DNA of 64,000 nucleotides, taken from Bacteroidales bacterium. Its GTDB lineage: Bacteria; Bacteroidota; Bacteroidia; Bacteroidales; VadinHA17. The translations under genes and the position numbers were made by a program. The DNA is taken from positions 66,750 to 130,749 of the forward strand of contig JALONT010000007.1 in the NCBI GenBank assembly GCA_025454795.1, in the 5' to 3' direction. Within the stretch, counting starts at the first letter, position 1. Each line of letters opens with the position of its first letter. A model generated the notes under the pieces. The model was given only the letters and a program-made list of their open reading frames with translations. It was not told the origin of the DNA and ran no database searches. Of the stretch, positions 1 to 64,000 are shown piece after piece.

Positions 1-762
1 TGTCGAATCATCCTTGTCGCTGATCCAGTTTACACTTACTATCCCAAGTGCACCAGGATTCCTGGAAACGAAATCAATTACTTCAGCATTATTATTAACA
101 GCAAAAAAGTTACCCGGAAGATTATCTTTAATTTCGAAAAGTTCCCTGAAATACCTGATGTTGCCAGATTTAGTATTATCAAATATTACACTGATATCGC
201 TTAGTTTAGATTTCGGATCAAGTTCTTTCCAGTTAACTGTATTTCCAAGAAAAATATCTTTTACTGATTTGAAGGTAAGCAGCGAATCTTTATTATTCTT
301 GTTAATTACCAGGGCAAGAGCATCATAAGCAAATGTGGTTGTACGCGCAATTACAAGGGTATCTCTCAGGTATTGTATCTGATCGTCGGTAAGCTTCCTG
401 CTTGTTACAATAACCTTAACCGAATCATTCATAAAATCATTTATGACATCAAATTCAGGTTTAAAAGTAGCCTTGATCTTTGCATTATCATATAGATGTG
501 TAAAGGTAAAGACCTCAGTATCAATAAGAGGCTGGAACGATTCATCAGAAATGATTTTAATGTTACCCCTTGTAGGTGTCTCCTGTATAACCGTATTACC
601 ACCCTGGCATGAAACAAAAGAGAGTACCAATCCTGCAGTCAGAATGCGAATTCCTGAATATAAAATATGCCTTTTAATCCTGGTCACAACAACTTGGGTG
701 GTGGAAATAAAATTTCGGCCCGCAATGTTAATAAAATTTTGTATAAATGTTACTATGCTCAT
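1..762 (-). CDS. PstS-family substrate-binding lipoprotein (3' end runs off the window; not in the ORF track)
   Basis: Manual translation from ATG at 762 gives ...LSFVSCQGG...ETPTRGNIKIISDESFQPLIDTEVFTF...FAYDALALVINK...VIFDNTKSGNIRYF. It has a lipobox-like Cys and matches the Bacteroidota PstS-like family. The true start may be further downstream. Confidence 0.75.
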   Translation of the reverse strand, partial: MSIVTFIQNFINIAGRNFISTTQVVVTRIKRHILYSGIRILTAGLVLSFVSCQGGNTVIQETPTRGNIKIISDESFQPLIDTEVFTFTHLYDNAKIKATFKPEFDVINDFMNDSVKVIVTSRKLTDDQIQYLRDTLVIARTTTFAYDALALVINKNNKDSLLTFKSVKDIFLGNTVNWKELDPKSKLSDISVIFDNTKSGNIRYFRELFEIKDNLPGNFFAVNNNAEVIDFVSRNPGALGIVSVNWISDKDDST

Positions 763-808
763 AACCTTAAAATTTTGAAATAGCAAATTTTTTATTAAAT
801 AAGCTACT

Positions 809-824
809 GCAAAGTATATGCCAA
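809..824 (-). promoter_or_regulatory. Candidate sigma-54 (-24/-12) promoter for the PstS-like gene
   Basis: Minus strand reads TTGGCATATACTTTGC, which is GG-N10-GC. Confidence 0.5.
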
Positions 825-876
825 GCTAAAAATCCGGACTACCTCACATCATCGGTCCGGATGAAAAGAACTGATC

Positions 877-1104
877 CTATTCTTCTTCTTGTGCGAAAAA
901 AGCTTCCTTAATCTGTTTGTAAGTGACATAAAATCTGTACACGCCGTAAAAAACAAATGTTGATCCGATTATAACACGAATGGCTTTATCAATATTAAAC
1001 ATTTGTGAAAAGAAAAGCAGAAAGATCCCTACCCCCAGATAAAACATTACCATGAATATGCCGAATACGGCATGAAATTGCTGTAGTATTTTATTATTGT
1101 TCAT
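877..1104 (-). CDS. Small two-TM membrane protein
   Basis: 75 aa with two hydrophobic helices (FGIFMVMFYLGVGIFLLFF; IIGSTFVFYGVYRFY). Confidence 0.7.
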   Translation of the reverse strand: MNNNKILQQFHAVFGIFMVMFYLGVGIFLLFFSQMFNIDKAIRVIIGSTFVFYGVYRFYVTYKQIKEAFFAQEEE

Positions 1105-1199
1105 CCTGAAAAAATTTGGCGGTAATAAAAGAAAAATAAAATAATTCCAAAGATAATTATAATTGTTTAAATGTTTTTAATTAACCATAAAGGAAACCG

Positions 1200-2423
1200 T
1201 TATCTCACTAAAAGTGAACAGTCACCATAACTCAAAAACCTGAAACCGTTCCCAAGAGCATAGTTGTAAATATTCTGCCAGTCTCTTCCAACCCAGGCAG
1301 ATATTAACAGCAGAAGTGTGCTTTTTGGCTGATGGAAATTCGTGATCATGCCGCTTATAACTCTGAATTTGTATCCCGGGATAATCATTATTTTAGTTGA
1401 AGCTTCAAGATAACCAGCCCTTTTTTCCCCCATTAGATCCAGCAAAATTCCTAGTGATTCTGTAAGCGTCACCTCTTTCTCAGGCTCATACGGCTCCCAT
1501 TGTCCTGTGAAAAGTCCATTTTTATCTGAATCAGGATTATTTTTAATTTTTACACCAAGCCAGTAGAGACTTTCAAGTGTCCTGACGCTGGTTGTTCCGA
1601 CAGCTATAATTTTATCCTGATGCTGAAGCAGCAATTCAACTGTCTTTTTTGTAACAATATAATATTCGCTATGCATCTCATGCTTTGAAATATCTTTCGT
1701 CTTAACCGGCTGGAAGGTACCGGCACCTACATGCAGAGTCACATCTGCCGATTTTATACCATTATTGCTTATCCGATCAAGAACATCTTCAGTGAAATGC
1801 AGACCGGCAGTGGGAGCTGCCACAGAACCATTAATCTTGGAATATACTGTCTGATAGCGGAGGTAATCCTGCTCTTCATCTTCACGTTTAACATAGGGAG
1901 GGAGAGGGATATGTCCGATATTTTCAATTACTACCCCAAAAGTGATGTTATCAGGTTCCCATCTGAATCTAATTCTCCATGCACCTCCTGTCTCAGGATT
2001 CAATCTTTCAGCTGATAATATGTACTCTCTTCCTCTGTATTGAAATCCCGAGGTCAGGATTCCGTTCTTCCACTTTTTCAGATTTCCGATCATGCACTTC
2101 CATTCTACAGGAGCTATCGAACTGAAAGATTTCTGATAATCAGCCGTTTTAAATGGCTCAAGGCAAAATACCTCTATATTCGCACCTGTATCCTTTTTAA
2201 ATATTAGCCGGGCCCTGATAACTTTTGTATTATTAAATACAAGGAGTGATTCAGCAGGCAGGTATTTCGTGATGTTTTTGAATTTATCCCTGCTTATGTT
2301 ACCTTTATTATATAGTAACAATTGCGAATTATCACGAACCATAACCGGATATTGGGCTATTCTATCCTCCGGAAGCTCATAATCATAATCCTCAATGTTT
2401 ATATCCCTGGATAAATCTCTCAT
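1200..2423 (-). CDS. queA: S-adenosylmethionine:tRNA ribosyltransferase-isomerase
   Basis: Motifs YDYELPEDRIAQYP, FNNTKVIRARL, GSVAAPTAGLHF, TLHVGAGTF, AVGTTSVRTLES, TNFHQPKSTLL, FLSYGD. Start placed at ATG 2423 because the ORF-track extension to 2486 translates a heptamer repeat. Confidence 0.95.
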   Translation of the reverse strand: MRDLSRDINIEDYDYELPEDRIAQYPVMVRDNSQLLLYNKGNISRDKFKNITKYLPAESLLVFNNTKVIRARLIFKKDTGANIEVFCLEPFKTADYQKSFSSIAPVEWKCMIGNLKKWKNGILTSGFQYRGREYILSAERLNPETGGAWRIRFRWEPDNITFGVVIENIGHIPLPPYVKREDEEQDYLRYQTVYSKINGSVAAPTAGLHFTEDVLDRISNNGIKSADVTLHVGAGTFQPVKTKDISKHEMHSEYYIVTKKTVELLLQHQDKIIAVGTTSVRTLESLYWLGVKIKNNPDSDKNGLFTGQWEPYEPEKEVTLTESLGILLDLMGEKRAGYLEASTKIMIIPGYKFRVISGMITNFHQPKSTLLLLISAWVGRDWQNIYNYALGNGFRFLSYGDCSLLVR

Positions 2424-2433
2424 TAAATATTGG

Positions 2434-2468
2434 CTTGCCACACGCCGTACACCACACACCGAACACCG
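2434..2468. repeat. Degenerate heptamer tandem repeat (5 units) in the queA leader
   Basis: cttgcca/cacgccg/tacacca/cacaccg/aacaccg. Confidence 0.6.
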
Positions 2469-2511
2469 GCTTGCAAAAGTAACCATTTTTATATTTTAAT
2501 TTAATATTTCT

Positions 2512-2519
2512 TACCTTTG
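2512..2519 (+). promoter_or_regulatory. Bacteroidota -7 promoter element of rnpB
   Basis: TACCTTTG (TAnnTTTG) immediately upstream of the RNA 5' end. Confidence 0.7.
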
Positions 2520-2523
2520 CACA

Positions 2524-2916
2524 GCAGCAGGCTGTTCCATCGTCCCGCAACGAGAGAAGTCGAGATGCAGGAAGGAAAGTCCGGGCAACACAGAGCACCA
2601 TGCTTCCTAACGGGAAGATATCCGTGAGGGTATAGCAGTGTAACAGAAAATAACCACTGCCCTGAGCGAAGGCGAAGGACAGAACGGGTGAAAAGGAGAG
2701 GTAAGAGCTCACCGGTTCCGGTGGTAACACTGGAAGCCGTACACCTGATGGGTTGAAAGACCACATATACCGGCTTGCAGGATTGCTCGTCCGATGCCGG
2801 GGGGTAGGTCGTAGGATCACGGTAGTGATGCCGTGACAAGATAAATGATGGAAAACGGTTTTACATTCTTTCGAAGAAACCTGAACCGTACAGAACCCGG
2901 CTTACAGGCCAGCTGC
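2524..2916 (+). ncRNA. rnpB: RNase P RNA, bacterial type A
   Basis: Conserved segments GAAGGAAAGTCCGGGCAAC, AGTGTAACAGAAA, GGGTGAAAAGG..GGTAAGAGCTCACC, AGATAAATGAT, ACAGAACCCGGCTTAC. The 5' GCAGC pairs with the 3' GCTGC (P1). Confidence 0.95.
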
Positions 2917-2921
2917 AAATA

Positions 2922-2956
2922 CAGAGGCGCCCAAATAGGGCGCCTCTGCTATTTCT
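2922..2956 (+). terminator. Hairpin terminator after rnpB
   Basis: CAGAGGCGCCC-aaata-GGGCGCCTCTG followed by a T-rich tail. Confidence 0.75.
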
Positions 2957-3030
2957 GTGTGTTGATACATTCTGGATTTTAGCTTTCCTCCCGGGGACCT
3001 GGTGGGGTTTTCAAAACATTGTAAACTTAG

Positions 3031-3732
3031 TTACTTTGCCTTAAAGACACTATTATCCATTGGGATATCAACTTCAACCTTTGTAAAACTGGTCACGAAC
3101 TCCATTCCGCTGGCAGAAGTAGTGGTTTTCATAGGAAGAAGTATCCCATTTGTCTCTTTATAATCTGACGGGTAGGATTCCAGAGTCATAGACATTCCCT
3201 TGCTGTTTACCGTTGCGGTTGTTTTTACAAGAAGATATTTTACTTTATCAATGAAAAGATTAAGTACGGTTCCTCCCTCAATAGTTGCTTTGATCTTATA
3301 AGTTGCACTTCCATTTACCGTTTCTTCACCATCGAGAGCAAGCTGACCATTCTTTAGGAAATTATCCAGGTAATTCTGGAAAACATTGCTTCTGAGCATA
3401 TTCTTTACTTCATCCGGTCCCATCTCAACCGGATCAGAAGATCCTGTCATAGGGTTAATCATATAACCTCTTTCTCCATCGTACAACTGAATCATTTCCT
3501 GGCCATTGATATTTGTGACAGTCTTGATCTTATCAGGGTTTTTCATCCATATCTCCATTGGCATTTCCATACCCATCATTGACATGCTCCCGGTTATCTT
3601 TAAAGTTTTAATACTGCCTGTCTGGTCAAGTTTATTGGCAACAGTATACTTCTTGACAATATTCTCAAGCGACTGGGCACTTATTACAGTAGCAGCAAGG
3701 ATAAATGTGACGATCAACAATATTCTTTTCAT
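3031..3732 (-). CDS. Secreted protein, outer-membrane lipoprotein-sorting (LolA-like) family
   Basis: Signal peptide; beta-rich pattern ending SDYKETNGILLP...FTKVEVDIPMDNSVF. Confidence 0.6.
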   Translation of the reverse strand: MKRILLIVTFILAATVISAQSLENIVKKYTVANKLDQTGSIKTLKITGSMSMMGMEMPMEIWMKNPDKIKTVTNINGQEMIQLYDGERGYMINPMTGSSDPVEMGPDEVKNMLRSNVFQNYLDNFLKNGQLALDGEETVNGSATYKIKATIEGGTVLNLFIDKVKYLLVKTTATVNSKGMSMTLESYPSDYKETNGILLPMKTTTSASGMEFVTSFTKVEVDIPMDNSVFKAK

Positions 3733-3742
3733 AAAAGAAAAG

Positions 3743-4576
3743 TTACTTATTAAATGAATTTATCGTTTTTCTGATTGCAACAAGCTTGAATAACAGATCA
3801 TTCATCGCTGACAATTTTAGCATATTTGCACCATCAGATTTTGCAGCCGAAGGATTCGGATGTGTTTCCATGAAAATTCCGTCAGTACCAACACTGACTG
3901 CAGCTTTACCAATTACCTCAATCATTTCAGGATTTCCTCCCGACACTCCTGAATCCTGGTTTGGTTGCTGAAGGGAATGTGTTATGTCCATTATAACAGG
4001 AACTCCTGTTTTTTGCATCACAGGAATATTTCTGAAATCAACGACAATATCCTGGTAGCCGAACATATTCCCCCGGTCTGTAATCATTATATTATTGTTG
4101 CCTGAATCTCTGACTTTCTCAACAGCAAATTTCATTGAAGCTCCTGATAAAAACTGACCCTTCTTGATATTAACCCATTTACCGGTTTTTGCTGCCGCGA
4201 CAAGAAGGTCTGTCTGTCTGCAAAGGAATGCAGGTATCTGAAGTATATCAACATATTGTGCAGCAATTGCAGCTTCTTCCGGATTGTGTATATCGGTTAT
4301 AACAGGTATTTTAAACCTGGTTTTTACATCGGCCAGGATTTCTAAAGCTTTAATATCACCGATACCTGAAAAGGAATCAGCCTTTGACCGGTTTGCTTTT
4401 CTGTAGGACGCTTTAAAAACGTAGGGAATGTGATACTTATCTGTTAACTTTACAAGATGTTCTGCAATTTTAAAAACCACATCTTCCCCCTCGACAATAC
4501 AAGGCCCTGCAATTAACAGAAAATTACCTGTTGCTCTGTATTTCAGTCCGGGTATATTTATTCCGCTCTTATTCAT
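3743..4576 (-). CDS. kdsA: KDO 8-phosphate synthase
   Basis: LIAGPC, FKASYRKANRS, QIPAFLCRQTDL, NIKKGQF, DITHSLQQPN, FMETHPNP..AKSDG. Confidence 0.96.
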   Translation of the reverse strand: MNKSGINIPGLKYRATGNFLLIAGPCIVEGEDVVFKIAEHLVKLTDKYHIPYVFKASYRKANRSKADSFSGIGDIKALEILADVKTRFKIPVITDIHNPEEAAIAAQYVDILQIPAFLCRQTDLLVAAAKTGKWVNIKKGQFLSGASMKFAVEKVRDSGNNNIMITDRGNMFGYQDIVVDFRNIPVMQKTGVPVIMDITHSLQQPNQDSGVSGGNPEMIEVIGKAAVSVGTDGIFMETHPNPSAAKSDGANMLKLSAMNDLLFKLVAIRKTINSFNK

Positions 4577-4626
4577 TTCATTGTAAAGTTAAGTATTTTA
4601 TTATTTTCACATAATTGTAGCTCTTT

Positions 4627-4738
4627 GCCCTTTATGCCTTTGCGCCTTTACGCCTTTGCGCCTTTACGCCTTTACGCCTTTGCGCCTTTACGCCTTTACG
4701 CCTTTGCGCCTTTGCGCCTTTACGCCTTTACGCCTTTA
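4627..4738. repeat. Octamer tandem repeat (CGCCTTTR, about 14 units)
   Basis: Directly visible. The last unit overlaps the rarA stop codon. Confidence 0.95.
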
Positions 4739-6034
4739 TTTCCCATAATCGTAGATATCCTTCCACATTCCATTCAGCTTCTTTCTGATCTCATCTTCCT
4801 TCTGATTTGTCCCGGGCTCGTAAAACTGAGTTCCCTTCAACTCCCCGGGAAGAAAATTATCAGGAACAAAATTTCCCGAATAACTGTGAGCATATTTATA
4901 ATCCTTTCCATAACCTAAATTTTTCATAAGCTTTGTCGGAGCATTTCTTATATGTAAGGGAACCGGGAGATCTCCTTTCTCTCTGACCGATTCGATTGCT
5001 CCCTCAATTGCCATGTAGATCGAATTACTCTTGGGTGAGGTGGCAAGATACACTGCGGCTTCTGAAAGAATTATTCTTGATTCAGGCCACCCGATAACGT
5101 TCACAGCCTCAAAACACGCCTGAGCGAGAAGCAGAGCATTGGGATTTGCAAGTCCAATATCTTCTGCTGCAAGAATGAGCATCCTTCGGGCAATGAACTT
5201 CGGATCTTCCCCTCCTTCAACCATCCGTGCAAGCCAGTAAACGGCAGCATTGGGATCGCTTCCTCTCATTGATTTTATAAAAGCAGAGATGATATCATAG
5301 TGCTGTTCTCCATTCTTATCATACAATGCAAGGTTTTTCTGAACATGGGTAAGTACCTTCTCATTTGTAATAATGATCTTACCATTTTCCTTCTCATCTG
5401 CTTCCGATGATACTACCAGTTCAAGTGCATTGTAGAGTTTTCTTGCATCACCTCCTGAAACACGGAGCAATGCTTCGTACTCTTCAATTTCTATTTCATA
5501 TGCTGCAAGAAAAGTATCTTTCTTCAATGCGCGGTTCAGCAACTCTGTAAGCTCTTCTTCATCAAGAGGCTTCATAATGTAAACCTGGCAGCGTGAGAGG
5601 AGTGGGGATATTACCTCAAATGAAGGGTTTTCGGTTGTAGCACCAATCAGCGTGATAACTCCCTTTTCAACAGCACTCAAAAGAGAATCCTGCTGCGATT
5701 TGTTAAAACGATGAATCTCATCTATAAACACCACCGAATTTGGTTGATCGAAGAACTGCTGTTTTTTCGCCTTTTCAATAGTCTCCCTGACATCTTTTAC
5801 ACCCGAATGTACAGCACTCAGGTGAAAGAAAGGACGCTTCAACGTATTTGCTATTATCCAGGCGAGCGTAGTTTTTCCTACTCCGGGAGGGCCCCATAAT
5901 ATAAAGGATGGGATATTTCCGGATTCTATCACCTTCCTCAGTACGGCATCCTTACCTACCAGGTGTTCCTGTCCGCAAAACTCATCAAGATCTTTTGGTC
6001 TTAATCTTTCCGCAAGCGGCTGATTCGGCAGCAT
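4736..6034 (-). CDS. rarA: Replication-associated recombination protein A (MgsA/RarA AAA+ ATPase)
   Basis: [68 protein letters not shown]. Confidence 0.95.
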
Positions 6035-6338
6035 AAACTTAAGTTTTTGTAAAAGTAATAAATTAAATGTTTTCAGATGGGTCTGACGCCGGGAAGCTGA
6101 TGTAACCGGAAAGCTTTCTTACAGCGATCCACCTGTTTCAATAAATCAAATAAAAGTTTCAATTACCGGACTTGCAGATACTGACAATTTTTTATGTTAA
6201 TTAATTTTTACTAAATTGCTACGAATTTATTGCCATTAAAAAAATAAATTAATACTTTTAACAATTGAATTTGATTTAATAAGGTAGATTTTTGGAAAGT
6301 TTGTTGTATTTGATTGCATTCAGATATAAAATTCAGTT

Positions 6339-7505
6339 ATGAAAAAACCCCTGCTAATTGTAACCATCATTCTGGTAGTAATACTTGTTCTGCCGGTAAT
6401 CAATCTGCTCCGCTGGACTTTTCAGGAGAAAAAGCCCATGGGTATAATAATTGTTGACAAGACAGTTCCTACCCTTGAAAGGGAAAAGCATAAGTCTTTT
6501 AACTGGATTCTTACAAGCGATAGATTTGTTAAGAAAGAGAAAAAAACCAGCTATTCCTATAAGAAGGATTACTTTGGGTTTGTACCTAAAAGGCCTCTTA
6601 AAGAAAAGCTGTGGGGTAAAAACAGCTACAACCTTACAGAGGCAATCCAGGAACTTCCTGAAAAGAATGACGCAGTCTATTTTACCGACACTTATGGGGT
6701 TTTCTTCAACGACTGGTACAGGGGAATCAATAAAAGCAGGAGATCAAGAAAACTGGAAGGGGCGCTCAACAATACCGATAATCTCCTGATCAAGGAGATG
6801 AAAGACCGGAATAAACTGGTTATACTTGAATATAACAGTTTCGATTATCCGACAGCTGAATATGAATCCTACAGAATCCAGGAACGTCTGGGAATTAAAT
6901 GGTCTGGCTGGACCGGAAAATACTTCAGCTCACTTGATACTGCTGCAAAAGGTAATGAAGATTTTCCAATCTGGATGACCGCAATGTACCGCAAACAATT
7001 TAAAAAACCATGGACATTCAAAAAAGCTGGTATTGTCTTTCTTCGCGATAGAGGTATAATTGTATTTGAAGAGGGCACCCTCCTGAAGAACCCTATGCCT
7101 GAGATTATCTCTGATTCAGCATTCATCGCCAAATGGAAACTGCCGGAAACTGTAGCTTTCGACCAGTGGTTCGATATTATTGATCCACTTGAAAATAAAG
7201 TTGTTTCAAAATTCAGGATTGAAACAACCGCTCTCGGTGATTCTCTTCTCGGTGAATATGGGCTCTCTAACGAATTTCCTGCAGTTACTCAGGAACCTGT
7301 CGCACAGAGAACTTACTACTTCTCAGGTGATTTTGCAAATAAAGACATCCCTGTCTGGACTTCACGTTTCAGAGGTGTCGAAAACCTGAAAGGTATCCTC
7401 TATTCCAAAAAACCGGATGATACGAGAAGATTCTTCTGGCTCTATTACAGGCCACTTATAGAAGGTATCTTTAACGAATATTATGACTCAATGTCAGCTA
7501 AATAA
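6339..7505 (+). CDS. Membrane-anchored hypothetical protein
   Basis: 388-aa ORF with an N-terminal TM segment and motifs DKTVP..EHKS, DTYGV, WSGWTGKYF, YYFSGDFA. Followed by a terminator. Confidence 0.75.
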   Translation: MKKPLLIVTIILVVILVLPVINLLRWTFQEKKPMGIIIVDKTVPTLEREKHKSFNWILTSDRFVKKEKKTSYSYKKDYFGFVPKRPLKEKLWGKNSYNLTEAIQELPEKNDAVYFTDTYGVFFNDWYRGINKSRRSRKLEGALNNTDNLLIKEMKDRNKLVILEYNSFDYPTAEYESYRIQERLGIKWSGWTGKYFSSLDTAAKGNEDFPIWMTAMYRKQFKKPWTFKKAGIVFLRDRGIIVFEEGTLLKNPMPEIISDSAFIAKWKLPETVAFDQWFDIIDPLENKVVSKFRIETTALGDSLLGEYGLSNEFPAVTQEPVAQRTYYFSGDFANKDIPVWTSRFRGVENLKGILYSKKPDDTRRFFWLYYRPLIEGIFNEYYDSMSAK

Positions 7506-7534
7506 GGTTAGAATCATTACATCATAATTAAAGG

Positions 7535-7564
7535 AGTACAGGTATCATAACCTGTACTTTTTTT
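7535..7564 (+). terminator. Intrinsic terminator
   Basis: AGTACAGGT-N6-ACCTGTACT followed by a T run. Confidence 0.7.
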
Positions 7565-7598
7565 ATATTTACAGCTATTTGTCTATTAATTCTTGGAA

Positions 7599-8366
7599 AT
7601 GAAAATCTCTGTTATACAGCCAGATACAATATGGGAAGATAAAGTTCATAATCTTGAAAAGATCGAACAAATGATGTCAGAACTTAAAGATACCGATGTC
7701 GTCATCCTTCCTGAAATGTTTAATACCGGGTTCTCAATGAATCCGGAACATTTATACGAATCTCCTGGCTCCGTAACATTCGACTGGATGATCCATATCT
7801 CGGAAAAAAAGAACTTTGGGATCTGTGGAAGCTATATCGTCAGAGATAATAACAGGTACTTCAACAGATGGATTTTCGTTACCCCTGAAAACAAATTCCT
7901 GAAATACGATAAACGACATCTTTTCAGGATGAGTAATGAGGAGGAATCATTTACTCCGGGGAAAAAGCGGCTTACTTTCAGGTTCAGAGACATAAGAATA
8001 TGCGCAAATATATGCTATGACCTGAGATTTCCCGTTTGGTCCAGAAACAAAAATGATTATGACCTTCTCATAAATTCAGCTAACTGGCCCTTATCGAGGA
8101 AAGACGTCTGGATTACTTTGCTTAAAGCGAGAGCTATTGAAAATCAGTGTTTTGTTGCTGCAGCAAACAGAGTTGGAACCGACGGAGCCGGTATTAAATA
8201 TTGCGGTAATTCAATGATCATAGATCCGAAAGGAGTGATCATTGCTTCAGCAAACCAGAGCGAAGAATGTTCCATTTCCGGTGAAATTTCAATGTCTGAA
8301 CTTTCAGCTTTCAGAACAAAATTCCCCGTTTGGAAAGATGCCGACAACTTTACAATCAAAAGTTAA
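7599..8366 (+). CDS. Nitrilase-family amidohydrolase (YafV/omega-amidase-like)
   Basis: Catalytic E-K-C triad: LPEMF, YDKRHLF, ICYDLRFPVW; also RAIENQ. Confidence 0.88.
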   Translation: MKISVIQPDTIWEDKVHNLEKIEQMMSELKDTDVVILPEMFNTGFSMNPEHLYESPGSVTFDWMIHISEKKNFGICGSYIVRDNNRYFNRWIFVTPENKFLKYDKRHLFRMSNEEESFTPGKKRLTFRFRDIRICANICYDLRFPVWSRNKNDYDLLINSANWPLSRKDVWITLLKARAIENQCFVAAANRVGTDGAGIKYCGNSMIIDPKGVIIASANQSEECSISGEISMSELSAFRTKFPVWKDADNFTIKS

Positions 8367-8390
8367 TCTTCTCTTAACCTCACCATAGAA

Positions 8391-8464
8391 ACCGCAAACC
8401 TCAAGCCGCAAACCTCAAGCCGCAAACCTCAAGCCGCAAACCTCAAGCCGCAAACCTTAAACCT
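8391..8464. repeat. 14-bp tandem repeat (GCCGCAAACCTCAA x5; two heptamers per unit)
   Basis: Directly visible between convergent genes, next to the stop codon at 8468. Confidence 0.95.
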
Positions 8465-8467
8465 CTT

Positions 8468-11410
8468 TTACTTCTTCTTCAACGCGTCATATAATATCTC
8501 GACAGGGTGTATGGCCGTTCTTCCGGTCCCGTCCTTTATATGATTTCTGCAACTGGTCCCGGGTGCTGCTATGATTACACTTTCATCCGCTTCCCTTACT
8601 TCAGGAAACAATACCAGTTCACCGATTCTGTTTGAGAGATCAAAATGCTCTTTCTCATAACCAAACGATCCTGCCATCCCGCAACAGCCTGAAGGTATCT
8701 CCCTGACTTTGTAATTAACAGGAATTGAGAGCATTTCGATAGAAGGAGTTGAAGAGGCAATAGCCTTTTGCTGGCAATGGGCATGCAGAAGTATCTCTGC
8801 GGGAGTATCAATAAACGATTCCCTGTTAATCCTGCCGGCTTTGAATTCATTTGAGATGAATTCATCAATTAAAAAACTGTTCTCAGCAATTCTCAAAGCA
8901 GCTTCTTTCAGGTCATCTCCTGCAAGTTCAGGATATTCATCCCTGAAACCCAGAATAGCAGATGGCTCAATACCTAGCAGGGGAAACTCTTCGTTTATAA
9001 GTTCTGAGAAGAGATTTATATTCCGTCTGATGATCTTCTTTGCTTTCCTGATCAATCCCTTTGAAAGAAATGTCCTTGCACTCAGGCTGTTTTTAACAGT
9101 GATCACTTTGTAGCCCAGAGCTGCAAGGAGTTTTATTGCCTTAATACCTGTCGGGGTGTCATTGTAATCAGTAAATTCATCAATAAGGAGGCAAACAGGT
9201 TTTTTTTCCGATTCCGTATTGACCGATTCAGGGTGTCTTCTTATCCATTCTTTTAATGTAAACCTGTGCAATAATGGTATTGACCTCCGGGAAGCAAAAC
9301 CTATGGTCTTTTTAATTACAATGGATAAGTATTTGTCTTTTAAAAAGAAATTAAAAATACCAGGTGCCAGGGAACCTATTCTGTTAACTGTTGAAATATA
9401 CGCTATTAGTATTGTCCTCAGAGGGATCCCGTGTTTATCATACCAGTGCTGGAGAAATTCAGCCTTAAGCTTCGCAATGTCCACACCGGAAGGGCATTCC
9501 GATTTGCATCCTTTGCAGGCAATGCAAAGATCAAGGATATCATATATTTCTTTATGATCCCATGGATTATTCTCATCAGCGCTCAGAAACTCCCTGATGA
9601 TGTTTGCCCTGGCCCTTGTAGAGTCTTTTTCTTCACCGGTAGCCATGAATGTAGGGCACATCGTTCCCCCGAGAACCTGTGTCTTGCGGCAATCTCCTGA
9701 ACCGTTACATTTCTCAGCTGCTCTTATTATTCCGTCCGAGGATGAAAAATCAAATATGGTTCCTATTTCCGGAGTCCTGATACCCGGAATATACCTCAGT
9801 GATGTATTCATCTGAGGGGTATCTGTGATTTTCCCCGGATTCATTATATTCTGAGGATCCCATATCTTTTTTACCTCTCTGAGCAGATTATAATTATGCT
9901 CTCCGATTATAATCGGAATGAATTCGCCTCTGAGTCTTCCGTCACCATGTTCACCGCTCATTGATCCGCGGTACTTCCTTACAAGCTTTGCTGTCTCAAT
10001 TCCGAGAGTTCTGAATAGCTGCACATCAGCTTCATCCTTTAAATTAAGAACCGGCCTTATGTGAAGTTCTCCGGTTCCTATATGAGCATGGTAGACTACA
10101 TCTTTACCATACGCCGACAGCATTTTTTCAAAATCCGCAATATATTCCGGCAGGTTTTCGACATTTACAACTGTATCCTCAATAAGTGATACCGGTTTTG
10201 GATCACCTTTCATGTTTGCCAGTACACCCAGCCCGGCTTTTCGCAGATCCCAGACTTTAGCAATATCTTTTCCCTTCACAACAGGAAATGCATAACCATA
10301 ACCGGCTGATCTTAATTCAAGTGTCATTTCCTCAATGACTTTCTCTGTTTCCCCGGATTTTTCCCTGGCAAACTCCACAATCACTATAGCTGCAGGCTTA
10401 CCCTCCAGAAAAAACCGGTTTCTTCTCTGACTGATATTCCCTTCAGTAAGCTGAAGGATCTTATCATCCATCATTTCAACCGCAGAGGGTTTATATTTTA
10501 ATGCTATTAGATTGGCCAGGAATGCATCATTTCTTTTGTCAAGATGTACGCAAACAATCGCTTTATCTGATGGAGGCAACTTAACGAGATTAAGCTTTAT
10601 TTCAGTGGTGACTGCCAATGTACCCTCAGAACCTGAAAGAATATTACAGAAATTAAAATACCTGTCTGATTTCTCATCAAATACCTCGTTATTAAAAAGA
10701 AGATCCAATGCATAACCTGTATTTCTTCTGGGGATTTTCGGATCCGGAAAGTTTTCTCTGATTTCCTTGCAGTTTACAGGATCACTGAGCAACTCCAGCG
10801 TTTTACGGTAAATATTTCCCTCGAGACCGGGCAGTAGGCATTTTTTATCGAAAGAAAGCTTGTCAACCGGTCCAAAAATTGCCTCTGATCCATCGCTTAA
10901 CAGCACTTTGAGTTCAATTAAGTGGTCACGTGTTGAACCATAGATGACAGAGTGAGAGCCACATGCATTGTTACCTACCATTCCCCCCAGGTTGCACCTG
11001 TTTGACGTTGAAGTTTCAGGGGCGAAAAACAAATCGTACTCTTTTAACCTGAGGTTAAGTTCATCGAGCACAACACCAGGTTCCACTCTTGCCCATAACT
11101 CATCTGTGTTTATCTCGAGAATCTTTTTCATGTATTTCGAGATATCGACTATAATACCTGAGCTTACAACCTGACCGGCAAGCGAAGTTCCTGCAGCCCT
11201 CATTGTTATTGCTGTTTTTTCTTCCGCGGCAAAAGCAATGATCTTTTTCAGATCAGATTTTCCTTTCGGCCATATCACAGCAACAGGAAACTCCTTATAT
11301 ACTGATGCATCAGTGGCATATATAGTCCTCGTAATTTTATCGTATTTAAGATCACCTTCGAGATTATTTGCAAGACTATCGAGACGAGAATAGATTGTAT
11401 CAGTTTTCAT
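8468..11410 (-). CDS. FAD-linked oxidase / 4Fe-4S / CCG-domain oxidoreductase (YdiJ-like, D-2-hydroxyacid dehydrogenase family)
   Basis: YATDAS, AGTSLAGQ, GGMVGNNACG, SGEHGDG, CNGSGDC..MCP, CIACKGCKSECP, GCCGMAGSFG. Confidence 0.88.
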   Translation of the reverse strand: MKTDTIYSRLDSLANNLEGDLKYDKITRTIYATDASVYKEFPVAVIWPKGKSDLKKIIAFAAEEKTAITMRAAGTSLAGQVVSSGIIVDISKYMKKILEINTDELWARVEPGVVLDELNLRLKEYDLFFAPETSTSNRCNLGGMVGNNACGSHSVIYGSTRDHLIELKVLLSDGSEAIFGPVDKLSFDKKCLLPGLEGNIYRKTLELLSDPVNCKEIRENFPDPKIPRRNTGYALDLLFNNEVFDEKSDRYFNFCNILSGSEGTLAVTTEIKLNLVKLPPSDKAIVCVHLDKRNDAFLANLIALKYKPSAVEMMDDKILQLTEGNISQRRNRFFLEGKPAAIVIVEFAREKSGETEKVIEEMTLELRSAGYGYAFPVVKGKDIAKVWDLRKAGLGVLANMKGDPKPVSLIEDTVVNVENLPEYIADFEKMLSAYGKDVVYHAHIGTGELHIRPVLNLKDEADVQLFRTLGIETAKLVRKYRGSMSGEHGDGRLRGEFIPIIIGEHNYNLLREVKKIWDPQNIMNPGKITDTPQMNTSLRYIPGIRTPEIGTIFDFSSSDGIIRAAEKCNGSGDCRKTQVLGGTMCPTFMATGEEKDSTRARANIIREFLSADENNPWDHKEIYDILDLCIACKGCKSECPSGVDIAKLKAEFLQHWYDKHGIPLRTILIAYISTVNRIGSLAPGIFNFFLKDKYLSIVIKKTIGFASRRSIPLLHRFTLKEWIRRHPESVNTESEKKPVCLLIDEFTDYNDTPTGIKAIKLLAALGYKVITVKNSLSARTFLSKGLIRKAKKIIRRNINLFSELINEEFPLLGIEPSAILGFRDEYPELAGDDLKEAALRIAENSFLIDEFISNEFKAGRINRESFIDTPAEILLHAHCQQKAIASSTPSIEMLSIPVNYKVREIPSGCCGMAGSFGYEKEHFDLSNRIGELVLFPEVREADESVIIAAPGTSCRNHIKDGTGRTAIHPVEILYDALKKK

Positions 11411-11581
11411 ACATGGTTTCGAGCTGCTAATTTAGGAAAAAAACGAAATTATACTAAGCGACCGTACAGTCATTAAAAAACAAAACTCTGATATTAATCA
11501 TGCTTTACAAAATTGGATAATCGAACTTTTTTTTCGTACATTTAGAAAAATTTTTCGATAATACTAAAATATTGATATACA

Positions 11582-12586
11582 ATGGAGTTATTGGATAGAT
11601 TAAAACAAAATGCCAGATTACATAACAAACGGATAGTTCTACCGGAGGGATATGAAGAAAGGACAATTCAGGCTGCAGATATTGCTATTGCAGAGGGATT
11701 GGCTCAGATTATATTAATAGGCGATCCTGCAGAGATAAAATCCCACGCTGACAGATTAGGATTAAAGAACCTTGGAAAAGCAAAATTAGTCGATCCAAAA
11801 GCCCATCCTAAAAAAGATGATTATATCAATTTGATGGTTGAACTTAGAAAGAATAAGGGAATGACCAGGGAAGAGGCATCAAAACTCATAGAGGATCCAC
11901 TTTATCTGGGTGTCCTGATGATTAAGAACGGAGATGCCGATGGAGAAGTATCAGGAGCCGATCATGCAACTGGAGATGTGCTGAGACCTGCATTTCAATA
12001 TATCAAAACTGCTCCGGGAATTTCGGTAGTTTCAGGCGCCTTTATTATGATACTCCCCGACAAAAGCTTTGGCGAAAATGGAGTTCTCATTTTTGCAGAT
12101 TCAGGCGTAAGCCCTAATCCGACAGACAGAGAACTGGCAGAGATTGCAGTATCTTCAGCTCATACTGCAAAAGTTCTTGCCGGGATGGAACCGAAAGTTG
12201 CACTACTCAGCTTCTCAACAAAAGGCAGTGCCAAACATGAGCTGGTTGATAAAGTTATTAGTGCTACCCGCATCGCCCAGCAGATGGCTCCGGAATTATT
12301 AATTGATGGTGAACTGCAGGGTGATGCTGCACTTATTGAAGCTATTGGGCAGAAAAAAGCTCCGGGGAGCAAAATTGCCGGTAAGGCTAATGTACTTATT
12401 TTCCCTGATCTGAACTGCGGGAATATTGCCTATAAACTCGTTCAGCGTCTTGCTCACGCTGAAGCACTTGGACCAATTCTTCAGGGAATGGCTGCACCTA
12501 TAAATGATCTTTCCCGTGGTTGCTCGGTAAATGATATCGTATGCATGATAGCTATTGCAGCAAACCAGGCCGCCGGAATAAAGTAA
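11582..12586 (+). CDS. pta: Phosphate acetyltransferase
   Basis: RIVLPEG, LLSFSTKGSA, DGELQGDAA, FPDLNCGNIAYKLVQRL, NDLSRGC. Confidence 0.95.
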   Translation: MELLDRLKQNARLHNKRIVLPEGYEERTIQAADIAIAEGLAQIILIGDPAEIKSHADRLGLKNLGKAKLVDPKAHPKKDDYINLMVELRKNKGMTREEASKLIEDPLYLGVLMIKNGDADGEVSGADHATGDVLRPAFQYIKTAPGISVVSGAFIMILPDKSFGENGVLIFADSGVSPNPTDRELAEIAVSSAHTAKVLAGMEPKVALLSFSTKGSAKHELVDKVISATRIAQQMAPELLIDGELQGDAALIEAIGQKKAPGSKIAGKANVLIFPDLNCGNIAYKLVQRLAHAEALGPILQGMAAPINDLSRGCSVNDIVCMIAIAANQAAGIK

Positions 12587-12615
12587 ATATCTGTATTAAA
12601 TAAAATATTTCAACA

Positions 12616-13827
12616 ATGACTGTTCTTGTTTTAAACTGCGGAAGCTCTTCGATTAAATACCAGCTCTTCAAAATGTCAGATGGGTGTGTGATGCTTGCAA
12701 AAGGCCTCCTGGAGAGAATAGGACTCAATGAAAGTATCCTTACTCATAAACCTACCGGTAAGGAACCTCATAAGGTCATAGCAGATATCCCTGACCACAC
12801 AACAGGTATCAATATAGTAATGGAAATGCTCTGCGACCCGGAACATGGCGTAATTAAGAATGTTAATGAAATAAAAGCTGTCGGTCACAGGGTAGTTAAC
12901 GGTGGTGAACATTATAAAGAGAGCGTGCTGATCGATAATGATGTTAAAAAAGATATCGAGACCTGTATCGACCTGGCCCCGCTCCATAATCCTGCCAACC
13001 TGAAAGGTATCTTATCTGTCGAAAAACTGATCCCCGGTGTGCCTCAGGTTGCTGTGTTTGATACCTCCTTTCATCAGACAATGCCCGATTATGCTTATAT
13101 GTACGCTATCCCTTACGAGTATTACGACAAATATAAGATCAGGAAATATGGTTACCACGGAACCAGTCATAAATTTATTGCAAATAAGGCGGCAAAACTT
13201 CTTGGCTTAGACATCAAAGATCTGAAAATTATTACCTGCCATCTTGGTAACGGTGCTTCAATTACCGCTGTCAGGGGAGGTGAATCGGTCGATACTTCCA
13301 TGGGATTCACACCTGTCGACGGTCTGATAATGGGAACCAGAACCGGAGAGGTAGACCCGGGAGTGCTTGTCTATATTGCTGACAAAGAACATCTTAACGT
13401 TACAGGAGTCAACAATATGATAAACAAGAAGAGTGGTGTATTCGGTATTTCACAGATTTCTTCCGATATGCGGGACCTGGAAACAGCTGCTGCTGCCGGA
13501 AATAAAAAAGCTATCCTTGCGCTTAATATGTATGCTTATAAAGCTAAAAAATTTATCGGGTCATATATTGCAGCACTTAACGGAGTTGATGTACTTGTTT
13601 TTACAGGAGGTATCGGGGAGAATGATTTCAGTATGAGAAAAAAGATCTGCTCCGATATGGAGAACCTTGGGATCATCTTTGACAATGAAAAAAATGACGG
13701 GGTCAGGGGTAAGGACCTTATCATCTCAAAACCTGAATCGAAAGTCATTGTAATGGCAGTTGCAACCGATGAAGAATTTGTAATTGCATCTGATACACGT
13801 TATATTGTTGACCATCAAAAAGTTTAA
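12616..13827 (+). CDS. ackA: Acetate kinase
   Basis: VLNCGSSSIKYQL, GHRVV, LAPLHNP, VFDTSFHQT, YGYHGTSH, DTSMGFTP, FTGGIGEN. Confidence 0.96.
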   Translation: MTVLVLNCGSSSIKYQLFKMSDGCVMLAKGLLERIGLNESILTHKPTGKEPHKVIADIPDHTTGINIVMEMLCDPEHGVIKNVNEIKAVGHRVVNGGEHYKESVLIDNDVKKDIETCIDLAPLHNPANLKGILSVEKLIPGVPQVAVFDTSFHQTMPDYAYMYAIPYEYYDKYKIRKYGYHGTSHKFIANKAAKLLGLDIKDLKIITCHLGNGASITAVRGGESVDTSMGFTPVDGLIMGTRTGEVDPGVLVYIADKEHLNVTGVNNMINKKSGVFGISQISSDMRDLETAAAAGNKKAILALNMYAYKAKKFIGSYIAALNGVDVLVFTGGIGENDFSMRKKICSDMENLGIIFDNEKNDGVRGKDLIISKPESKVIVMAVATDEEFVIASDTRYIVDHQKV

Positions 13828-13849
13828 TTAATATTAAAATTGACCAGGT

Positions 13850-14752
13850 ATGGTATTAAAAAGCCTTTCAGACCTCAGGAATATTGTTGCAGGTGGGCCT
13901 GTCCGAAAACTCGTCCTTGCAGCTGCACAGGATGAGCAATCCCTTGGTGCTGTTATCAGAGCATGGAAAGACAACCTTATCGAACCAATACTTATTGGTG
14001 ATAAAGAGGGAATTCAGAATATCTGTGCATCACATAACTATGACATTGCAGGTATTAGAATTATCCATGAACCCAATATGGACATGGCTGTTGAAATGTC
14101 GGTCAAAATGGTCAGCAATAAACAGGCTGACGTCCTGATGAAAGGAAAGGTCGGCACAAGCACTTTGCTTAAATGCGTACTGAATAGAGAGTGGGGATTA
14201 AGAACTGGTAATCTGCTTTCGCATATTGCTCTTTTTGAAGTTGACACATATCCAAAAGTCATTGCCGTTACCGATGTGGCAATGAATATTGCCCCCAATC
14301 TCCAGGATAAAATTGCTATCATCAATAATTCAGTATCATGCCTTATTAAGATCGGATATCATTTGCCAAAAGTCGCTATACTGGGTGCCGTTGAAATGGT
14401 CAACGAGAATATGGAGGCAACGCTCCATGCAGCCCTCTTATCAAAGATGTACCAGCGCGATCAGATCAGGAATTGTATTATTGACGGACCTCTTGCATTC
14501 GATAATGCAGTAAGCATTGAAAGTGCCAGGCTTAAAGGTATCCGTAGTGAAGTAGCCGGCGATACAGATATTCTCCTGATGCCCGACATAGAGGTAGGGA
14601 ATGTACTTTATAAGTCGCTGGTTTTCTTTGCAAAAGCTAAAGTAGCTTCAGTAATACTTGGGGCCAGTGTTCCCATAGTCCTTACCTCAAGATCTGACTC
14701 GGAACAGGCAAAATATGATTCAATTCTTCTCTCCGCAGCAGCCAGTAAATAA
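13850..14752 (+). CDS. ptb: Phosphate butyryltransferase (PTA_PTB family)
   Basis: LMKGKV, TDVAMNIAP, DGPLAFDNA, PDIEVGNVLYK, PIVLTSRSDS; adjacent to buk. Confidence 0.85.
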   Translation: MVLKSLSDLRNIVAGGPVRKLVLAAAQDEQSLGAVIRAWKDNLIEPILIGDKEGIQNICASHNYDIAGIRIIHEPNMDMAVEMSVKMVSNKQADVLMKGKVGTSTLLKCVLNREWGLRTGNLLSHIALFEVDTYPKVIAVTDVAMNIAPNLQDKIAIINNSVSCLIKIGYHLPKVAILGAVEMVNENMEATLHAALLSKMYQRDQIRNCIIDGPLAFDNAVSIESARLKGIRSEVAGDTDILLMPDIEVGNVLYKSLVFFAKAKVASVILGASVPIVLTSRSDSEQAKYDSILLSAAASK

Positions 14753-14758
14753 CAAAAT

Positions 14759-15661
14759 ATGATCAGATCCCTCGATCAGATGGTTGAGACGGTGCTCGTA
14801 ATAAAAAAGAAGCACCGCATTGCTGTAGCCTGGGCACAGGATTTAAATACACTTGGAGCTGTTAATAACGCTGTAAATGCAGGTTTTGCCGAAGCAATCC
14901 TGATAGGAAAATCTGATGAGATAATAAGGCTTTGTGAAGATACTGGAATTGATCACAGGCATTTCAGTATAATTGAATCTGGGAACGATGCTGATGCAGC
15001 TTCTGAAGCAGTAAGATTAACCGTTGCCGGCGATGCTGATATTGTCATGAAAGGGCTAATAGGGTCCGACAAATTTCTTAAAGCAGTTATGGACAAGGAG
15101 AGAGGAATTATGATTCCCGGTGCTGTCCTTAGCTACGTCGGAGCAGTTGAAATGCCTTCATATCATAAACTCTTATTCATAACAGATCCTGCAGTTATTC
15201 CTTTTCCGGATCTGAAACAGAAGAGTTTAATGGCAGGATATGCTATTGAAATGGCTGCGAAATTCGGCATTAAAAAACCTAAATTAGCTCTGGTCAGTAC
15301 CACAGAAAAAATAAGTCATCATTTTCCCAGTTCGGCAGATTACGCTGAAATGCTGAAGATGTCAGAAAATGGAAGATTTGGTGATTGTATAATGGATGGT
15401 CCCCTTGACATATTTCTTGCCTGCGATAAGAAAAGCGTTGGTATTAAGGGTATTAATACTCCTGTGGATGGAGACGCCGACATCCTCCTGTTTCCATCCC
15501 TGGAATCCTGCAATGCTTTCTACAAGGGATTGATGTTATTTGCTCATGGTGAACTTGCAGGATTAATCAGAGGTACTAAAAAACCGGTTATTCTAATGTC
15601 CCGCAGCGAAAGTGAGAAATCTAAATATTTTTGTATTGCCCTTGCATGTTTAATGGCATAA
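14759..15661 (+). CDS. Second phosphate acyltransferase (Ptb-like paralog)
   Basis: VMKGLI, TDPAVIPFP, DGPLD, PVILMSRSES. Confidence 0.8.
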   Translation: MIRSLDQMVETVLVIKKKHRIAVAWAQDLNTLGAVNNAVNAGFAEAILIGKSDEIIRLCEDTGIDHRHFSIIESGNDADAASEAVRLTVAGDADIVMKGLIGSDKFLKAVMDKERGIMIPGAVLSYVGAVEMPSYHKLLFITDPAVIPFPDLKQKSLMAGYAIEMAAKFGIKKPKLALVSTTEKISHHFPSSADYAEMLKMSENGRFGDCIMDGPLDIFLACDKKSVGIKGINTPVDGDADILLFPSLESCNAFYKGLMLFAHGELAGLIRGTKKPVILMSRSESEKSKYFCIALACLMA

Positions 15662-15678
15662 TATTAACTCTGTAAAGT

Positions 15679-16779
15679 ATGAATCTTAATCACTTCTCCA
15701 ATACTACAAAACGGCTTATATTAGTCATAAATCCCGGTTCAACATCCACCAAATTTTCTCTATTCGAGGAGGATACATCCTTATTTGAGCTTACCCTGAC
15801 TCATACTGTTGAGGAACTTGCAGGATTTGAAAAAATCACTGACCAGTTTCATTTCAGAAGGGATCTTATTGTCTGGGAACTGGCATACAGGAAGACTGAT
15901 CTTAACCGTATAGCTGCTGTAATTGGAAGGGGAGGTCTGGTAAAACCAATTGAATCAGGGATTTATGAGGTAAATGACAGGATGATCGAGGATCTCAGAG
16001 CAGGACTTATGGGGCAGCATGCCAGTAACCTTGGCGGCCTGATAGCACATGATATAGCTTCCTCACTTCTAAATGCCAAAGCATATATTGTCGATCCTGT
16101 TGTGGTAGACGAACTGCAGCCTGTGGCCAGGATTTCCGGTCATCCGGAGATTGAGAGAATTTCAATCTTTCATGCGCTTAACCATAAAGCCGTGGCAAGA
16201 ATGTATGCAAATTCGATCAACAAAAAGTATGAAGATCTGAACCTGATCGTTGTGCATCTGGGTGGAGGCATCAGCGTAGGCGCTCACAAAAGAGGGAAGG
16301 TGATTGATGTTAATAACGCTCTCTATGGGGACGGTCCCTTCTCACCTGAAAGATCCGGGGGTCTGCCCTCCGGACAGCTTGCAGATCTATGCTTCAGCGG
16401 AAAGTATACGCATACAGAAATAAAAGCAATGATAACCGGAAAAGGAGGGATGGTTGCTTACCTGGGGACTAACAGCTTCAGGGAAGTTTCAAAAATGGTG
16501 GAAAATGGTGATCGGAAAGCAGCACTTATAATGGATGCCGCATCTTACCAGGTCGGAAAAGAAATAGGCGCAATGGCAACGGTTCTTGAAGGTAAAATTG
16601 ATGCAATAATTATTACCGGAGGTATGGCCTTCCAGGAAAAATTTGTCAACGGTATCAAAACAATGGTGCGTTTTCTTGCGCAGGTTGTAGTTTATCCCGG
16701 AGAAGATGAAATAAAATCTCTTGCATTCAACGGTCTTCTTGCTATCGATGGTAAGATTGGTATTAAGACTTACTCATAA
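15679..16779 (+). CDS. buk: Butyrate kinase
   Basis: INPGSTSTK, GRGGL, HASNLG, DPVVVDE, FHALNHKA, HLGGGISV, GPFSPERSG, YPGEDE. Confidence 0.95.
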   Translation: MNLNHFSNTTKRLILVINPGSTSTKFSLFEEDTSLFELTLTHTVEELAGFEKITDQFHFRRDLIVWELAYRKTDLNRIAAVIGRGGLVKPIESGIYEVNDRMIEDLRAGLMGQHASNLGGLIAHDIASSLLNAKAYIVDPVVVDELQPVARISGHPEIERISIFHALNHKAVARMYANSINKKYEDLNLIVVHLGGGISVGAHKRGKVIDVNNALYGDGPFSPERSGGLPSGQLADLCFSGKYTHTEIKAMITGKGGMVAYLGTNSFREVSKMVENGDRKAALIMDAASYQVGKEIGAMATVLEGKIDAIIITGGMAFQEKFVNGIKTMVRFLAQVVVYPGEDEIKSLAFNGLLAIDGKIGIKTYS

Positions 16780-16787
16780 GAATTCAC

Positions 16788-16868
16788 GTACTCACCCCTC
16801 GAACCCCTCTTTGCGACATCAGCGAGTCTGGCCCGCTTCGGCGGGAGGGAATACAAGGGGGTGAGTAC
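16788..16868. repeat. Palindromic REP-like element with an internal CCCGC-TTCG-GCGGG hairpin
   Basis: GTACTCACCCC...GGGGTGAGTAC terminal inverted repeat. The inner 25 nt match 36661-36685 at 23/25 positions. Confidence 0.75.
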
Positions 16869-16878
16869 ATGTTTGTCA

Positions 16879-17574
16879 TTAAGGATTATTTAATGCCACC
16901 GGAATCACCTTTCCGTTGAAGAATTTACTTCCTTTTATTGCGAACCAGGCAATGAATTCAGCCATCTCCCTTGCTGTCACAGGAGCTTTGTAGCCTGGGA
17001 ACGCCTCCTCAAACATCTCCGTTTGAACCGAGCCGGGTGCAATACAGTTAACAATGATACCATCTTCCCTGAACTCTTCAGCAAGACATTCGGAAAGGCA
17101 GGCGAGTGCAGCTTTTGATGCGCTGTAATATGAAAGACCTCTGTATTTTGAGCTTCCCTGATAACCGCCCATACTTGAAATATTTACGATATGTGATCCC
17201 CTTATCAACATTGGTTTTAAAGCACGGATCAGTGCTGCAGGACCCAGAAAATTTGTCTCAATAATCTTTATCGCTTCATCCTTGTTGAAATCAACGAAAT
17301 CTTTGTTAATTATTGTCCCGGCATTATTTATCAGGATATCTACACTTTGAAAATATCCTGAGAGTGTTTCAATAAATTGTTTCTCAAGGACTTCAAAGAT
17401 TGAGATATCAATTTCAAATGTGAATATGTTCCTGTGTTCTGCTTCTTCAGATAACTGTTGTAATATCTTGTTATTCCGACCTGTAACAAATAGATTATTG
17501 TTCTTGTCGTGAGAAAGAAGCAGAACCATCTCTTTACCAATACCCCTTGTACCCCCGTTTATTACGATATTCAT
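16879..17574 (-). CDS. Short-chain dehydrogenase/reductase
   Basis: NGGTRGIG, LINNAG, YSASK. Confidence 0.9.
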   Translation of the reverse strand: MNIVINGGTRGIGKEMVLLLSHDKNNNLFVTGRNNKILQQLSEEAEHRNIFTFEIDISIFEVLEKQFIETLSGYFQSVDILINNAGTIINKDFVDFNKDEAIKIIETNFLGPAALIRALKPMLIRGSHIVNISSMGGYQGSSKYRGLSYYSASKAALACLSECLAEEFREDGIIVNCIAPGSVQTEMFEEAFPGYKAPVTAREMAEFIAWFAIKGSKFFNGKVIPVALNNP

Positions 17575-17650
17575 TATATTTCAGTATATATTATAAAGTT
17601 AGATTTTTTCGTTTATTTGTATTACCCATCAAAGTTACAAAATTGTAATT

Positions 17651-18247
17651 ATGGAACTCAATTATATCATGGCAGTTTGCAGGAGGATCAGGAATCTATT
17701 CTTTATCACTGCTGCCATATTGATTATTACGGTTTGTAACCTTTATTGCCAGACCCTCAGGGATGAAGCTCCTCCCCTGAAAGAAAGATTGTTCTATGGA
17801 GGAAACTTCGGTCTACAGTTTGGTACTCACACTGATATTGAGATTTCACCGGTTATTGGATTATGGTTGTTGCCAAGGTTGGCAGTGGCTGTGGGTCCCG
17901 ATTACAGATTCTATAAAGTTCCTGATTACCGCACAGATATCTATGGTGGAAGTGCCTATATGCAGTTTGTTGTTATTCAGGATATTAATTCTATCGTTCC
18001 TCTGGGAGCCCATGCCGGAATCTTTCTTCATATGGAGAATGAACTGCTCAGCTTGCAATCATCATTCTGGAAAGATCCACCGTATAAATCAGAAAGGTTC
18101 TTTATCAATACTTTACTTGCAGGTGGGGGGATCAGCCAGCAGTTAGGAAGAAGATCTTCACTTGATATGATGATCTTATGGGCTTTAAATGTTTCTCAAT
18201 ATAATCTTTACAGTAATCCCGAGCTCCGTGTAAGCTTTATTTTTTAG
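17651..18247 (+). CDS. Hypothetical outer-membrane beta-barrel protein
   Basis: Signal peptide, YGGNFGLQFG, alternating beta strands, C-terminal Phe. Confidence 0.65.
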   Translation: MELNYIMAVCRRIRNLFFITAAILIITVCNLYCQTLRDEAPPLKERLFYGGNFGLQFGTHTDIEISPVIGLWLLPRLAVAVGPDYRFYKVPDYRTDIYGGSAYMQFVVIQDINSIVPLGAHAGIFLHMENELLSLQSSFWKDPPYKSERFFINTLLAGGGISQQLGRRSSLDMMILWALNVSQYNLYSNPELRVSFIF

Positions 18248-18392
18248 AATGAATCTGCCGGAGGCGGAGAAATGAAGGATCTTCATTTTTAAGCGATTTT
18301 ATTGTTATAGGACTAATTTAATTTATTCTGCTTCTCCGGACAGTAAATTAAATTATATTTGCGGCTGTTTTATTAAACCATTGTCAGTTTCA

Positions 18393-18935
18393 ATGAAAAT
18401 CGAAAAGAACAGAGTCGTCTCTCTCATATATGAATTGCGGGAAACCAATGCTGAAGGCAGGGTAATTGAACTCGTGGAGGAAAACCATCCTATGACATTC
18501 ATATATGGCAGCGGCAGGCTGTTGCCGCATTTTGAATTGAATTTATTCTCTATGGAAAAAGGAGATAATTTCAGTTTTGTGCTTAAGTCGGAATCCGCTT
18601 ACGGTGACAGGAGGGAAGATATGATTATTGATGTGCCCCTTTCCATTTTTCAAAATGATGGAAGAATTGATGAGAACGTTTGCCGTGTAGGCAATGAAGT
18701 GCCGATGATGGACAGAGACGGTAATCGCATTAATGGTGTAATTAATGAAATTACAGATAGTTACGTTAAGATGGATTTTAATCATCCTATGGCCGGAACA
18801 GATTTACATTTCTCAGGAAAGGTATTGGATGTTCATGATGCTACTGCTGAAGAGATAGATCGGATGAATCATTCATGCGCTTCATGTGGGAGTCATGACG
18901 ATGTAACCGGCAGTTGTTCCGGATCATGCGTTTAA
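18393..18935 (+). CDS. slyD: FKBP-type peptidyl-prolyl isomerase SlyD
   Basis: VSLIYEL, AYG, DFNHPMAG, Cys/His-rich tail. Confidence 0.9.
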   Translation: MKIEKNRVVSLIYELRETNAEGRVIELVEENHPMTFIYGSGRLLPHFELNLFSMEKGDNFSFVLKSESAYGDRREDMIIDVPLSIFQNDGRIDENVCRVGNEVPMMDRDGNRINGVINEITDSYVKMDFNHPMAGTDLHFSGKVLDVHDATAEEIDRMNHSCASCGSHDDVTGSCSGSCV

Positions 18936-18940
18936 AATGT

Positions 18941-20176
18941 TTAAACTTTTAACTTTTCCCCTTCTGATTTTGCAATTATAACTGCACAGCAGGTATCTCC
19001 GTAAACATTAATGGTAGTCCGGAACATATCCAGGATCCTGTCGACAGCCAGAATCAGTCCGATACCCTCAAGCGGCAGCCCGACCGCTTTAAGAACTACA
19101 GCCATCATCACCAGGCCCGCCATAGGAATTCCTGCTGAACCAATAGCTGCCAGCAGTGCTGTAAATATCACAATTAGCTGCTGACCAAATGTGAGTTCTA
19201 CGCCATAAGCCTGAGCTATAAATATTACTGCGACGCATTCATATAACGCTGTACCATTCATGTTTATCGTAGCTCCCAGGGGTAGTGTGAAGCCGGCTAT
19301 TTTATTAGATACCCCGTCATTGTCCTCAACAGCCTCCATTGTCAGCGGTAGTGTTGCATTGGATGATGATGTCGAAAATGCTGTAAGCAAAGGTGTTGCC
19401 ATATTCTTAAAATGCTTCACAGGGTTTGCTCGCCCAAGGAGCTTCACCGAAAGAGGAAGGGTAACAAATCCGTGGAAGAGCAGTCCTGCCAGGACAGTTA
19501 TAAAATATAATCCCAGCCTGCTTATAACTTCATTTATCTCGTTGCCCATCTGAATCTGCTGTGCAATTACTTTTGCAGTTATGCTGAAAATACCAAGCGG
19601 GGTGAATCTAATAATGAAAAGAGTGATCTTCATTATTACATCCAGGGCCGCATTGAAGACGTCCATCAGTAGAATGCGCGGCTTGTCATTAACTCTCGCT
19701 ATAAAATAGCCAAAAAGAATGGCAAAGAAAATTATGGAAAGCATCTGTCCCTGTACCATAGCACCAAAGATATTTTCAGGGACTATATTTATCAAAGTTC
19801 TTCCAAAACTGTCGGAGGCAGAAGTGATATCCTCAACCGGTATCTTGAAACCAAGTTCAGCACCAACACCTGGCTTGATAAGGGAAACCAGCCCAAAGCC
19901 TGTGATAATAGCAAACAGAGTAGATAAAACATAATACCCCATGGTCTTTAATCCAAGCCTGCCGAGGCTTCCAGTGCTCCCAACACTTGCTACACCTGTG
20001 GAAATGGAGAAAAGAATCAATGGAATAATGATCATATTCAGAGCCCGGAGAAATATTTCACCCACCCAGTGTGTGTACCTGGTAGCAGTTGGAAAGAAAT
20101 AACCGAAAAAACCTCCTGCAATAAGCATAATAAGAATCTGGAAATGCAGAGGTATGGAAAACTTTGATTTTGTCAT
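18941..20176 (-). CDS. Dicarboxylate/amino acid:cation symporter (GltP family)
   Basis: AFSTSSSNATLP, LPLGATINMNGTALY, DRILDMFRT. Confidence 0.92.
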   Translation of the reverse strand: MTKSKFSIPLHFQILIMLIAGGFFGYFFPTATRYTHWVGEIFLRALNMIIIPLILFSISTGVASVGSTGSLGRLGLKTMGYYVLSTLFAIITGFGLVSLIKPGVGAELGFKIPVEDITSASDSFGRTLINIVPENIFGAMVQGQMLSIIFFAILFGYFIARVNDKPRILLMDVFNAALDVIMKITLFIIRFTPLGIFSITAKVIAQQIQMGNEINEVISRLGLYFITVLAGLLFHGFVTLPLSVKLLGRANPVKHFKNMATPLLTAFSTSSSNATLPLTMEAVEDNDGVSNKIAGFTLPLGATINMNGTALYECVAVIFIAQAYGVELTFGQQLIVIFTALLAAIGSAGIPMAGLVMMAVVLKAVGLPLEGIGLILAVDRILDMFRTTINVYGDTCCAVIIAKSEGEKLKV

Positions 20177-20386
20177 CTGGATATCTTTGAACCCTTAAAG
20201 AAAAAGAATTTAAGCAATAATTCCATTTAATAGTCGAATATTTTTAAAATATTATAACCTCCTTAGATTTTAATATTTGAAACAAAAGGGGGGAGGCTAT
20301 CAAAAAAATCAGTTTTCAGCATCAAAACATTTTCCTATTGGAAATAGTTGAAGTTAATGTTATCGGATCTCAATTTAATTCACAAT

Positions 20387-20795
20387 TTACATTTGTAAAT
20401 ACTATAAAACAATCATAGATATACATTTGTAATCATGTATTTTATGAATTTAACATTACAATAGTAACATTTCTTACTATTAATAGACAATAGATATTAA
20501 CTTGCATTATATCAGTATATTAATAATGTTAATCTGATCAAGTAGTAGTTTAATCTCAGGTGTTTTATCCTATTATGTCCTCAAAATCATTAGAAAAATG
20601 TGTTAATATATTGTATATCAGTTATATATATATCTAAACTCGACAAATACTTTAGAAATACTTGTTATATAATACATTATATATCAATGCAATGCAAGAG
20701 ATACATGATTCATAAATTCTTATAGGGATTTATTTAGTTACAAATGTAATGCATAAAAGTTATACATGTAAATTGTTTATTATTTACATTTGTAA
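20387..20795. promoter_or_regulatory. Six palindromic TTACAnnTGTAA-like boxes in two clusters of three, flanking an AT-rich core
   Basis: Boxes start at 20387 TTACATTTGTAA, 20421 ATACATTTGTAA, 20456 TTACAATAGTAA, 20738 TTACAAATGTAA, 20760 TTATACATGTAA, 20784 TTACATTTGTAA. Confidence 0.7.
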
Positions 20796-20811
20796 TTCAT
20801 ATTTATTTATC

Positions 20812-21237
20812 ATGAAAGAGCGTATACTCGAATTCCTTAGATCTGAAAATAAATCATCTGCACAGCTTGCAGAAGAAATAGGTGTACAACCTTCAGGGAT
20901 ATCTCATATTCTATCAGGAAGAAACAATCCAAGTCTTGATTTTGTCCTGAAAATGCTTGAAAAATATCCATACTTATCATCAGACTGGCTATTATTTGGC
21001 AAAGGGACCATTTACAAGGAGGTAAAATCACAGAATCTATTCGATGAAACCATCGATATGAAGGCTGATTCTATTAAAGAACCAGTGGCGAGGGAGGTAT
21101 TTACCACTGAAAAGATAAGAAAGCCGGAAAATCATGTTATTACTGATCCCGGTAAGGACACTGAGGTTGAAAAAATCGTCTGGTTCTATGCAAATAATAG
21201 TTTCCGGGAGTACTTTCCGGGAGAGCAAAACAAGTAA
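20812..21237 (+). CDS. XRE-family HTH DNA-binding protein
   Basis: AQLAEEIGVQPSGISHILSGRNNPSLDF..WLLFGKG and a C-terminal EKIVWFY.N.SF.EY motif. Start at ATG 20812 follows a TACATTTG promoter. Confidence 0.88.
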   Translation: MKERILEFLRSENKSSAQLAEEIGVQPSGISHILSGRNNPSLDFVLKMLEKYPYLSSDWLLFGKGTIYKEVKSQNLFDETIDMKADSIKEPVAREVFTTEKIRKPENHVITDPGKDTEVEKIVWFYANNSFREYFPGEQNK

Positions 21238-21323
21238 GCCAGATAACCCGGTGATTAAATGAATTTCGATTTAAAATTTCATGAAATTCATGATTAAAAG
21301 TATCTTTGGGCAAACATCCATGA

Positions 21324-22091
21324 ATGGCAAAACGGATTGAATCTCTTAATATTACTGAAAATAAGCGTCTTAATAAGGATTTCTTTATACTTGAACTATC
21401 CGGAAAATCAAAAATCCCGGATATGAAGCCAGGTCAGTTTGTCCAGGTGAAGATAGAGGGAAGTCCCGGGACGTTTCTGCGGCGTCCGATCTCTGTACAT
21501 GATGTAAATTATGGACAGAATACATTAAAGCTTCTTATCCAGATAGCGGGAAAAGGAACAGAAACACTTTCAAGGCTTCAACCGGGTGATATCCTGAATA
21601 TTATCTATCCTCTTGGCAACTCATTCAGCCTGCCTCCTGAGGGTCAGAATGTTCTTCTTGCAGGGGGGGGTTGCGGTATTGCGCCTCTTTTATTTCTTGG
21701 TAAGTATTTAAGGTCAAATGGCTTTCAGCCCGATATTCTGCTGGGTTTCAGAAATACTGAAAGAATTATTGAGTTTAATGATTATAAGGAGATTGGTAAG
21801 GTTTTCCTGACGACAGAAGATGGATCTCAGGGTGAAAAAGGTTTCGTAACTCAGCATCCTGTTTTAGCAACTTCTAAATATGATCGTATTTATTGCTGTG
21901 GCCCTGATCCGATGATGAAAGCAGTTGCAGAATACAGCAGCAAGAACAATATTTTCTGTGAAGTATCACTTGAAAACCTCATGGGATGCGGTATAGGAGC
22001 CTGTCTCTGCTGTGCAGTTGATACCGTAAGAGGAAACCTTTGTACATGTGTCGACGGTCCGGTATTTAATACAAAAGATCTGAAATGGTAA
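21324..22091 (+). CDS. pyrK: Dihydroorotate dehydrogenase electron transfer subunit
   Basis: [40 protein letters not shown]. Confidence 0.93.
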
Positions 22092-23002
22092 AGCTTGATT
22101 TTAAAATAGGTGACCTTCATTTTAAAAATCCTGTTCTGACAGCATCGGGAACCTTCGGATATGGTTTGGAATTTGATGATTTTCTTGATGTATCAAGGCT
22201 TGGAGGAATTGTCGTTAAAGGAATAACACTCGAACCCAGGGAAGGAAACCCTTCTCCCAGGATGGCTGAAACACCTTCAGGAATGTTGAATGCAGTTGGA
22301 TTGCAAAATAAAGGGATAGATTATTTTGAAAAGAACATTTATCCTGATCTGGCTCTCTATAAGACTAATGTAATTGTAAATATTAACGGAAGTTATATTG
22401 ACGATTATATTACTCTTGCCGGGCGAATTGGAAAACTAAAAAAAATTTCTGCAATAGAGCTGAATATCTCCTGTCCTAATGTCAGAATGGGAGGGATGGC
22501 ATTTGGTACAAATGAAAAGTCAGCAAGGGAGGTAACCAGGGCAGTGAGAGCTGTTTACCAAGGCAAGCTGATAGTCAAACTATCTCCAAATGTTACAAAT
22601 ATTGTCGATTTTGCCAGAATAGCTGAAGAGGAGGGAGCAGATTCCGTATCCCTGATTAACACTTTGCTTGGAATGTCCGTAGACGTTAAAACGATGAAAC
22701 CTGCCCTGTCTACAATTACAGGAGGGCTATCAGGACCTGCTATCAAACCAGTTGCATTGAGAATGGTCTGGCAGGTTGCCAGAGCTCTGACCATCCCTGT
22801 GATTGGTATGGGAGGCATTATGAACGCTGATGATGCCATTGAATTCTTTCTGGCGGGGGCATCTGCAGTACAGGTCGGAACCGCTTCATTCATTGATCCG
22901 CAGGCATCGGTAAAAATCCTGGAAGGCATTGAAAGCTATCTTGTTGAAAAAGGTTTTTCAGATATCAGGGAACTTATTGGTTTACTAAACAAGGTTCATT
23001 AG
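22085..23002 (+). CDS. pyrD: Dihydroorotate dehydrogenase (class 1B)
   Basis: [40 protein letters not shown]. Confidence 0.95.
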
Positions 23003-23138
23003 AATTTTGCAAACGAGGAATTGTTTTTCATTTAAATTTATATTTCTTGTATATCCGGATAATTATCTCTATCTTTTCCTTGATTTTTTTTAGCAAATTC
23101 AAACATTTTAATCATTTCATTAATCATCGGATACTATA

Positions 23139-23609
23139 ATGGCAGAAAATTTATTAATCGATAATCTTGACAGGAAGATCCTTGACATAATAACAAAGAA
23201 TGCCAGGATACCATACCTTGAAGTAGCAAGGGAATGCGGCGTCTCAGGTGCAGCAATACATCAGAGGGTTCAGCGGCTTATGAGAAACGGAGTAATAAGA
23301 GGATCAGAGTTCAAGGTTGATCCGGTACTTGTCGGCTTTAAAACATGTGCTTATATTGGGATTTTTCTTGAGCATCCGGGCCATTTTCGTGATGTAGTCA
23401 AGAAGTTCAGGGATATTCCGGAGATCATTGAATGTCATTATACAACCGGTAATTACTCACTCTTCATAAAAGTCTATACAAGAGATAATGAGCATCTGAA
23501 AGACATTCTTACTGAAAAGATCCAGAATATTGCAGGAATCGTTCGCACAGAAACCCTGATCTCCCTTGAGGAGTCGATTAACCGGCAGATACCTGTACTT
23601 TCGAAATAG
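23139..23609 (+). CDS. asnC: Lrp/AsnC family regulator
   Basis: NARIPYLEVARECGVSGAAIHQRV, ECHYTTGNY, TETLISL. Confidence 0.88.
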   Translation: MAENLLIDNLDRKILDIITKNARIPYLEVARECGVSGAAIHQRVQRLMRNGVIRGSEFKVDPVLVGFKTCAYIGIFLEHPGHFRDVVKKFRDIPEIIECHYTTGNYSLFIKVYTRDNEHLKDILTEKIQNIAGIVRTETLISLEESINRQIPVLSK

Positions 23610-23630
23610 ACTTTTACAATATTATGGTAC

Positions 23631-23657
23631 AAAAAGCTGCCTACTGAGCAGCTTTTT
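23631..23657. terminator. Bidirectional intrinsic terminator
   Basis: AAAAAGCTGC-N7-GCAGCTTTTT. Confidence 0.75.
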
Positions 23658-23792
23658 ATGATCTGGCCGGGGCTTTCTGAACCCTGCAGGTCCGAAACAC
23701 ACGAACCCAGAATCCTTCCGCAAAGCTGAATGCTCTAATTGCCAGCCTGTTGTGTTCAGAAAGTCTACATTCAATGTCGTTGGTGTAATAAA

Positions 23793-24638
23793 TTATTTGA
23801 CCGGAGAATCGGGTTCTCTTGACATAGCAGTATAATAACTCCAGTCGACAACGGTTGGAATTATCCTCTGGAAGAGTGCAGTAAATCTCCCTTCCCATGT
23901 CAGTATCATGTTTCTTTTCCTCTTTACTATCCCTTTAGGAACACATTTTGCGACATATTGTGGAGTCATAAGCCTTTTTTCTTTACGGGGAGATGTTCCT
24001 TGTTCCGCGCCGGTTGCAGTCAGAGCATGTACTCTTATTTCGGACGCTGTAAATCCGGGTGCAATTATCATCACGTGTAAACCATTCTTAAGATTTTCGA
24101 TCCTTATCGTTTCCAGAAATCCATGTATCGCGAATTTAGATGCTGAATAACCTGTTCTGCCAGGTAATCCATGGAATCCTGCAACAGATGACACGCCAAT
24201 AAGTGATCCCTTGTTAGCAATCAGATAAGGAAGAGCGTATTTTGTACAATAGACTGTGCCCCAGAAATTTGTGTTCATCAAAGTATGAAGTACTTTAAGA
24301 TCAACATCCTTAAACAGTGCTCTCATAGATATGCCGGCATTATTAACAAGGATGTTTACTGTTCCATATTTTTCAACAGTCTTTTCAACAAGTTTACGGC
24401 AATCCTGCTCGAGACTGACATCCGTTTTTATGAAGCTGGCTTCCTGTTTCTTTTCATTTATCTGATCAACGATCATTGATAGTTTTTCTTCAGATCTGGC
24501 TGCGAGCATGACTTTGCTACCGTTAGCTGCAAATTCCCGCGCAATGGCCTCACCGATACCAGAAGAAGCACCGGTAACAATTATAACTTTGTCTTTAAAA
24601 AGCTTGTTCATCATATTAAAATTTGTTCTAGACAGCAT
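23793..24638 (-). CDS. Short-chain dehydrogenase/reductase (start may be about 24614)
   Basis: TGASSGIG, VNNAG, YSASK. Confidence 0.9.
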   Translation of the reverse strand: MLSRTNFNMMNKLFKDKVIIVTGASSGIGEAIAREFAANGSKVMLAARSEEKLSMIVDQINEKKQEASFIKTDVSLEQDCRKLVEKTVEKYGTVNILVNNAGISMRALFKDVDLKVLHTLMNTNFWGTVYCTKYALPYLIANKGSLIGVSSVAGFHGLPGRTGYSASKFAIHGFLETIRIENLKNGLHVMIIAPGFTASEIRVHALTATGAEQGTSPRKEKRLMTPQYVAKCVPKGIVKRKRNMILTWEGRFTALFQRIIPTVVDWSYYTAMSREPDSPVK

Positions 24639-24768
24639 AAGGTACTAATTTAATTATTTTTGGATGACAGATGTTATCTGTGATTAGGATTTGTTACCGG
24701 AAAAAAAGGATTAACGTTTGTATTAAAATAAAATTATCATACATTTGCACTCGCAAATTTAACAACAG

Positions 24769-24841
24769 GATTTAGTAGCTCAGCTGGTAGAGCACATCCC
24801 TTTTAAGGATGGGGTCCTGGGTTCGAGCCCCAGCTAGATCA
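24769..24841 (+). tRNA. tRNA-Lys(TTT)
   Basis: Acceptor GATTTAG/CTAGATC, D-arm AGCTCAGCTGGTAGAGC, anticodon loop CTTTTAA, GTTCGAG; TACATTTG promoter at 24740. Confidence 0.95.
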
Positions 24842-24995
24842 CAATGTGTTGGAGAGGAATGAAATATTATTCCTCTTTGTTGTTTAGTTAAATCACGTTC
24901 GTACTTTAGACTATTTACAGTGCAAAACTGTCTCAGTACCATATCCTGGATCTGAAAGACTGATTTACCTGTCCCTGAATATTTACGGATTATTC

Positions 24996-25021
24996 TGTAA
25001 TGTTTTTCGTGTTCAAACGTC
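24996..25021 (+). promoter_or_regulatory. Candidate ECF-sigma promoter
   Basis: TGTAAT-N16-CGTC upstream of the DUF4252/ECF operon. Confidence 0.45.
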
Positions 25022-25060
25022 TTCTCATTAAAACAGGTTGTTAACCTTAATTTAAAAATC

Positions 25061-25567
25061 ATGAGAAGATTGTTTACTACACTTGTATTAGCGGTATTTG
25101 TAATCTCTGCGCAAGCACAGAGATCAATTGACAGACTTTTTGATAAATATTCCGGGAGTAATGGATTTGTGACACTTAATATTAATGGGACCATTCTGAA
25201 ACTTCTCAATGTCTGTCAACACGATAATGAAAGAGATAAAGACTCCTGGTCTGCCAGAGTCGACAGGATCAGGATAATGGTCCAGGAAGATAATAATATG
25301 GTCACTGAAAACTTTTACGATAAGGTTATCAGGGATATTAACCGTGACCAGTATGAAGAGTTTATGAGAGTAAAAGAACCGGACCAGGACCTGATAATGC
25401 TTGTCCGGACAGAAGGCAACAGGATAAAGGAGATGCTGCTGGTAGGTGGTGGTGAAGACAATTTATTAATTCAGATCAAGGGTAACCTGACCTTAAAAGA
25501 TGCAAAAGAACTTTCGTCTGATATGAGAAGTGATCACAACCTTAATCTCATTTCAGAACAGAATTAA
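25061..25567 (+). CDS. DUF4252-family secreted protein
   Basis: Signal peptide; IDRLFDKYSG..GF..YEEFMRVK..IKEMLL..LIQIKGNL. Confidence 0.8.
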   Translation: MRRLFTTLVLAVFVISAQAQRSIDRLFDKYSGSNGFVTLNINGTILKLLNVCQHDNERDKDSWSARVDRIRIMVQEDNNMVTENFYDKVIRDINRDQYEEFMRVKEPDQDLIMLVRTEGNRIKEMLLVGGGEDNLLIQIKGNLTLKDAKELSSDMRSDHNLNLISEQN

Positions 25568-25617
25568 TCACGGTAGTTTTTATCTTTGCCGGAACCAGGA
25601 ATAACTTTCTTTTGCTA

Positions 25618-26160
25618 ATGACCCGTGAAGCATTTAACAATATAATTCATAATAACTACCGGAAGCTTTATTTTATAGCTTTCAGGATACTTAAGAATCA
25701 GCAGGAATCAGAAGATGTGGTTCAGGAAGTATTTATGAAGATGTGGATTATGAAAGAGAAACTGGATAACTACGATGATCATGAGGCACTGGCAGTGACC
25801 ATCACAAAGAACAGATGTTTAGATATGCTCAGGAAATGGAAACATATTGATAAAGATAATATTGGATCAGAAATCATGGACAGGGAACTTTCCCCTTCAC
25901 CTTATGATCAGATGGTGAATTCTGAAAACGCTGAAATACTTGGCAGGATCATTGATGATCTTCCCGAAGCTTTCAGAAATGTTATACAGCTCAGGGAGAT
26001 CAACGGATTATCATACGGGGAGATTGCCCGTCAGAATAATGTTAATATAAATACATTGAGGGTTACATTATCCAGGGCGCGTCAGATTGTTAAAGAAAAA
26101 TATCTGAAATACACTTATGAACGAGGAAAGATTAAAACAATTACTGGACCGTTATTATAA
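25618..26160 (+). CDS. ECF sigma-70 factor
   Basis: AFRIL..ESEDVVQEVFMKMW, ITKNRCLD, LREINGLSYGEIA..LSRAR. Confidence 0.92.
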   Translation: MTREAFNNIIHNNYRKLYFIAFRILKNQQESEDVVQEVFMKMWIMKEKLDNYDDHEALAVTITKNRCLDMLRKWKHIDKDNIGSEIMDRELSPSPYDQMVNSENAEILGRIIDDLPEAFRNVIQLREINGLSYGEIARQNNVNINTLRVTLSRARQIVKEKYLKYTYERGKIKTITGPLL

Positions 26161-26704
26161 CGGCACTTCTTCAGAACAGGAGGAAGCATTGCTCCGGGAG
26201 TACTTCATCAGTAATGATCTCATTCCGGGCTATGAGGCTGAGAAAGAGATATTCTGTCACTATTCCGGCACTGAATATTTTCCGGGTCCTTCAGATGACC
26301 TTGAGGAGAAGATACTGAAGTCAGTATATGAAAGTGAAAACAACCAGAAAAGAAGAATTGCCGGTAAACCTCTTTATGCACTCATAAGCATTGCCGCAAC
26401 ATTACTGCTGCTTTTCGGATCATACCATCTTATTTTTCATAAAACAGAACCAAGGGATACTTTCTCAGATCCGCAGACAGCTTATGCCGAAACAATGAAG
26501 ATTCTGACTAATATATCAGTGAAGCTGAATAAAAGCACAATGAAATTACAACCGCTCACCAGGCTCAGCAGTGCAACCCTGTCAAGCCTGGAATCAATTG
26601 ATAAGTCTGCGTCAATGATTACTGCCGGGCTAAATAAAATACAGGTTTTCGATAAACTTTCCGAAACCGATTATCAGAATAATAATACTATTAATAATAA
26701 ATAA
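26117..26704 (+). CDS. Putative anti-sigma factor (single TM)
   Basis: LLDRYYNGTSSEQEE..LREYF N-terminal domain, a TM helix, DTFSDPQTAY; overlaps the sigma gene. Confidence 0.75.
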   Translation: MNEERLKQLLDRYYNGTSSEQEEALLREYFISNDLIPGYEAEKEIFCHYSGTEYFPGPSDDLEEKILKSVYESENNQKRRIAGKPLYALISIAATLLLLFGSYHLIFHKTEPRDTFSDPQTAYAETMKILTNISVKLNKSTMKLQPLTRLSSATLSSLESIDKSASMITAGLNKIQVFDKLSETDYQNNNTINNK

Positions 26705-26712
26705 TATACAAG

Positions 26713-27240
26713 ATGAAAAAGGTAATTTTCTTAATAGGAGCTCTTTTTATATCAGCTATAATTAGTGCTCAGTCAAATCCTATTGATGAGATCTTTGAGA
26801 AGTACTCTGAGAGAGAGGGATTTACTTCAGTATATATTTCGGGAAGGATGCTGAGCATGCTTGCAAGCATGGAAACAAAGGAGGGTAATCCTGATAATAT
26901 ATTGCACCGTATTAAATCCATAAGGATATTAACAGAGAATGATTCTCTTGCAATTCCAAAAGTAAATATTTACACTGAACTTGCCAGGAAGCTAAACATG
27001 TCAGTTTATGAAGAGCTGATGGTTGTAAAAGAGGGCCAGGAGGTTACTAAATTTCTGATTCTCGAGAAGGAAAACGTAATATCTGAACTACTTGTCATTT
27101 CGGGAGGTAATGATGGAAACGTCCTGATTTCGATACGAGGGGATCTGAACCTGAAAGAACTCTCGCAACTTTCAAAGACCGTTGGCATTGAAGAACTTGA
27201 ACAACTGGAAAACGTTGAAGATAAGAAGCCTGGCAAGTGA
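26713..27240 (+). CDS. DUF4252-family secreted protein
   Basis: IFEKYSEREGFTSVYIS..YEELMVVK..ISELLV..ISIRGDL. Confidence 0.8.
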   Translation: MKKVIFLIGALFISAIISAQSNPIDEIFEKYSEREGFTSVYISGRMLSMLASMETKEGNPDNILHRIKSIRILTENDSLAIPKVNIYTELARKLNMSVYEELMVVKEGQEVTKFLILEKENVISELLVISGGNDGNVLISIRGDLNLKELSQLSKTVGIEELEQLENVEDKKPGK

Positions 27241-27381
27241 TTTTATGATGCGATATTGTGTAATGCAACCTTTATCAGGCTGATTTTGTTATATAAATTG
27301 TGGGATCTATATTCTGAAAATTGATCTCAGGATTCATTTTTTTTTATATTTGTATTATAGTTATAATAAAATCAGACAATT

Positions 27382-28473
27382 ATGAACACATTATTCTTGA
27401 GACGAATTACTGTTTTGATGAGCACGGCTCTTATCACGTCGTCATCAGTTTTTTCACAGTTAAATAATGTTGACTATTTAAGAAGTTCTCCTGCAGATGG
27501 TGTTGAATTCATTGAAGCCTATGTTACTCCATGGGCAAATGCATTTGGTGCAGGTCTGAACGGAAGCTGGTATAATTCCGCCAAACCCCACAAATTTGGA
27601 GGATTTGACATTACAATGGGAGTAAATGTTGGAATTGTTCCTTCATCAGCTGAATCTTTTGACCTTTCAACACTTGATCTTTCCGCAAATTTATCACCGA
27701 AAACAGGCACTGCCCCAACAATTGCAGGTCCCAAAAATGATGGACCTGTGATGACATATTCTCAGAGCGGGGTCACTCTTGCCACATTCAATACACCTTC
27801 GGGGACAGCCTGGAAATATATCCCTGTTCCGACTCTTCAGCTTGGCATAGGTCTTCCTCTTGGAACTGAAGTGAAAGTCAGGTTCATTCCACGGCTTCCT
27901 GTAAAGGATGGCGACATTATGTTATGGGGCGTAGGATTAATGCATAGTATCATGCAATACATTCCCGGGAATAAACTTCTGCCAGTCGATGCTTCAATTT
28001 TTGCAGGTTATACAAAACTAAATGGAAATGTCCCGGTAAGCCTTCAGCCATCAACTCTTAATGGTCATTTCCCAAATTATACAACTTACTCTCTTGCTAC
28101 TTCTTTCACTGACCAGAATCTTTCGGCAACTGTTGAAGCATTGAATGTGAGCGCTATTGTTTCAGTAAACCTGCCTGTTATATCATTTTATGGCGGACTG
28201 GGCTATAGCAAAACATCGACACTTGTGGAGATGACCGGTAATTTTCCGACCCCGACACTGGTTACTCCGGTTGCTGCTGCTCCATATGCTGAATATAATG
28301 ACAGCGGGGTTAAGAAAGGTGCTGATTTTCCTGAAATTGATATTCAGAGTTTTTCAGGACTCAGGGCTAATATCGGCTTCAGAATAAAACTGGCAGTAGT
28401 TACAATTCATGCCGATTATACAAGAGCACAGTACAATGTATTATCCACTGGTTTAGGAATATCATTCAGATAA
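27382..28473 (+). CDS. Outer-membrane protein (DUF6588-like)
   Basis: Signal peptide, GAGLNGSWYNSAKPH, C-terminal GLGISFR beta-signal. Confidence 0.65.
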   Translation: MNTLFLRRITVLMSTALITSSSVFSQLNNVDYLRSSPADGVEFIEAYVTPWANAFGAGLNGSWYNSAKPHKFGGFDITMGVNVGIVPSSAESFDLSTLDLSANLSPKTGTAPTIAGPKNDGPVMTYSQSGVTLATFNTPSGTAWKYIPVPTLQLGIGLPLGTEVKVRFIPRLPVKDGDIMLWGVGLMHSIMQYIPGNKLLPVDASIFAGYTKLNGNVPVSLQPSTLNGHFPNYTTYSLATSFTDQNLSATVEALNVSAIVSVNLPVISFYGGLGYSKTSTLVEMTGNFPTPTLVTPVAAAPYAEYNDSGVKKGADFPEIDIQSFSGLRANIGFRIKLAVVTIHADYTRAQYNVLSTGLGISFR

Positions 28474-28495
28474 AAATTATCTCCCTTATATTTAC

Positions 28496-28532
28496 ATCCC
28501 CTGGACTGATAAATATCCGGGGGATTTTTTTT
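28496..28532 (+). terminator. Intrinsic terminator
   Basis: ATCCCCTGGA-N10-TCCGGGGGAT followed by a T run. Confidence 0.75.
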
Positions 28533-28548
28533 GGTTCCATAGTCTGCA

Positions 28549-30771
28549 TTGAAAGTCAATTTAAATTTATTTACTTGCATCAGGACTAAAAATGATCCGG
28601 CTAAAGTGGAAGATAACAAAATACAATCAGGTTACAGAGCTTTGCTTCGTGCATCCAGAAATTCAGTTGCACGGGAGGAGATCCCTAAGATAAGAAGAGC
28701 CCTTGATCTGGCAATAGGGGCATGTGGAGGGAATGTTATCCTTACAGGTGAGATGGAGATACTTCATACTCTTTCTGTTGCCCGGATAATAGCAGGGGAG
28801 ATGGGACTGGGCCTCACTTCAATAATCACCGCTATTCTGCACGATTCATACAACAGACTGGGAATAAGTCCTGAAGAACTGGAGAAAGAATTTGGTAAAA
28901 AGGTTGTTGAAATACTGAATGGCTTTTCAAGGGTGACCAGTATTGATTCTATGCAGTCATCTTACCAGGCTGAAAATTTCAGGAAATTGCTTTTAAGTCT
29001 GGCAGATGACGTCAGGGTAATACTCATCAAACTGGTTGAGCGTCTTGAATATATGCGCAATATCGATTTGGCTCCTGAAAAGGAGAAAATGCCGCTGGCC
29101 TCTGAGACATATTTTCTGTATGCACCCTTAGCGCACCGCCTTGGTTTCTATAATATAAAGTCGGAAATGGAGGATCTGGCAGTCAGGTACATCGAACCTG
29201 AACAGTACAGGTTCGTTGAAAGCCGTCTGAAGCAGACTACTGCTTCCAGGAACAGACTCATCAGGGATTTCTCAACACCGCTTCAGGAAAAACTGGAGAA
29301 GCAGGGTTTTCAGTTCATAATTAAAAGCCGCACCAAATCAATACATTCCATAATGCTTAAAATGAAAAAGCAGGGAGTGGAATTTGAGGAGGTTTATGAT
29401 CTTTTTGCTATAAGGATAGTAATTGACAGTCAGGGCGATAACGAAAAATCGGACTGCTGGAGAGCCTACTCTGTTGTGACTGATCTTTATCAGCCAAATC
29501 CAAGCAGGTTGCGGGACTGGATATCAGTTCCAAAATCTAATGGTTATGAATCTCTCCATACAACAGTTGTTGGTCCGCGGGGAAAATGGGTTGAGGTTCA
29601 GATACGATCTGCAAGAATGGATGAAATTGCAGAAAAGGGTCTTGCAGCTCATTTTAAGTACAAAGGGATCAAGGGAGAGGGTGGCCTTGATACATGGCTT
29701 TCAAAAATGCGTGAGATCCTGGAATCCCCTGAAAAAGAGGATAATGCATTCCTTGATCAGGTCAGGTCCGGATTATATACCGATGAAGTTTTTGTATTTA
29801 CTCCAAAAGGCGATTTGAGACAGCTTCCGGCAGGAGCAACCGTTCTTGATTTTGCGTTTGATATTCATACAGCTGTCGGATCTTCATGTGTTGCAGGGAA
29901 GGTTAATGGCAAAAATGTAACCATCAGGCATATTCTTCAGAACGGTGATCACGTCGATATTATCCGGTCAAAGAATCAGAAACCGAAACAAGACTGGCTC
30001 TCATTTGTCGTGACAAACAAAGCAAAAACCAAGATTAAGCAGGTTCTGAATGAAGAGAGAGTCAAAGCAGCAGCTGAAGGTAAGCAGATATTAATGCGTC
30101 GTCTTAAGAACTGGAAAATCCCGTTCGGCGATGCTGTGATACAGAAACTGCTAAACCACTTCAATTTTAAAACGGCACAGGATCTGTATTACCTTGTTGA
30201 AACCGAAAAAATAGAGCTTCTTGATATAAAAGAGATTCTCCTGAAGGATGAATCTTCAACGGGCCCAAATCCATCTGTTGCTCAACCTGAGAAAGAGTCG
30301 GTTGATGTACAATATACTGATTTTCTTATAATTCAGGATAGTATGGAAGGACTTGATTACCGTCTGGCAAAATGCTGTAATCCTGTTTTTGGTGATGCCG
30401 TATTTGGGTTTGTAACAATTTCCGAGGGGATTAAAATACACAGAAAAGGATGTCCTAATGCTCATAATATGATGGCAAGATATCCTTACAGGGTAATTTC
30501 TGCCCGGTGGACAAAAACAAAAAGCAGTCCATCATTTATTGCTTCCATCAAAATAACCGGAATCGAAGATGCTGGCATTGTAAACAGAATTGCTGATATC
30601 ATCTCAGCCTATAACCTGAGCATCCGGAATTTCAACTATAATATGGATGAAGGAATGTTTGAAGGTTTACTTAATATAATGGTACCGAATAATGATGTCC
30701 TTCATGGATTTATAAAAAAGATTCAATCTCTGAAAGGCATCCAGAAAGCTACCCGGCTAAACAGTGAATAA
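28549..30771 (+). CDS. relA: Long RelA/SpoT homolog (synthetase intact, hydrolase degenerate; TGS and ACT domains). Start uncertain.
   Basis: APLAHRLG, RTKSIHSI, YDLFAIR, KSNGYESLHT, EVQIR, FTPKGD..LDFAF, AKCCNP. Confidence 0.88.
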   Translation: MKVNLNLFTCIRTKNDPAKVEDNKIQSGYRALLRASRNSVAREEIPKIRRALDLAIGACGGNVILTGEMEILHTLSVARIIAGEMGLGLTSIITAILHDSYNRLGISPEELEKEFGKKVVEILNGFSRVTSIDSMQSSYQAENFRKLLLSLADDVRVILIKLVERLEYMRNIDLAPEKEKMPLASETYFLYAPLAHRLGFYNIKSEMEDLAVRYIEPEQYRFVESRLKQTTASRNRLIRDFSTPLQEKLEKQGFQFIIKSRTKSIHSIMLKMKKQGVEFEEVYDLFAIRIVIDSQGDNEKSDCWRAYSVVTDLYQPNPSRLRDWISVPKSNGYESLHTTVVGPRGKWVEVQIRSARMDEIAEKGLAAHFKYKGIKGEGGLDTWLSKMREILESPEKEDNAFLDQVRSGLYTDEVFVFTPKGDLRQLPAGATVLDFAFDIHTAVGSSCVAGKVNGKNVTIRHILQNGDHVDIIRSKNQKPKQDWLSFVVTNKAKTKIKQVLNEERVKAAAEGKQILMRRLKNWKIPFGDAVIQKLLNHFNFKTAQDLYYLVETEKIELLDIKEILLKDESSTGPNPSVAQPEKESVDVQYTDFLIIQDSMEGLDYRLAKCCNPVFGDAVFGFVTISEGIKIHRKGCPNAHNMMARYPYRVISARWTKTKSSPSFIASIKITGIEDAGIVNRIADIISAYNLSIRNFNYNMDEGMFEGLLNIMVPNNDVLHGFIKKIQSLKGIQKATRLNSE

Positions 30772-30822
30772 GCCGAATGATGAAAAGGAATAGAATATGA
30801 GCCCCAATGGCTGTTTTTCATG

Positions 30823-33756
30823 TCAATATCTCTTATCAGGTTTGATTGGAAGCTTTGCCAGTTTTTCGACCTCGATTGAAGGGTACCCGAACTCTTCGAC
30901 AACTTTTCCAAGGATAAGGTATGTACCTGCACCTTTGAAAGGATACTGTTTCAGCGATTGCGGAAAATGAGTTGTATCAAAGAAACTGCCTTCAGGATCA
31001 ATAAAACAACCAAAATTCATCCATTCCTTTTTTATAGTTTTTATGTATTTGATTGTCACCAGGTGACCGACCATCCTGACACTCTTCCCTTTATGCTTCA
31101 TCATTTCACGTGCATTGATCTCACCACGATATAATGTTTCAAGCATATCAAACCATGTCATTGATACAGGGAAACTTAACAGCTCTATCTCATCATAAGC
31201 ATCATCCAGTTTATCCTGTTCCAGGTCGGGGAGGGTAAACTCTTTTACGGGAGAGGAGAAGAGAGGCCTCATCGGTTCGGGTTTGCATTTATTTATCAGC
31301 ATATGGGCTTCCCAGAGTAACTCTGCCTTTTTCTTCCCGGTAAACCTGAATGCTCCGACCCTGATAAGGAGGATCACCTGTTCCAGTCCCGGACTGACCC
31401 GTGTTATAAAGTCATTCAGATCAATGTAGGTTCCTTCAGCACAACGGTTCACTTCAATCGATGCGGCAATCTTATCTTCGAGGTTCATAATATGAATAAA
31501 CCCGAGGTATATATCTGTTCCATAAATGGTTGTCCTGTAATTGCTTTTATTAACACAGGGTTGCTGTATTGAAGCTCCGTATCTTTTTGCCTCGTGAACA
31601 TATACCCATGTACGGTAAAACCCTCCGAAATTATTAATGACGGCAACCATGAATTCAAGAGGGTAGTGGGCTTTCAGATAAAGGCTCTGGAAGCTCTCAA
31701 CCGCATACGATGCCGAGTGTGCTTTTGAGAATGAATAACCTGCAAACGATTCTATCTGCCGCCATACCTCTTTTGTAAGTTCATCACTGTATCCCTTTTC
31801 GTGGCAGTTTGAGAAGAATTTGTCGATGATCCGCTTCATCTCCTGTCTGGACCGGTACTTGCCACTCATTGCCCGGCGCAGGGTGTCGGCATCAGAAAGA
31901 TCGAGACCTGCAAAATGATGGCACACCTTAAGTACATCCTCCTGGTAGACCATAACACCGAAGGTCTCCTCAAGTTGTTTTTTCATTACCGGATGTAAGT
32001 ACTTGAATTTGTAAGGATTATGGAATCGATAGATATATTCCCTCATCATCCCGGAGCGGGCAACACCCGGTCGTATTATCGAACTTGCAGCTACAAGCGT
32101 TGTATAATCATCGCACTGAAGTTTTTGCAGAAGTCCGCGCATCGATGGACTCTCGACATAAAAGCAGCCTTTTGTTTCGCCGTTTTTCAGATACTCCTTT
32201 ATTTTCAGGTCGCTTTTGAATTTCTGTATTGCATGGATATCAACGTCAACTGAACGGTTACGGAGAATTATCTCGGCGCTTTCCCGGATATGGCCGATAC
32301 CCCGTTGACTGAGTATATCAAGCTTCTCAAAGCCGATCTCTTCAGCAGTGTACATATCCCATTGGGTAGTCGGAAATCCTTTCGGAGGCATGTCCAGTGC
32401 GGTATAGCTTGATACCGGTTCTTCTGATATAAGTATGCCGCCGGCGTGTATGCTTCTCATGTTGGGAAAGTCGGCTATCCTGTGACCGGTTGAAAAGATA
32501 ATGCTGGTTATCTCATTGCGGTTTGTTTCTGATGACGGGTTATCAATCAGTGCATCAATCTCTTCTTTCGGAAGACCATGAACTTTTCCGAGCTCCCTGA
32601 CTATTGACTTGCCCCTGAAGGTGCTAATTGTTCCGAGAAGTGCCGTATGACCGTAACCATATCTTTTAAATATATAATCGATAACCTCATCACGTTCTTT
32701 CCATGAATAGTCGATGTCGAAGTCGGGAGGACTGCTCCTTCTCGGATTTATGAACCTCTCAAAGTAAAGGTTTAGATCAATAGGGTCAACATTAGTTATT
32801 TTCAGGCAATAAGCAATAATGGAATTTGCTCCGCTTCCCCTTCCTACATGGTAGAAACCTCGTGCCATTGAGTAGCGGATAATGTCCCATGTAATGAGAA
32901 AATATGCTGAAAATCCAAGTTTGTCGATAATTTCAAGTTCATGCTTTATTCTTTTTTTTGCCTCACTGTTCTGGTTGCCATATCTGTATTTCATTCCATC
33001 CCAGGCAAGTTTCTCAAGTAGGAGTTTGTCGTCGTACCTGCTTGCTGAAAAGATCTTTTTGTTTTTATGACTTTTAAAATCAAAGGATATGTTGCAATCT
33101 TCCTGTAGTTTATTTGTATTGTCGATTATTCCGGGGTACTCTGAAAATATTTTCCTGAAGTGATCCGGAGAATACGGGAATTCATTCTCCCCGGCAAATT
33201 GCCATGGCTTCAGGTGGCTGAGCAGAATATTATTGTCGACTGCCCTGAGACTTTTATGAATGAAGATATCAGTATTGTCTGCAAATGTCACCGGATGCAT
33301 GATTACCATTTTATTCCTGTCGGAAGGAATAAGTGTAAGGATCTTGTTTATTTCTCCGGTTTTTACACCTATGCGTTCATTATCAAATAGTTTACGATCA
33401 GGATATTTCGAAAGAGAGTAAATAATGTACGATTCTGAGAATTGCGGAGCAGGGAAGGGTATCTCTGTTTTTTCGAAATTACGCTTTGACAGAAATTCAT
33501 TCAGCTCACGCATACCTTTGTTATTCCGGGCTATTCCGGTGTATTGCAACTCATTGTCATTTCTGAATTCAATGCCGGCAACCGGTTTAATATTGTTTTT
33601 GATACATTCTCCCGCGAATTCAGGTATTGCAGTAGAGTTATTGATGTCGGTAAGTGCAATGGTTTCAGCTCCTGCAGCAGCGGCTTTCAATACAAGCTGT
33701 TCAGGAGACATTGTTCCGTAGCGGAGACTGTAATATGTGTGACAATTTAAGTACAT
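30823..33756 (-). CDS. dnaE2: Error-prone DNA polymerase III alpha (DnaE2)
   Basis: PHP domain CHTYYSL..LTD, GRGSGANS, PPDFDID, YQEDV, FAGYSFSKAH. Short (977 aa) and next to dinB and a LexA-like gene. Confidence 0.88.
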   Translation of the reverse strand: MYLNCHTYYSLRYGTMSPEQLVLKAAAAGAETIALTDINNSTAIPEFAGECIKNNIKPVAGIEFRNDNELQYTGIARNNKGMRELNEFLSKRNFEKTEIPFPAPQFSESYIIYSLSKYPDRKLFDNERIGVKTGEINKILTLIPSDRNKMVIMHPVTFADNTDIFIHKSLRAVDNNILLSHLKPWQFAGENEFPYSPDHFRKIFSEYPGIIDNTNKLQEDCNISFDFKSHKNKKIFSASRYDDKLLLEKLAWDGMKYRYGNQNSEAKKRIKHELEIIDKLGFSAYFLITWDIIRYSMARGFYHVGRGSGANSIIAYCLKITNVDPIDLNLYFERFINPRRSSPPDFDIDYSWKERDEVIDYIFKRYGYGHTALLGTISTFRGKSIVRELGKVHGLPKEEIDALIDNPSSETNRNEITSIIFSTGHRIADFPNMRSIHAGGILISEEPVSSYTALDMPPKGFPTTQWDMYTAEEIGFEKLDILSQRGIGHIRESAEIILRNRSVDVDIHAIQKFKSDLKIKEYLKNGETKGCFYVESPSMRGLLQKLQCDDYTTLVAASSIIRPGVARSGMMREYIYRFHNPYKFKYLHPVMKKQLEETFGVMVYQEDVLKVCHHFAGLDLSDADTLRRAMSGKYRSRQEMKRIIDKFFSNCHEKGYSDELTKEVWRQIESFAGYSFSKAHSASYAVESFQSLYLKAHYPLEFMVAVINNFGGFYRTWVYVHEAKRYGASIQQPCVNKSNYRTTIYGTDIYLGFIHIMNLEDKIAASIEVNRCAEGTYIDLNDFITRVSPGLEQVILLIRVGAFRFTGKKKAELLWEAHMLINKCKPEPMRPLFSSPVKEFTLPDLEQDKLDDAYDEIELLSFPVSMTWFDMLETLYRGEINAREMMKHKGKSVRMVGHLVTIKYIKTIKKEWMNFGCFIDPEGSFFDTTHFPQSLKQYPFKGAGTYLILGKVVEEFGYPSIEVEKLAKLPIKPDKRY

Positions 33757-33764
33757 ATTATAAA

Positions 33765-33937
33765 GTGGCTCAGAGGTTCAGTGGCTCAGAGGCTCAGTGG
33801 CTCAGAGGCTCAGTGGCGCAGTGGCGCAGTGGCTCAGTGGCGCAGTGGCGCAGAGGCAAAACTGGTTATTGATAATTGTAAATGCCACTCCGCCTTTACG
33901 CCGTTATGCCGTTGCGCCGTTGCGCCGTTGTGCCGTT
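33765..33937. repeat. Two opposed octamer arrays: (GWGGCKCA)x12, a short AT-rich spacer, then (YGCCGTTR)x7
   Basis: 33765-33860 and 33883-33937. Together they fill the dinB-dnaE2 intergenic space. Confidence 0.9.
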
Positions 33938-35209
33938 CTAATGTCCAACTCCATACATCATATATCCCTTCAACCTTTCTTCCATCATTTCCTGCTCTTT
34001 TACAGCACTTTCGAGCTGTTTGAGGGCTTTTTCCTCTTTTTCGGTAATAGTCATAACTCCGGCGGCTCTCCGCACTGCATCGCGTCCGAAACGTTTTCTG
34101 AGCTTATCCATAGCCATATAAAGACTTACCTTCTCCGGTGTATCATCAAACATATCGAGCTGCTGAACACCTCTTACCAGGTGACTGAATCGCACACCAA
34201 TGAGCCTGATAAGCATTCGCCGCTGGTAGAGTCTTGCAAAAAGCTCTTTTGCGATATCAGTGAGCACATGGTCGAAAGAGGTATATGGTATCCTTTTCTG
34301 CAGGGTATGTGTATCAAAATCTGAATACCTTATTTTTACCGTGAGACAGGAGGTTAGCTTTTCCTGCTTTCTAAGTTCATAGGCTATCTTTTCCACCATG
34401 CTTACCAGGAGCTGGTTAAGCCTTACCATATCGGTGGTGTCTTTTTCAAATGTATGCTCGGTGCTTATTGATTTCTGTTCCGAATAGCTGATCACAGGAG
34501 TGGAGTCTATTCCGTTGGCTCTTTTCCATACTTCAATGCCGTTTTTACCCATAAGCTTTTCGAGCATTTCGGCAGGGATATTCCTTAAGGTGAATATGGT
34601 CGCTATCCCCATAGAACGGAGAACATGATAAGTCTTTTGTCCGATCATCGGGATCTTGCTTATGGAGAGCGGGTCGAGGAAGGGGAGGACTATATCTTTT
34701 TTTACTTCGATCTCTCCGTTTGGCTTTGCCTCGCCGGTCGCGATCTTTGATACGGTCTTGTTTATGGAAAGCCCGATGGATATTGGCAATCCTGTCTCCT
34801 TTATAATATACTGGCGCAGTTCATGTGACCATTGATAGCAACCGTAGAAGCGGTCCATTCCGGTGATATCGATATAGTGCTCATCGATCGATGATTTCTC
34901 ATAAAGAGGCGCTCTCCCGGCAATTATCTCTGTCACTATGTTTGAATAGTTGCTGTAAGCCTCCATGTCGCCGCGGATTATTATGGCATCGGGACACATG
35001 TTTCTGGCCATCTTCATCGGCATTGCTGAGTTTACACCGTACTTTCTGGCTTCATAACTGCAGCTTGATACCACACTGCGGTCCGATATGCCGCCTATTA
35101 TCACCGGCTTACCGGCAAGCCTGCTGTTATTAAGCCTTTCAACCGATACGAAAAAGGTGTCGAGGTCAAGATGCAGTATGGAACGGTCTATGTTGCCTGC
35201 CAGGAACAT
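33938..35209 (-). CDS. dinB: DNA polymerase IV (Y family)
   Basis: HLDLDTFFVSVE, SYEARKYGV..AMP, SIDEHY, SKIATGEAKPNG, RLIGVRFS. Confidence 0.93.
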   Translation of the reverse strand: MFLAGNIDRSILHLDLDTFFVSVERLNNSRLAGKPVIIGGISDRSVVSSCSYEARKYGVNSAMPMKMARNMCPDAIIIRGDMEAYSNYSNIVTEIIAGRAPLYEKSSIDEHYIDITGMDRFYGCYQWSHELRQYIIKETGLPISIGLSINKTVSKIATGEAKPNGEIEVKKDIVLPFLDPLSISKIPMIGQKTYHVLRSMGIATIFTLRNIPAEMLEKLMGKNGIEVWKRANGIDSTPVISYSEQKSISTEHTFEKDTTDMVRLNQLLVSMVEKIAYELRKQEKLTSCLTVKIRYSDFDTHTLQKRIPYTSFDHVLTDIAKELFARLYQRRMLIRLIGVRFSHLVRGVQQLDMFDDTPEKVSLYMAMDKLRKRFGRDAVRRAAGVMTITEKEEKALKQLESAVKEQEMMEERLKGYMMYGVGH

Positions 35210-35214
35210 AATGA

Positions 35215-35291
35215 AGTGACTAGAGTTACGAGTGACTAGAGTTACGAGTGACTAGAGTTACGAGTGACTAGAGTTACGAATGACTAGAGTT
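35215..35291. repeat. 16-bp tandem repeat AGTGACTAGAGTTACG, about 4.8 units (downstream arm)
   Basis: Four perfect units plus one partial unit. Confidence 0.95.
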
Positions 35292-35306
35292 GCTATTAAC
35301 TTTAGC

Positions 35307-35672
35307 TCACGCCTGACTATTTAAGTTTTTACCAATTGAAGCAAAAATTGCCAGCAGTTCATCGGCCTCAATGATGATTCCTTTAAGTTTTTCGTTTTCG
35401 ATCCATTGTAAATCCTTGACAATCTCCAACCAATAACATGTTTCACTGGCTTCACTTTCACAGATTTTAATTTTACTCTTAAAATCCGCTCTGCTTCTGG
35501 CTCTGACTGCCTCACGGTAATTTGCACCAATGCTAGTTCCGGACTTAGTCATTTGATTCCTTATTACCTTTCCTTCAACACTGTTAGTCAGAAGTCCAGA
35601 TAATTTAATGATTCCTATTGCAAAAGCTTTTGTCCTCTTCTCAAGCTTCCTGCTAAACTCCTTGTTTTCCAT
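35307..35672 (-). CDS. Four-helix-bundle protein (23S rRNA IVP / TIGR02436 family, Avd-like fold)
   Basis: LEKRTKAFA, QMTKSGTSIGANYREA, SRADF..KIKICESEASETCYWLE, EADELLAIF. Confidence 0.9.
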   Translation of the reverse strand: MENKEFSRKLEKRTKAFAIGIIKLSGLLTNSVEGKVIRNQMTKSGTSIGANYREAVRARSRADFKSKIKICESEASETCYWLEIVKDLQWIENEKLKGIIIEADELLAIFASIGKNLNSQA

Positions 35673-35678
35673 ATATTT

Positions 35679-35709
35679 TAACTTTAGTCACTCGTAACTC
35701 TAGTCACTC
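35679..35709. repeat. Inverted copy (about 2 units) of the 16-bp repeat (upstream arm)
   Basis: TAACTTTAGTCACTCGTAACTCTAGTCACTC is the reverse complement of the 35215-35291 array with one mismatch. Confidence 0.92.
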
Positions 35710-35740
35710 CAAACTTTTTTCTTAAATAATTTGTTTGTTT

Positions 35741-35799
35741 CAAAACTATCTTTTACTTTTGATTAAAAATTAATCAATATTCTGATTACAATATAATCA
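35741..35799. promoter_or_regulatory. Divergent -7 promoters plus two TGATTA-N5-TAATCA operators
   Basis: TAGTTTTG (minus, 35748-35741); TACTTTTG (plus, 35754-35761); palindromes at 35760-35776 and 35783-35799. Confidence 0.7.
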
Positions 35800-35808
35800 A
35801 TTTTTATT

Positions 35809-36636
35809 ATGTACTTCGCAGCCAACATAAAATTTTTAAGAAAAAGAAGGGACAGAACACAGGATGATGTTGCTGTTGCCCTTAATCTGAAACGTTCTAC
35901 CCTGAGCGGGTATGAGAACGGGGTGGCCCAGCCGGGAATTGAAATACTGGTTTCATTTTCCAGGTATTTCAACATGTCCATCGATACCATGCTTAAGATC
36001 GATATGTCAAAACTGTCGGAAAGCCAGCTCGGCGAACTCGAGAGGGGATATGACGCATATATTAAAGGCAGCAACCTGAGGGTTCTGACTACAACAGTAA
36101 ATTCAGATAACAGGGAAAATATTGAACTTGTCCCGGAAAAGGCAAAAGCCGGATATGCTACAGGCTATGCTGATCCTGAATATATCGGTGAACTGCCAAG
36201 ATTCCGTTTACCTTTTCTTTCCGAAAAAAGGAAGTACAGGACATTTCAGCTGAAGGGTGATTCAATGCTTCCCATACCCGACGGTTCATGGGTTACAGGC
36301 GAGTTTGTACAGGACTGGAACGAAATAATCAGCGGAAAAGCTTATGTTGTCTTTACCATTAACGATGGTATAGTATTCAAGGTTGTAGAGAATAACCTTA
36401 AAACTGACGGGAAACTGGTGCTCTATTCACTTAACCCCATGTATGAACCTTATGAAGTTCATATTAATGAGGTTAAGGAATTATGGAAATTCGTGAACTA
36501 CATCAGCAGTGAGCTTCCGGAACCTGTAATGCCCGAAAAACAGCTGATACAGGCAGTTGCAACCATGAAAAACGACCTTGCAAGAATAAAGGCGAAGATC
36601 GGTAAGGATATCTCCGATATAAATGAAGTAAACTGA
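35809..36636 (+). CDS. LexA-like repressor (XRE HTH plus S24 peptidase)
   Basis: N-terminal HTH (TQDDVA..RSTLSGYENG), AKAGY Ala-Gly cleavage site, KGDSMLP catalytic Ser, VFK catalytic Lys; divergent from dinB-dnaE2. Confidence 0.88.
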   Translation: MYFAANIKFLRKRRDRTQDDVAVALNLKRSTLSGYENGVAQPGIEILVSFSRYFNMSIDTMLKIDMSKLSESQLGELERGYDAYIKGSNLRVLTTTVNSDNRENIELVPEKAKAGYATGYADPEYIGELPRFRLPFLSEKRKYRTFQLKGDSMLPIPDGSWVTGEFVQDWNEIISGKAYVVFTINDGIVFKVVENNLKTDGKLVLYSLNPMYEPYEVHINEVKELWKFVNYISSELPEPVMPEKQLIQAVATMKNDLARIKAKIGKDISDINEVN

Positions 36637-36647
36637 ACAAAAAAAGA

Positions 36648-36697
36648 TCCCCTCCTGGGAGAGCCTGTCCCGCTTCGGCGGGAGGTTTGGGATGGGT
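36648..36697. repeat. REP-like element containing the TCCCGC-TTCG-GCGGGA hairpin
   Basis: Matches the core at 16824-16848; lies between convergent genes. Confidence 0.7.
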
Positions 36698-36707
36698 TTT
36701 ATTAACT

Positions 36708-37232
36708 CTATATATAAATCCACTTTCTTCCATCGAAGTTTATGGAAAAAGTATCCATTACCGGAAGGTCATCCAGATGAATCATAACATGAGGTAAGCT
36801 GAGTAACTCATTAATGTTTTTATTGTTAGAATTGTCAGACTTCATGATAATAAACAATCCTGGTTTAACATAATGCCGCAAAGCAGGTGATTCACAAACG
36901 ACCGGTGTTCCTTCAGGAATGAGTTTCATAATCTCACTGAAGGCATTAATCAATTCATTGTCTGTTGTTTTGGCGAAATAAACCCGGCCGGCTCCGGCTT
37001 TCAGCATCCGGGAGGTATCCTTGTTTGTCCTGTCGTTTGTCTCTTCATAAACTGAATACCCTGGTTTGCTGACAATCAAATTCAGTCCGGGAGTGGTTTC
37101 ATGAAAATGAGGGGTGATCTTAATGGCGACTATTCCAGAATCTCTGAATTGTTCTATCACCCTGCAGGCAAGGGTTGTTTTTCCGGACTTATTGCCGGTC
37201 CCTGCTATAAGTAAAAGGTTAGTGACTACCAT
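36708..37232 (-). CDS. Hypothetical P-loop NTPase (MobB-like)
   Basis: AGTGNKSGKTT Walker A, KDTSRMLKAGA, VCES. Confidence 0.65.
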   Translation of the reverse strand: MVVTNLLLIAGTGNKSGKTTLACRVIEQFRDSGIVAIKITPHFHETTPGLNLIVSKPGYSVYEETNDRTNKDTSRMLKAGAGRVYFAKTTDNELINAFSEIMKLIPEGTPVVCESPALRHYVKPGLFIIMKSDNSNNKNINELLSLPHVMIHLDDLPVMDTFSINFDGRKWIYI

Positions 37233-37250
37233 AATGCCAGAAATAAAAAA

Positions 37251-37375
37251 CTCTGTGTTCCTCTGTTTCTTCTCCTGCTTTCGCTGAAGTTTCAGCAGGC
37301 AAAGATGTGTTAACTCTGTGTAACCTGGAAGAACTTACACAGAGTGACACAGAGAAGACACAGAGTCACACAGAG
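37251..37375. repeat. Opposed CTCTGTG / CACAGAG arrays (10-11 bp period) with a 31-nt hairpin insertion
   Basis: Left arm 37251-37323, right arm 37335-37375, insertion 37275-37305. Confidence 0.85.
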
Positions 37376-37397
37376 TCTAAGATATAAATACTTTAGT

Positions 37398-37937
37398 TTA
37401 TTCTTTTGTCAATTCAATAATGAGCTGAATGATTTTTTCATTCTCAGTTTCCGGAATTTTACCTGTATATAGAGCCCTCACAACCCTGTTCTTGTCTACA
37501 ATCACAACACTATAGCTGTCTTTGGGTAAACCCCATTCTTTCAGTAATTTACCATCATAATCAAATAGAATTGTAGTATCATATTTTTTGGCTTTTTTAC
37601 CTGCAATCATCCTTATGAGACCATTAGGTTTCCATGTTGATTTGGTATCGACAATTCCGAAGCCCTTGAAAAAATCTTTATTTATGATCTTATCAACATC
37701 AGCAGCCTTATCGATTGCATCATTAAAAGGATCATTCATATCAGATTCATCAGGATCTACATAGTTGATCTGGAGAACCTTACCAGGCCAGGAATTCATT
37801 GTAAATTCCTTTTTGTCTGCATCTGGAAAGGTCCATTCAGGAGCTTTCATGCCAACTTCAAGCTTAGTTCCGGTCTGTCCATAAACAGAAATCATTGCCA
37901 GAGAAGCGAATAGAAAAGTGAAGGTCATTTTTTTCAT
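37398..37937 (-). CDS. YtfJ-family / thioredoxin-fold secreted protein
   Basis: Signal peptide, LEVGMKAP, GKVLQINY, WGL..YSVVIVDK; no CxxC motif. Confidence 0.7.
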   Translation of the reverse strand: MKKMTFTFLFASLAMISVYGQTGTKLEVGMKAPEWTFPDADKKEFTMNSWPGKVLQINYVDPDESDMNDPFNDAIDKAADVDKIINKDFFKGFGIVDTKSTWKPNGLIRMIAGKKAKKYDTTILFDYDGKLLKEWGLPKDSYSVVIVDKNRVVRALYTGKIPETENEKIIQLIIELTKE

Positions 37938-38053
37938 ACTAATGTTTTTATAATTAGATCGAAATATATGAATTTTTTATTATAAACTGATTTTCATCTG
38001 TTTTTTAAAATAATCCCGTTAACAATATTACTTTTGCAGTCTCAATTTTTTCT

Positions 38054-39835
38054 ATGCAATCATTAAGGAATATAGCAATTATTGCACATGTCGATCATGG
38101 TAAGACGACTCTGGTCGACAGGATAATACAGGAATGCAAGGTTCTGGATCAGCGGAAGGATGTGGGTGATTTGATCCTGGACAGTAATGAGCTGGAGAGG
38201 GAAAGGGGAATAACAATTATTTCCAAGAATGTGTCTGTAAAATATAAAGGCGTAAAGATCAATATAATAGATACTCCGGGACATGCGGATTTCGGGGGCG
38301 AAGTGGAACGTGTTCTGAAAATGGCAGATGGTGTTCTGCTGCTTGTGGACGCCTTTGAAGGACCCATGCCGCAGACAAGATTTGTACTTGGAAAAGCGAT
38401 AAGTCTTGGTCTGAAACCCATTGTTGTCGTCAATAAGGTAGATAAGGAAAATTGCCGGCCAGATGAAGTGCAACAGGATATCTTTGAGCTGATGTTCAAT
38501 CTTGATGCTTCTGAGGAACAGCTTGATTTTGAAACTGTATTCGGTTCATCCAAATATGGCTGGATGAGCAAAGACTGGAAAAAGCCATCAACCGATATCA
38601 CTATCCTTCTTGACACAATTCTTGAGCAGATACCGGAACCTCCGTATATTGAAGGTACTGCCCAGATGCAGGTAGCTTCGCTGGATTTCTCCAGTTATGT
38701 AGGACGAATTGCAATCGGAAGGGTCTTCCGGGGTGATATTAATATCGGGGTAGATTATACTTTGTGCAAAAAAGATGGAGAGGTGCGGAAGGTAAGGGTT
38801 AAGGAACTATTTTTATTTGAGGGGCTTGGACGGCTTAAAACAGACAGTGTAAGATGTGGCGATCTCTGCGCGGTTATCGGACTGGAAGATTTCGAGATAG
38901 GGGATACCCTCGCTGATCTTCTGAATCCGGAAGCGCTCCAGAGAATTGAGGTCGATGAACCGACGATGAGCATGGTCTTCACAATAAATAATTCACCTCT
39001 CTTTGGTAAAGAAGGTAAGTTTGTAACATCCAGGCATTTAAGGACCAGGCTCATGAGGGAAACAGAAAAGAACCTTGCGCTCAAAGTAGAAGAGACTACT
39101 TCAGAAGATACCTTTAATGTATTCGGCCGGGGCATACTTCATCTTTCAATACTTATCGAAACAATGCGCCGCGAAGGTTATGAATTCCAGGTTGGAAAAC
39201 CGAAGGTGATATTTAAGGATATAGATGGCAAAAAATCAGAACCATACGAAACACTTTCAATTGATGTCCCTGCTGATTTTTCCGGAAAGGCCATTGAACT
39301 TGTTACCCAGAGAAAAGGTGAAATGATTGTCATTGAACCGAAAGGTGACCTTGTCCATCTTGAGTTTGACATTCCCGCCAGGGGAATAATAGGTCTGCGC
39401 AATAATATGCTCACAGCTACTTCCGGTGAGGCTGTTATGCATCACCGGTTCAGAGCTTACGATAAATATAAAGGGGACGATCTTTTACCCAAACAATACG
39501 GATCCCTTATTTCACTTGAAAAGGGAATGGCTACCGGCTATGCAATTGACAGGCTTCAGGACCGTGGCAGGTTTTATATTGATCCGGGAGATCAGGTCTA
39601 TAAAGGTCAGGTTGTTGGCGAGAGTACCCGTCCTGGAGACATCGAGGTAAATTTAGTAAAGGGGAAAAAACTCACCAACATGAGAGCTTCGGGTTCTGAT
39701 GATAGCCTGAAAATTGCACCAAAGCTCAAATTCTCACTCGAGGAATCGATGGAGCAGATTAAGGATGATGAATACCTTGAAGTTACCCCACTGAACCTCA
39801 GAATGCGAAAAGTGCCTTCATATAAATTCGCTTAA
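38054..39835 (+). CDS. typA: Translational GTPase TypA/BipA
   Basis: RNIAIIAHVDHGKTT, DTPGHADFGGEVER, GRGILHLSILIETMRREG, KKLTNMRASG. Confidence 0.97.
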   Translation: MQSLRNIAIIAHVDHGKTTLVDRIIQECKVLDQRKDVGDLILDSNELERERGITIISKNVSVKYKGVKINIIDTPGHADFGGEVERVLKMADGVLLLVDAFEGPMPQTRFVLGKAISLGLKPIVVVNKVDKENCRPDEVQQDIFELMFNLDASEEQLDFETVFGSSKYGWMSKDWKKPSTDITILLDTILEQIPEPPYIEGTAQMQVASLDFSSYVGRIAIGRVFRGDINIGVDYTLCKKDGEVRKVRVKELFLFEGLGRLKTDSVRCGDLCAVIGLEDFEIGDTLADLLNPEALQRIEVDEPTMSMVFTINNSPLFGKEGKFVTSRHLRTRLMRETEKNLALKVEETTSEDTFNVFGRGILHLSILIETMRREGYEFQVGKPKVIFKDIDGKKSEPYETLSIDVPADFSGKAIELVTQRKGEMIVIEPKGDLVHLEFDIPARGIIGLRNNMLTATSGEAVMHHRFRAYDKYKGDDLLPKQYGSLISLEKGMATGYAIDRLQDRGRFYIDPGDQVYKGQVVGESTRPGDIEVNLVKGKKLTNMRASGSDDSLKIAPKLKFSLEESMEQIKDDEYLEVTPLNLRMRKVPSYKFA

Positions 39836-40500
39836 GTGCTGCAATTATTCAAAAAGTCATTTAACGGCTTCATAGCACGGCAGGCACTTACAATATACTC
39901 TAAGCAACTTTCTGAAGTCATTTTGCTGTCTGAAATCTGGCGGGCAGAAAGGAAACTCTTTAATTTTAATAATTCAATATGAGGGTGATCCCTGGAATAA
40001 CCTTTCGGGGCACTCTTTAGTTTTTCACCTTCAATAGCTCCAAAGAATCTTATGAAATCAGGATCGCTTGTGATTTTTAGAAATTCTTTTCCATGCTCAG
40101 CAATCTTTTCCCTGATGGCTGATAACCAAGCTGATGGGGGCATGTATGCACCACCGGCGATCATACTGTTCCCTGGTTCAACATGTATGTAGTATCCGGC
40201 AAACCGGTCACCGTTTCTTTTTCCTCCCCGGACAACAAATGCACCCAGATGGGTTTTATAAATCGTCTTATCATTTGAAAACCTGATATCACGGTTGATC
40301 CTGTAAGTGCAGCTTTTAGATTCGAGACCCTTAAGTATCGGATCAAACAAGGAGATTTCGTCTATGGCAGCCTGAACAAATGTTTCAAAATCAGACCTGG
40401 CTGATTCATATCTTTTTCGGTTTGCATTAAACCACTCTTTGTCGTTATGCAGCTTAAGGTCAGACAGAAACTGAATCGTGGATTTTTGAATTGTCGCCAT
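39832..40500 (-). CDS. DUF2461 family protein
   Basis: FLSDL..HNDKEWF, YRINRDIRFSNDK..YKT, GYYIHVEPG, LKSAPKGY..DHP. Confidence 0.85.
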   Translation of the reverse strand: MATIQKSTIQFLSDLKLHNDKEWFNANRKRYESARSDFETFVQAAIDEISLFDPILKGLESKSCTYRINRDIRFSNDKTIYKTHLGAFVVRGGKRNGDRFAGYYIHVEPGNSMIAGGAYMPPSAWLSAIREKIAEHGKEFLKITSDPDFIRFFGAIEGEKLKSAPKGYSRDHPHIELLKLKSFLSARQISDSKMTSESCLEYIVSACRAMKPLNDFLNNCST

Positions 40501-40643
40501 TTCGTATTATTTTTTGATTCTGCAAGTTTAATAAACTTTTTTACTGCTGGTTTCATTTCTTCATAATTCATCATACTACTGATGTCACAGCAATGTTTTT
40601 GGTTATATTTGAAAAATAGCAAGTTCACTTAAAATATAATATA

Positions 40644-42026
40644 ATGACAAGGAAAAGAGTATTTTATGGTTTACTGATTTTCTTTCTGGCTGTACTTACT
40701 GGTGCAGCTGTTTACATGAATTCATTGCTTCCTATAATAACCGGCTATACTGCAAAAAAAATGTGTTCAGCTGTTTTTATCTCAGAAAGAAAGCCTGCAG
40801 AGGTTGAGAATAAAGACCTGAACTTTTCATTTATAAAGTATACAAAAAGCAATGTGGACTATGAGGATAAGAGTGTAACCAGCAAGTTTTTATGGGGAAA
40901 ATCCAAAGCAATTTACAGAGATGGCTTTGGGTCGACACTTTTGAGAGGGGTAGAGGAGGAGGTTCTCAGGAAAATCAAATTTCCGGCAGTTACTATACCC
41001 GGATATTCACAGGATACCACTAACTGGCCCCTGGGGAATCTTCTGGAAGATTCTGTAAAAACAGGTATTAATCAGACTGAACTTAACGGAATAGCGAAAA
41101 GACTAATCGATGAAAACGGTTACAACGGAACCGCTTTTGCTTTTCTGGCACTTCATAAAGGAATCCCTGTTGTCGAGGCATACAGGGCTCAGTTCAATCC
41201 GGCTACCCGTTTTTTAAGCTGGTCGATGTCAAAAAGTGTAATTAATGCGATGGTTGGAATTCTGGTAAAAGAAGGGAAACTGGATATTTCAAAGCCGGCA
41301 GATATCAGAGAATGGAAAGATGATGAAAGAAGCAAAATTACGATGAATGATCTTCTGCAGATGCAGAGCGGTCTTAAGTGGAATGAGGATTACGGGAACA
41401 GATCAAATGTGAATGTGATGCTTCATTTTGAAAGCGATATGGGAAAATATGCTTATGATCAGCCATTGGAATATCCGGCCGGGACTCACTATTATTATTC
41501 ATCAGGCACGGCAAATATTATAAGTCATATTATCAGAAAACAATTTTCTGATGACTCCCTGTACTATTCGTTTGTGTATTCCAGTCTGTTCAATAAAATC
41601 GGAATGCCAGATGCTATATTTGAAGCAGATCCTTCCGGGACCCTGGTAGGTTCATCATATTTATATGCGACAGCCAGGGATTATGCTCGATTCGGACTGC
41701 TGTACCTGAACGATGGTATTTTTAACGGTGAACGTATCCTGCCTGAAGGATGGGTTAAATACAGCAGGACTCCGGCTTCAAACAGCAATGGTGAGTATGG
41801 TGCACTATTCTGCCTCAATAAAATCAAGGCAATGACTACCAAACCTGAAGATGAGTTTTATCTTTCCGCACCTGAAGATATGTTTTATTGTGATGGACAT
41901 GATGGTCAGGAAATTTTTATTCTGCCATCACAGGAACTTGTAGTTGTAGTTCTTGGATTTTCCCCATCCTCGAATGGCGGGATGGATTTTGACAGCCTTC
42001 TGAAAGATATATTAGGTACTCTGTAA
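40644..42026 (+). CDS. Serine hydrolase (beta-lactamase/AmpC-like family)
   Basis: SWSMSKS (SxxK), LLQMQSGL, YYSSG, ARDYARFGLLYL, GHDGQ. Confidence 0.88.
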   Translation: MTRKRVFYGLLIFFLAVLTGAAVYMNSLLPIITGYTAKKMCSAVFISERKPAEVENKDLNFSFIKYTKSNVDYEDKSVTSKFLWGKSKAIYRDGFGSTLLRGVEEEVLRKIKFPAVTIPGYSQDTTNWPLGNLLEDSVKTGINQTELNGIAKRLIDENGYNGTAFAFLALHKGIPVVEAYRAQFNPATRFLSWSMSKSVINAMVGILVKEGKLDISKPADIREWKDDERSKITMNDLLQMQSGLKWNEDYGNRSNVNVMLHFESDMGKYAYDQPLEYPAGTHYYYSSGTANIISHIIRKQFSDDSLYYSFVYSSLFNKIGMPDAIFEADPSGTLVGSSYLYATARDYARFGLLYLNDGIFNGERILPEGWVKYSRTPASNSNGEYGALFCLNKIKAMTTKPEDEFYLSAPEDMFYCDGHDGQEIFILPSQELVVVVLGFSPSSNGGMDFDSLLKDILGTL

Positions 42027-42042
42027 ATACAACTCTTTACAT

Positions 42043-42362
42043 TATCTGATTTTACTTTGTCTGCTTAAACAAGGTGGAGGCAGATGTCAATCAGTAAAGC
42101 TATATCGGATAGAAGCTCGGACGAGAATTTCCTTTGACATAAAATCTTTGTCGATATAGGACTCGGCAGAGCCTCGTCGCTATATCTGATTTTACTGTGT
42201 CATCTGTAACGAAGTGAAGGATGATGTCAATCAGCATTGAGGATCGGGGGGAAAAAGATGAGAATTTCCTTTGACATAAAATCTTTGTCGATATAGGACT
42301 CGGCAGAGCCTCGTCGCTATATCTGATTTTATGTCAATCAGCAGAGCTGAACGGAAATTCTC
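42043..42362. repeat. Composite palindromic repeat array, period 137 bp
   Basis: A 72-bp exact direct repeat at 42123-42194 and 42260-42331, a partial copy at about 42043-42094, and nested inverted repeats. Confidence 0.85.
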
Positions 42363-42527
42363 TTAGAAAGCCTATAATTAATATTATGTCAAATAGAAAA
42401 AATTAATGTACATCCGGAACAATAACCATAAACCAGAACCTCTATCCTCTCAGAGTAATATCTATCTAAAATAAAGAAGGGTGCCCTTTTGAGACCCCCC
42501 CCTATAATATATTAAATTGTTAACAGG

Positions 42528-43703
42528 TTACTTCTGTTCGATAGCATTAAGTTTAGCTTTGATTGTCTCGTATTTCGGAGCATACTGCGGATCAAGCTGC
42601 TTCATCCTGTAGTATAATTCCTGCAGACTTCTCATTGCATACACGTCATCCGGTTTCAGTTCATGAGCTTTTTCCATAAAAGGAAGCGCTTTTGCATAAA
42701 CAACGTTAGCTTCATCAATAGCTGCACTGTATTTCTTCACATCCATTATATCATTAGCCTTAACGAACATATCTGCAGCTTTATTTATATATGCAGCACC
42801 CAGACCATATTGTGTTTCAAACATTTCCGGTTTCAACTCGATAGCTTTAATAAGCTCAGGGATAGATTCATCATTTCTGCCCTGGTTAAGGTAAGTAAGT
42901 CCGGCTGCAAGGTAAAGGCTGAAATTTGCAGGATCAGCTTCTTTTGCAACCTTAATATAATTGAGAGCCTCTTCCAATTTATTGCTCTTCAGATACAGAT
43001 CGATCAGCTGAAGAGTAACAGTCTTGTCATCGGGGAATTTATTGGGCAGATCAAGAAGGTAACTTTCCGCTTTGGTGGTATCTCCCAGCCCCAGATAGCA
43101 CTCATATATCTGGTAATATGGCGTAATTCCCAGGTATTTCATCTCAGCGCATTTTTCGAAATACTTCATACCTTCATTGTATTTTTTTGCATTTACTGCA
43201 GCCAGACCGGCATTATAATACATTCCTGTATCAATCCCGCCAACATAATTATCGCTTTCAGTTATTTGAATCTGCGATGCAAATGATTTAAGGGCACCTT
43301 CATAATCCTTGGCTTCGAATCTTTTCCCTCCCTGAACATATAAATCAAGAGCAAGAGAATTATAAATACCACTTGTAATGATCTTTTTCTTGGTCGTTCC
43401 TTTTACATCCAGTTCCATTGCCTTTTCATAAGCTGTATACGCTTCGGCAAGCGGATCAGTAAAATAACCATTGTATTTTGGATCATCAGCTTTAAATACC
43501 GCCTGACCCAGTTTCCCTTTTGCAAAATAGGTATTGAACCAATTCATTGACTTCTCATTTGTAAAAGCCATATCTAATGCTTCTTTGGCTTTATCAAGAG
43601 TTCCCAGGTCAATGAATGAGAGTGCTGAGGTTACTTTCCCTTTCTGTGCCATTAATCCCAGTGAAATACTGACGGCTGCTATAAGCAGAAAAAACTTTTT
43701 CAT
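42528..43703 (-). CDS. Secreted tetratricopeptide-repeat protein
   Basis: Signal peptide and multiple TPR-like helices; downstream of gyrA. Confidence 0.85.
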   Translation of the reverse strand: MKKFFLLIAAVSISLGLMAQKGKVTSALSFIDLGTLDKAKEALDMAFTNEKSMNWFNTYFAKGKLGQAVFKADDPKYNGYFTDPLAEAYTAYEKAMELDVKGTTKKKIITSGIYNSLALDLYVQGGKRFEAKDYEGALKSFASQIQITESDNYVGGIDTGMYYNAGLAAVNAKKYNEGMKYFEKCAEMKYLGITPYYQIYECYLGLGDTTKAESYLLDLPNKFPDDKTVTLQLIDLYLKSNKLEEALNYIKVAKEADPANFSLYLAAGLTYLNQGRNDESIPELIKAIELKPEMFETQYGLGAAYINKAADMFVKANDIMDVKKYSAAIDEANVVYAKALPFMEKAHELKPDDVYAMRSLQELYYRMKQLDPQYAPKYETIKAKLNAIEQK

Positions 43704-43766
43704 GTTTATGATTTTAATTTGTTTTTAATGTAAATAAATAATTTTTCAAATGTATAACTTTAGTTA

Positions 43767-46292
43767 TTAATCTTCAAATTCTTTGCCAATTTCATCTGAA
43801 GCAGAATTATTTTCATTTGTATCAATCCCTTCAATTACTTCATTCTCTTCAGTAACTTCAACACAGGCTACAGATGCAATGATATCATTCTCTTTAAGAT
43901 TGATCAGCCTTACACCCTGCGTGGCTCTTCCCATAACCCTCAGTGCTGATACGGGACTTCTCAGGATATTTCCAAACTGAGTTATGATCATAAGATCATG
44001 ATTATCAGTAACATCCTTAAGAGCGATCAACGAACCCGTCTTTTCCGTTATGTTAATGGTCTTCACCCCTTTTCCACCCCTGTTTGTTATTCTGTATCCA
44101 TCAATGTCTGACCTTTTTCCGTAACCTTTTTCAGAAACAACAAGAATATCTTTTTCTTTATTCTCAATTGTGATCATCCCTATAACGAAATCAGTCTTCT
44201 CGTTTGCCAGTCTGATCCCTCTGACACCTGATGCGGTACGTCCCATCGGTCTGACTGATGCTTCAGGGAAACGGATAGCCCGGCCTGATCTTACAGCCAG
44301 CATAATATGGTGATTACCGTTTGTCATCCTTGCTTCAAGAAGCTCATCTCCTTCTCTTACAGTAATTGCATTTACTCCATTTACCCGGGGTCTGGAATAA
44401 GCTTCCAGTGATGTTTTTTTAATGATTCCTTTTGTAGTGCAGAGGACAATGAAATTATTGTTAATGTAATCGGGATCGTTCAGATTCCTGACATTAATAA
44501 AAGCTTTAACGCTATCATCAGGTTCTATATTTATAAGGTTCTGCATTGCCCGGCCTTTAGATGTCCTTGATCCTTCCGGGATACTATATACTTTAAGCCA
44601 GTAGCATTTTCCTTTTGTAGTGAAGAAGAGCATAGTATTATGCATTGTAGCAATATAAAGGTGCTCAATGAAATCTTCTTCCCTGGTAGTACCGCCTTTA
44701 GCTCCTGTTCCACCCCGGTTTTGCCTCCTGAATTCTGTCAGGGGCGTTCTTTTAATATACCCCATGTGCGAAATCGTGATTACCATTTCGTCATCGGCAT
44801 AGAAGTCTTCAGGATTAAATTCCTCGGCATTAGGGACTATTTCAGATCGTCTTTTGTCACCGTATTTTTCTTTTATCTCGAGGAGTTCTTCTTTGATAAT
44901 CTTCATCTGAAGGTCGACGCTGGCAAGAACACTCTTCAGATAATCGATCATATCCATAATTTCCTTATACTCAGCCCTCAGTTTGTCCTGTTCGAGACCT
45001 GTAAGCTGGCGAAGCCTCATTTCAACTATCGCTCTGGATTGTATTTCTGAAAGGCTGAACCTCTCCATAAGCCTCTCTCTGGCCATGTCGGGAGTATTGG
45101 AGGATTTGATTATTGCTATAACTTCATCAATATTATCGCTTGCTATGATAAGTCCACTCAGTATATGGGCTCGTTTTTCAGCCTGATCGAGGTCATATTT
45201 TGTTCTTCTGATGATTACTTCATGTCTGTGTTTTACAAAATAATGTATAAGGTCTCTGGTATTGAGAGTCCTGGGTCTTCCTTTTACAAGAGCAATATTG
45301 TTTACGTTAAATGTTGTCTGAAGAGATGAATATTTATAAAGATGGTTCAGAACGACGTTCGCACTGGCATCTTTCTTGAGGATAATGACAATCCGCATTC
45401 CGTTTCTATCCGATTCATCATTGATATACGAAATCCCTTCAAGCTTCTTTTCGTTAATAAGGTCAGCGATTTTGCGGATCATTTCTGCCTTATTGACCAT
45501 ATAAGGAATTTCCGTAACGATTATGCATTCGCGTCCTGAATGAGTCAGTTCGATTTCAGTTTTTGCCCGAACCACAATCCGGCCGTGTCCGGTTTCACAT
45601 GCATCTCTGATACCCTGACTGCCATATATAATACCGCCTGTGGGAAAATCTGGCCCTTTAACATGTTTAAGGATCTCTTCTGAGGTAATATCATTATTAT
45701 TAATATATGCGACAGTTGCATCAATAATCTCTGATAAATTATGCGGAGCCATGTTTGTTGCCATACCTACAGCGATTCCTGATGCCCCGTTAACCAGAAG
45801 ATTTGGGATACGGGTTGGTAATACTGTGGGTTCGGTAAGGGAATCATCAAAATTGGATTGAAAATCCACGGTATCCTTATCAATATCGGCGAGCGTCTCT
45901 TCAGCAATTTTTCTGAGCCTTGCCTCAGTATAACGCATTGCTGCAGGACTATCGCCGTCGACTGAACCAAAGTTACCCTGACCGTCAACGAGAGGATATC
46001 TCATCGACCAGTCCTGAGCCAACCTTACCATAGCATCATATACGGATGTGTCGCCATGAGGATGATATTTACCGAGCACCTCCCCCACTATCCTTGCAGA
46101 TTTTTTATAGGTCTTGTTTGAAAGCACTCCAAGTTCTGACATTCCGAAAAGCACCCGGCGGTGAACCGGTTTTAAACCGTCCCTCACATCAGGTAATGCT
46201 CTCGATACAATGACCGACATTGAATAATCAATGTAGGCCGACTTCATCTCCTCCTCAATATTTACCTGGACTATCCTCTCTCTCTCTGACAT
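43767..46292 (-). CDS. gyrA: DNA gyrase subunit A
   Basis: [30 protein letters not shown], GyrA-box QNRGGTG, beta-pinwheel repeats. Confidence 0.97.
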
Positions 46293-46420
46293 AACATATT
46301 GTTAATTAAATAATTACAAAACAAAAATCCGCTACTGGATTTGAATTACGAAAATAGTGATTATTTGGCTATTTTTGGGCTTTTATTATGGTGACTTTTT
46401 AACATCAGTTGTTCATAAAT

Positions 46421-46436
46421 GGGCATGAAAATTGCC
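46421..46436 (+). promoter_or_regulatory. Candidate sigma-54 promoter for clpC
   Basis: GGGCATGAAAATTGCC contains GG-N10-GC. Confidence 0.5.
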
Positions 46437-46551
46437 ATACTTAAATATTGCATGATTTAACTTTGGTTTCTTAGTTATATGTATTTTTGTCGGGGAGTGC
46501 TGACAGAATGGCGTGCAGATGGAAATTTTAGAGAAAAAGACAGATTAATAT

Positions 46552-49113
46552 ATGGATTCACAATTTTCACAGAGAGTAAAAGATATTCTTGGATACAGCA
46601 AAGAAGAGGCTATAAGGCTGGGAAACAGTCATATAAGTCCTGAACATCTTTTCCTCGGTATTTTAAGGGACGGTGAGGGCGTGGCTGTTGAGATACTGCT
46701 GAATCAGGGAATTGACCTGATGGTGCTGAAAGGATCACTTGAGAAAAGCATTAAGGTTGAGAGTCCTGTTCCCGTTGCAGATCATGAGGTAATACCACTG
46801 TTAAGAAGTACTGAAAGAATACTTAAGCTTGTTTATCTTGAAGCTAAAGCACTGAAAAGCAGTACAATTGAATCTGAACACCTTCTTCTGGCAATACTGA
46901 AAGATGAGAACTCACTTGTCACCAGGTTCCTGTCAGAGATGGATGTTGATTACCAGTCAGTCAAAAGGATGGTCGAAGCTGAGTCACCAAGTGCAAAAGC
47001 CGATTATCCCAGGGATGAAGACGATGAAGGACAATCCTTCGGATCATCGGGTAAGGGACAGTCAGGAGCTACCTCCTCTCCGAAATCCTCGTCAGACACA
47101 CCGGTCCTTGATAATTTCGGTATAGATCTTACAAAAGCTGCAGACGAAGGAAAGCTTGATCCTGTTGTAGGGCGTGAGCGTGAAATCGAGAGGCTTGCCC
47201 AGATATTGTCGAGAAGAAAGAAAAATAACCCGGTTCTAATCGGAGAGCCGGGAGTTGGCAAATCCGCTATTGCTGAAGGACTGGCACTACGCATAACTAA
47301 AAAGAATGTCTCAAGGGTCCTCTTCAACAAAAGAGTAGTTGCCCTTGACCTGGCTTCAATTGTAGCAGGCACCAAATACAGGGGACAATTTGAGGAAAGG
47401 ATGAAAGCCATTCTGAATGAGCTGTCAAAAAATGACAATATTATTCTGTTCATCGATGAAATTCATACAATTGTCGGTGCAGGTGGTGCAACAGGTTCCC
47501 TAGACGCAGCCAACATGCTGAAACCGGCTCTGGCTCGTGGTGAAATTCAATGTATAGGTGCCACAACACTCGATGAATACAGACAGCATATTGAAAAAGA
47601 CGGGGCACTCGAGAGAAGATTCCAGAAAGTGCTGGTAGAACCAACATCTATAGAAGAGACTATCAACATTCTGCATAATATTAAGGAGAGATATGAAGAG
47701 CATCATAATGTAAATTATACCGATGATGCAATCGAGGCGTGCGTAAAGCTTACAAGCCGCTATATTTCTGACAGGAACCTTCCCGACAAGGCCATTGATG
47801 CACTGGATGAATCAGGCTCCCGTGTCCATATTTCGAATATCATTGTTCCGGAAAAGATCCTTAATCTCGAAAAAAAGCTGGATGAAACAAAAAAGGAAAA
47901 AATGACAGCTGTCAAGAACCAGAATTTTGAAAAAGCTGCCAGTTTTCGTGACCGGGAAAAGGACCTTCTGGATATGATCGATGTTGAGAAGAAGAAATGG
48001 GAAAAAGAACTTGCTGTTAACAGGGAAACTGTTGATGCAGATAAAGTTGCTGAGGTTGTTGCTATGATGACAGGCGTACCTGTTCAGAGAATTGCACAAA
48101 CAGAAGGGACACGACTGCTGCAAATGGCAGATGAACTGAGGGGAAGTGTTATAGGTCAGGATGAAGCAATTCAGAAGGTTGTCAGATCGATACAGAGGAA
48201 CAGGGCAGGACTCAAAGATCCCAACAAGCCAATAGGTACTTTTATCTTCCTTGGTCCTACAGGCGTTGGTAAAACCCAGCTTGCCAAAGTATTAGCCAAA
48301 TTTCTCTTCGATACTACCGATAATCTGGTCAGGGTAGACATGAGTGAATACATGGAAAAATTCTCGGTTTCAAGACTAGTCGGAGCACCTCCCGGATATG
48401 TCGGATATGAAGAGGGTGGCCAGCTTACAGAGAAAGTAAGAAGGAAACCTTATTCAGTAGTTCTCCTTGATGAGATCGAAAAAGCTCACCCCGATGTTTT
48501 CCACATTCTGCTACAGGTTCTCGATGAGGGTCAGCTTACCGACAGCCTTGGTCGCCGTGTTGACTTCCGGAATACTATAGTTATCATGACTTCCAATATA
48601 GGAACAAGGCAGATTGCCGAATTCGGACATGGAATCGGATTCGATACTCAGACAAAAAAGGCCACCAGAGATGAACAGAATAAGAGCATTCTTCAGAAAG
48701 CGCTTCAGAAGACTTTTGCTCCGGAGTTCCTGAACAGGATTGATGATGTTGTAATGTTCAATTCCCTTGGAAAAGAAGAGATTAACAAGATTATTGACCT
48801 TGAACTAAAAGGTCTTTATGACAGGGTGAAATCTCTTGGGTACCAGCTCAGAATCGCTCCTGCTGCGAGAGACTATATAGCCGAAAGAGGATTTGATACA
48901 AATTATGGAGCCAGACCATTAAAGCGGGCAATTCAGAAGTATCTTGAAGATCCTATGGCAGAGGTACTTATCAAAGCAGGTCAAAGCGATGGCGATGTGA
49001 TAAATGTCGGATTCAACAGCACCAAATCAGAGATTAAGATTAAGATTCAGAAGAAGAAGGAGCAGCCGGAAGATACTGACGATAATCCCTCAACCACCTT
49101 AAAAGGGAGCTAA
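46552..49113 (+). CDS. clpC: ATP-dependent Clp protease ATP-binding subunit ClpC
   Basis: Clp-N repeats, GEPGVGKS, UVR domain (NFEKAASFRD), GPTGVGKT, IGF loop. Confidence 0.93.
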   Translation: MDSQFSQRVKDILGYSKEEAIRLGNSHISPEHLFLGILRDGEGVAVEILLNQGIDLMVLKGSLEKSIKVESPVPVADHEVIPLLRSTERILKLVYLEAKALKSSTIESEHLLLAILKDENSLVTRFLSEMDVDYQSVKRMVEAESPSAKADYPRDEDDEGQSFGSSGKGQSGATSSPKSSSDTPVLDNFGIDLTKAADEGKLDPVVGREREIERLAQILSRRKKNNPVLIGEPGVGKSAIAEGLALRITKKNVSRVLFNKRVVALDLASIVAGTKYRGQFEERMKAILNELSKNDNIILFIDEIHTIVGAGGATGSLDAANMLKPALARGEIQCIGATTLDEYRQHIEKDGALERRFQKVLVEPTSIEETINILHNIKERYEEHHNVNYTDDAIEACVKLTSRYISDRNLPDKAIDALDESGSRVHISNIIVPEKILNLEKKLDETKKEKMTAVKNQNFEKAASFRDREKDLLDMIDVEKKKWEKELAVNRETVDADKVAEVVAMMTGVPVQRIAQTEGTRLLQMADELRGSVIGQDEAIQKVVRSIQRNRAGLKDPNKPIGTFIFLGPTGVGKTQLAKVLAKFLFDTTDNLVRVDMSEYMEKFSVSRLVGAPPGYVGYEEGGQLTEKVRRKPYSVVLLDEIEKAHPDVFHILLQVLDEGQLTDSLGRRVDFRNTIVIMTSNIGTRQIAEFGHGIGFDTQTKKATRDEQNKSILQKALQKTFAPEFLNRIDDVVMFNSLGKEEINKIIDLELKGLYDRVKSLGYQLRIAPAARDYIAERGFDTNYGARPLKRAIQKYLEDPMAEVLIKAGQSDGDVINVGFNSTKSEIKIKIQKKKEQPEDTDDNPSTTLKGS

Positions 49114-49151
49114 AGCCCGGAGCTAAAGCAAATCATCCAGATAACAATATA

Positions 49152-50474
49152 TTAACCCCCTTTTAGGGGGGCAGTGTGGTTTACAGGAACTCCAAACAGA
49201 TCAAAATCAGATGATTGTTTTATTTCGATCTGGTAAAAATTACCTGGTTTAAGATCATATTCTATCGAAATAAGAACCTCCTGATCTACTTCAGGACTGT
49301 CATATTCTGTCCTCCCGGTGAAAAACTCACCCTCCCTCCTGTCGACAATAACTTTCAGTACCTGACCAACCATGCTTTCGTTATACTCAGCTGAGATATT
49401 CTGCTGTAATTCCATGATTTCTGACATCCTGGATTCCTTGATTTCTTCAGGGATTTCATCTTTATAGTTGTTGTATGAAAAGGTATCTTCTTCATGAGAA
49501 TAGGTAAATACCCCTAACCTGTTGAATCTGAAATCACTAACGAATCTCTTCAATTCCAGGAAGTCATCTTCAGTTTCTCCGGGATGACCGGTTATTAGTG
49601 TGGTTCTGATAACCGATCCCGGGATCTCATTTCTTAGTTTATTAAGGATCAGTTCTGTCCCTTTACGATCATGCGACCGTTTCATCAGTCCCAGCATTCT
49701 GTCAGTAATATGCTGAATTGGAATATCAATATAGCGGCATATCCCTGGATTATCCCTTATAATGGGAATCAGCTGTAATGGGAAATTTGAAGGGTATAAA
49801 TAATGGAGCCTGATCCATTCAAATGATTCAATTTTCAAAAGTTCTGAGACAAGTTCCGGAAGCTTTTGTGTTTTGTACAGATCAATCCCATAGTAACTTA
49901 AGTCCTGGGCTATGAGTATCAGTTCTTTAACACCCATTTCAGCAAGTTTAAGGGCTTCTTCCACCAGATCTTCAAGCGGCTGTGAAATACATTTGCCCCT
50001 GATGGCAGGTATTGCACAGAATGCACAGCTCCTGTCGCATCCTTCCGAAACCTTTAGATAGGCATAGTGCCCGGGAGTAGTTATAATCCTGCTTGTATTG
50101 AGATCATTTCTGAACTTTACATTGAGTTCTCCGAGGATTTCATTCATATTATGAACACCAAAGTATTTGCTGACCTCAGGAATCTCTCTTTTCAGTGATT
50201 CAGCATATCTTTCAGACAGGCACCCCATAACATACAGATTTTCAATATGTCCTGATTCTCTGGCCCGGACAAATTTCAGGATGGTATCAACACTCTCCTC
50301 CTTTGCATCATTGATGAATCCGCATGTGTTTATAATTACTGTTCCGGCTGAAAGATCATCAGAATCGTGACAGATTGTATAGCCTCCTGCTTCAAGCTGC
50401 TTAAGAAGCTTCTCAGAATCAACGACATTTTTTGAGCAGCCGAGGGTTACATTATTGATCTTTTTGTTCTTCAT
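49152..50474 (-). CDS. rimO: Ribosomal protein S12 methylthiotransferase
   Basis: TLGCSKNVVDSE, INTCGFI, EGCDRSCAFC, DSPEVD TRAM domain. Confidence 0.95.
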   Translation of the reverse strand: MKNKKINNVTLGCSKNVVDSEKLLKQLEAGGYTICHDSDDLSAGTVIINTCGFINDAKEESVDTILKFVRARESGHIENLYVMGCLSERYAESLKREIPEVSKYFGVHNMNEILGELNVKFRNDLNTSRIITTPGHYAYLKVSEGCDRSCAFCAIPAIRGKCISQPLEDLVEEALKLAEMGVKELILIAQDLSYYGIDLYKTQKLPELVSELLKIESFEWIRLHYLYPSNFPLQLIPIIRDNPGICRYIDIPIQHITDRMLGLMKRSHDRKGTELILNKLRNEIPGSVIRTTLITGHPGETEDDFLELKRFVSDFRFNRLGVFTYSHEEDTFSYNNYKDEIPEEIKESRMSEIMELQQNISAEYNESMVGQVLKVIVDRREGEFFTGRTEYDSPEVDQEVLISIEYDLKPGNFYQIEIKQSSDFDLFGVPVNHTAPLKGG

Positions 50475-50504
50475 GAAATGAAAAATCGGAAACCCGTAAA
50501 GTAG

Positions 50505-51464
50505 TTACTTTTCTGAGCTGAAGAGTGAATCAACGAATTCAACACGGTTGAAATCCTGTAGATCTTCCATTTTCTCACCGATTCCGATATATTTTACAGG
50601 GATTTTAAATTGATCGGAGATTCCTATCACGACACCACCTTTTGCTGTACCGTCAAGTTTTGTTATTGCAATTGCCGTGACATCAGTTGCAGCAGTGAAC
50701 TGCTTTGCCTGTTCAAATGCATTCTGTCCGGTGGAACCGTCAAGAACAAGCAGCACTTCGTGAGGAGCACCCGGAAGGACCTTTTCCATTACCCGTTTTA
50801 TCTTGGAGAGTTCGGTCATCAGGTTGATCTTATTATGAAGTCTGCCTGCTGTATCTACTATTACCACATCATATCCACCGGCAACGGCCGATTTGACAGA
50901 ATCGAAAGCTACAGAAGCAGGATCGGAACCCATCCGCTGTTTTACAATTGAAACGCCTGCTCTATCTGACCATATCTGAAGCTGCTCAATAGCTGCTGCA
51001 CGGAAGGTGTCGGCGGCTCCCAGGAGCACTTTTTTCCCGGCACTTTTATACCTGTATGCCAGCTTGGCAATAGTGGTTGTTTTTCCCGAACCATTAACTC
51101 CCACAATCATAATAACATATGGAACTGATTTAGGGGGAGATAAAAGGTCAGATTCAGAATCTGTTTTATTGTCTTCAAGGAGTGCTACGATCTCTTCTTT
51201 TAAAATTGTATTTAGCTCACTGGTATTCAAATACTTATCTCTTTCTACCCTGGCTTCTATTCTCTTAATGATCTTTATTGTTGTAGCAACTCCCACATCT
51301 GAAGAAACAAGTACCTCCTCAAGGTCATCAAGTACTTCGTCATCGACCTTTGATTTGCCGGCAACCGCCCTTGATAATTTGGTGAATACGCTCTCTTTGG
51401 TTTTTTCGAGTCCCCTGTTGAGGCTCTCTTTTTTTTCTCTGGCAAAAAATCCAGGTAATGCCAT
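50505..51464 (-). CDS. ftsY: Signal recognition particle receptor
   Basis: GVNGSGKTTT, DTFRAAA, DTAGR, TKLDGTAKGG. Confidence 0.96.
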   Translation of the reverse strand: MALPGFFAREKKESLNRGLEKTKESVFTKLSRAVAGKSKVDDEVLDDLEEVLVSSDVGVATTIKIIKRIEARVERDKYLNTSELNTILKEEIVALLEDNKTDSESDLLSPPKSVPYVIMIVGVNGSGKTTTIAKLAYRYKSAGKKVLLGAADTFRAAAIEQLQIWSDRAGVSIVKQRMGSDPASVAFDSVKSAVAGGYDVVIVDTAGRLHNKINLMTELSKIKRVMEKVLPGAPHEVLLVLDGSTGQNAFEQAKQFTAATDVTAIAITKLDGTAKGGVVIGISDQFKIPVKYIGIGEKMEDLQDFNRVEFVDSLFSSEK

Positions 51465-51493
51465 TTATATGTTTTAATTATAAGGTCAAATAT

Positions 51494-51525
51494 AAAAAAA
51501 GCTTCCTTCAGCAATGAAGAAAGCT
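51494..51525 (-). terminator. Intrinsic terminator of the rpmB-rpmG-DUF4295 operon
   Basis: Minus-strand AGCTTTCTTCA-ttgc-TGAAGGAAGCT followed by a T run. Confidence 0.7.
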
Positions 51526-51549
51526 CTGAATATCTTCTTTGAACGGTTT

Positions 51550-51705
51550 TTATTTTTTCCCGAAGAAATCTTTGATGTGGTCGTTATGTACAATTTCTTC
51601 CTTGAACTGATAAGCACCTGTTTTGTCGGATTTTGTCATTTTTATGCATTTTGTGAATGCTTTTCCGGTACCTGTCTTAAGTGCTGCAACAACTTTCTTT
51701 GCCAT
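51550..51705 (-). CDS. DUF4295 family small protein (51 aa; not in the ORF track)
   Basis: Manual translation MAKKVVAALKTGTGKAFTKCIKMTKSDKTGAYQFKEEIVHNDHIKDFFGKK; usual Bacteroidota position after rpmG. Confidence 0.88.
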   Translation of the reverse strand: MAKKVVAALKTGTGKAFTKCIKMTKSDKTGAYQFKEEIVHNDHIKDFFGKK

Positions 51706-51717
51706 GGTATTTTCTTT

Positions 51718-51906
51718 TTACTTTATTTCTCTGTGAATTGTATATTTTTTAAGTACAGGATTATACTTTTTCCTTTCAAGTCTGTCTGGAGTGTTTTTCC
51801 TGTTTTTTGTAGTAATATACCTTGACATTCCGGGAAGTCCGCTCTCTTTATGTTCGGTACATTCCAGAATTACCTGCTGTCTGTTTCCTTTTGCCTTCTT
51901 TGCCAT
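51718..51906 (-). CDS. rpmG: 50S ribosomal protein L33
   Basis: [32 protein letters not shown]. Confidence 0.96.
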
Positions 51907-51918
51907 CTCCTGAACTTA

Positions 51919-52161
51919 TTAATAATTCAAAATGTAACCTTTTTCCTTAGCTTCCTTCAGGGTGCTTGTAAGACCCTTTTTGCTGATGAGACGGATGCCT
52001 GCAGCAGAAATCTTAAGGGAGATCCATCTCTCCTCCTCCGGCAGGTAATATTTTTTAATGAAAAGATTAGGATAGAACTTCCTCTTTGTCCTTCTCTTTG
52101 AATGCGATACGTTGTTCCCGACCATCGCTTTTTTCCCTGTAACCTGACAAATCTTTGACAT
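51919..52161 (-). CDS. rpmB: 50S ribosomal protein L28
   Basis: [26 protein letters not shown]. Confidence 0.96.
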
Positions 52162-52286
52162 TGGTGTTTGTTTAACTTCTTTTCCTGACGAATATGCCTT
52201 TAAAAACGAAGCGCAAAATACGTGATTTTTATCTGATTAACCAAATAATTATTACACTTTTTTTAAACAGTGGCCAGATTCACTGC

Positions 52287-53528
52287 TTATTCGCTGAGAA
52301 TCTGCTTCCTGACGAGGTTCAGCGCAGCTACAGAAAACCTGTTGATGTTTGTTATTCTGTCACTTCCGAAAACAAGCTTTTCGGAGGTTGTCCCTTTTTC
52401 GGAGATAACTGAAATCCAGATAGTTCCAACAGGTTTTGAATCAGTTCCTCCATCAGGCCCTGCAATTCCAGAAGTTGCAACTGCGATATCGGTTTTTAAC
52501 AGCCTCCTTACTCCTTCTGCCATTTTTATTACTACCTGTTCACTGACGGCACCGTATTTGTCAATCAGATTCTGAGGTACTCCGAGCAATTCAGTTTTGA
52601 CACTGTTATCATAAGCAATTACAGACCCTTTAAAATATTTAGAGCTTCCCGGAACACTGGTGATCATTTCTGCAATTCGTCCACCGGTACAGCTTTCACA
52701 AGTGGAAATGGTTTTCCCTTTCTCCTTCAGAAGTTTTCCGATAACAATCTCGAACGACTCCTCATTTTCGGCATAGATGAGATCAGGAATGGTTTTATAC
52801 AGGTTGCTTACCTGTTCGTTTATCAACCCGTTTAAAAATTTTCTGTCTGATCCTGTTGCTGTAAGTCTAAGTTTAATGATGCCAGCAGCAGGCAGGTAAG
52901 CAAGTTTAGTCTCTTCCGGAAGTGATACTTCAAATCCTTTCAGTAATTCTGCAAGCCTGGCTTCAGGAGCCCCGTATGTCATTATATTCCTGTGAATTAT
53001 AACCTGTGATGTGAAACGTTTTCTCAGTTCGGGGAGTACATGTTCGGTCATAATATATTTCATCTCATGAGGAACTCCGGGCATCGAGATAAAAATTATC
53101 CCCTCCTTCTCAAACCACATACCCGGAGCGGTACCGGCACCGTTTCTAAGTACTCTGCATGATTCCGGAACTTCAGCCTGCCTGCGGTTGTTTTCATTCA
53201 TCGTAAAATTACGCCGTCTCATCATTTCCTCAATCATGGAAAGTACTTCATAATTGACTATAAGCCTGGTATTAAAGAATTCACAAAGGGTCTGTTTGGT
53301 AATATCGTCACTGGTCGGACCAAGACCTCCGGTGATCAGAATGACATCAGATTTTCCGGAAGATTCCTTAAGGGATTCCAGAATATCCTCCCTTTTATCA
53401 TGAACTGATAGTTTGCGCCATACATCAAATCCCAGCCTGCTCATCTCGGCACCTATCCATGCAGAATTAGTGTCAATTGTCTGGCCAATAAGAAGCTCAT
53501 CGCCGATCGTTATTATTTGGGCTTTCAT
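52287..53528 (-). CDS. cinA: CinA (MocF plus NMN deamidase PncC domains)
   Basis: IGDELLIGQTIDTNS, GGLGPTSDD, PGVP.EM, ESCTGG, GAVS, SGIAGPDGG. Confidence 0.93.
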   Translation of the reverse strand: MKAQIITIGDELLIGQTIDTNSAWIGAEMSRLGFDVWRKLSVHDKREDILESLKESSGKSDVILITGGLGPTSDDITKQTLCEFFNTRLIVNYEVLSMIEEMMRRRNFTMNENNRRQAEVPESCRVLRNGAGTAPGMWFEKEGIIFISMPGVPHEMKYIMTEHVLPELRKRFTSQVIIHRNIMTYGAPEARLAELLKGFEVSLPEETKLAYLPAAGIIKLRLTATGSDRKFLNGLINEQVSNLYKTIPDLIYAENEESFEIVIGKLLKEKGKTISTCESCTGGRIAEMITSVPGSSKYFKGSVIAYDNSVKTELLGVPQNLIDKYGAVSEQVVIKMAEGVRRLLKTDIAVATSGIAGPDGGTDSKPVGTIWISVISEKGTTSEKLVFGSDRITNINRFSVAALNLVRKQILSE

Positions 53529-53707
53529 GTTATTTATATCAGAAAACAGGCAACAAATGTACAGAAAACCGGATAAAAAAAGATCCGCATTCGTCTCTTA
53601 TTAATAAAGTGAGAATCGGAATTAATACCTCCGGAGGAATGCGGGCAATTCGCAGAAAAAACATTGAGCTTGCCTGATTATATAATTCGGAATTGGACTT
53701 TAGAGTA

Positions 53708-56662
53708 CTATTTCTGTTTATAAGTCTCAGTAAATATCGTATCTGCCAGCCACTTCCTGAAGCTCTGATTATCCATGAACTGTTTGAAGAGTTCTGTATG
53801 GTCGGTCAGCATCTCAACGATGACCTTCTCTAATGCCTTATCATGCTCAATACGGGCGTTCTGAGGATCTTTCTGCTTCATGGCATTCTGGTACGCCTTA
53901 TCCGATGAAACTTTAACAGGAAGGTCCACAGTGATGATATTTTGAATCTTATCAACATCATTCCAGGCTATATTACCGAACTGATCGTTAAATGATCTGA
54001 TAATGTTGCTTAGCCGGTCAAGTTCCGGTTCAGCCACAAGCCCTCCACCTGAGACCAGAATCGGATCAATCTCAGCATCTTCATCAGCAAGCCTTATCTT
54101 CTCCGTTTCCTGGACCTGTGCACGATAACTCTCCATATCTATTGACTCAAGAATGCCTTTAGCCAGATCTTCTTCTATCGGCGCCGGAAGCTTGGGTATA
54201 AGGAAATTCAGGAATATGGATAGTTTCTCCCACTGCGGGTTTGAGTATGTTAATATGGATGCCAGAAAATTATATGTCCTTTCAAATGCCTTAGCCTTCC
54301 CCTTGAAATCAACCTGACCATTTTCATCAAGTTCGCTTTTATATACAGCCACACATGAGTCAAGAATCGGATCAAGGTTTTCCCTGCTGACACCTGTCAG
54401 AAACAACCTTACAATCTCATCTTTCTGACTTTGATTATATACCTGGTACTTGTCCAGTGTCGCTTTCAGATCATGAAGTTTGTTATGATCTGTTTCATTG
54501 CTCAGGATAGTTGTCCGGTAATAGTCGCTAAAAGCAAACTGAATCACATCCACATCATTCATGAAATCGAGCACAAATGTATCGGTCTTCAGAGGGTGTG
54601 CCCTGTTTAGCCTGGAAAGGGTCTGAACTGCCTTAATCCCTGATAGTTGCTTGTCAACATACATTGTATGCAATAGTGGTTCGTCATACCCTGTCTGAAA
54701 TTTATCAGCTACTATCAGATATCGGTAGGGATCACTAATAAACTTATCAGGGATACTTGAACCCGGGAATCCATTAATCTTTGCCTCAGTTACATTCTTC
54801 CCATTATAATTATGGTCCCCTGAAAATGCGACTATTGATTTGTATGGGCTTTTAATTTCAGTCAGGTAAGCACTCACGGCCTGATAATATTGAATAGCTA
54901 TTTCTATTCCGCTGCAGACTATCATACATCTTGCCATTCCTCCTATCTTATGACGTCCGATCACCTGGTCAGTAAAATGATCGACCATTATCTCAGCTTT
55001 CTGCCTGATTGCATAATTGTGTGATTCCACATACCTGCGAAGCTTCTTCTTTGCCTTCCTGATATCAAATTCCGGGTCGTTTTCTATTGCCTTAATCAAC
55101 TTATAATAACTATAAACTGGCGTGTAGTTCTGCAGAACATCAAGAATAAATCCTTCCTGTATTGCCTGCTTCATGGTATATGAGTGAAAAGGACGATGTT
55201 TAATTACTTCTCCCTCTTTGTAAGGGACTCCGAAGATCTCAAGGGTTTTATTCTTTGGAGTTGCTGTAAATGCAAAGTAGCTGGCATTTGACAGCATCCT
55301 GCGGGATGTAATTATCTGGTTTATAGCATCTTCAATATCTTCAGGGGACTCAAATGATCCATATTCAGCTGATGGTTCCGATAATACCATATTCATTTTG
55401 GAAGCCGTCCTTCCTCCCTGGCTGGAATGGGCTTCATCAATAATGATTGCAAATTTCCTGTCGCGATGGCTGTCTCCTATCTCATCAAGAACGAAGGGGA
55501 ATTTCTGGACTGTGGTTATAATGATCTTCTTACCCTGTTGAATAAACGTACGCAGTTGTGCAGACCCTTCAGTTACAGCACCTACAACCGATGAAACCTG
55601 GGCAAACCTTTTTATATTATCTCTCAGCTGTTTATCGAGAACGCGACGGTCTGTTACCACAACTACTGTATCAAACAATGATGATCCCGCCTTTTCTAGA
55701 CCGACTAACTGATGCACCAGCCAGCTTATAGAATTGCTTTTCCCGGAACCTGCAGAATGCTGTATAAGATACCGTTTACCAACACCATCATTTGGCGCGG
55801 CGGCAAGTAACTTCCTGACAACATCAAGCTGATGATAACGAGGGAAAACCTGCTCTTTCTTCACCCTGCCAGTCTTATCATCCTTTCTCTCAGTAATCTG
55901 GGCATAGTTTTCAAGAATGTTGGCAAGACTCTCTTTCCGGAGAACCTCTTTCCACAGGTAATCAGTAGCCAGTCCGAAAGCATTGGGAGGATTGCCTGCT
56001 CCATCATTAAAACCTTTGTTGAATGGCAGAAACCATGATTGCTTGTCTTTAAGGTGAGTACACATTTTTACCTGGTGGTCGTCCACAGCAAAGTGAACCA
56101 TGCACCTGCCAAACTGAAAGAGAAGTTCGCGGGAATCCCGATCGCGCTTGAATTGATGAACGGCATCCTCAACTGTCTGTTTAGTAAGTTTGTTTTTCAG
56201 CTCGAATGTAATTAAAGGCAATCCGTTGATGAAGATTGCCATATCAAGTGCCAACCGGGTATTATCATTGCTGTATTGTAACTGGCGTGTAACGCTGAAG
56301 ATGTTCTTTTTGAATAGATCAAGTGCTTTTGGATTCTGTTCAGAAGGAGTTCCGTAGAAAAGTTGAAGGTTAATAGCCCCATCCTGTATTCCTGTGCGAA
56401 GGACATCAATAATCCCGCGTTTTACAATCTCTCCCTGGAGACGATGGAGAAACTTTGTACGTCGGGGGTTGTCGGTCTCAAACGATTGAGATTCAAATGC
56501 CTTTGGCTGGGTTTCTTTTATGAATGCAGTGAGTTTTACTATGTCAATGGCATGGTCACGATCATAATCAGTGCTGATGCCCTGAAGATAACCAGCCTCG
56601 GAAATAAGAGAGTTTACAATTATTGATTCAAGTCCTTTTTCAGATGTGTCGGTTGGTGACAT
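53708..56662 (-). CDS. hsdR: Type I restriction endonuclease subunit R
   Basis: D..IFINGLP..FELK nuclease motif, QHSAGSGKS, DEAH, FTATP, KFQTGYDEP, QTLSRLNR. Confidence 0.93.
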   Translation of the reverse strand: MSPTDTSEKGLESIIVNSLISEAGYLQGISTDYDRDHAIDIVKLTAFIKETQPKAFESQSFETDNPRRTKFLHRLQGEIVKRGIIDVLRTGIQDGAINLQLFYGTPSEQNPKALDLFKKNIFSVTRQLQYSNDNTRLALDMAIFINGLPLITFELKNKLTKQTVEDAVHQFKRDRDSRELLFQFGRCMVHFAVDDHQVKMCTHLKDKQSWFLPFNKGFNDGAGNPPNAFGLATDYLWKEVLRKESLANILENYAQITERKDDKTGRVKKEQVFPRYHQLDVVRKLLAAAPNDGVGKRYLIQHSAGSGKSNSISWLVHQLVGLEKAGSSLFDTVVVVTDRRVLDKQLRDNIKRFAQVSSVVGAVTEGSAQLRTFIQQGKKIIITTVQKFPFVLDEIGDSHRDRKFAIIIDEAHSSQGGRTASKMNMVLSEPSAEYGSFESPEDIEDAINQIITSRRMLSNASYFAFTATPKNKTLEIFGVPYKEGEVIKHRPFHSYTMKQAIQEGFILDVLQNYTPVYSYYKLIKAIENDPEFDIRKAKKKLRRYVESHNYAIRQKAEIMVDHFTDQVIGRHKIGGMARCMIVCSGIEIAIQYYQAVSAYLTEIKSPYKSIVAFSGDHNYNGKNVTEAKINGFPGSSIPDKFISDPYRYLIVADKFQTGYDEPLLHTMYVDKQLSGIKAVQTLSRLNRAHPLKTDTFVLDFMNDVDVIQFAFSDYYRTTILSNETDHNKLHDLKATLDKYQVYNQSQKDEIVRLFLTGVSRENLDPILDSCVAVYKSELDENGQVDFKGKAKAFERTYNFLASILTYSNPQWEKLSIFLNFLIPKLPAPIEEDLAKGILESIDMESYRAQVQETEKIRLADEDAEIDPILVSGGGLVAEPELDRLSNIIRSFNDQFGNIAWNDVDKIQNIITVDLPVKVSSDKAYQNAMKQKDPQNARIEHDKALEKVIVEMLTDHTELFKQFMDNQSFRKWLADTIFTETYKQK

Positions 56663-56702
56663 AATAATCAGTTTGTTTCACATAGTGCTCAAAAACTGCA
56701 AT

Positions 56703-58139
56703 TTACAAATCATTATCCACAGTTGATTCATCAAGAACATCTTCAACATCAGTTATTTCTTCCAAATCTGTAAGAGCTTCCTCCTCTTCAAATTCAGGTA
56801 TCTTAATGTCTCTTACATCAATTTTACCAGTGACTACATCAGCTACAATACGTGTACGATACTCTTTGAACAGGTCTACCTCAAATTCAATTTGTTTTAT
56901 TGTTATATCCAAAGCAGAAGTGACGTTCTTAAGATACTTAACCAATTCTTCTTGTTCATTTAATGACGGAAGAGGTAGGGAAATGCCATTCATCCCACCA
57001 AGACTTAAAGCTGGTTGTGCTGTTTCTCCTACTATAGATTTGAATGCATCTTTGTTTTTGGCAACCAATAAAGCAAAATGAATGAAATTATTATCACAAA
57101 TCTTCCTATTCACAGTTAGTTTTAAAGAGTTTCCAGAAACAACAGATTTCTTTTCAAGTTTAGGTAGTATTCCAGACATACCATAGTAAGCACCAATTTT
57201 TGCAATTATAATATCATCTTCTTGACATTCACTTCTTTTGATTGTCTCAAAGTGTTCTCTCGTTATAGTTTTGAATTCCTTAATCTTAAAATAACCTTTA
57301 GTAATAAACCCAGATTCAATCACATAAACATCTCCGTTTAAGACATAATGGACACTTTTAAGGCTGGACCCAAATGGTCCATCAACAAATGAATTATGTG
57401 AACTGGCTTTTAAATACTTGATCTTTCTAACTTCCCAACCATCAGGTACTCTACTGAGCCATCCCACCCCAGAGTCTTTGTATTTTGGATAAGGATTTCC
57501 CGTACGAATATCAATATTACCTGTAACTGCATCATTAATAATTACCTGCTTCTGCTCTTTCAGAAGCTCAATCAAACGTCTCTTTGCTTTTATGAACTTA
57601 GCAATCTGTGTGGTCTTCCAGTCGAGGTAACGGGCAATATGCTTTTGGTCTAATAATGAAGGTACAGGAAGCTTAGTTCTTCTTAGTATTTCATAGTCAA
57701 TGTTTTGACCTTCTCTAATGCCGGTAACACAGGTCGTCAATAATTTTATAAAAGGTTTTGATTTAGCAAGATGTTTAAAATACCCTCCATCTATTTTATT
57801 GGATGGTATCAGTATAGTATATGCCGGACTAATGATGCCTCTGTAATAAGCTTTTTCAATTCCCCCCTGAAATGATCTAAGGCTTATAACAAAATCCCCT
57901 GGTTCAACAAGTTTGAGTAAGTGTAGGTCTTTTTGTGCTATAACTGTTCTGGTCCCATATAAAGTCTTTGGCACGACTCCCAGGGTTTGAGTAGCAGCAA
58001 GCAACGGTTCATCTTGGTAACCTTTTTCCACTCGTTCTTTAAAAAGGTATTTGGTCTTTAACATTTCCCAATCAGAAGGGTAATTGCTGATCCAAGGTGT
58101 TCCAGATTCAAAATATTTTGGATATGGTTTAAGATTCAT
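56703..58139 (-). CDS. hsdS: Type I RM specificity subunit S
   Basis: Two TRDs with repeated YPKY.(E/D)SG..W...P..WE and P.PSL..Q..I..YL conserved regions; DAVTG/DVVTGKID. Start at ATG 58139. Confidence 0.92.
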   Translation of the reverse strand: MNLKPYPKYFESGTPWISNYPSDWEMLKTKYLFKERVEKGYQDEPLLAATQTLGVVPKTLYGTRTVIAQKDLHLLKLVEPGDFVISLRSFQGGIEKAYYRGIISPAYTILIPSNKIDGGYFKHLAKSKPFIKLLTTCVTGIREGQNIDYEILRRTKLPVPSLLDQKHIARYLDWKTTQIAKFIKAKRRLIELLKEQKQVIINDAVTGNIDIRTGNPYPKYKDSGVGWLSRVPDGWEVRKIKYLKASSHNSFVDGPFGSSLKSVHYVLNGDVYVIESGFITKGYFKIKEFKTITREHFETIKRSECQEDDIIIAKIGAYYGMSGILPKLEKKSVVSGNSLKLTVNRKICDNNFIHFALLVAKNKDAFKSIVGETAQPALSLGGMNGISLPLPSLNEQEELVKYLKNVTSALDITIKQIEFEVDLFKEYRTRIVADVVTGKIDVRDIKIPEFEEEEALTDLEEITDVEDVLDESTVDNDL

Positions 58140-58140
58140 T

Positions 58141-59937
58141 TTATAACAGATCAAAATATTCCTTAATCCTGGCTGCCATCAGGGACCTTCGCTGAGTCAG
58201 AAAATCATCAAAATCAGGGATCTTGTTGTCAATCATGGTTTCAGGGATTGCATTTCGCCGCAGATTTTCTCTTAACTGGGCATGCTGTGTAATTCCTCCA
58301 TATTTAACTTCCCCACCATTACATTGTCCTCCTAATTCATTAAAGTATATTTCAGGAGATTTGTCTCCGATAGCAATATTTATCTCACTCTGAGTAAGCA
58401 CAAAATTTGCTATTTGGTTATATTTACCCCTGTGAAGTCCTTTCTTCTTAAGATAATTCTTTGGAAAGATATGATGCACATCCAGCCTGTTCAGTACAAG
58501 ATCGCGTACAGTAATATCTCTCGAAAGGAAACCCTTATCATCAAGTTTCACCTGTGCTGCCTTATAGGTTAAAAAGTACGGACTTATTGCAGAGGATGTC
58601 TCCATCTGTTGCGGGAGAAGAGTTGTCCAGAATCCCTCAGATAGTTGTGCTCCAATAACAGCATTAATATAGTTTTCAAGTCCCTGTGCATCAATCTGCC
58701 GGATATCCAGGTCAAATGCAGTCTCTGGATTACCAGAGTATCTGCCAGTGATCATGCTCATAACATACCACCTTCGAACCAGCCGCTCTATTTTATCAGG
58801 ATGGAGGCTTTCATTTCTTCCCATTAAATAAAGAATGTAAGCAAAGTTTACTGCATTCTGACCACCAATAAGATCACTGGTAATAAAACCGGCTGATCTC
58901 AATATCATTACAAACCTTTCAAAATGAGTCTGATTCATAAACTGCAGTATCCCCGTCTTAAGCTTTGAAAAGGATTCCCTGGCTATTTCGTCCTCGTACT
59001 GTTTAGTCTCAAAGTTCCTCCCTGAGAGCAGTGCAACCAGATCCTGCAGTTTACCACGTCTGAATTCCGAGGTAAAAGCCACCCTTAACATATCGGTGTA
59101 GGATGGATCATAGATGTCATCATTTACATCTTTTACCCAGGACATTTTAGCAAAGAAATCAGATTGGGCAAATTGTTTATCTCCCTCCTTTATTTTTAAG
59201 TAAAACTCAGGGGCAACAGCTAAGTGGCAAAAATAGTCAATAGCCTTTCTAAGCATATTTCCACCATAGGTCTCATTAGCTGCAATCTTTGACATCGCAA
59301 AGTCAGCCTGAGAGAGTTCAGCTCCTGCGGAATTAACCCTTATAAATATCTCGGTTACTGTTTCTATGTCAAGATCTTCGGCAAGATCAATTATTCCAAC
59401 ATGATTATTGACAATTTTCCGGAGGTTTTCCAGCACTTTTGAAACAGGTCTTATGTCAATATCCGGATTCCTTTTCGCATAATCATCTGTAAGATCTATA
59501 ATGCTTGATTCAGGTGAAAAAACTTCGGCAATATCATATATCCAGATACTGTTTTTCTGGATAGCCGGGTTTGCAACCTCAAATTTTTCTTCGAGTGGAT
59601 TGAAAGCAATTCTTATCCGGACTGTTTCATAGTCTTTTGTAAGTACCTGACGACCCAGCAAAGATGCCATCAGAGCTGTTACTCTTTGCTGACCATCGAT
59701 CAATATCTTTTTCCCGGCTGACAGGGACCCATCTTTAAGCTTAACAGTAGGATTTCTCCAAACAATAAGGTAACCTATAGGATAACCCTGATATAATGAG
59801 TCAAGTAGGTTTCTCACCTTCGTCGCATCCCAAACGAATGGTCTTTGAATTTCAGGAATTGCTATTTCACCCGATTTAACCCAGGTAAGGAGTGTTTCAA
59901 TAGGGTGAGGTGTCACAGAATATCTCTGGGTACTCAT
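58141..59937 (-). CDS. DUF262 (ParB/Srx-like) plus C-terminal HNH-like nuclease, GmrSD family
   Basis: [34 protein letters not shown]-terminal [13 protein letters not shown]. Confidence 0.85.
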
Positions 59938-59940
59938 GTT

Positions 59941-61902
59941 TTAATCCTTTATTATTTCTTTTAGAAGACCGTCTGTTTCAGCTTCGATCTTTTTGATGTC
60001 AGCTACAATCTCTTCAAGTGTTCTCATCTGAACCGGCTTATAGAAGTATTTTGTAAAGGACACTTCGTAACCGGTCTGTGTTTTGGAGTCATCTATCCAT
60101 GCTCCGGGAGCATACGGAAGCACTTCGCGCACAAAGAAAGCTTCAATACCACCATCTTCAAGAAGGGGTATTTGTTCCGTATCGCGCAGGCTGGTATCGG
60201 GTTCATATTCAACCAATACCTTTTTACCGGCAATGATCCTCTCAAAGAGACCGTGTAAAGGATCAGGAGTCCCCTGCTTGTGGATTTTCTTAATAACCGG
60301 TATCCCGTTTTCATCGATTTTCCCGGCAGCGATCATCTCTTTAATTTCTTTGCTGGAATATGCCTTTTCAGGGTCAATATCTTTCAGTTTAAGGGGTCTT
60401 TCAGCGATTACTTTGGAATAGCCAAATGCCTCATTCGGGAATATTTTTGATTCCTCAGTCTCAGCCGGATTGATAATAAGTTCAGTGATTTTATTAATCT
60501 GTTCCTCAGAGAATTCGCAATTCTTCTTCCCAAGGTTCTTCCGGAGAGGAACATACATTTTACTGGCATCAACAAGCTGCACTTTCCTTTTCCTCTCAGG
60601 AGACTTTCGGTTTGATAGCAACCAGATGTAAGTGGAAATCCCTGTATTGTAGAACATGTTTTCCGGCAATGCTACTATTGCTTCAAGCCAGTCATTCTCA
60701 ATGATCCATCTGCGGATGTTTGATTCCCCCTGTCCGGCATCGCCTGTAAATAAGGAAGAACCATTGTGAACTTCAGCGATACGGCTTCCGAGAGCTGTAC
60801 TGTTCTTCATCTTGGCAAGCTTGTTCACAAGGAAGAGCATTTGCCCATCACTGGACCGGGTAATCATTTTATATTCAGGATTCCCGGCATATTGAATTAC
60901 AAAGCGGGGATCTGATATCTCTCCCTTGCCCCCCATACGATCCTGGTCTGTCTTCCAGCTTTTACCGTATGGTGGATTAGATAGCATAAAGTCGAATTCC
61001 TTCGATGGGAAAAAGTCAGATGAAAGTGTCGAGCCGAATTTCATATTCTCTGCCTCAGATCCTTCACCCTTTAACAACAGGTCGGCTTTAGTGATTGCAA
61101 ATGTTTCAGGATTGATCTCCTGACCATAGAGATGTATCGCAACCTCCTTATTCTGAGCCTTTGCCAGTTCCATGAGGGTTTGTTCAGCTACAGTAAGCAT
61201 ACCGCCTGTCCCACAAGCGCCATCGTACAATAAGTATGTTCCGGATTCAATTTTTTCTGCAACAGGAATAAAGACCATTTTAGCCATCAGCTTGATGACA
61301 TCACGTGGAGTGAAGTGTTCTCCAGCCTCCTCATTGTTCTCTTCGTTAAAGCGTCTTATCAGCTCCTCAAAGATCAGCCCCATTGAATGGTTATCGAGTG
61401 CCGGCATTCTGATATTGCCCTGAGTGTCATAAATAGGATTAGGGCTCAGGTTAATATCCGGATTAGCAAACTTTTCAATTACTGAGCCGAGAATGTCAGC
61501 CTCAGACATTTTGGGGATCTGATTACGGAACTGGAATTTCTCAAGGATCTCCTGAACATTCGGTGAGAATCCATCGAGATAGGACTCAAAATCTACCTTG
61601 AGCTTCTGTTGGGTGGTTCTGGACTTCAGGTCTCTCAATAAGAATGGGCTGGTATTGTAGAAAGCCTGTCCGGCTGTTTGGCAGAGTGCTGGGTTCATAT
61701 TGACAACCTTCTTTTTGTCGAGTTGATCCTTGAGTTTTAATACAGCAGCTTTTGTGGGTTCAAGGAGAGCGTCTATGCGCCTGATAACAATCATCGGTAG
61801 TATTACATCGCGGTATTTACCACGAACATATACATCACGAAGGCAATCGTCGGCTATACTCCAGATGAAGTTAACGATCATATTGTGTTGAGAAAGATCC
61901 AT
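59941..61902 (-). CDS. hsdM: Type I RM N6-adenine methyltransferase subunit M
   Basis: FIWSIAD..LR, EEAGEHFTPRDV, YDGACGTGGML, GQE, SNPPYG, MFYNTGI. Confidence 0.94.
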   Translation of the reverse strand: MDLSQHNMIVNFIWSIADDCLRDVYVRGKYRDVILPMIVIRRIDALLEPTKAAVLKLKDQLDKKKVVNMNPALCQTAGQAFYNTSPFLLRDLKSRTTQQKLKVDFESYLDGFSPNVQEILEKFQFRNQIPKMSEADILGSVIEKFANPDINLSPNPIYDTQGNIRMPALDNHSMGLIFEELIRRFNEENNEEAGEHFTPRDVIKLMAKMVFIPVAEKIESGTYLLYDGACGTGGMLTVAEQTLMELAKAQNKEVAIHLYGQEINPETFAITKADLLLKGEGSEAENMKFGSTLSSDFFPSKEFDFMLSNPPYGKSWKTDQDRMGGKGEISDPRFVIQYAGNPEYKMITRSSDGQMLFLVNKLAKMKNSTALGSRIAEVHNGSSLFTGDAGQGESNIRRWIIENDWLEAIVALPENMFYNTGISTYIWLLSNRKSPERKRKVQLVDASKMYVPLRKNLGKKNCEFSEEQINKITELIINPAETEESKIFPNEAFGYSKVIAERPLKLKDIDPEKAYSSKEIKEMIAAGKIDENGIPVIKKIHKQGTPDPLHGLFERIIAGKKVLVEYEPDTSLRDTEQIPLLEDGGIEAFFVREVLPYAPGAWIDDSKTQTGYEVSFTKYFYKPVQMRTLEEIVADIKKIEAETDGLLKEIIKD

Positions 61903-61929
61903 AAGAATGAAATTGAGGAGGGGGAGGAA

Positions 61930-62403
61930 TTATTTTACTTCTTCTTTATTTTCAAGAGACTTCAACATAGTTTTGAATTCCTGAATATTGACGAGAGGTA
62001 GATAGATATTTTGATAGTCAGTACCACCTGTAAGGGCAGCTAAAATACCTCTTGCAGATGAAAAACTGACGCTCATAAGAGTAATCATGAGATCATCTGG
62101 AATATCTACCTTGTGATCTTGCGACTCTTTAATTATTTCCTCATAATCTTTGAACAGGAAGTCACATTGAATTGTTGCACCGAAAAGTTTTATAGGTTCA
62201 TCTGTTTCAGCCCGACATAGGAAATCTGTTAGAACCCTGACAGTAAAGACTCCTTTAGCTGGATCAAATCCAAACTGAAATCCTTTGCGAACTCCGATTC
62301 GTTCTTTCTCAAGGTTTTTTACTGGCATACTATCAAGGGAGTTCAGATATGAAGTTAATTTCTTAATGCCCTGAAGGCTGTATTGCAATTGTTTTGTACT
62401 CAT
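61930..62403 (-). CDS. SecB-like chaperone (TAC chaperone)
   Basis: 157 aa with four predicted beta strands, then a helix with SFSSARGIL and LPLVN as in SecB-fold proteins; third gene of a TA operon. Confidence 0.7.
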   Translation of the reverse strand: MSTKQLQYSLQGIKKLTSYLNSLDSMPVKNLEKERIGVRKGFQFGFDPAKGVFTVRVLTDFLCRAETDEPIKLFGATIQCDFLFKDYEEIIKESQDHKVDIPDDLMITLMSVSFSSARGILAALTGGTDYQNIYLPLVNIQEFKTMLKSLENKEEVK

Positions 62404-62404
62404 T

Positions 62405-62866
62405 TCATGCTGCTTTTGATCCTGGGATTATTGTCTCTGTTATAGAGTAGCTTTCACCAATAGTTACAAAAGAATTCAGATCAATGTTATAATTGTTTGT
62501 TTTTACACCTGGCTTATAGCCAAGCATTTCATCCAACCTTTTGTGGGAAGTATCTGTTTGATTAAAGATGAGTGATACTGTGTTTAAACTGTCCTTAGAA
62601 ATAAACTCATTAACATCAACCAAATGGAAATCAGGGATTTTGTCAATGGCAAGGCAAAGTTTTACAAGAGTATCTATCCTGAAATTAAGATTAGCTCCGT
62701 TCAATATCTGTGAAACTCTTCCCTTTGATATACCAAGATTTTCAACGAAATGTTTGTTAGGAATATCATTGTTCTGAATATAATCAGCAAGGTCATTGTA
62801 AATCTTATTCTGAATTATTTCTGTCCAGTATTCACTGCTTTTTAAAAGGGCTTCCCTAGTTATCAT
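62405..62866 (-). CDS. HigA-like XRE HTH antitoxin with a C-terminal extension (putative ChAD) ending in -AA
   Basis: LGISKGRVSQILNG..NFRIDTLVKL HTH, followed by a low-structure tail of about 65 aa. Confidence 0.75.
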   Translation of the reverse strand: MITREALLKSSEYWTEIIQNKIYNDLADYIQNNDIPNKHFVENLGISKGRVSQILNGANLNFRIDTLVKLCLAIDKIPDFHLVDVNEFISKDSLNTVSLIFNQTDTSHKRLDEMLGYKPGVKTNNYNIDLNSFVTIGESYSITETIIPGSKAA

Positions 62867-62868
62867 TT

Positions 62869-63255
62869 CTAATTGTTTTTAATATATTCTACTTTTAATC
62901 TCCTGAGTCTGGCAATATCTTCCTTTTGATTGTTCTTGGATCCACCGAAAACTACAATATATCCTTTATCGTCTTTAAAGAGATAAATTCTTATAGCGTC
63001 TTTCTTAATTTCATAATCTTTTACCTTATCGGATGTTCTTCGTCCTTTTAGTTCTCTGAATTTCGTTCTTGGTAGAAATTTAAGGTTCGCAACAGAATCC
63101 ATAGTTGCATAAATTGTGTTTAGTGCCTTTTTTTCATCAGCATTCTCAAGAGCTTCACAGAATTCATTAAATTCGCATTTACCATCTATTTCCAGTTTAT
63201 AGAAATTGATTTTACCTTTTACTTGTTCTATCCTTATTAACGCAAATGTATGCAT
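62869..63255 (-). CDS. RelE/HigB-like toxin
   Basis: 128 aa, basic; KFRELKG...YEIK...IRIYLF...IVVFGG.K..QK.DI pattern; first gene of the operon, upstream of the HTH gene. Confidence 0.7.
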   Translation of the reverse strand: MHTFALIRIEQVKGKINFYKLEIDGKCEFNEFCEALENADEKKALNTIYATMDSVANLKFLPRTKFRELKGRRTSDKVKDYEIKKDAIRIYLFKDDKGYIVVFGGSKNNQKEDIARLRRLKVEYIKNN

Positions 63256-63258
63256 AAT

Positions 63259-63278
63259 AGTTTAGTTATAACTAAACT
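63259..63278. promoter_or_regulatory. Perfect 20-bp palindrome, putative antitoxin operator
   Basis: AGTTTAGTTATAACTAAACT, 3 bp upstream of the toxin ATG. Confidence 0.75.
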
Positions 63279-63580
63279 TTTGTTAAAATATTTTCAATCT
63301 TCTCTGATTAAACAGGGTAAGATAATTCCAATTCCCAAATTACACAGATGAAGATTGAAGCTAACTTTAATTGGGAATGTGATCTCATTGCAACCCTTTT
63401 ATCAAAATAATACCAAATATAAGTATAGTATTTTTATAAAGAATTCAATTATAAGATTATTCCAGCCTGTCGACAATCTCCTTTGGCTCTCTCAGCACAT
63501 ACTCCACTGGCTATGCAAATGTGGTGCAAATGGGTCAAGAAAAAAGGAGTTAAATTTCTCTAACCCCTTGACTTTCAGTG

Positions 63581-63653
63581 AGCGGGAAACGAGACTCGAA
63601 CTCGCGACTCTCAGCTTGGGAAGCTGATGCTCTACCAACTGAGCTATTCCCGC
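63581..63653 (-). tRNA. tRNA-Gly(CCC)
   Basis: GCGGGAA/TTCCCGC acceptor, anticodon loop TTCCCAA, GTTCGAG. Confidence 0.95.
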
Positions 63654-63661
63654 ATTTAAAA

Positions 63662-63715
63662 GACCCTCAGCCTGGGATCCGCCGGCTGGCGGACTACCAA
63701 CTGAGCTATTCCCGC
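63662..63715 (-). pseudogene. Truncated tRNA-Gly duplicate interrupted by a 16-nt palindrome
   Basis: 63694-63718 is identical to 63632-63656; 63662-63677 matches 63606-63621 at 14/16; TCCGCCGGCTGGCGGA lies between them. There is no T-arm. Confidence 0.8.
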
Positions 63716-63721
63716 ATTAAA

Positions 63722-63794
63722 TGATTTCGGATTGCGGATTATTGATTTCGGAATCCGGAAGCGAATTTAGTAATAAATCCGAAATCGACAATTC
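63722..63794. repeat. Degenerate opposed heptamer arrays (GATTTCG / CGAAATC) between the tRNAs
   Basis: gatttcg gattgcg gattt..gatttcg gaat ... aaatc cgaaatc gacaattc. Confidence 0.6.
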
Positions 63795-63812
63795 ACCTTC
63801 TGCAATCCCTCG

Positions 63813-63885
63813 AGCCTCCAATGGGACTCGAACCCACGACCTGCTCATTACGAATGAGCTGCTCTACCAGCTGAGCTAAGGAGGC
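63813..63885 (-). tRNA. tRNA-Thr(CGT)
   Basis: GCCTCCT/TGGAGGC acceptor, anticodon loop TTCGTAA, GTTCGAG; TATATTTG promoter at 63904-63897. Confidence 0.95.
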
Positions 63886-64000
63886 GTAAATCGCCGCAAA
63901 TATAAATAATTTCATTCCAATTTCCCCAGCCTCTGAAGCAAAGGCGGGTGCGAATAATGAAAAAATACGTATGCCGGATGGGGCATCAGGTTTGAAAGAT

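Follow-up and report, generated by a model that had tools for sequence, protein, structure and literature searches.

The locus discussed here lies in a 64-kb window (the whole stretch of DNA that was analysed); this DNA occurs in wetland and freshwater habitats. It comprises two DNA polymerase genes that form an SOS-type operon, a divergent regulator gene and, in the leader of the operon, a small gene of the PF05635 family enclosed by two arms of tandem repeats (Table 1). We refer to the small gene together with its arms as the cassette. The divergent gene encodes a protein that is, as far as its domains tell, a non-canonical LexA-like SOS repressor. The two GATTA-N5-TAATC palindromes in the divergent promoter region are probably the operators of this HTH-S24 repressor, and in congeneric loci the same block is kept, as judged by eye, at the start of the spacer. 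The regulator gene, its divergent orientation to the error-prone polymerase genes and the dyad-N5 palindromes place the locus with the Bacteroidetes non-canonical LexA SOS module. The motif TAGTTTTG, which an earlier note on this DNA had located at 35748-35741, is indeed present. It fits the Bacteroidetes -7 consensus, TAnnTTTG, and is a candidate promoter.

Table 1. Features of the dinB locus, with positions in the window
Feature	Position	Strand	Evidence and remarks
HTH_3 + Peptidase_S24 protein, 275 aa, divergent	35809..36636	+	Pfam E 6e-13 and E 9e-09
Two GATTA-N5-TAATC palindromes	35784-35798, 35761-35775	.	Divergent promoter region; sequence
Motif TAGTTTTG, candidate promoter	35741..35748	-	Sequence reading
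Promoter-proximal (5′) arm	35679..35715	-	About two 16-mer units; TRF rows 35679-35709 and 35680-35715; inverted-repeat pairs I1-I4
10-nt direct repeat CTAAAGTTAA	Copy 1, 35678-35687; copy 2, 35296..35305	-	Copies bracket the ORF; sequence reading
PF05635/TIGR02436 "23S rRNA intervening-sequence protein" gene, 121 aa	35307..35672	-	Loop cargo; profile matches
Distal (3′) arm	35215..35301	-	16-mer x4.8 (35215-35291) plus a degenerate unit to 35301; direct-repeat family D1
Y-family DNA polymerase (DinB-like), 423 aa, directly downstream of the cassette	33938..35209	-	IMS E 4e-45, IMS_C E 7e-27
ORF-less tandem-repeat hairpin, dinB-dnaE2 spacer	33764..33937	.	(AGTGGCKC)n 33764-33857, (CGCCGTTG)n 33891-33937, 33-nt loop; TRF
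DnaE2-like DNA polymerase III alpha paralog, 977 aa, last gene of the operon	30823..33756	-	Pfam PHP, DNA_pol3_alpha, DNA_pol3_finger, HHH_6

Architecture of the cassette and its protein

Both arms are built of one 16-mer, placed in opposite orientation on either side of the 121-aa gene. The main part of the distal arm is a 77-nt array (35215-35291) of AGTGACTAGAGTTACG in 4.8 copies (98% matches, TRF score 147). The promoter-proximal arm, 31 to 37 nt long, holds the reverse complement of this unit in 1.9 to 2.2 copies (35679-35709/35715; TRF). Reading the spacings off the sequence gives 6 nt from the 5′ arm to the ATG of the PF05635 gene, 15 nt from its stop codon to the distal arm, and 5 nt from the end of the distal arm to the polymerase ATG (35209). 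These boundaries, the three gaps and the inverted 16-mer had all been described in the earlier note, and they hold in the sequence, in the TRF output and in the inverted-repeat search. The search also finds four alternative registers of arm pairing (33-37 nt arms, 89-94% complementarity, 388-434 nt apart). When the transcript 35735..35180 is folded, the arms form a 27+5-bp closing stem that ends 4-5 nt upstream of the dinB AUG (MFE -154.5 kcal/mol, z = -5.9; none of 100 shuffles was as good). The duplex of about 30 bp in several registers that had been proposed is borne out by the search and the predicted fold. When all 3.29 Mb of the genome were scanned with exact 11-mers, the arm pair ranked second (53 seeds) among inverted repeats 200-1600 nt apart. 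The strongest (69 seeds) belongs to another PF05635 gene, and the third has 24 seeds. This ranking uses the 11 clusters with at least 6 seeds, as a threshold of 3 seeds gave mostly chance 13-mers.

The assignment of the 121-aa product to PF05635/TIGR02436 is confirmed by profile matches well above the cut-offs (PF05635, E 3e-18, 66.4 bits vs 33.8; TIGR02436, E 1.6e-24, 86.2 bits vs 24), and its sequence matches PDB 2rld_A (E 5e-18). The AlphaFold model (pLDDT 96.1; helices 2-25, 32-56, 61-88 and 93-119) is an up-and-down four-helix bundle, as in the family members with known structures (Foldseek with the model, TM 0.80-0.89 to 2RLD and 0.74-0.84 to 2GSC). The kinship with the Avd fold, also suggested earlier, is seen as a TM of 0.70-0.77 to 4DWL (Foldseek) at 12-13% identity. 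To our knowledge, PF05635 has solved structures and no known role outside diversity-generating retroelements (DGRs). The family has been described as carrying the motif GxxRxxxSxxxNxxE (PMC3936711, as excerpted). In the protein discussed here S47, N51, and E54 of this motif are present, with K43 at the R position and Q40 at the G position, and an alignment of 16 Bacteroidales members has Q40, E54, and E77 invariant and S47 nearly so. The solved relative 2RLD has five chains per crystal entry, and another relative, Xcc0516, is given as a homopentamer in the accessible text of PMC4990558. Among congeners, dN/dS is 0.07 (L013/L039, dS 0.50) and 0.09 (L014/L024, dS 0.82). As judged from these ratios, the protein is functional and retained by purifying selection. 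None of five paralogs from the genome matched a PADLOC defence model.

The stem had been thought to consist of locus-specific repeats, which is wrong. The arm word family (AGTGMCTARAGT / GGAGTACTTAAAGT) is dispersed: it accounts for 26 of the 549 tandem arrays in the 3.29-Mb genome, lies on both sides of a 68%-identical paralog from a different contig, and recurs in the same spacers of congeners with or without the ORF. Among the 68 close array pairs of the whole genome, 18 are ORF-less hairpins with a score of at least 12. Several of the largest repeat families of the genome each embed one PF05635 gene, namely family 0 (133 arrays), 1 (50), 3 (27), 4 (26), and 7 (9), and a 39-array CACAGAG family embeds a GxxExxY nuclease gene instead. 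Inverted arm-family arrays also flank an ordinary gene for a 254-aa membrane protein (contig C31), and a response-regulator-like gene (contig C85) likewise lies between inverted arrays of the arm family, with a score of 26. The spacer between dinB and dnaE2 carries an ORF-less hairpin of a repeat family different from that of the cassette arms; its RNA folds at -68.4 kcal/mol (z -4.6) on the operon strand and at -78.7 kcal/mol (z -2.8) on the opposite strand. The genome further contains Y1-transposase-like genes, so labelled from their N-terminal sequence, that are framed by palindromes of their own.

Complementary arms, gain and loss among relatives

Whether paralogs carry such arms was a check proposed in the earlier note, and the enrichment is strong. 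In a sample of the genus, the flank-to-flank inverted score is at least 12 at 24/36 PF05635 genes compared with 2/144 shifted controls. In a Bacteroidota-wide sample (234 of the 301 genomes have PF05635), the figures are 14/30 and 1/117. On named plasmids, collected across phyla by tblastn, 9 of 12 PF05635 genes score at least 14; they come from Cyanobacteriota, Bacteroidota, Gemmatimonadota, and Alphaproteobacteria, and the arms (TAGGGAG)n/(TCCCTAC)n in Nostoc edaphicum provide an example. Within the genome studied here, 93 pairs of adjacent tandem arrays separated by 300 nt or more served as a control based on true intergenic flanks. The score reaches 12 in 4/7 pairs that enclose a PF05635 gene vs 3/86 others, and one of these three encloses a GxxExxY gene. 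At one copy in the same genome (C35:49097), the arrays to the left and right are not complementary. Scores are below 12 at 12/36 genes of the genus sample and 16/30 of the phylum sample, where short arms can be seen by eye in many cases.

The cassette sits in spacers of co-directional genes, and here it separates the first polymerase gene from the SOS-type promoter/operators. Among 41 cassettes with same-strand neighbours, 37 are co-oriented with these neighbours and 4 are opposite, and a copy between RNR genes in N. edaphicum is antisense to its operon. Given these antisense copies, read-through from the host cannot be the sole source of expression. The operons that carry the cassette type are unrelated to each other and include cas6/cas4, cmr2/cmr3, RNR genes, and positions before thiolase-like genes; on three cyanobacterial plasmids the PF05635 gene plus its arms is wedged between cas genes. 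The class would account for the "association" of PF05635 with unrelated systems, such as the association with cas loci described, in the text available, in PMC3936711.

The arm sequences turn over faster than the protein, and in most pairs at 60-65% protein identity the arms are unrelated. An arm pairs better with its own partner than with arms of foreign species only as a weak average effect (19.3 vs 12.3), which is clear in just one of seven orthologous cassettes. Mismatches in 27 arm alignments have no bias of the kind expected for RNA-level selection (46 G-U vs 59 A-C, and 112 others). These counts give no indication of selection acting on the sense RNA.

We compared the lexA-like/dinB/dnaE2 locus in 23 congeners. 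The cassette ORF is found upstream of dinB in five and between dinB and dnaE2 in two (L014 and L024); one locus has a 34-codon remnant, and in 15 the ORF is absent from an otherwise intact operon. With 7/23 intact copies in two positions and one remnant, the gene is no fixed component of the operon among relatives, in favour of the reading given in the earlier note. ORF-less hairpins of the arm word family are present in both spacers of L022 and in the dinB-dnaE2 spacer of L013, L027, and L039, and in L012 and L030 the left-arm words alone remain. The cassette decays by deletion, and what stays behind is an ORF-less hairpin or a lone arm belonging to the same repeat family. Unit numbers vary among the congeners. 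In a tree of dinB plus dnaE2, the carriers are spread over four well-supported clades, each beside a non-carrier. In the tree of the intervening-sequence protein (IVP) gene, built to tell vertical descent from movement between the two spacers, 4 of 5 inner branches are unresolved. Gain and loss are inseparable, and one ancient insertion with repeated loss also fits.

Two exact duplications delimit the unit. A 596-bp copy in another genome, G012, 94% identical, is bounded by the opening unit of the left array and the final unit of the right one, and its outer flanks are unrelated between the copies; a further genome, G049, has a 603-bp duplicate at 97.5% identity. The arms and the ORF behave as one unit in inheritance, duplication, and loss. 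Filled, remnant, and empty alleles in a single genus, together with the two duplications, form a natural series of gain and loss.

Models for the cassette

These results are probably best explained by a transposase-free cassette of the intervening-sequence (IVS) type, in which a PF05635 gene in the loop of a tandem-repeat-armed hairpin rides on the transcripts of its host operon. The reading given in the earlier note, a compact unit without a transposase that has the architecture of an ORF-bearing rRNA IVS and lies in an mRNA leader, is supported. The ORFs and Pfam domains of the unit include no transposase. The cassette would be one copy of a widespread, selfish gene-cassette class that is apparently undescribed; no published description of repeat-armed PF05635 cassettes was found in the literature.

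Such a cassette would be a semi-selfish passenger without a promoter of its own that is transcribed with the host operon, which at the dinB locus would follow DNA damage. By analogy with 23S rRNA IVSs, the arm duplex may be a substrate for RNase III, and an RNase III gene is present in the genome (contig C81). Cleavage would set the small mRNA free, and the dinB-dnaE2 mRNA would then begin at a new 5′ end. Left uncut, the stem next to the dinB AUG would be expected to hinder initiation on dinB. In this scenario dinB could be tuned through the count of repeat units, and strains could differ in their capacity for mutagenesis owing to a slippage-prone stem beside an SOS polymerase start codon. 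Spread would most likely occur by homologous recombination of the arms with dispersed ORF-less arrays of the same family, rather than by transposition, and the dispersed ORF-less arrays would offer plentiful landing pads. The complementarity of the arms would be upheld by DNA-level copying and not by selection on RNA pairs.

A further proposal, to which we give a low probability, is that the protein forms a ring in which each subunit reads roughly one tandem unit, much as TRAP recognises GAG repeats. The paralogs would co-evolve with their own repeat families, and binding to their own arms and to ORF-less arrays would drive homing of the cassette (gene conversion into same-family arrays) or act as an open/closed switch of the hairpin. 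If true, ring reading would explain both the rRNA IVSs and the short tandem, mostly heptamer, spacer arrays of many bacteria.

A related idea is that the structure belongs to the host, as a tunable, slippage-prone hairpin attenuator of mutagenic polymerases with the protein as its RNA-binding regulator, a ring that would bind the tandem units like TRAP and open or close the stem. The position of the stem end 4-5 nt before the dinB AUG, the differences in unit number among congeners, the purifying selection on the protein, and the five chains in 2RLD and homopentameric Xcc0516 (PMC4990558, in the part available) are all consistent with this idea. In Haemophilus, moreover, phase variation has been tied to heptamer repeat number, a 5′-UTR element and RNase III (2025, PMC12721329, as far as its accessible text goes). 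However, the same type of cassette occurs in unrelated operons, it is absent from 15/23 otherwise intact orthologous loci, and the arms change faster than the protein, so that they are mostly unrelated at 60-65% protein identity. We therefore regard a host device as unlikely.

Less likely again is a non-autonomous transposable element, with the arms as terminal inverted repeats for a transposase encoded elsewhere and the ORF as a passenger. The inverted termini, the patchy distribution and the sharp ends of the duplicates would fit, as would the Y1-transposase-like genes with palindromes of their own in the genome. At the locus, the longest flank-to-flank direct repeat is CTAAAGTTAA, the downstream copy of which lies inside a 29-nt stretch missing in the L013 ortholog and folds into a mini-hairpin together with the 3′ arm's first unit. 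However, bracketing direct repeats of at least 9 nt are not general (4/63 cassettes vs 3/245 controls), and the test for a consistent target-site duplication is accordingly null. In addition, the cargo is always of one protein family, and since the arms are variable arrays of many unrelated units, a single transposase could hardly recognise them.

That the inverted arms are a meaningless coincidence in a genome with arrays in most spacers is very improbable and was rejected. The abundance of arrays and the two genes on C31 and C85 speak for such filler, but complementarity is concentrated around PF05635 genes in the within-genome control (with a GxxExxY gene in one of the three other cases), the pattern is present in other phyla, and arms and ORF are duplicated together. 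Least probable, and likewise rejected, is an Avd of a DGR or a fixed DinB/DnaE2 mutasome subunit replacing ImuA: the fold is Avd-like and the gene is first in the operon, the place of imuA in imuA-imuB-dnaE2 cassettes (PMC8565304, in the portion available), but no reverse transcriptase is found near the cassette (the two RVT_1 matches of the genome are at the ends of contigs C79 and C85, none on the cassette's contig, C32), the Avd equivalog NF033474 (cut-off 80 bits) has no match to the protein at E <= 0.001 and gives 31.8 bits with a paralog, and the gene is missing in 15/23 orthologous operons and in another position in two.

Comparison with known systems

The operon resembles the Bacteroidetes SOS module (PMC8565304) in having an HTH plus S24 regulator divergent from dinB-like and dnaE-like genes and dyad-N5 palindromes. 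It differs in the palindrome itself, which is GATTA-N5-TAATC here and CTAA-N5-TTAG or GGA-N5-TCC in the published text available, and in the cassette, as the portion of that description at hand includes no four-helix-bundle gene. The protein shares the four-helix bundle with Avd (PDB 4DWL and 8UB7), and the two are placed in one superfamily in the available part of PMC10053308.

The arms recall the heptamer arrays of Xanthomonas, Nostoc, Beggiatoaceae and some Bacteroidetes (PMC4692102 and PMC4679880, both in part), which are spacer arrays often placed right before start codons. In Xanthomonas, 70-75 convergent (inverted) array pairs are reported (PMC4692102, as excerpted). The difference is that here the arrays are the arms of a gene-bearing unit; in a term search of the text available, "intervening" and "S23" do not occur in PMC4692102, nor "23S", "four helix" and "GxxExxY" in PMC4679880. 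Repeated descriptions of short tandem arrays in the spacers of bacteria have left these arrays without an explanation, and the present locus and its relatives tie PF05635 both to these arrays and to rRNA IVSs. A dispersed, short palindromic family of which a minority of copies enclose a gene is also found in REPIN-RAYT and MITE systems, and the ORF-less copies of the cassette family resemble non-autonomous derivatives. In contrast to those systems, the cassettes enclose a gene for something other than a transposase, use many unrelated tandem units to build their arms, and have no target-site duplication.

There is a close likeness to the 23S rRNA IVSs of Coxiella and Leptospira, which share the protein family and in which terminal inverted repeats pair into a stem that loops out the ORF. 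According to the accessible text of PMC4990558, the Coxiella IVS has a 28-bp terminal stem, within which RNase III cuts, an S23p ORF looped out by this stem, and two to three tandem heptamers of strain-variable number in its 5′ region. The arm duplex described here, with about 30 bp paired, is similar in length, and short tandem units of variable copy number in the stem region are common to both. In Coxiella, the excised IVS RNA is labile and the ORF is decaying and probably untranslated (PMC4990558, same portion), so that the IVS analogy is no guarantee of expression; the ORF here, in contrast, is under purifying selection. RNase III cleavage has been demonstrated for the rRNA IVS (PMC4990558, in the part available), whereas for the cassette it would follow by analogy. 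The cassette also differs in its setting, the 5′ leader of a protein-coding operon instead of an rRNA gene (Rfam finds no rRNA in the 64-kb window), and in taking its arms from a genome-dispersed repeat family that includes ORF-less hairpins. The rRNA IVS would then be one niche of a larger gene-in-a-hairpin class that colonises operon junctions without a transposase.

The repeat-framed gene upstream of dinB

The cassette studied here, an open reading frame of the PF05635/TIGR02436 family (IVP) enclosed by inverted tandem-repeat arms, precedes the Y-family polymerase gene dinB (see the table). Its distal arm consists of 4.8 copies of the 16-mer AGTGACTAGAGTTACG (98% matches) and its proximal arm of 1.9-2.2 copies of the reverse complement, as detected by TRF, and a repeat search found four registers, 33-37 nt long with 89-94% complementarity, in which the arms can pair. 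The figures that an earlier note gave for the locus were all correct when checked against the sequence, TRF and the repeat search. Folding of the RNA 35735-35180 predicts that the arms form a 27+5-bp closing stem (MFE -154.5 kcal/mol; z = -5.9, 0/100 shuffles equally stable), the 3′ strand of which stops 4-5 nt upstream of the polymerase AUG. The spacer between dinB and dnaE2 holds paired inverted arrays with no gene in the loop (an ORF-less hairpin), composed of two 8-mer arrays, (AGTGGCKC)n/(CGCCGTTG)n, which belong to a repeat family other than that of the cassette arms. On the operon strand this hairpin has regular 2-nt internal loops (-68.4 kcal/mol), and on the opposite strand the pairing is continuous via G-U pairs (-78.7 kcal/mol).

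Features of the dinB locus and of other repeat-framed loci and arrays in the studied genome (C, contig; other positions are those of the window)
Feature	Position	Strand	Basis or remark
HTH_3 + Peptidase_S24 protein, 275 aa	start 35809	+	Pfam domains
Divergent promoter region, two GATTA-N5-TAATC palindromes	35761-35798	- (reading order)	sequence
Motif TAGTTTTG	35748-35741	-	sequence
Proximal arm, 31-37 nt	35715/35709-35679	-	TRF; ends 6 nt before ORF
121-aa ORF	35672-35307	-	PF05635
Distal arm, 77 nt	35291-35215	-	TRF; 15 nt after ORF, 5 nt before polymerase gene
Y-family polymerase gene, 423 aa	35209-33938	-	Pfam IMS, IMS_C
ORF-less hairpin, dinB-dnaE2 spacer	33764-33937		two 8-mer arrays
DnaE2-like gene, 977 aa	33756-30823	-	after 181-nt spacer
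Other spacer arrays	4629-4738, 8392-8457, 37337-37376, 2438-2467		part of the 549 arrays
GxxExxY/PF13366 gene (L070)	C15:57011-57494		E 4.8e-42
ORFs, 144-157 aa	C66:4736-5397, C26:10069-11139, C79:38718-39383		own GC-rich palindromes
Small ORFs, 81-102 aa	C22:6149-7182, C25:34918-35534		short inverted repeats, 3-5 seeds only
Membrane-protein gene, 254 aa	C31:5367-6398		long arrays of arm word family

The 121-aa protein matches PF05635 with 66.4 bits (cut-off 33.8), TIGR02436 with 86.2 bits (cut-off 24) and PDB entry 2RLD at E 5e-18. Its structure model, based on a 16-sequence alignment, has four helices (pLDDT 96.1), and in the Foldseek order 2RLD (TM 0.80-0.89) and Xcc0516 (2GSC; 0.74-0.84) are followed, in third place, by the DGR protein Avd (4DWL; 0.70-0.77), which has a similar fold. 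A link between the family and Avd is also drawn in the part of PMC10053308 that deals with it. The Avd equivalog model gave no match to the protein, the only two reverse transcriptase matches genome-wide lie at contig ends away from the locus, and none of the five paralogs tried matched a PADLOC defence model. In the two pairs with unsaturated dS, the dN/dS of the IVP is 0.07 (at dS 0.50) and 0.09 (at dS 0.82); DinB in the second pair has 0.03 at dS 1.06. The cassette protein is under purifying selection. The gene shares its orientation with the genes beside it: among 55 cassettes with two callable neighbours, both lie on the same strand in 37, both on the opposite strand in four, and 14 are mixed.

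Inverted arms around PF05635 genes

PF05635 has ten matches in the studied genome, of which two are interrupted by internal stops, and direct reading places most of the ten between short tandem repeats whose units on the two sides are reverse complements of each other. We scored flank-to-flank complementarity by comparing 200 nt upstream with the reverse-complemented 200 nt downstream (ungapped, +1/-2; the inverted score). Within the genus (these ten genes and the best match from each of 29 congeners, 36 with two usable flanks) the score was at least 12 in 24/36 genes vs 2/144 control windows displaced by 650-900 nt. Across Bacteroidota, where 234/301 genomes carry PF05635, 14/30 drawn loci reached 12 vs 1/117 controls, and most of the loci scoring below 12 have, by eye, shorter arms right at the ORF ends. 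A tblastn search of named plasmids gave 33 records, and nine of the 12 examined scored at least 14: Nostoc edaphicum (31; (TAGGGAG)n arms, between RNR genes), Gemmatirosa (28), Anabaena sp. 90 pANA02 (26), Pseudanabaena pPg_01 (24), Geminocystis (22), Azospirillum (21), Stanieria (15), Picosynechococcus (14) and Riemerella (14). The Calothrix PCC 7716 copy and two Nostoc PCC 7120 copies were below this threshold.

Since the shifted windows are mostly coding DNA, a fairer within-genome control was added, consisting of 93 neighbouring TRF array pairs at least 300 nt apart. Complementary pairs (score at least 12) made up 4/7 of those around PF05635 genes vs 3/86 of the others; a GxxExxY (PF13366) gene lies inside one of these three. 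When the whole genome was scanned with exact seeds, the inverted repeats around two PF05635 genes came out strongest of all those that enclose a gene (69 and 53 seeds; the next has 24). The pattern is general, not local, and the paralogs are strongly enriched for inverted arms, a point that the earlier note proposed to check.

On the plasmids of Anabaena and Pseudanabaena (L106, L108) the gene with its heptamer arms lies between cas6 and cas4, and on that of Picosynechococcus (L111), again with heptamer arms, between cmr2 and cmr3. Enrichment of the family in cas loci is described in a section of PMC3936711; this reported CRISPR-Cas "association" may reflect passive insertion into operon junctions.

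Other small genes in the studied genome are framed as well. GxxExxY/PF13366, a nuclease family, is a second family with cassette-like framing (three genes), and its C15 member lies between inverted CACAGAG-type arrays. The N-termini of the C66, C26 and C79 ORFs resemble those of IS200/RAYT-type Y1 transposases, which suggests REPIN-RAYT-like systems beside the repeat-armed cassettes; those of the C22 and C25 ORFs we take to resemble GIY-YIG nucleases.

Dispersed repeat families and the allelic series

After merging, tandem arrays in the genome number 549 (24,131 bases), with periods of 7, 14 and 21 as the commonest group; clustered on their 6-mer content, they fall into families of 133, 50, 39, 27, 26 and so on. 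The arms of the studied cassette are members of the 26-array family, to which the arms of a paralog with 68% identity, located at the C35 contig end, belong as well; the repeats are therefore dispersed, and the description of them as locus-specific was wrong. Families 0, 1, 3, 4 and 7 each embed at least one PF05635 gene, and the CACAGAG family (39 arrays) embeds a GxxExxY gene. Of the array pairs with less than 100 nt between them, 68 in all, 18 are ORF-less hairpins (inverted score at least 12) and none is a direct-orientation pair scoring at least 10. At loci without shared outer flanks, mean arm similarity is 0.15 for 11 pairs with 65-80% protein identity, 0.058 for 24 pairs with 50-65% and 0.028 for 578 pairs below 50%, so that arm sequence tracks protein relatedness over short distances only.

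Units among the other arrays in the window include CCTTTACG (x13.8), a perfect 14-mer (x4.7) and ACACAGAGTG (x3.9; CACAGAG family). The ordinary membrane-protein gene on C31 has (TAGAGTTTGGAGTGAC)n on its upstream side and (TACTCTAAG)n on its downstream side; inverted arrays of one family are thus not exclusive to cassette genes.

With DinB as query, the operon was recovered from 29/41 related genomes, and 23 congeneric loci were read. The search for empty alleles, proposed in the earlier note, was successful: the ORF is absent from 15/23 loci and reduced to a 34-codon remnant in one (L020). It lies upstream of dinB in 5/23 (L013, L018, L025, L039 and the studied locus, L011) and between dinB and dnaE2 in 2/23 (L014, L024; 72% identical to the studied protein). 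The same palindrome block opens every spacer inspected. A complete ORF-less hairpin of the arm word family occupies both spacers in L022, and L013, L027 and L039 carry one between dinB and dnaE2; in ORF-less hairpins a few bases (...AAAGTTAAAAAACTCTAAG...) link the arms, at the ORF position of filled alleles. Left-arm words alone remain in L030 and in the closest relative, L012 (92% DinB identity). Because the remnant and the solo arms exist, loss by deletion is real. The carriers are scattered across four clades of the dinB+dnaE2 tree, all well supported and each adjoining a non-carrier. Independent gains may have occurred as well; a 357-column IVP tree, with four of its five inner branches open, did not separate them from loss.

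Small elements of several kinds make the lexA-dinB spacer a hot spot. In other alleles (L014, L015, L016, L021 and L017, L019, L038), unrelated palindromic inserts of 100-200 nt take the place of the cassette; one kind is built round CCCCC...GGGGG hairpins, and the other begins ATTCGGAC and includes GCAATGAC/GTCATTGC. In L027 (the G012 ortholog), the stretch examined upstream of dinB contains no lexA-like gene, and a long (CACTTTAGG/CACTTTAGT)n arm-family array stands immediately before dinB, by an apparent transposase 3′ end.

Spread, proposed working and relation to known elements

Arms and ORF move as one piece. The related genome G012 carries a pair of copies at a distance of 2 kb, with 94% identity over 596 bp; the match begins with the first left-array unit and ends with the last right-array unit. 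The outer flanks are unrelated, one copy coming after the stop codon of one gene and the other after another gene. A second case is G049, where a 603-bp unit has a duplicate with 97.5% identity at a distance of 5 kb. Consistent target-site duplications were not found, with flank direct repeats of at least 9 nt in 4/63 cassettes vs 3/245 controls. A local peculiarity of the studied locus is the 10-nt direct repeat CTAAAGTTAA on either side of the ORF, and its downstream copy lies within a 29-nt stretch missing from the L013 ortholog. As the preferred route, we suggest that the cassette may spread by recombination of its arms with ORF-less arrays of the same family, with which the existence of empty hairpins and the absence of target duplications are consistent.

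Selection at the RNA level left no sign in 27 arm alignments (871 Watson-Crick pairs, 46 G-U, 59 A-C and 112 other mismatches). The lack of a G-U vs A-C bias argues for a process that keeps the arms complementary by acting symmetrically on DNA; candidates would be inverted duplication, template switching and arm-arm conversion.

Searches of CC-licensed PMC and bioRxiv found no paper that frames non-rRNA PF05635 genes with inverted tandem repeats, and the novelty of the repeat-armed class is limited to that literature. A term search of two array papers (PMC4692102, PMC4679880) found no mention of the family. Among the closest known systems is the Coxiella 23S rRNA intervening sequence (IVS). 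According to the portion of PMC4990558 that describes it, a 28-bp terminal stem holds the S23p ORF in its loop, RNase III cleaves inside this stem (in vitro and RACE data), and the 5′ region carries two to three tandem heptamers, the number of which is strain-dependent. Given this analogy and the RNase III encoded in the studied genome, the cassette can be read, in line with the earlier note, as an element of this kind whose host RNA is an mRNA. Its transcription would start at a host promoter, here one with probable SOS-type operators, and its stem would probably be cleaved by RNase III, as in the Coxiella IVS.

Follow-up and report, generated by a model that had tools for sequence, protein, structure and literature searches.

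Does the group of three small genes that precedes a type I restriction-modification (RM) operon in an uncultured member of the Bacteroidota encode a toxin-antitoxin-chaperone (TAC) system, and is that system joined to the RM genes that follow it? TAC systems have been described in Actinobacteria and Proteobacteria, where they are stand-alone or prophage-borne and have recognizable SecB homologues. We have analyzed the locus within a 64-kb stretch of contig DNA (64,000 nucleotides, here called the window), for which a TAC module co-transcribed with the RM genes had been proposed from the letters alone (the original prediction).

Organization of the locus

The features of the locus are listed below in the direction of transcription.

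63580-63653, minus strand: tRNA-Gly(CCC), upstream border of the island
63414-63421, minus strand: candidate Bacteroidota-type -7 box TATATTTG, from a scan for TAnnTTTG
63259-63278, no strand assigned: perfect 20-bp palindrome, putative operator or RNA hairpin, from the sequence
62869-63255, minus strand: toxin, 128 aa, predicted HigB/RelE (BECR) fold (AF2 and VIA-align)
62405-62866, minus strand: antitoxin, 153 aa, open reading frame ending ...PGSKAA
62567-62866, minus strand: antitoxin residues 1-100, conserved XRE-type HTH domain (profile matches)
62405-62566, minus strand: antitoxin residues 101-153 and stop codon, variable ChAD-like tail (alignment)
61930-62403, minus strand: SecB-fold chaperone-like protein, 157 aa (AF2, Foldseek and VIA-align)
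61903-61929, minus strand: chaperone-hsdM spacer, 27 bp, pyrimidine-rich (coordinates)
59941-61902, minus strand: hsdM, type I methyltransferase, 653 aa (Pfam N6_Mtase 1.8e-52, HsdM_N 9.8e-23)
58141-59937, minus strand: GmrSD_N/DUF262 (GmrSD-like) protein between hsdM and hsdS (Pfam and PADLOC)
56703-58154, minus strand: hsdS specificity subunit (Pfam Methylase_S 6.1e-16; PADLOC Specificity_I 3.5e-85)
53708-56662, minus strand: hsdR restriction subunit, final gene of the island (Pfam HSDR_N, SWI2_SNF2, ResIII and T1R_D3-like)

The toxin and antitoxin genes are separated by 2 bp (62867-62868) and the antitoxin and 157-aa genes by 1 bp (62404), with hsdM 27 bp further on. This spacing, the common strand of the cassette and hsdM and the palindrome ahead of the toxin had all been described, and all coordinates hold; every gene lies on the minus strand. 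Pfam and PADLOC give a complete type I RM complement of hsdM, hsdS and hsdR. The DUF262 protein matches Pfam GmrSD_N (7.3e-30) and PADLOC HEC-05 (2.4e-34), with GmrSD_C at 0.01 falling under the Pfam cut-off.

Beyond hsdR the next gene is the housekeeping gene cinA. Minus-strand terminator-like hairpins are found between tRNA-Gly and the cassette (63569-63544), within hsdR (56240-56217) and after hsdR (53587-53570). The tRNA-Gly segment is inverted relative to genomes of the same genus, which have different genes between cinA and tRNA-Thr, and no DNA similarity to the island was found in 12-kb syntenic stretches of two of them. As a whole, the 9.6-kb block behaves like a single accessory island lying in a variable region beside tRNA genes.

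Predicted folds of the three proteins

None of the three cassette proteins is a member of a curated sequence family, and profiles of each of their three families gave no significant match to PDB sequences. The toxin has no Pfam family and no RelE-type match at E <= 1, no PADLOC model matched it at E <= 0.1, and its profile matches were weak (TIGR02683 at 9.4e-4, scoring 19.5 bits against a cut-off of 62.85, and phrog_3445 'toxin' at 6.3e-4). A RelE fold had been expected, and the AF2 model (pLDDT 89) agrees. Its best structural matches in VIA-align were Streptococcus pneumoniae HigB (6af3_A, Z 12.1) and Mycobacterium tuberculosis HigB1 (7nbu_Y, Z 11.2), with RelE, YafQ, YoeB and ParE at Z 7-9. 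Every one of the seven PDB representatives at Z >= 8 belongs to the RelE/ParE superfamily (HigB, HigB1, RelE, YafQ, PrpT and a Helicobacter pylori homologue). Across 38 sequences of the family 15 columns are invariant, and the invariant residues include K79, E82, K84, Y91, K107, Q110, D113, R118 and K121. By its predicted fold only, the 128-aa protein is a HigB/RelE-type toxin of a type II TA toxin superfamily, and it would most likely act as a ribosome-dependent mRNA endonuclease.

The anticipated XRE-type HTH of the antitoxin is borne out by concordant matches over residues 20-76, to phrog_2339 (1.3e-6) and the NCBIfam AimR N-terminal HTH (5.3e-5). Pfam HTH_37 matched at 1.4e-3, all Pfam matches being below gathering scores, and the match to TIGR02607 HigA reached merely 0.021. 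In PADLOC the protein scored 2.7e-4 against PDC-M69A. Within 14 relatives the HTH domain is 60-74% identical to that of the window, and the 53-residue tail is aligned at 15-58% identity (median 19%), with F101 and Y117 invariant. The long tail ending in KAA had been pointed out at this locus; Ala-Ala ends 14 of 15 aligned sequences and Ile-Ala the other. The paper 10.1101/2024.02.24.581848 describes anchoring of the chaperone-addiction domain (ChAD) through aromatic residues, a C-terminal Ala-Ala and ClpXP dependence in CmdA, and a Val-Ala terminus in HigA1. The genome analyzed here encodes ClpX.

The 157-aa protein was modeled by AF2 with a middling pLDDT of 71 as four strands (7-20, 36-47, 52-63 and 71-85) and two helices (103-125 and 140-151). 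All 13 Foldseek matches listed at E <= 1e-3 are SecB chains. VIA-align ranked Rv1957 (5mtw_C) at Z 8.8, near the level that the program calls common, followed by SecB (5jtl) at Z 7.9; the first unrelated fold came at Z 5.6. Alignment of the family by hhalign with Bacteroidota PF02556 proteins gave E 4.3e-4 at a probability of just 34%, over an R...P helix motif in which the invariant R118 and P136 are in register with the invariant Arg and Pro of those proteins. The original prediction had named SecB family PF02556: the SecB fold is supported by both structural searches, while membership of PF02556 failed at every level, with nothing at E <= 1 for the protein itself, none of 115 relatives matching at E <= 0.01 and no match in the whole genome, which is 99% complete. 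The same model detects SecB in five of 201 genomes of the phylum. By fold only, the predicted structure is SecB-like and lies outside PF02556.

At E <= 1e-3 the family of the 157-aa protein has about 1,158 cluster representatives, and no Pfam family covers it; no relatives of the protein were found in a viral contig collection. Over nearly its full length the protein matches PADLOC PDC-M64C (model PDLC04763) at 1.2e-11, and it matches PD-T4-9_C, which is CmdC, weakly (0.025). A second model labeled PDC-M64C matched the antitoxin at 0.031. Our literature search found no paper naming PDC-M64.

Taken together, the proposed TAC anatomy is recovered: a HigB/RelE-fold toxin, an HTH antitoxin whose variable tail ends in Ala-Ala, and a third protein of predicted SecB fold.

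A conserved palindrome at the toxin start codon

The palindrome (AGTTTAGTTA/TAACTAAACT) has the form AGTTTAG-N6-CTAAACT and ends 3 nt from the toxin ATG. The window has no other perfect 20-bp palindrome, and in the 3.29-Mb genome this one is unique when one mismatch or fewer is allowed. On its own this is just mildly unusual, since first-order Markov simulation gave at least one such palindrome in 17 of 200 windows; its significance comes from conservation in the related loci. Across 12 of these it is perfect in five, keeps the outer 7 + 7 arms in five more and is degenerate in two, so that it is kept in 10 of 12 although the flanks otherwise differ, and it is the only block conserved across all 11 aligned upstream regions.

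The toxin ATG is about 160 nt downstream from the candidate -7 box, which is a consensus match only. TAnnTTTG occurs also just before tRNA-Thr (63897-63904) and before cinA (53554-53561), and its 58 occurrences across the window, with 62 expected, are not above chance. Loci of clade I have TAAATTTGATA in common at the equivalent position. The palindrome is 100-160 nt downstream of the sole candidate -7 boxes, an odd site for a repressor.

We propose that the antitoxin HTH domain binds the 7-6-7 palindrome at the start codon and so would repress the operon. The palindrome might instead work as RNA, forming a start-codon hairpin that restrains translation of the toxin or signals a site of processing, with no DNA operator. 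It lies within the predicted 5' UTR, at the distances from the ATG and the candidate boxes stated above, and an 8-bp hairpin is predicted inside a structure of -10.9 kcal/mol. We think this rather improbable: the z-score of the fold is modest (-2.3), the sequence of the arms does not vary and shows no compensatory changes, around a variable center, which is the pattern of two protein half-sites, and the co-conserved HTH domain is an obvious DNA-binding partner.

Linkage of the cassette to hsdM

In each of the 18 related loci the antitoxin gene lies next to the chaperone gene, although in one (L005) only the last 32 codons of the antitoxin gene are present. The toxin gene is present in 16; it is absent from L005, and the contig of L010 begins inside the antitoxin gene. 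We counted linkage over 12 informative lineages. In four, hsdM starts 21-29 bp downstream of the TAC on the same strand; one other retains an 18-codon hsdM remnant, another an 8-nt vestige, and two have an abutting convergent type I RM system. Spacers of the chaperone-hsdM type, 21-29 bp long, occur in L002, L006, L011/L012 and L014. All same-strand cases fall in one clade (support 100/99) of related wetland and sediment Bacteroidota; the linkage thus has a single origin and the linked loci are kin rather than independent. The predicted recurrence of TAC-hsd adjacency is therefore real in the sense of inheritance through a whole clade, with the spacing seen in four lineages.

The full T-A-C-hsdM-hsdS-hsdR order is repeated in one locus (L012), where hsdM and hsdR are 84% and 78% identical to those of the window, and the antitoxin and chaperone just 54-59%. 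Two lineages (L002 and L007-9) retained the TAC after hsdM was deleted; the TAC is therefore not dependent on the RM genes. Two loci of the sister clade adjoin convergent type I systems; same-strand hsdM is absent from that clade and from all eight distant relatives. In seven of eight phylum genomes the distant chaperone relative is the third gene, after a small ORF and an HTH gene of 129-173 aa, and one such small ORF is Pfam HigB_toxin (1.9e-19). Three other genomes have hsdM orthologues at 67-69% identity with no TAC, and no close TAC relatives were found among 400 sampled genomes of the phylum.

Transcription of the cassette and the RM genes

The minus-strand scan for terminator-like hairpins found none between the chaperone gene and hsdM, in agreement with the original prediction, and no canonical Bacteroidota -7 box (TAnnTTTG) occurs on the coding strand from the first codons of the toxin to hsdM. 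The contigs of an RNA library include some over parts of both the chaperone gene and hsdM, with none bridging the junction and with DNA carry-over possible. The proposed co-transcription is thus favored by the 21-29-bp spacers and the lack of a hairpin or -7 box, but not by bridging RNA. From these sequence features, co-transcription of the TAC and hsdM appears likely.

Retention of the TAC-RM arrangement through a whole clade suggests joint expression, as one unit, of a suicide module and a DNA-cutting defense. With the cassette as the fixed 5' module of the RM cluster, the RM genes are most likely transcribed from a TA-autoregulated promoter. We infer that the antitoxin may also control hsd expression; since the operator is unique in the genome, this would be possible only through one polycistronic transcript.

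Interpretation and alternatives

We conclude, with a probability of about two-thirds, that the trio is a HigBA-type TAC of divergent families and that in one clade it is fixed as the 5' module of a type I RM cluster. The two computational grounds that would have told against it are absent, because a SecB fold is predicted and the adjacency to hsdM recurs. We regard the TAC as real and of a divergent family; its union with type I RM is a variant at the level of the operon that we take to be new. Presumably the antitoxin HTH domain neutralizes the toxin. By analogy with HigA1 and CmdA, the tail would be a chaperone-addiction element, exposed to ClpXP unless the SecB-fold protein covers it. Were the chaperone lost, or titrated by a phage protein for example, the toxin would be released and translation would stop. 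In the clade the order is T-A-C-hsdM-(cargo)-hsdS-(cargo)-hsdR, all probably read from the TA promoter. The module may act in abortive infection; a guard role for the RM system is speculative.

A stronger version makes the TAC the dedicated sentinel and controller of RM. One TA-repressed promoter would serve all the genes; a phage or anti-restriction protein would titrate the chaperone, or ClpXP capacity would shift, whereupon ClpXP would remove the antitoxin, freeing the toxin and derepressing restriction, with abortive infection and restriction coupled via a single operator. In restriction alleviation in E. coli, HsdR is also handled by ClpXP. We consider this version improbable. The TAC may, at the other extreme, be an autonomous selfish or defense cassette inserted once before an hsdM that has its own unrecognized promoter, with no coupling and ordinary clustering in a defense island. 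The single origin of the linkage, the survival of the TAC in L002 and L007-9, the lack of same-strand hsdM in the sister clade and distant relatives, the TAC-less hsdM orthologues and the lack of close relatives in the 400 genomes all fit such an insertion, and TA modules next to type I loci are known (brnAT, symE and rpn of E. coli; PMC12707154). Yet the hairpin-less 21-29-bp spacing was kept while antitoxin and chaperone diverged so far, two sister-clade loci independently adjoin type I RM, and within the cassette no canonical -7 box was found upstream of hsdM; we therefore judge an uncoupled insertion unlikely, though worth keeping in view. Very doubtful, in our opinion, is a trio that mainly regulates the RM operon in the manner of a controller protein or TvrAT, its HTH setting the hsd level in a new host and its toxin barely toxic or non-toxic. 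A single operator does head the seven-gene cluster, and the pneumococcal tvr Phd-Doc homologues are described in PMC6265443 as regulators with no addiction phenotype. Against this, the toxin family is well conserved in its 15 invariant columns, a chaperone and degron-like tail are of no obvious use to a pure regulator, and the identical three-gene architecture occurs apart from RM in the sister clade and distant relatives.

In the conserved T-A-C-hsdM-hsdS-hsdR order a TA promoter and operator stand ahead of an innate DNA-restriction system, an arrangement of which we found no description in the literature as judged by titles and abstracts. Were the coupling functional, it would provide a testable model of restriction linked to an abortive fallback, and the exact 20-bp operator and small protein set should make reconstitution easy. 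Because the three proteins were recognized solely by predicted fold and gene order, TACs may be under-counted in Bacteroidota and environmental genomes.

Comparison with known systems

The closest likeness is to HigB1-HigA1-Rv1957 of M. tuberculosis (Rv1955-1957), which has the same order of toxin, antitoxin and chaperone, proteins that match the toxin (Z 11.2) and chaperone (Z 8.8) models, and an HTH antitoxin whose C-terminal extension likewise ends in a small aliphatic dipeptide. It differs in that sequence similarity is undetectable and the chaperone here is outside PF02556; our cassette, moreover, comes from an uncultured member of the Bacteroidota, stands at the front of a type I RM operon and has its operator right at the start codon. 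The three-gene logic is shared with the E. coli antiphage systems HigBAC and CmdTAC (PD-T4-9), which unlike ours are prophage-borne and stand-alone, lie outside RM operons and have chaperones that are recognizable SecB homologues. CmdTAC further resembles our system in the Ala-Ala end and ClpXP dependence of CmdA (10.1101/2024.02.24.581848) and in the weak PD-T4-9_C match of the 157-aa protein. The PADLOC candidate PDC-M64 is matched through its component C, whereas the toxin here has no PADLOC match at the threshold used and the antitoxin matches at 0.031 only.

In the RM guards PARIS and PrrC, the latter an anticodon nuclease of the EcoprrI type Ic locus, an RNA-targeting suicide module likewise lies within a type I RM cluster, according to PMC12707154. 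PrrC is a single protein kept latent by the RM complex, whereas here a self-contained TA pair, chaperone and operator precede hsdM, and the tie to RM is known from physical linkage of genes alone. Pneumococcal tvrAT, Phd-Doc homologues in the SpnIV locus, is also a TA-like pair in a type I RM locus, for which PMC6265443 proposes a regulatory role through a palindromic site; it differs in belonging to another TA family, in being chaperone-less, in lying between hsdM and hsdR and in being coupled to a recombinase.

Organization of the locus

The genes of the toxin-antitoxin-chaperone (TAC) and restriction-modification (RM) locus all lie on the minus strand. Read along that strand, the locus comprises:

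63812-63885, minus-strand reading order, tRNA-Thr(CGT)
63580-63653, following on the same reading, tRNA-Gly(CCC)
63569-63544, terminator-like hairpin
intergenic region of about 290 nt, from hairpin to cassette
63259-63278, perfect 20-bp palindrome AGTTTAGTTA-TAACTAAACT, ending 3 nt before the ATG
62869-63255, minus, toxin gene (128 aa), then a 2-bp gap
62405-62866, minus, antitoxin gene (153 aa, C-terminus PGSKAA), then a 1-bp gap
61930-62403, minus, chaperone gene (157 aa), then a 27-bp gap
59941-61902, minus, hsdM
58141-59937, minus, GmrSD_N/DUF262 gene, between hsdM and hsdS
56703-58154, minus, hsdS
53708-56662, minus, hsdR
53587-53570, terminator-like hairpin after hsdR, followed by housekeeping genes cinA and ftsY

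The original prediction described gaps of 2 and 1 bp within the trio, an hsdM start 27 bp further along the same strand with no obvious terminator before it, a perfect 20-bp palindrome ahead of the toxin and an antitoxin tail ending in KAA. The coordinates bear this out, a hairpin scan finds no terminator-like hairpin between the chaperone gene and hsdM, and from the layout that observation was therefore right in every detail. The GmrSD_N/DUF262 gene overlaps hsdS by 14 bp.

Terminator-like hairpins bracket the seven genes, and a scan of the coding strand for TAnnTTTG, the consensus of the Bacteroidota-type -7 promoter box, finds no box beyond the first codons of the toxin as far as hsdM. The simplest reading of the sequence is that the seven genes would be co-transcribed. 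In a wetland metatranscriptome (n = 1) there are contigs identical to the window at 62181-62365 (chaperone) and 61335-61573 (hsdM). None bridges the chaperone-hsdM junction, and the library may contain DNA carry-over. The coding strand of the 27-bp spacer (61903-61929; TTCCTCCCCCTCCTC) is striking for its richness in C and T, and the counterpart of this spacer in the related locus L002 is similar.

A scan with the sigma-70 consensus, which is unsuited to Bacteroidota, gave much the same number of sites as shuffled sequence (32 found, 30.1 expected). TTAACA-N16-TAAACT, lying over the palindrome, was considered as a sigma-70-like leaderless promoter and rejected because other loci do not preserve its -35-like part. 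There is a perfect match to TAnnTTTG (TACATTTG) at 63243-63250 on the minus strand, within codons 2-5 of the toxin gene and just past the palindrome; the matching toxin codons differ in other loci.

The chaperone adopts a predicted SecB fold

The 157-aa protein had been expected to be a SecB chaperone matching PF02556. The fold is supported by prediction, but the family assignment is not, since the protein matches nothing in Pfam, SecB included. In its model (pLDDT 71, built on a 26-sequence alignment) the chain forms four antiparallel strands, then a long helix and a C-terminal helix, and SecB chains account for all 13 matches listed by Foldseek at E ≤ 1e-3. With an independent all-against-all aligner the top match is 5mtw_C (Z 8.8, 3.2 Å, 120 residues), which is Rv1957, the chaperone of the M. 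tuberculosis TAC, in complex with its chaperone-addiction (ChAD) peptide. E. coli SecB is second (Z 7.9), and unrelated folds follow from Z 5.6 down.

Pfam SecB matched none of 115 distant relatives of the chaperone, and nothing in the source genome (99% complete). When the profile of the 115 relatives was aligned by hhalign with five PF02556-matching Bacteroidota proteins, the match (E = 4.3e-4, probability 34%) covered a helix motif only. The two invariant residues of the family, R118 and P136, line up with an R and a P that are invariant among those SecB proteins, the spacing being 18 residues in both. In PADLOC the chaperone matches the candidate model PDC-M64C (1.2e-11) and, weakly, PD-T4-9_C (0.025), reported as CmdC, the chaperone of CmdTAC (PMC9519451); our literature search found no paper mentioning the name PDC-M64. 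As a lead only, 9 of the 30 nearest ESM Atlas clusters fall in a set with 23% PF02556-carrying members. Searches of PDB-chain sequences with the single proteins and with family profiles gave nothing significant, and a scan of viral contigs contained no relative of the chaperone. Judged by sequence, none of the three TAC proteins reaches a curated family.

A search with the chaperone profile gives 1,158 cluster representatives at E ≤ 1e-3. Among 400 other sampled genomes of the phylum there are eight relatives (E 1e-11 to 1e-16), none of them close, and seven of the eight have the order small ORF, HTH_3 protein of 129-173 aa, chaperone third. The first gene of one is Pfam HigB_toxin (1.9e-19), and by eye those of two resemble the toxin of the window. 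Pfam SecB-positive Bacteroidota genes occur in 5 of 201 genomes (L069-L073), each behind one or two small ORFs. By eye, the first ORF of L071 belongs to the same family as the toxins of L024-L026 and L028, distant relatives in which the partner is a chaperone of the window type; the first ORF of L070 is 171 aa long. We therefore conclude that this is in general a family of toxin-antitoxin (TA)-associated SecB-fold chaperones.

Toxin and antitoxin

The 128-aa protein has no Pfam match. A RelE fold had been predicted, and the AF2 model (pLDDT 89, built on a 38-sequence alignment) agrees with this. Its best structural match among 48,161 PDB representatives is S. pneumoniae HigB (6af3_A; Z 12.1, 2.4 Å, 105 residues), followed by ribosome-bound M. 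tuberculosis HigB1 (7nbu_Y; Z 11.2, 2.5 Å, 103 residues), the toxin of the classic M. tuberculosis TAC. RelE, YafQ, YoeB and ParE come next (Z 7-9). Foldseek also places S. pneumoniae HigB top, with a weak E-value of 0.24.

The expectation of an HTH antitoxin is likewise upheld, by matches to phrog_2339 'HTH DNA binding protein' (1.3e-6) and the N-terminal HTH of AimR (5.3e-5); Pfam HTH matches are sub-threshold only. In an alignment of 15 antitoxins drawn from related loci, residues 1-100 are 60-74% identical to those of the window, and residues 101-153 only 15-58% (median 19%). Within the tail F101, Y117 and the final two residues alone are conserved; 14 of the 15 sequences end in Ala-Ala and the other in Ile-Ala. 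ChADs are described as anchored in the chaperone by aromatic residues, CmdA as ending in Ala-Ala and destabilized by ClpXP, and M. tuberculosis HigA1 as ending in Val-Ala (10.1101/2024.02.24.581848). ClpX is encoded in the source genome (561 bits, over the cut-off). The tail features match those of a putative chaperone-addiction tail with a ClpX degron. Prediction of a complex between the chaperone (alignment A1) and antitoxin residues 96-153 (alignment A4) gave a score of 0.24 (mark 0.32), which counts neither way on binding.

A conserved palindrome precedes the toxin gene

The palindrome is the only perfect one of 20 bp in the 64-kb window, and by itself is merely mildly unusual, since 17 of 200 windows in a Markov simulation have at least one. 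The region upstream of the toxin is readable in 12 loci. The palindrome is perfect over 20 bp in five (window, L003, L012, L013 and L014), retains the outer arms AGTTTAG and CTAAACT around an altered center in five (L002, L004, L006, L007 and L015), and is degenerate in two (L016 and L019). The upstream region of L017 was left out of this reading, the L011 contig starts within the toxin gene, and L020 was left out of the loci as too weak a match (37% identity, 55 residues). In every locus the site lies 2-3 nt ahead of the ATG, and in 11 aligned upstream regions it is the sole block conserved in all.

We favor a putative dimeric repressor site, because the arms are invariant, the center is variable and a co-conserved HTH domain is encoded next to it. 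The source genome has one such site at ≤ 1 mismatch; a search for a second operator near hsdM gave only chance-level 3-mismatch matches in the window, and none at ≤ 1 mismatch in the genome. Candidate -7 boxes lie 100-160 nt upstream of the palindrome, which would place it within the 5' UTR and therefore makes a role as an RNA hairpin possible; an 8-bp stem is predicted for it.

Linkage to type I RM

Of the related loci recovered, 18 were usable, 15 of them metagenomic and 3 genomic. Together with the window they represent 14 non-redundant lineages, 12 of which show DNA past the chaperone stop.

Sequence following the chaperone gene in the 12 informative lineages
Same-strand hsdM start (MDLSQHNMIVNFIWSIAD...) 21-29 bp past the chaperone stop: window, L006, L011/L012, L014 (4 lineages)
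hsdM cut off after 18 codons: L002 (1 lineage)
Spacer, with hsdM reduced to its first 8 nt: L007-9 (1 lineage)
Type I cluster from a different family in convergent orientation, with YgjP-like gene and 1,075-aa hsdR: L015, L016 (2 lineages)
RM absent from view: L003/L013, L004, L005, L010 (4 lineages)

The adjacency of TAC and hsd on which the original prediction was built thus recurs, with hsdM starting 21-29 bp downstream in 4 of 12 lineages. The full order T-A-C-hsdM-hsdS-hsdR is found again in L012, where identity to the window is 84% for hsdM, 78% for hsdR (first 207 residues), 35% for hsdS, 75% for the toxin and 54-59% for the antitoxin and chaperone. In place of the GmrSD gene of the window, L012 carries a PDDEXK_3 gene (L012:8934-9314), which lies between its hsdS and hsdR, and the convergent cluster of L016 also has a GmrSD_C gene adjoining hsdR. 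The inserted cargo of the type I operon varies by lineage.

A tree of antitoxin and chaperone has two clades (100/99 support each), and all the same-strand hsdM cases, remnants included, fall within one of them. From the tree we therefore conclude that the TAC-hsdM fusion had a single origin and was retained despite deep divergence; it can be lost while the TAC stays. Orthologues of hsdM at E ≤ 1e-150 occur in 22 of the 400 sampled genomes, the best being 67-69% identical, and the same 400 contain no close TAC relative.

At L005:2842-3412 there is a decayed cassette, in which the antitoxin is reduced to its last 32 codons and the chaperone gene (76% identical) is intact; a UvrD-type helicase gene comes next. 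On the opposite strand some 1.2 kb upstream of the L012 TAC, a HipA-type kinase toxin is split into HipA_N and HipA_C ORFs (L012:1695-2944), which makes that locus a TA/defense cluster.

The TAC-RM block is an accessory island

Two genomes of the same genus share synteny with the window at cinA and at the genes past tRNA-Thr. Between these flanks lie other ORFs, the tRNA-Gly segment is inverted, and dc-megablast finds no similarity to 53.7-63.3 kb of the window in that stretch. With syntenic flanks and an unlike interior, the block is on this comparison an accessory island, and the variable region that it occupies has tRNA genes on its flanks. A 22-nt repeat of the tRNA-Gly 5' end (gcgggaatagctcagttggtag) lies at 63696-63717 on the minus strand, between tRNA-Thr and tRNA-Gly and upstream of the full gene, and in DNA contigs from the sample that is probably the source there are alternative joints at this copy (63698 to 63663). 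The partial copy, the joints and the inversion may be the scar of a rearrangement at this edge of the island, or may reflect a collapsed assembly there.

Comparison with known systems

What our computations provide is fold predictions, gene order, features of the antitoxin tail, and the conservation of both a putative operator and a putative operon. By analogy with the M. tuberculosis TAC, E. coli HigBAC and CmdTAC, the toxin would cleave mRNA in a ribosome-dependent manner, the operon would be autorepressed at the palindrome, and the chaperone would shield the antitoxin tail from ClpXP until a competing client protein triggers the system. Speculatively, the TAC may guard the RM system in the manner of PrrC or PARIS.

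TA pairs have been reported beside or inside type I loci in E. coli (brnAT, symE and rpn; PMC12707154) and in a type I locus of pneumococcus (tvrAT; PMC6265443). In literature titles and abstracts we found no description of a TAC heading an hsd operon. Sala et al. (PMC3581621) report seven phyla with TAC/AC systems and define solitary SecB by PF02556; the word 'Bacteroid' is absent from the main text of that paper. We conclude that the trio is a real TAC built from divergent families, and that its fusion to type I RM is a new operon-level variant.
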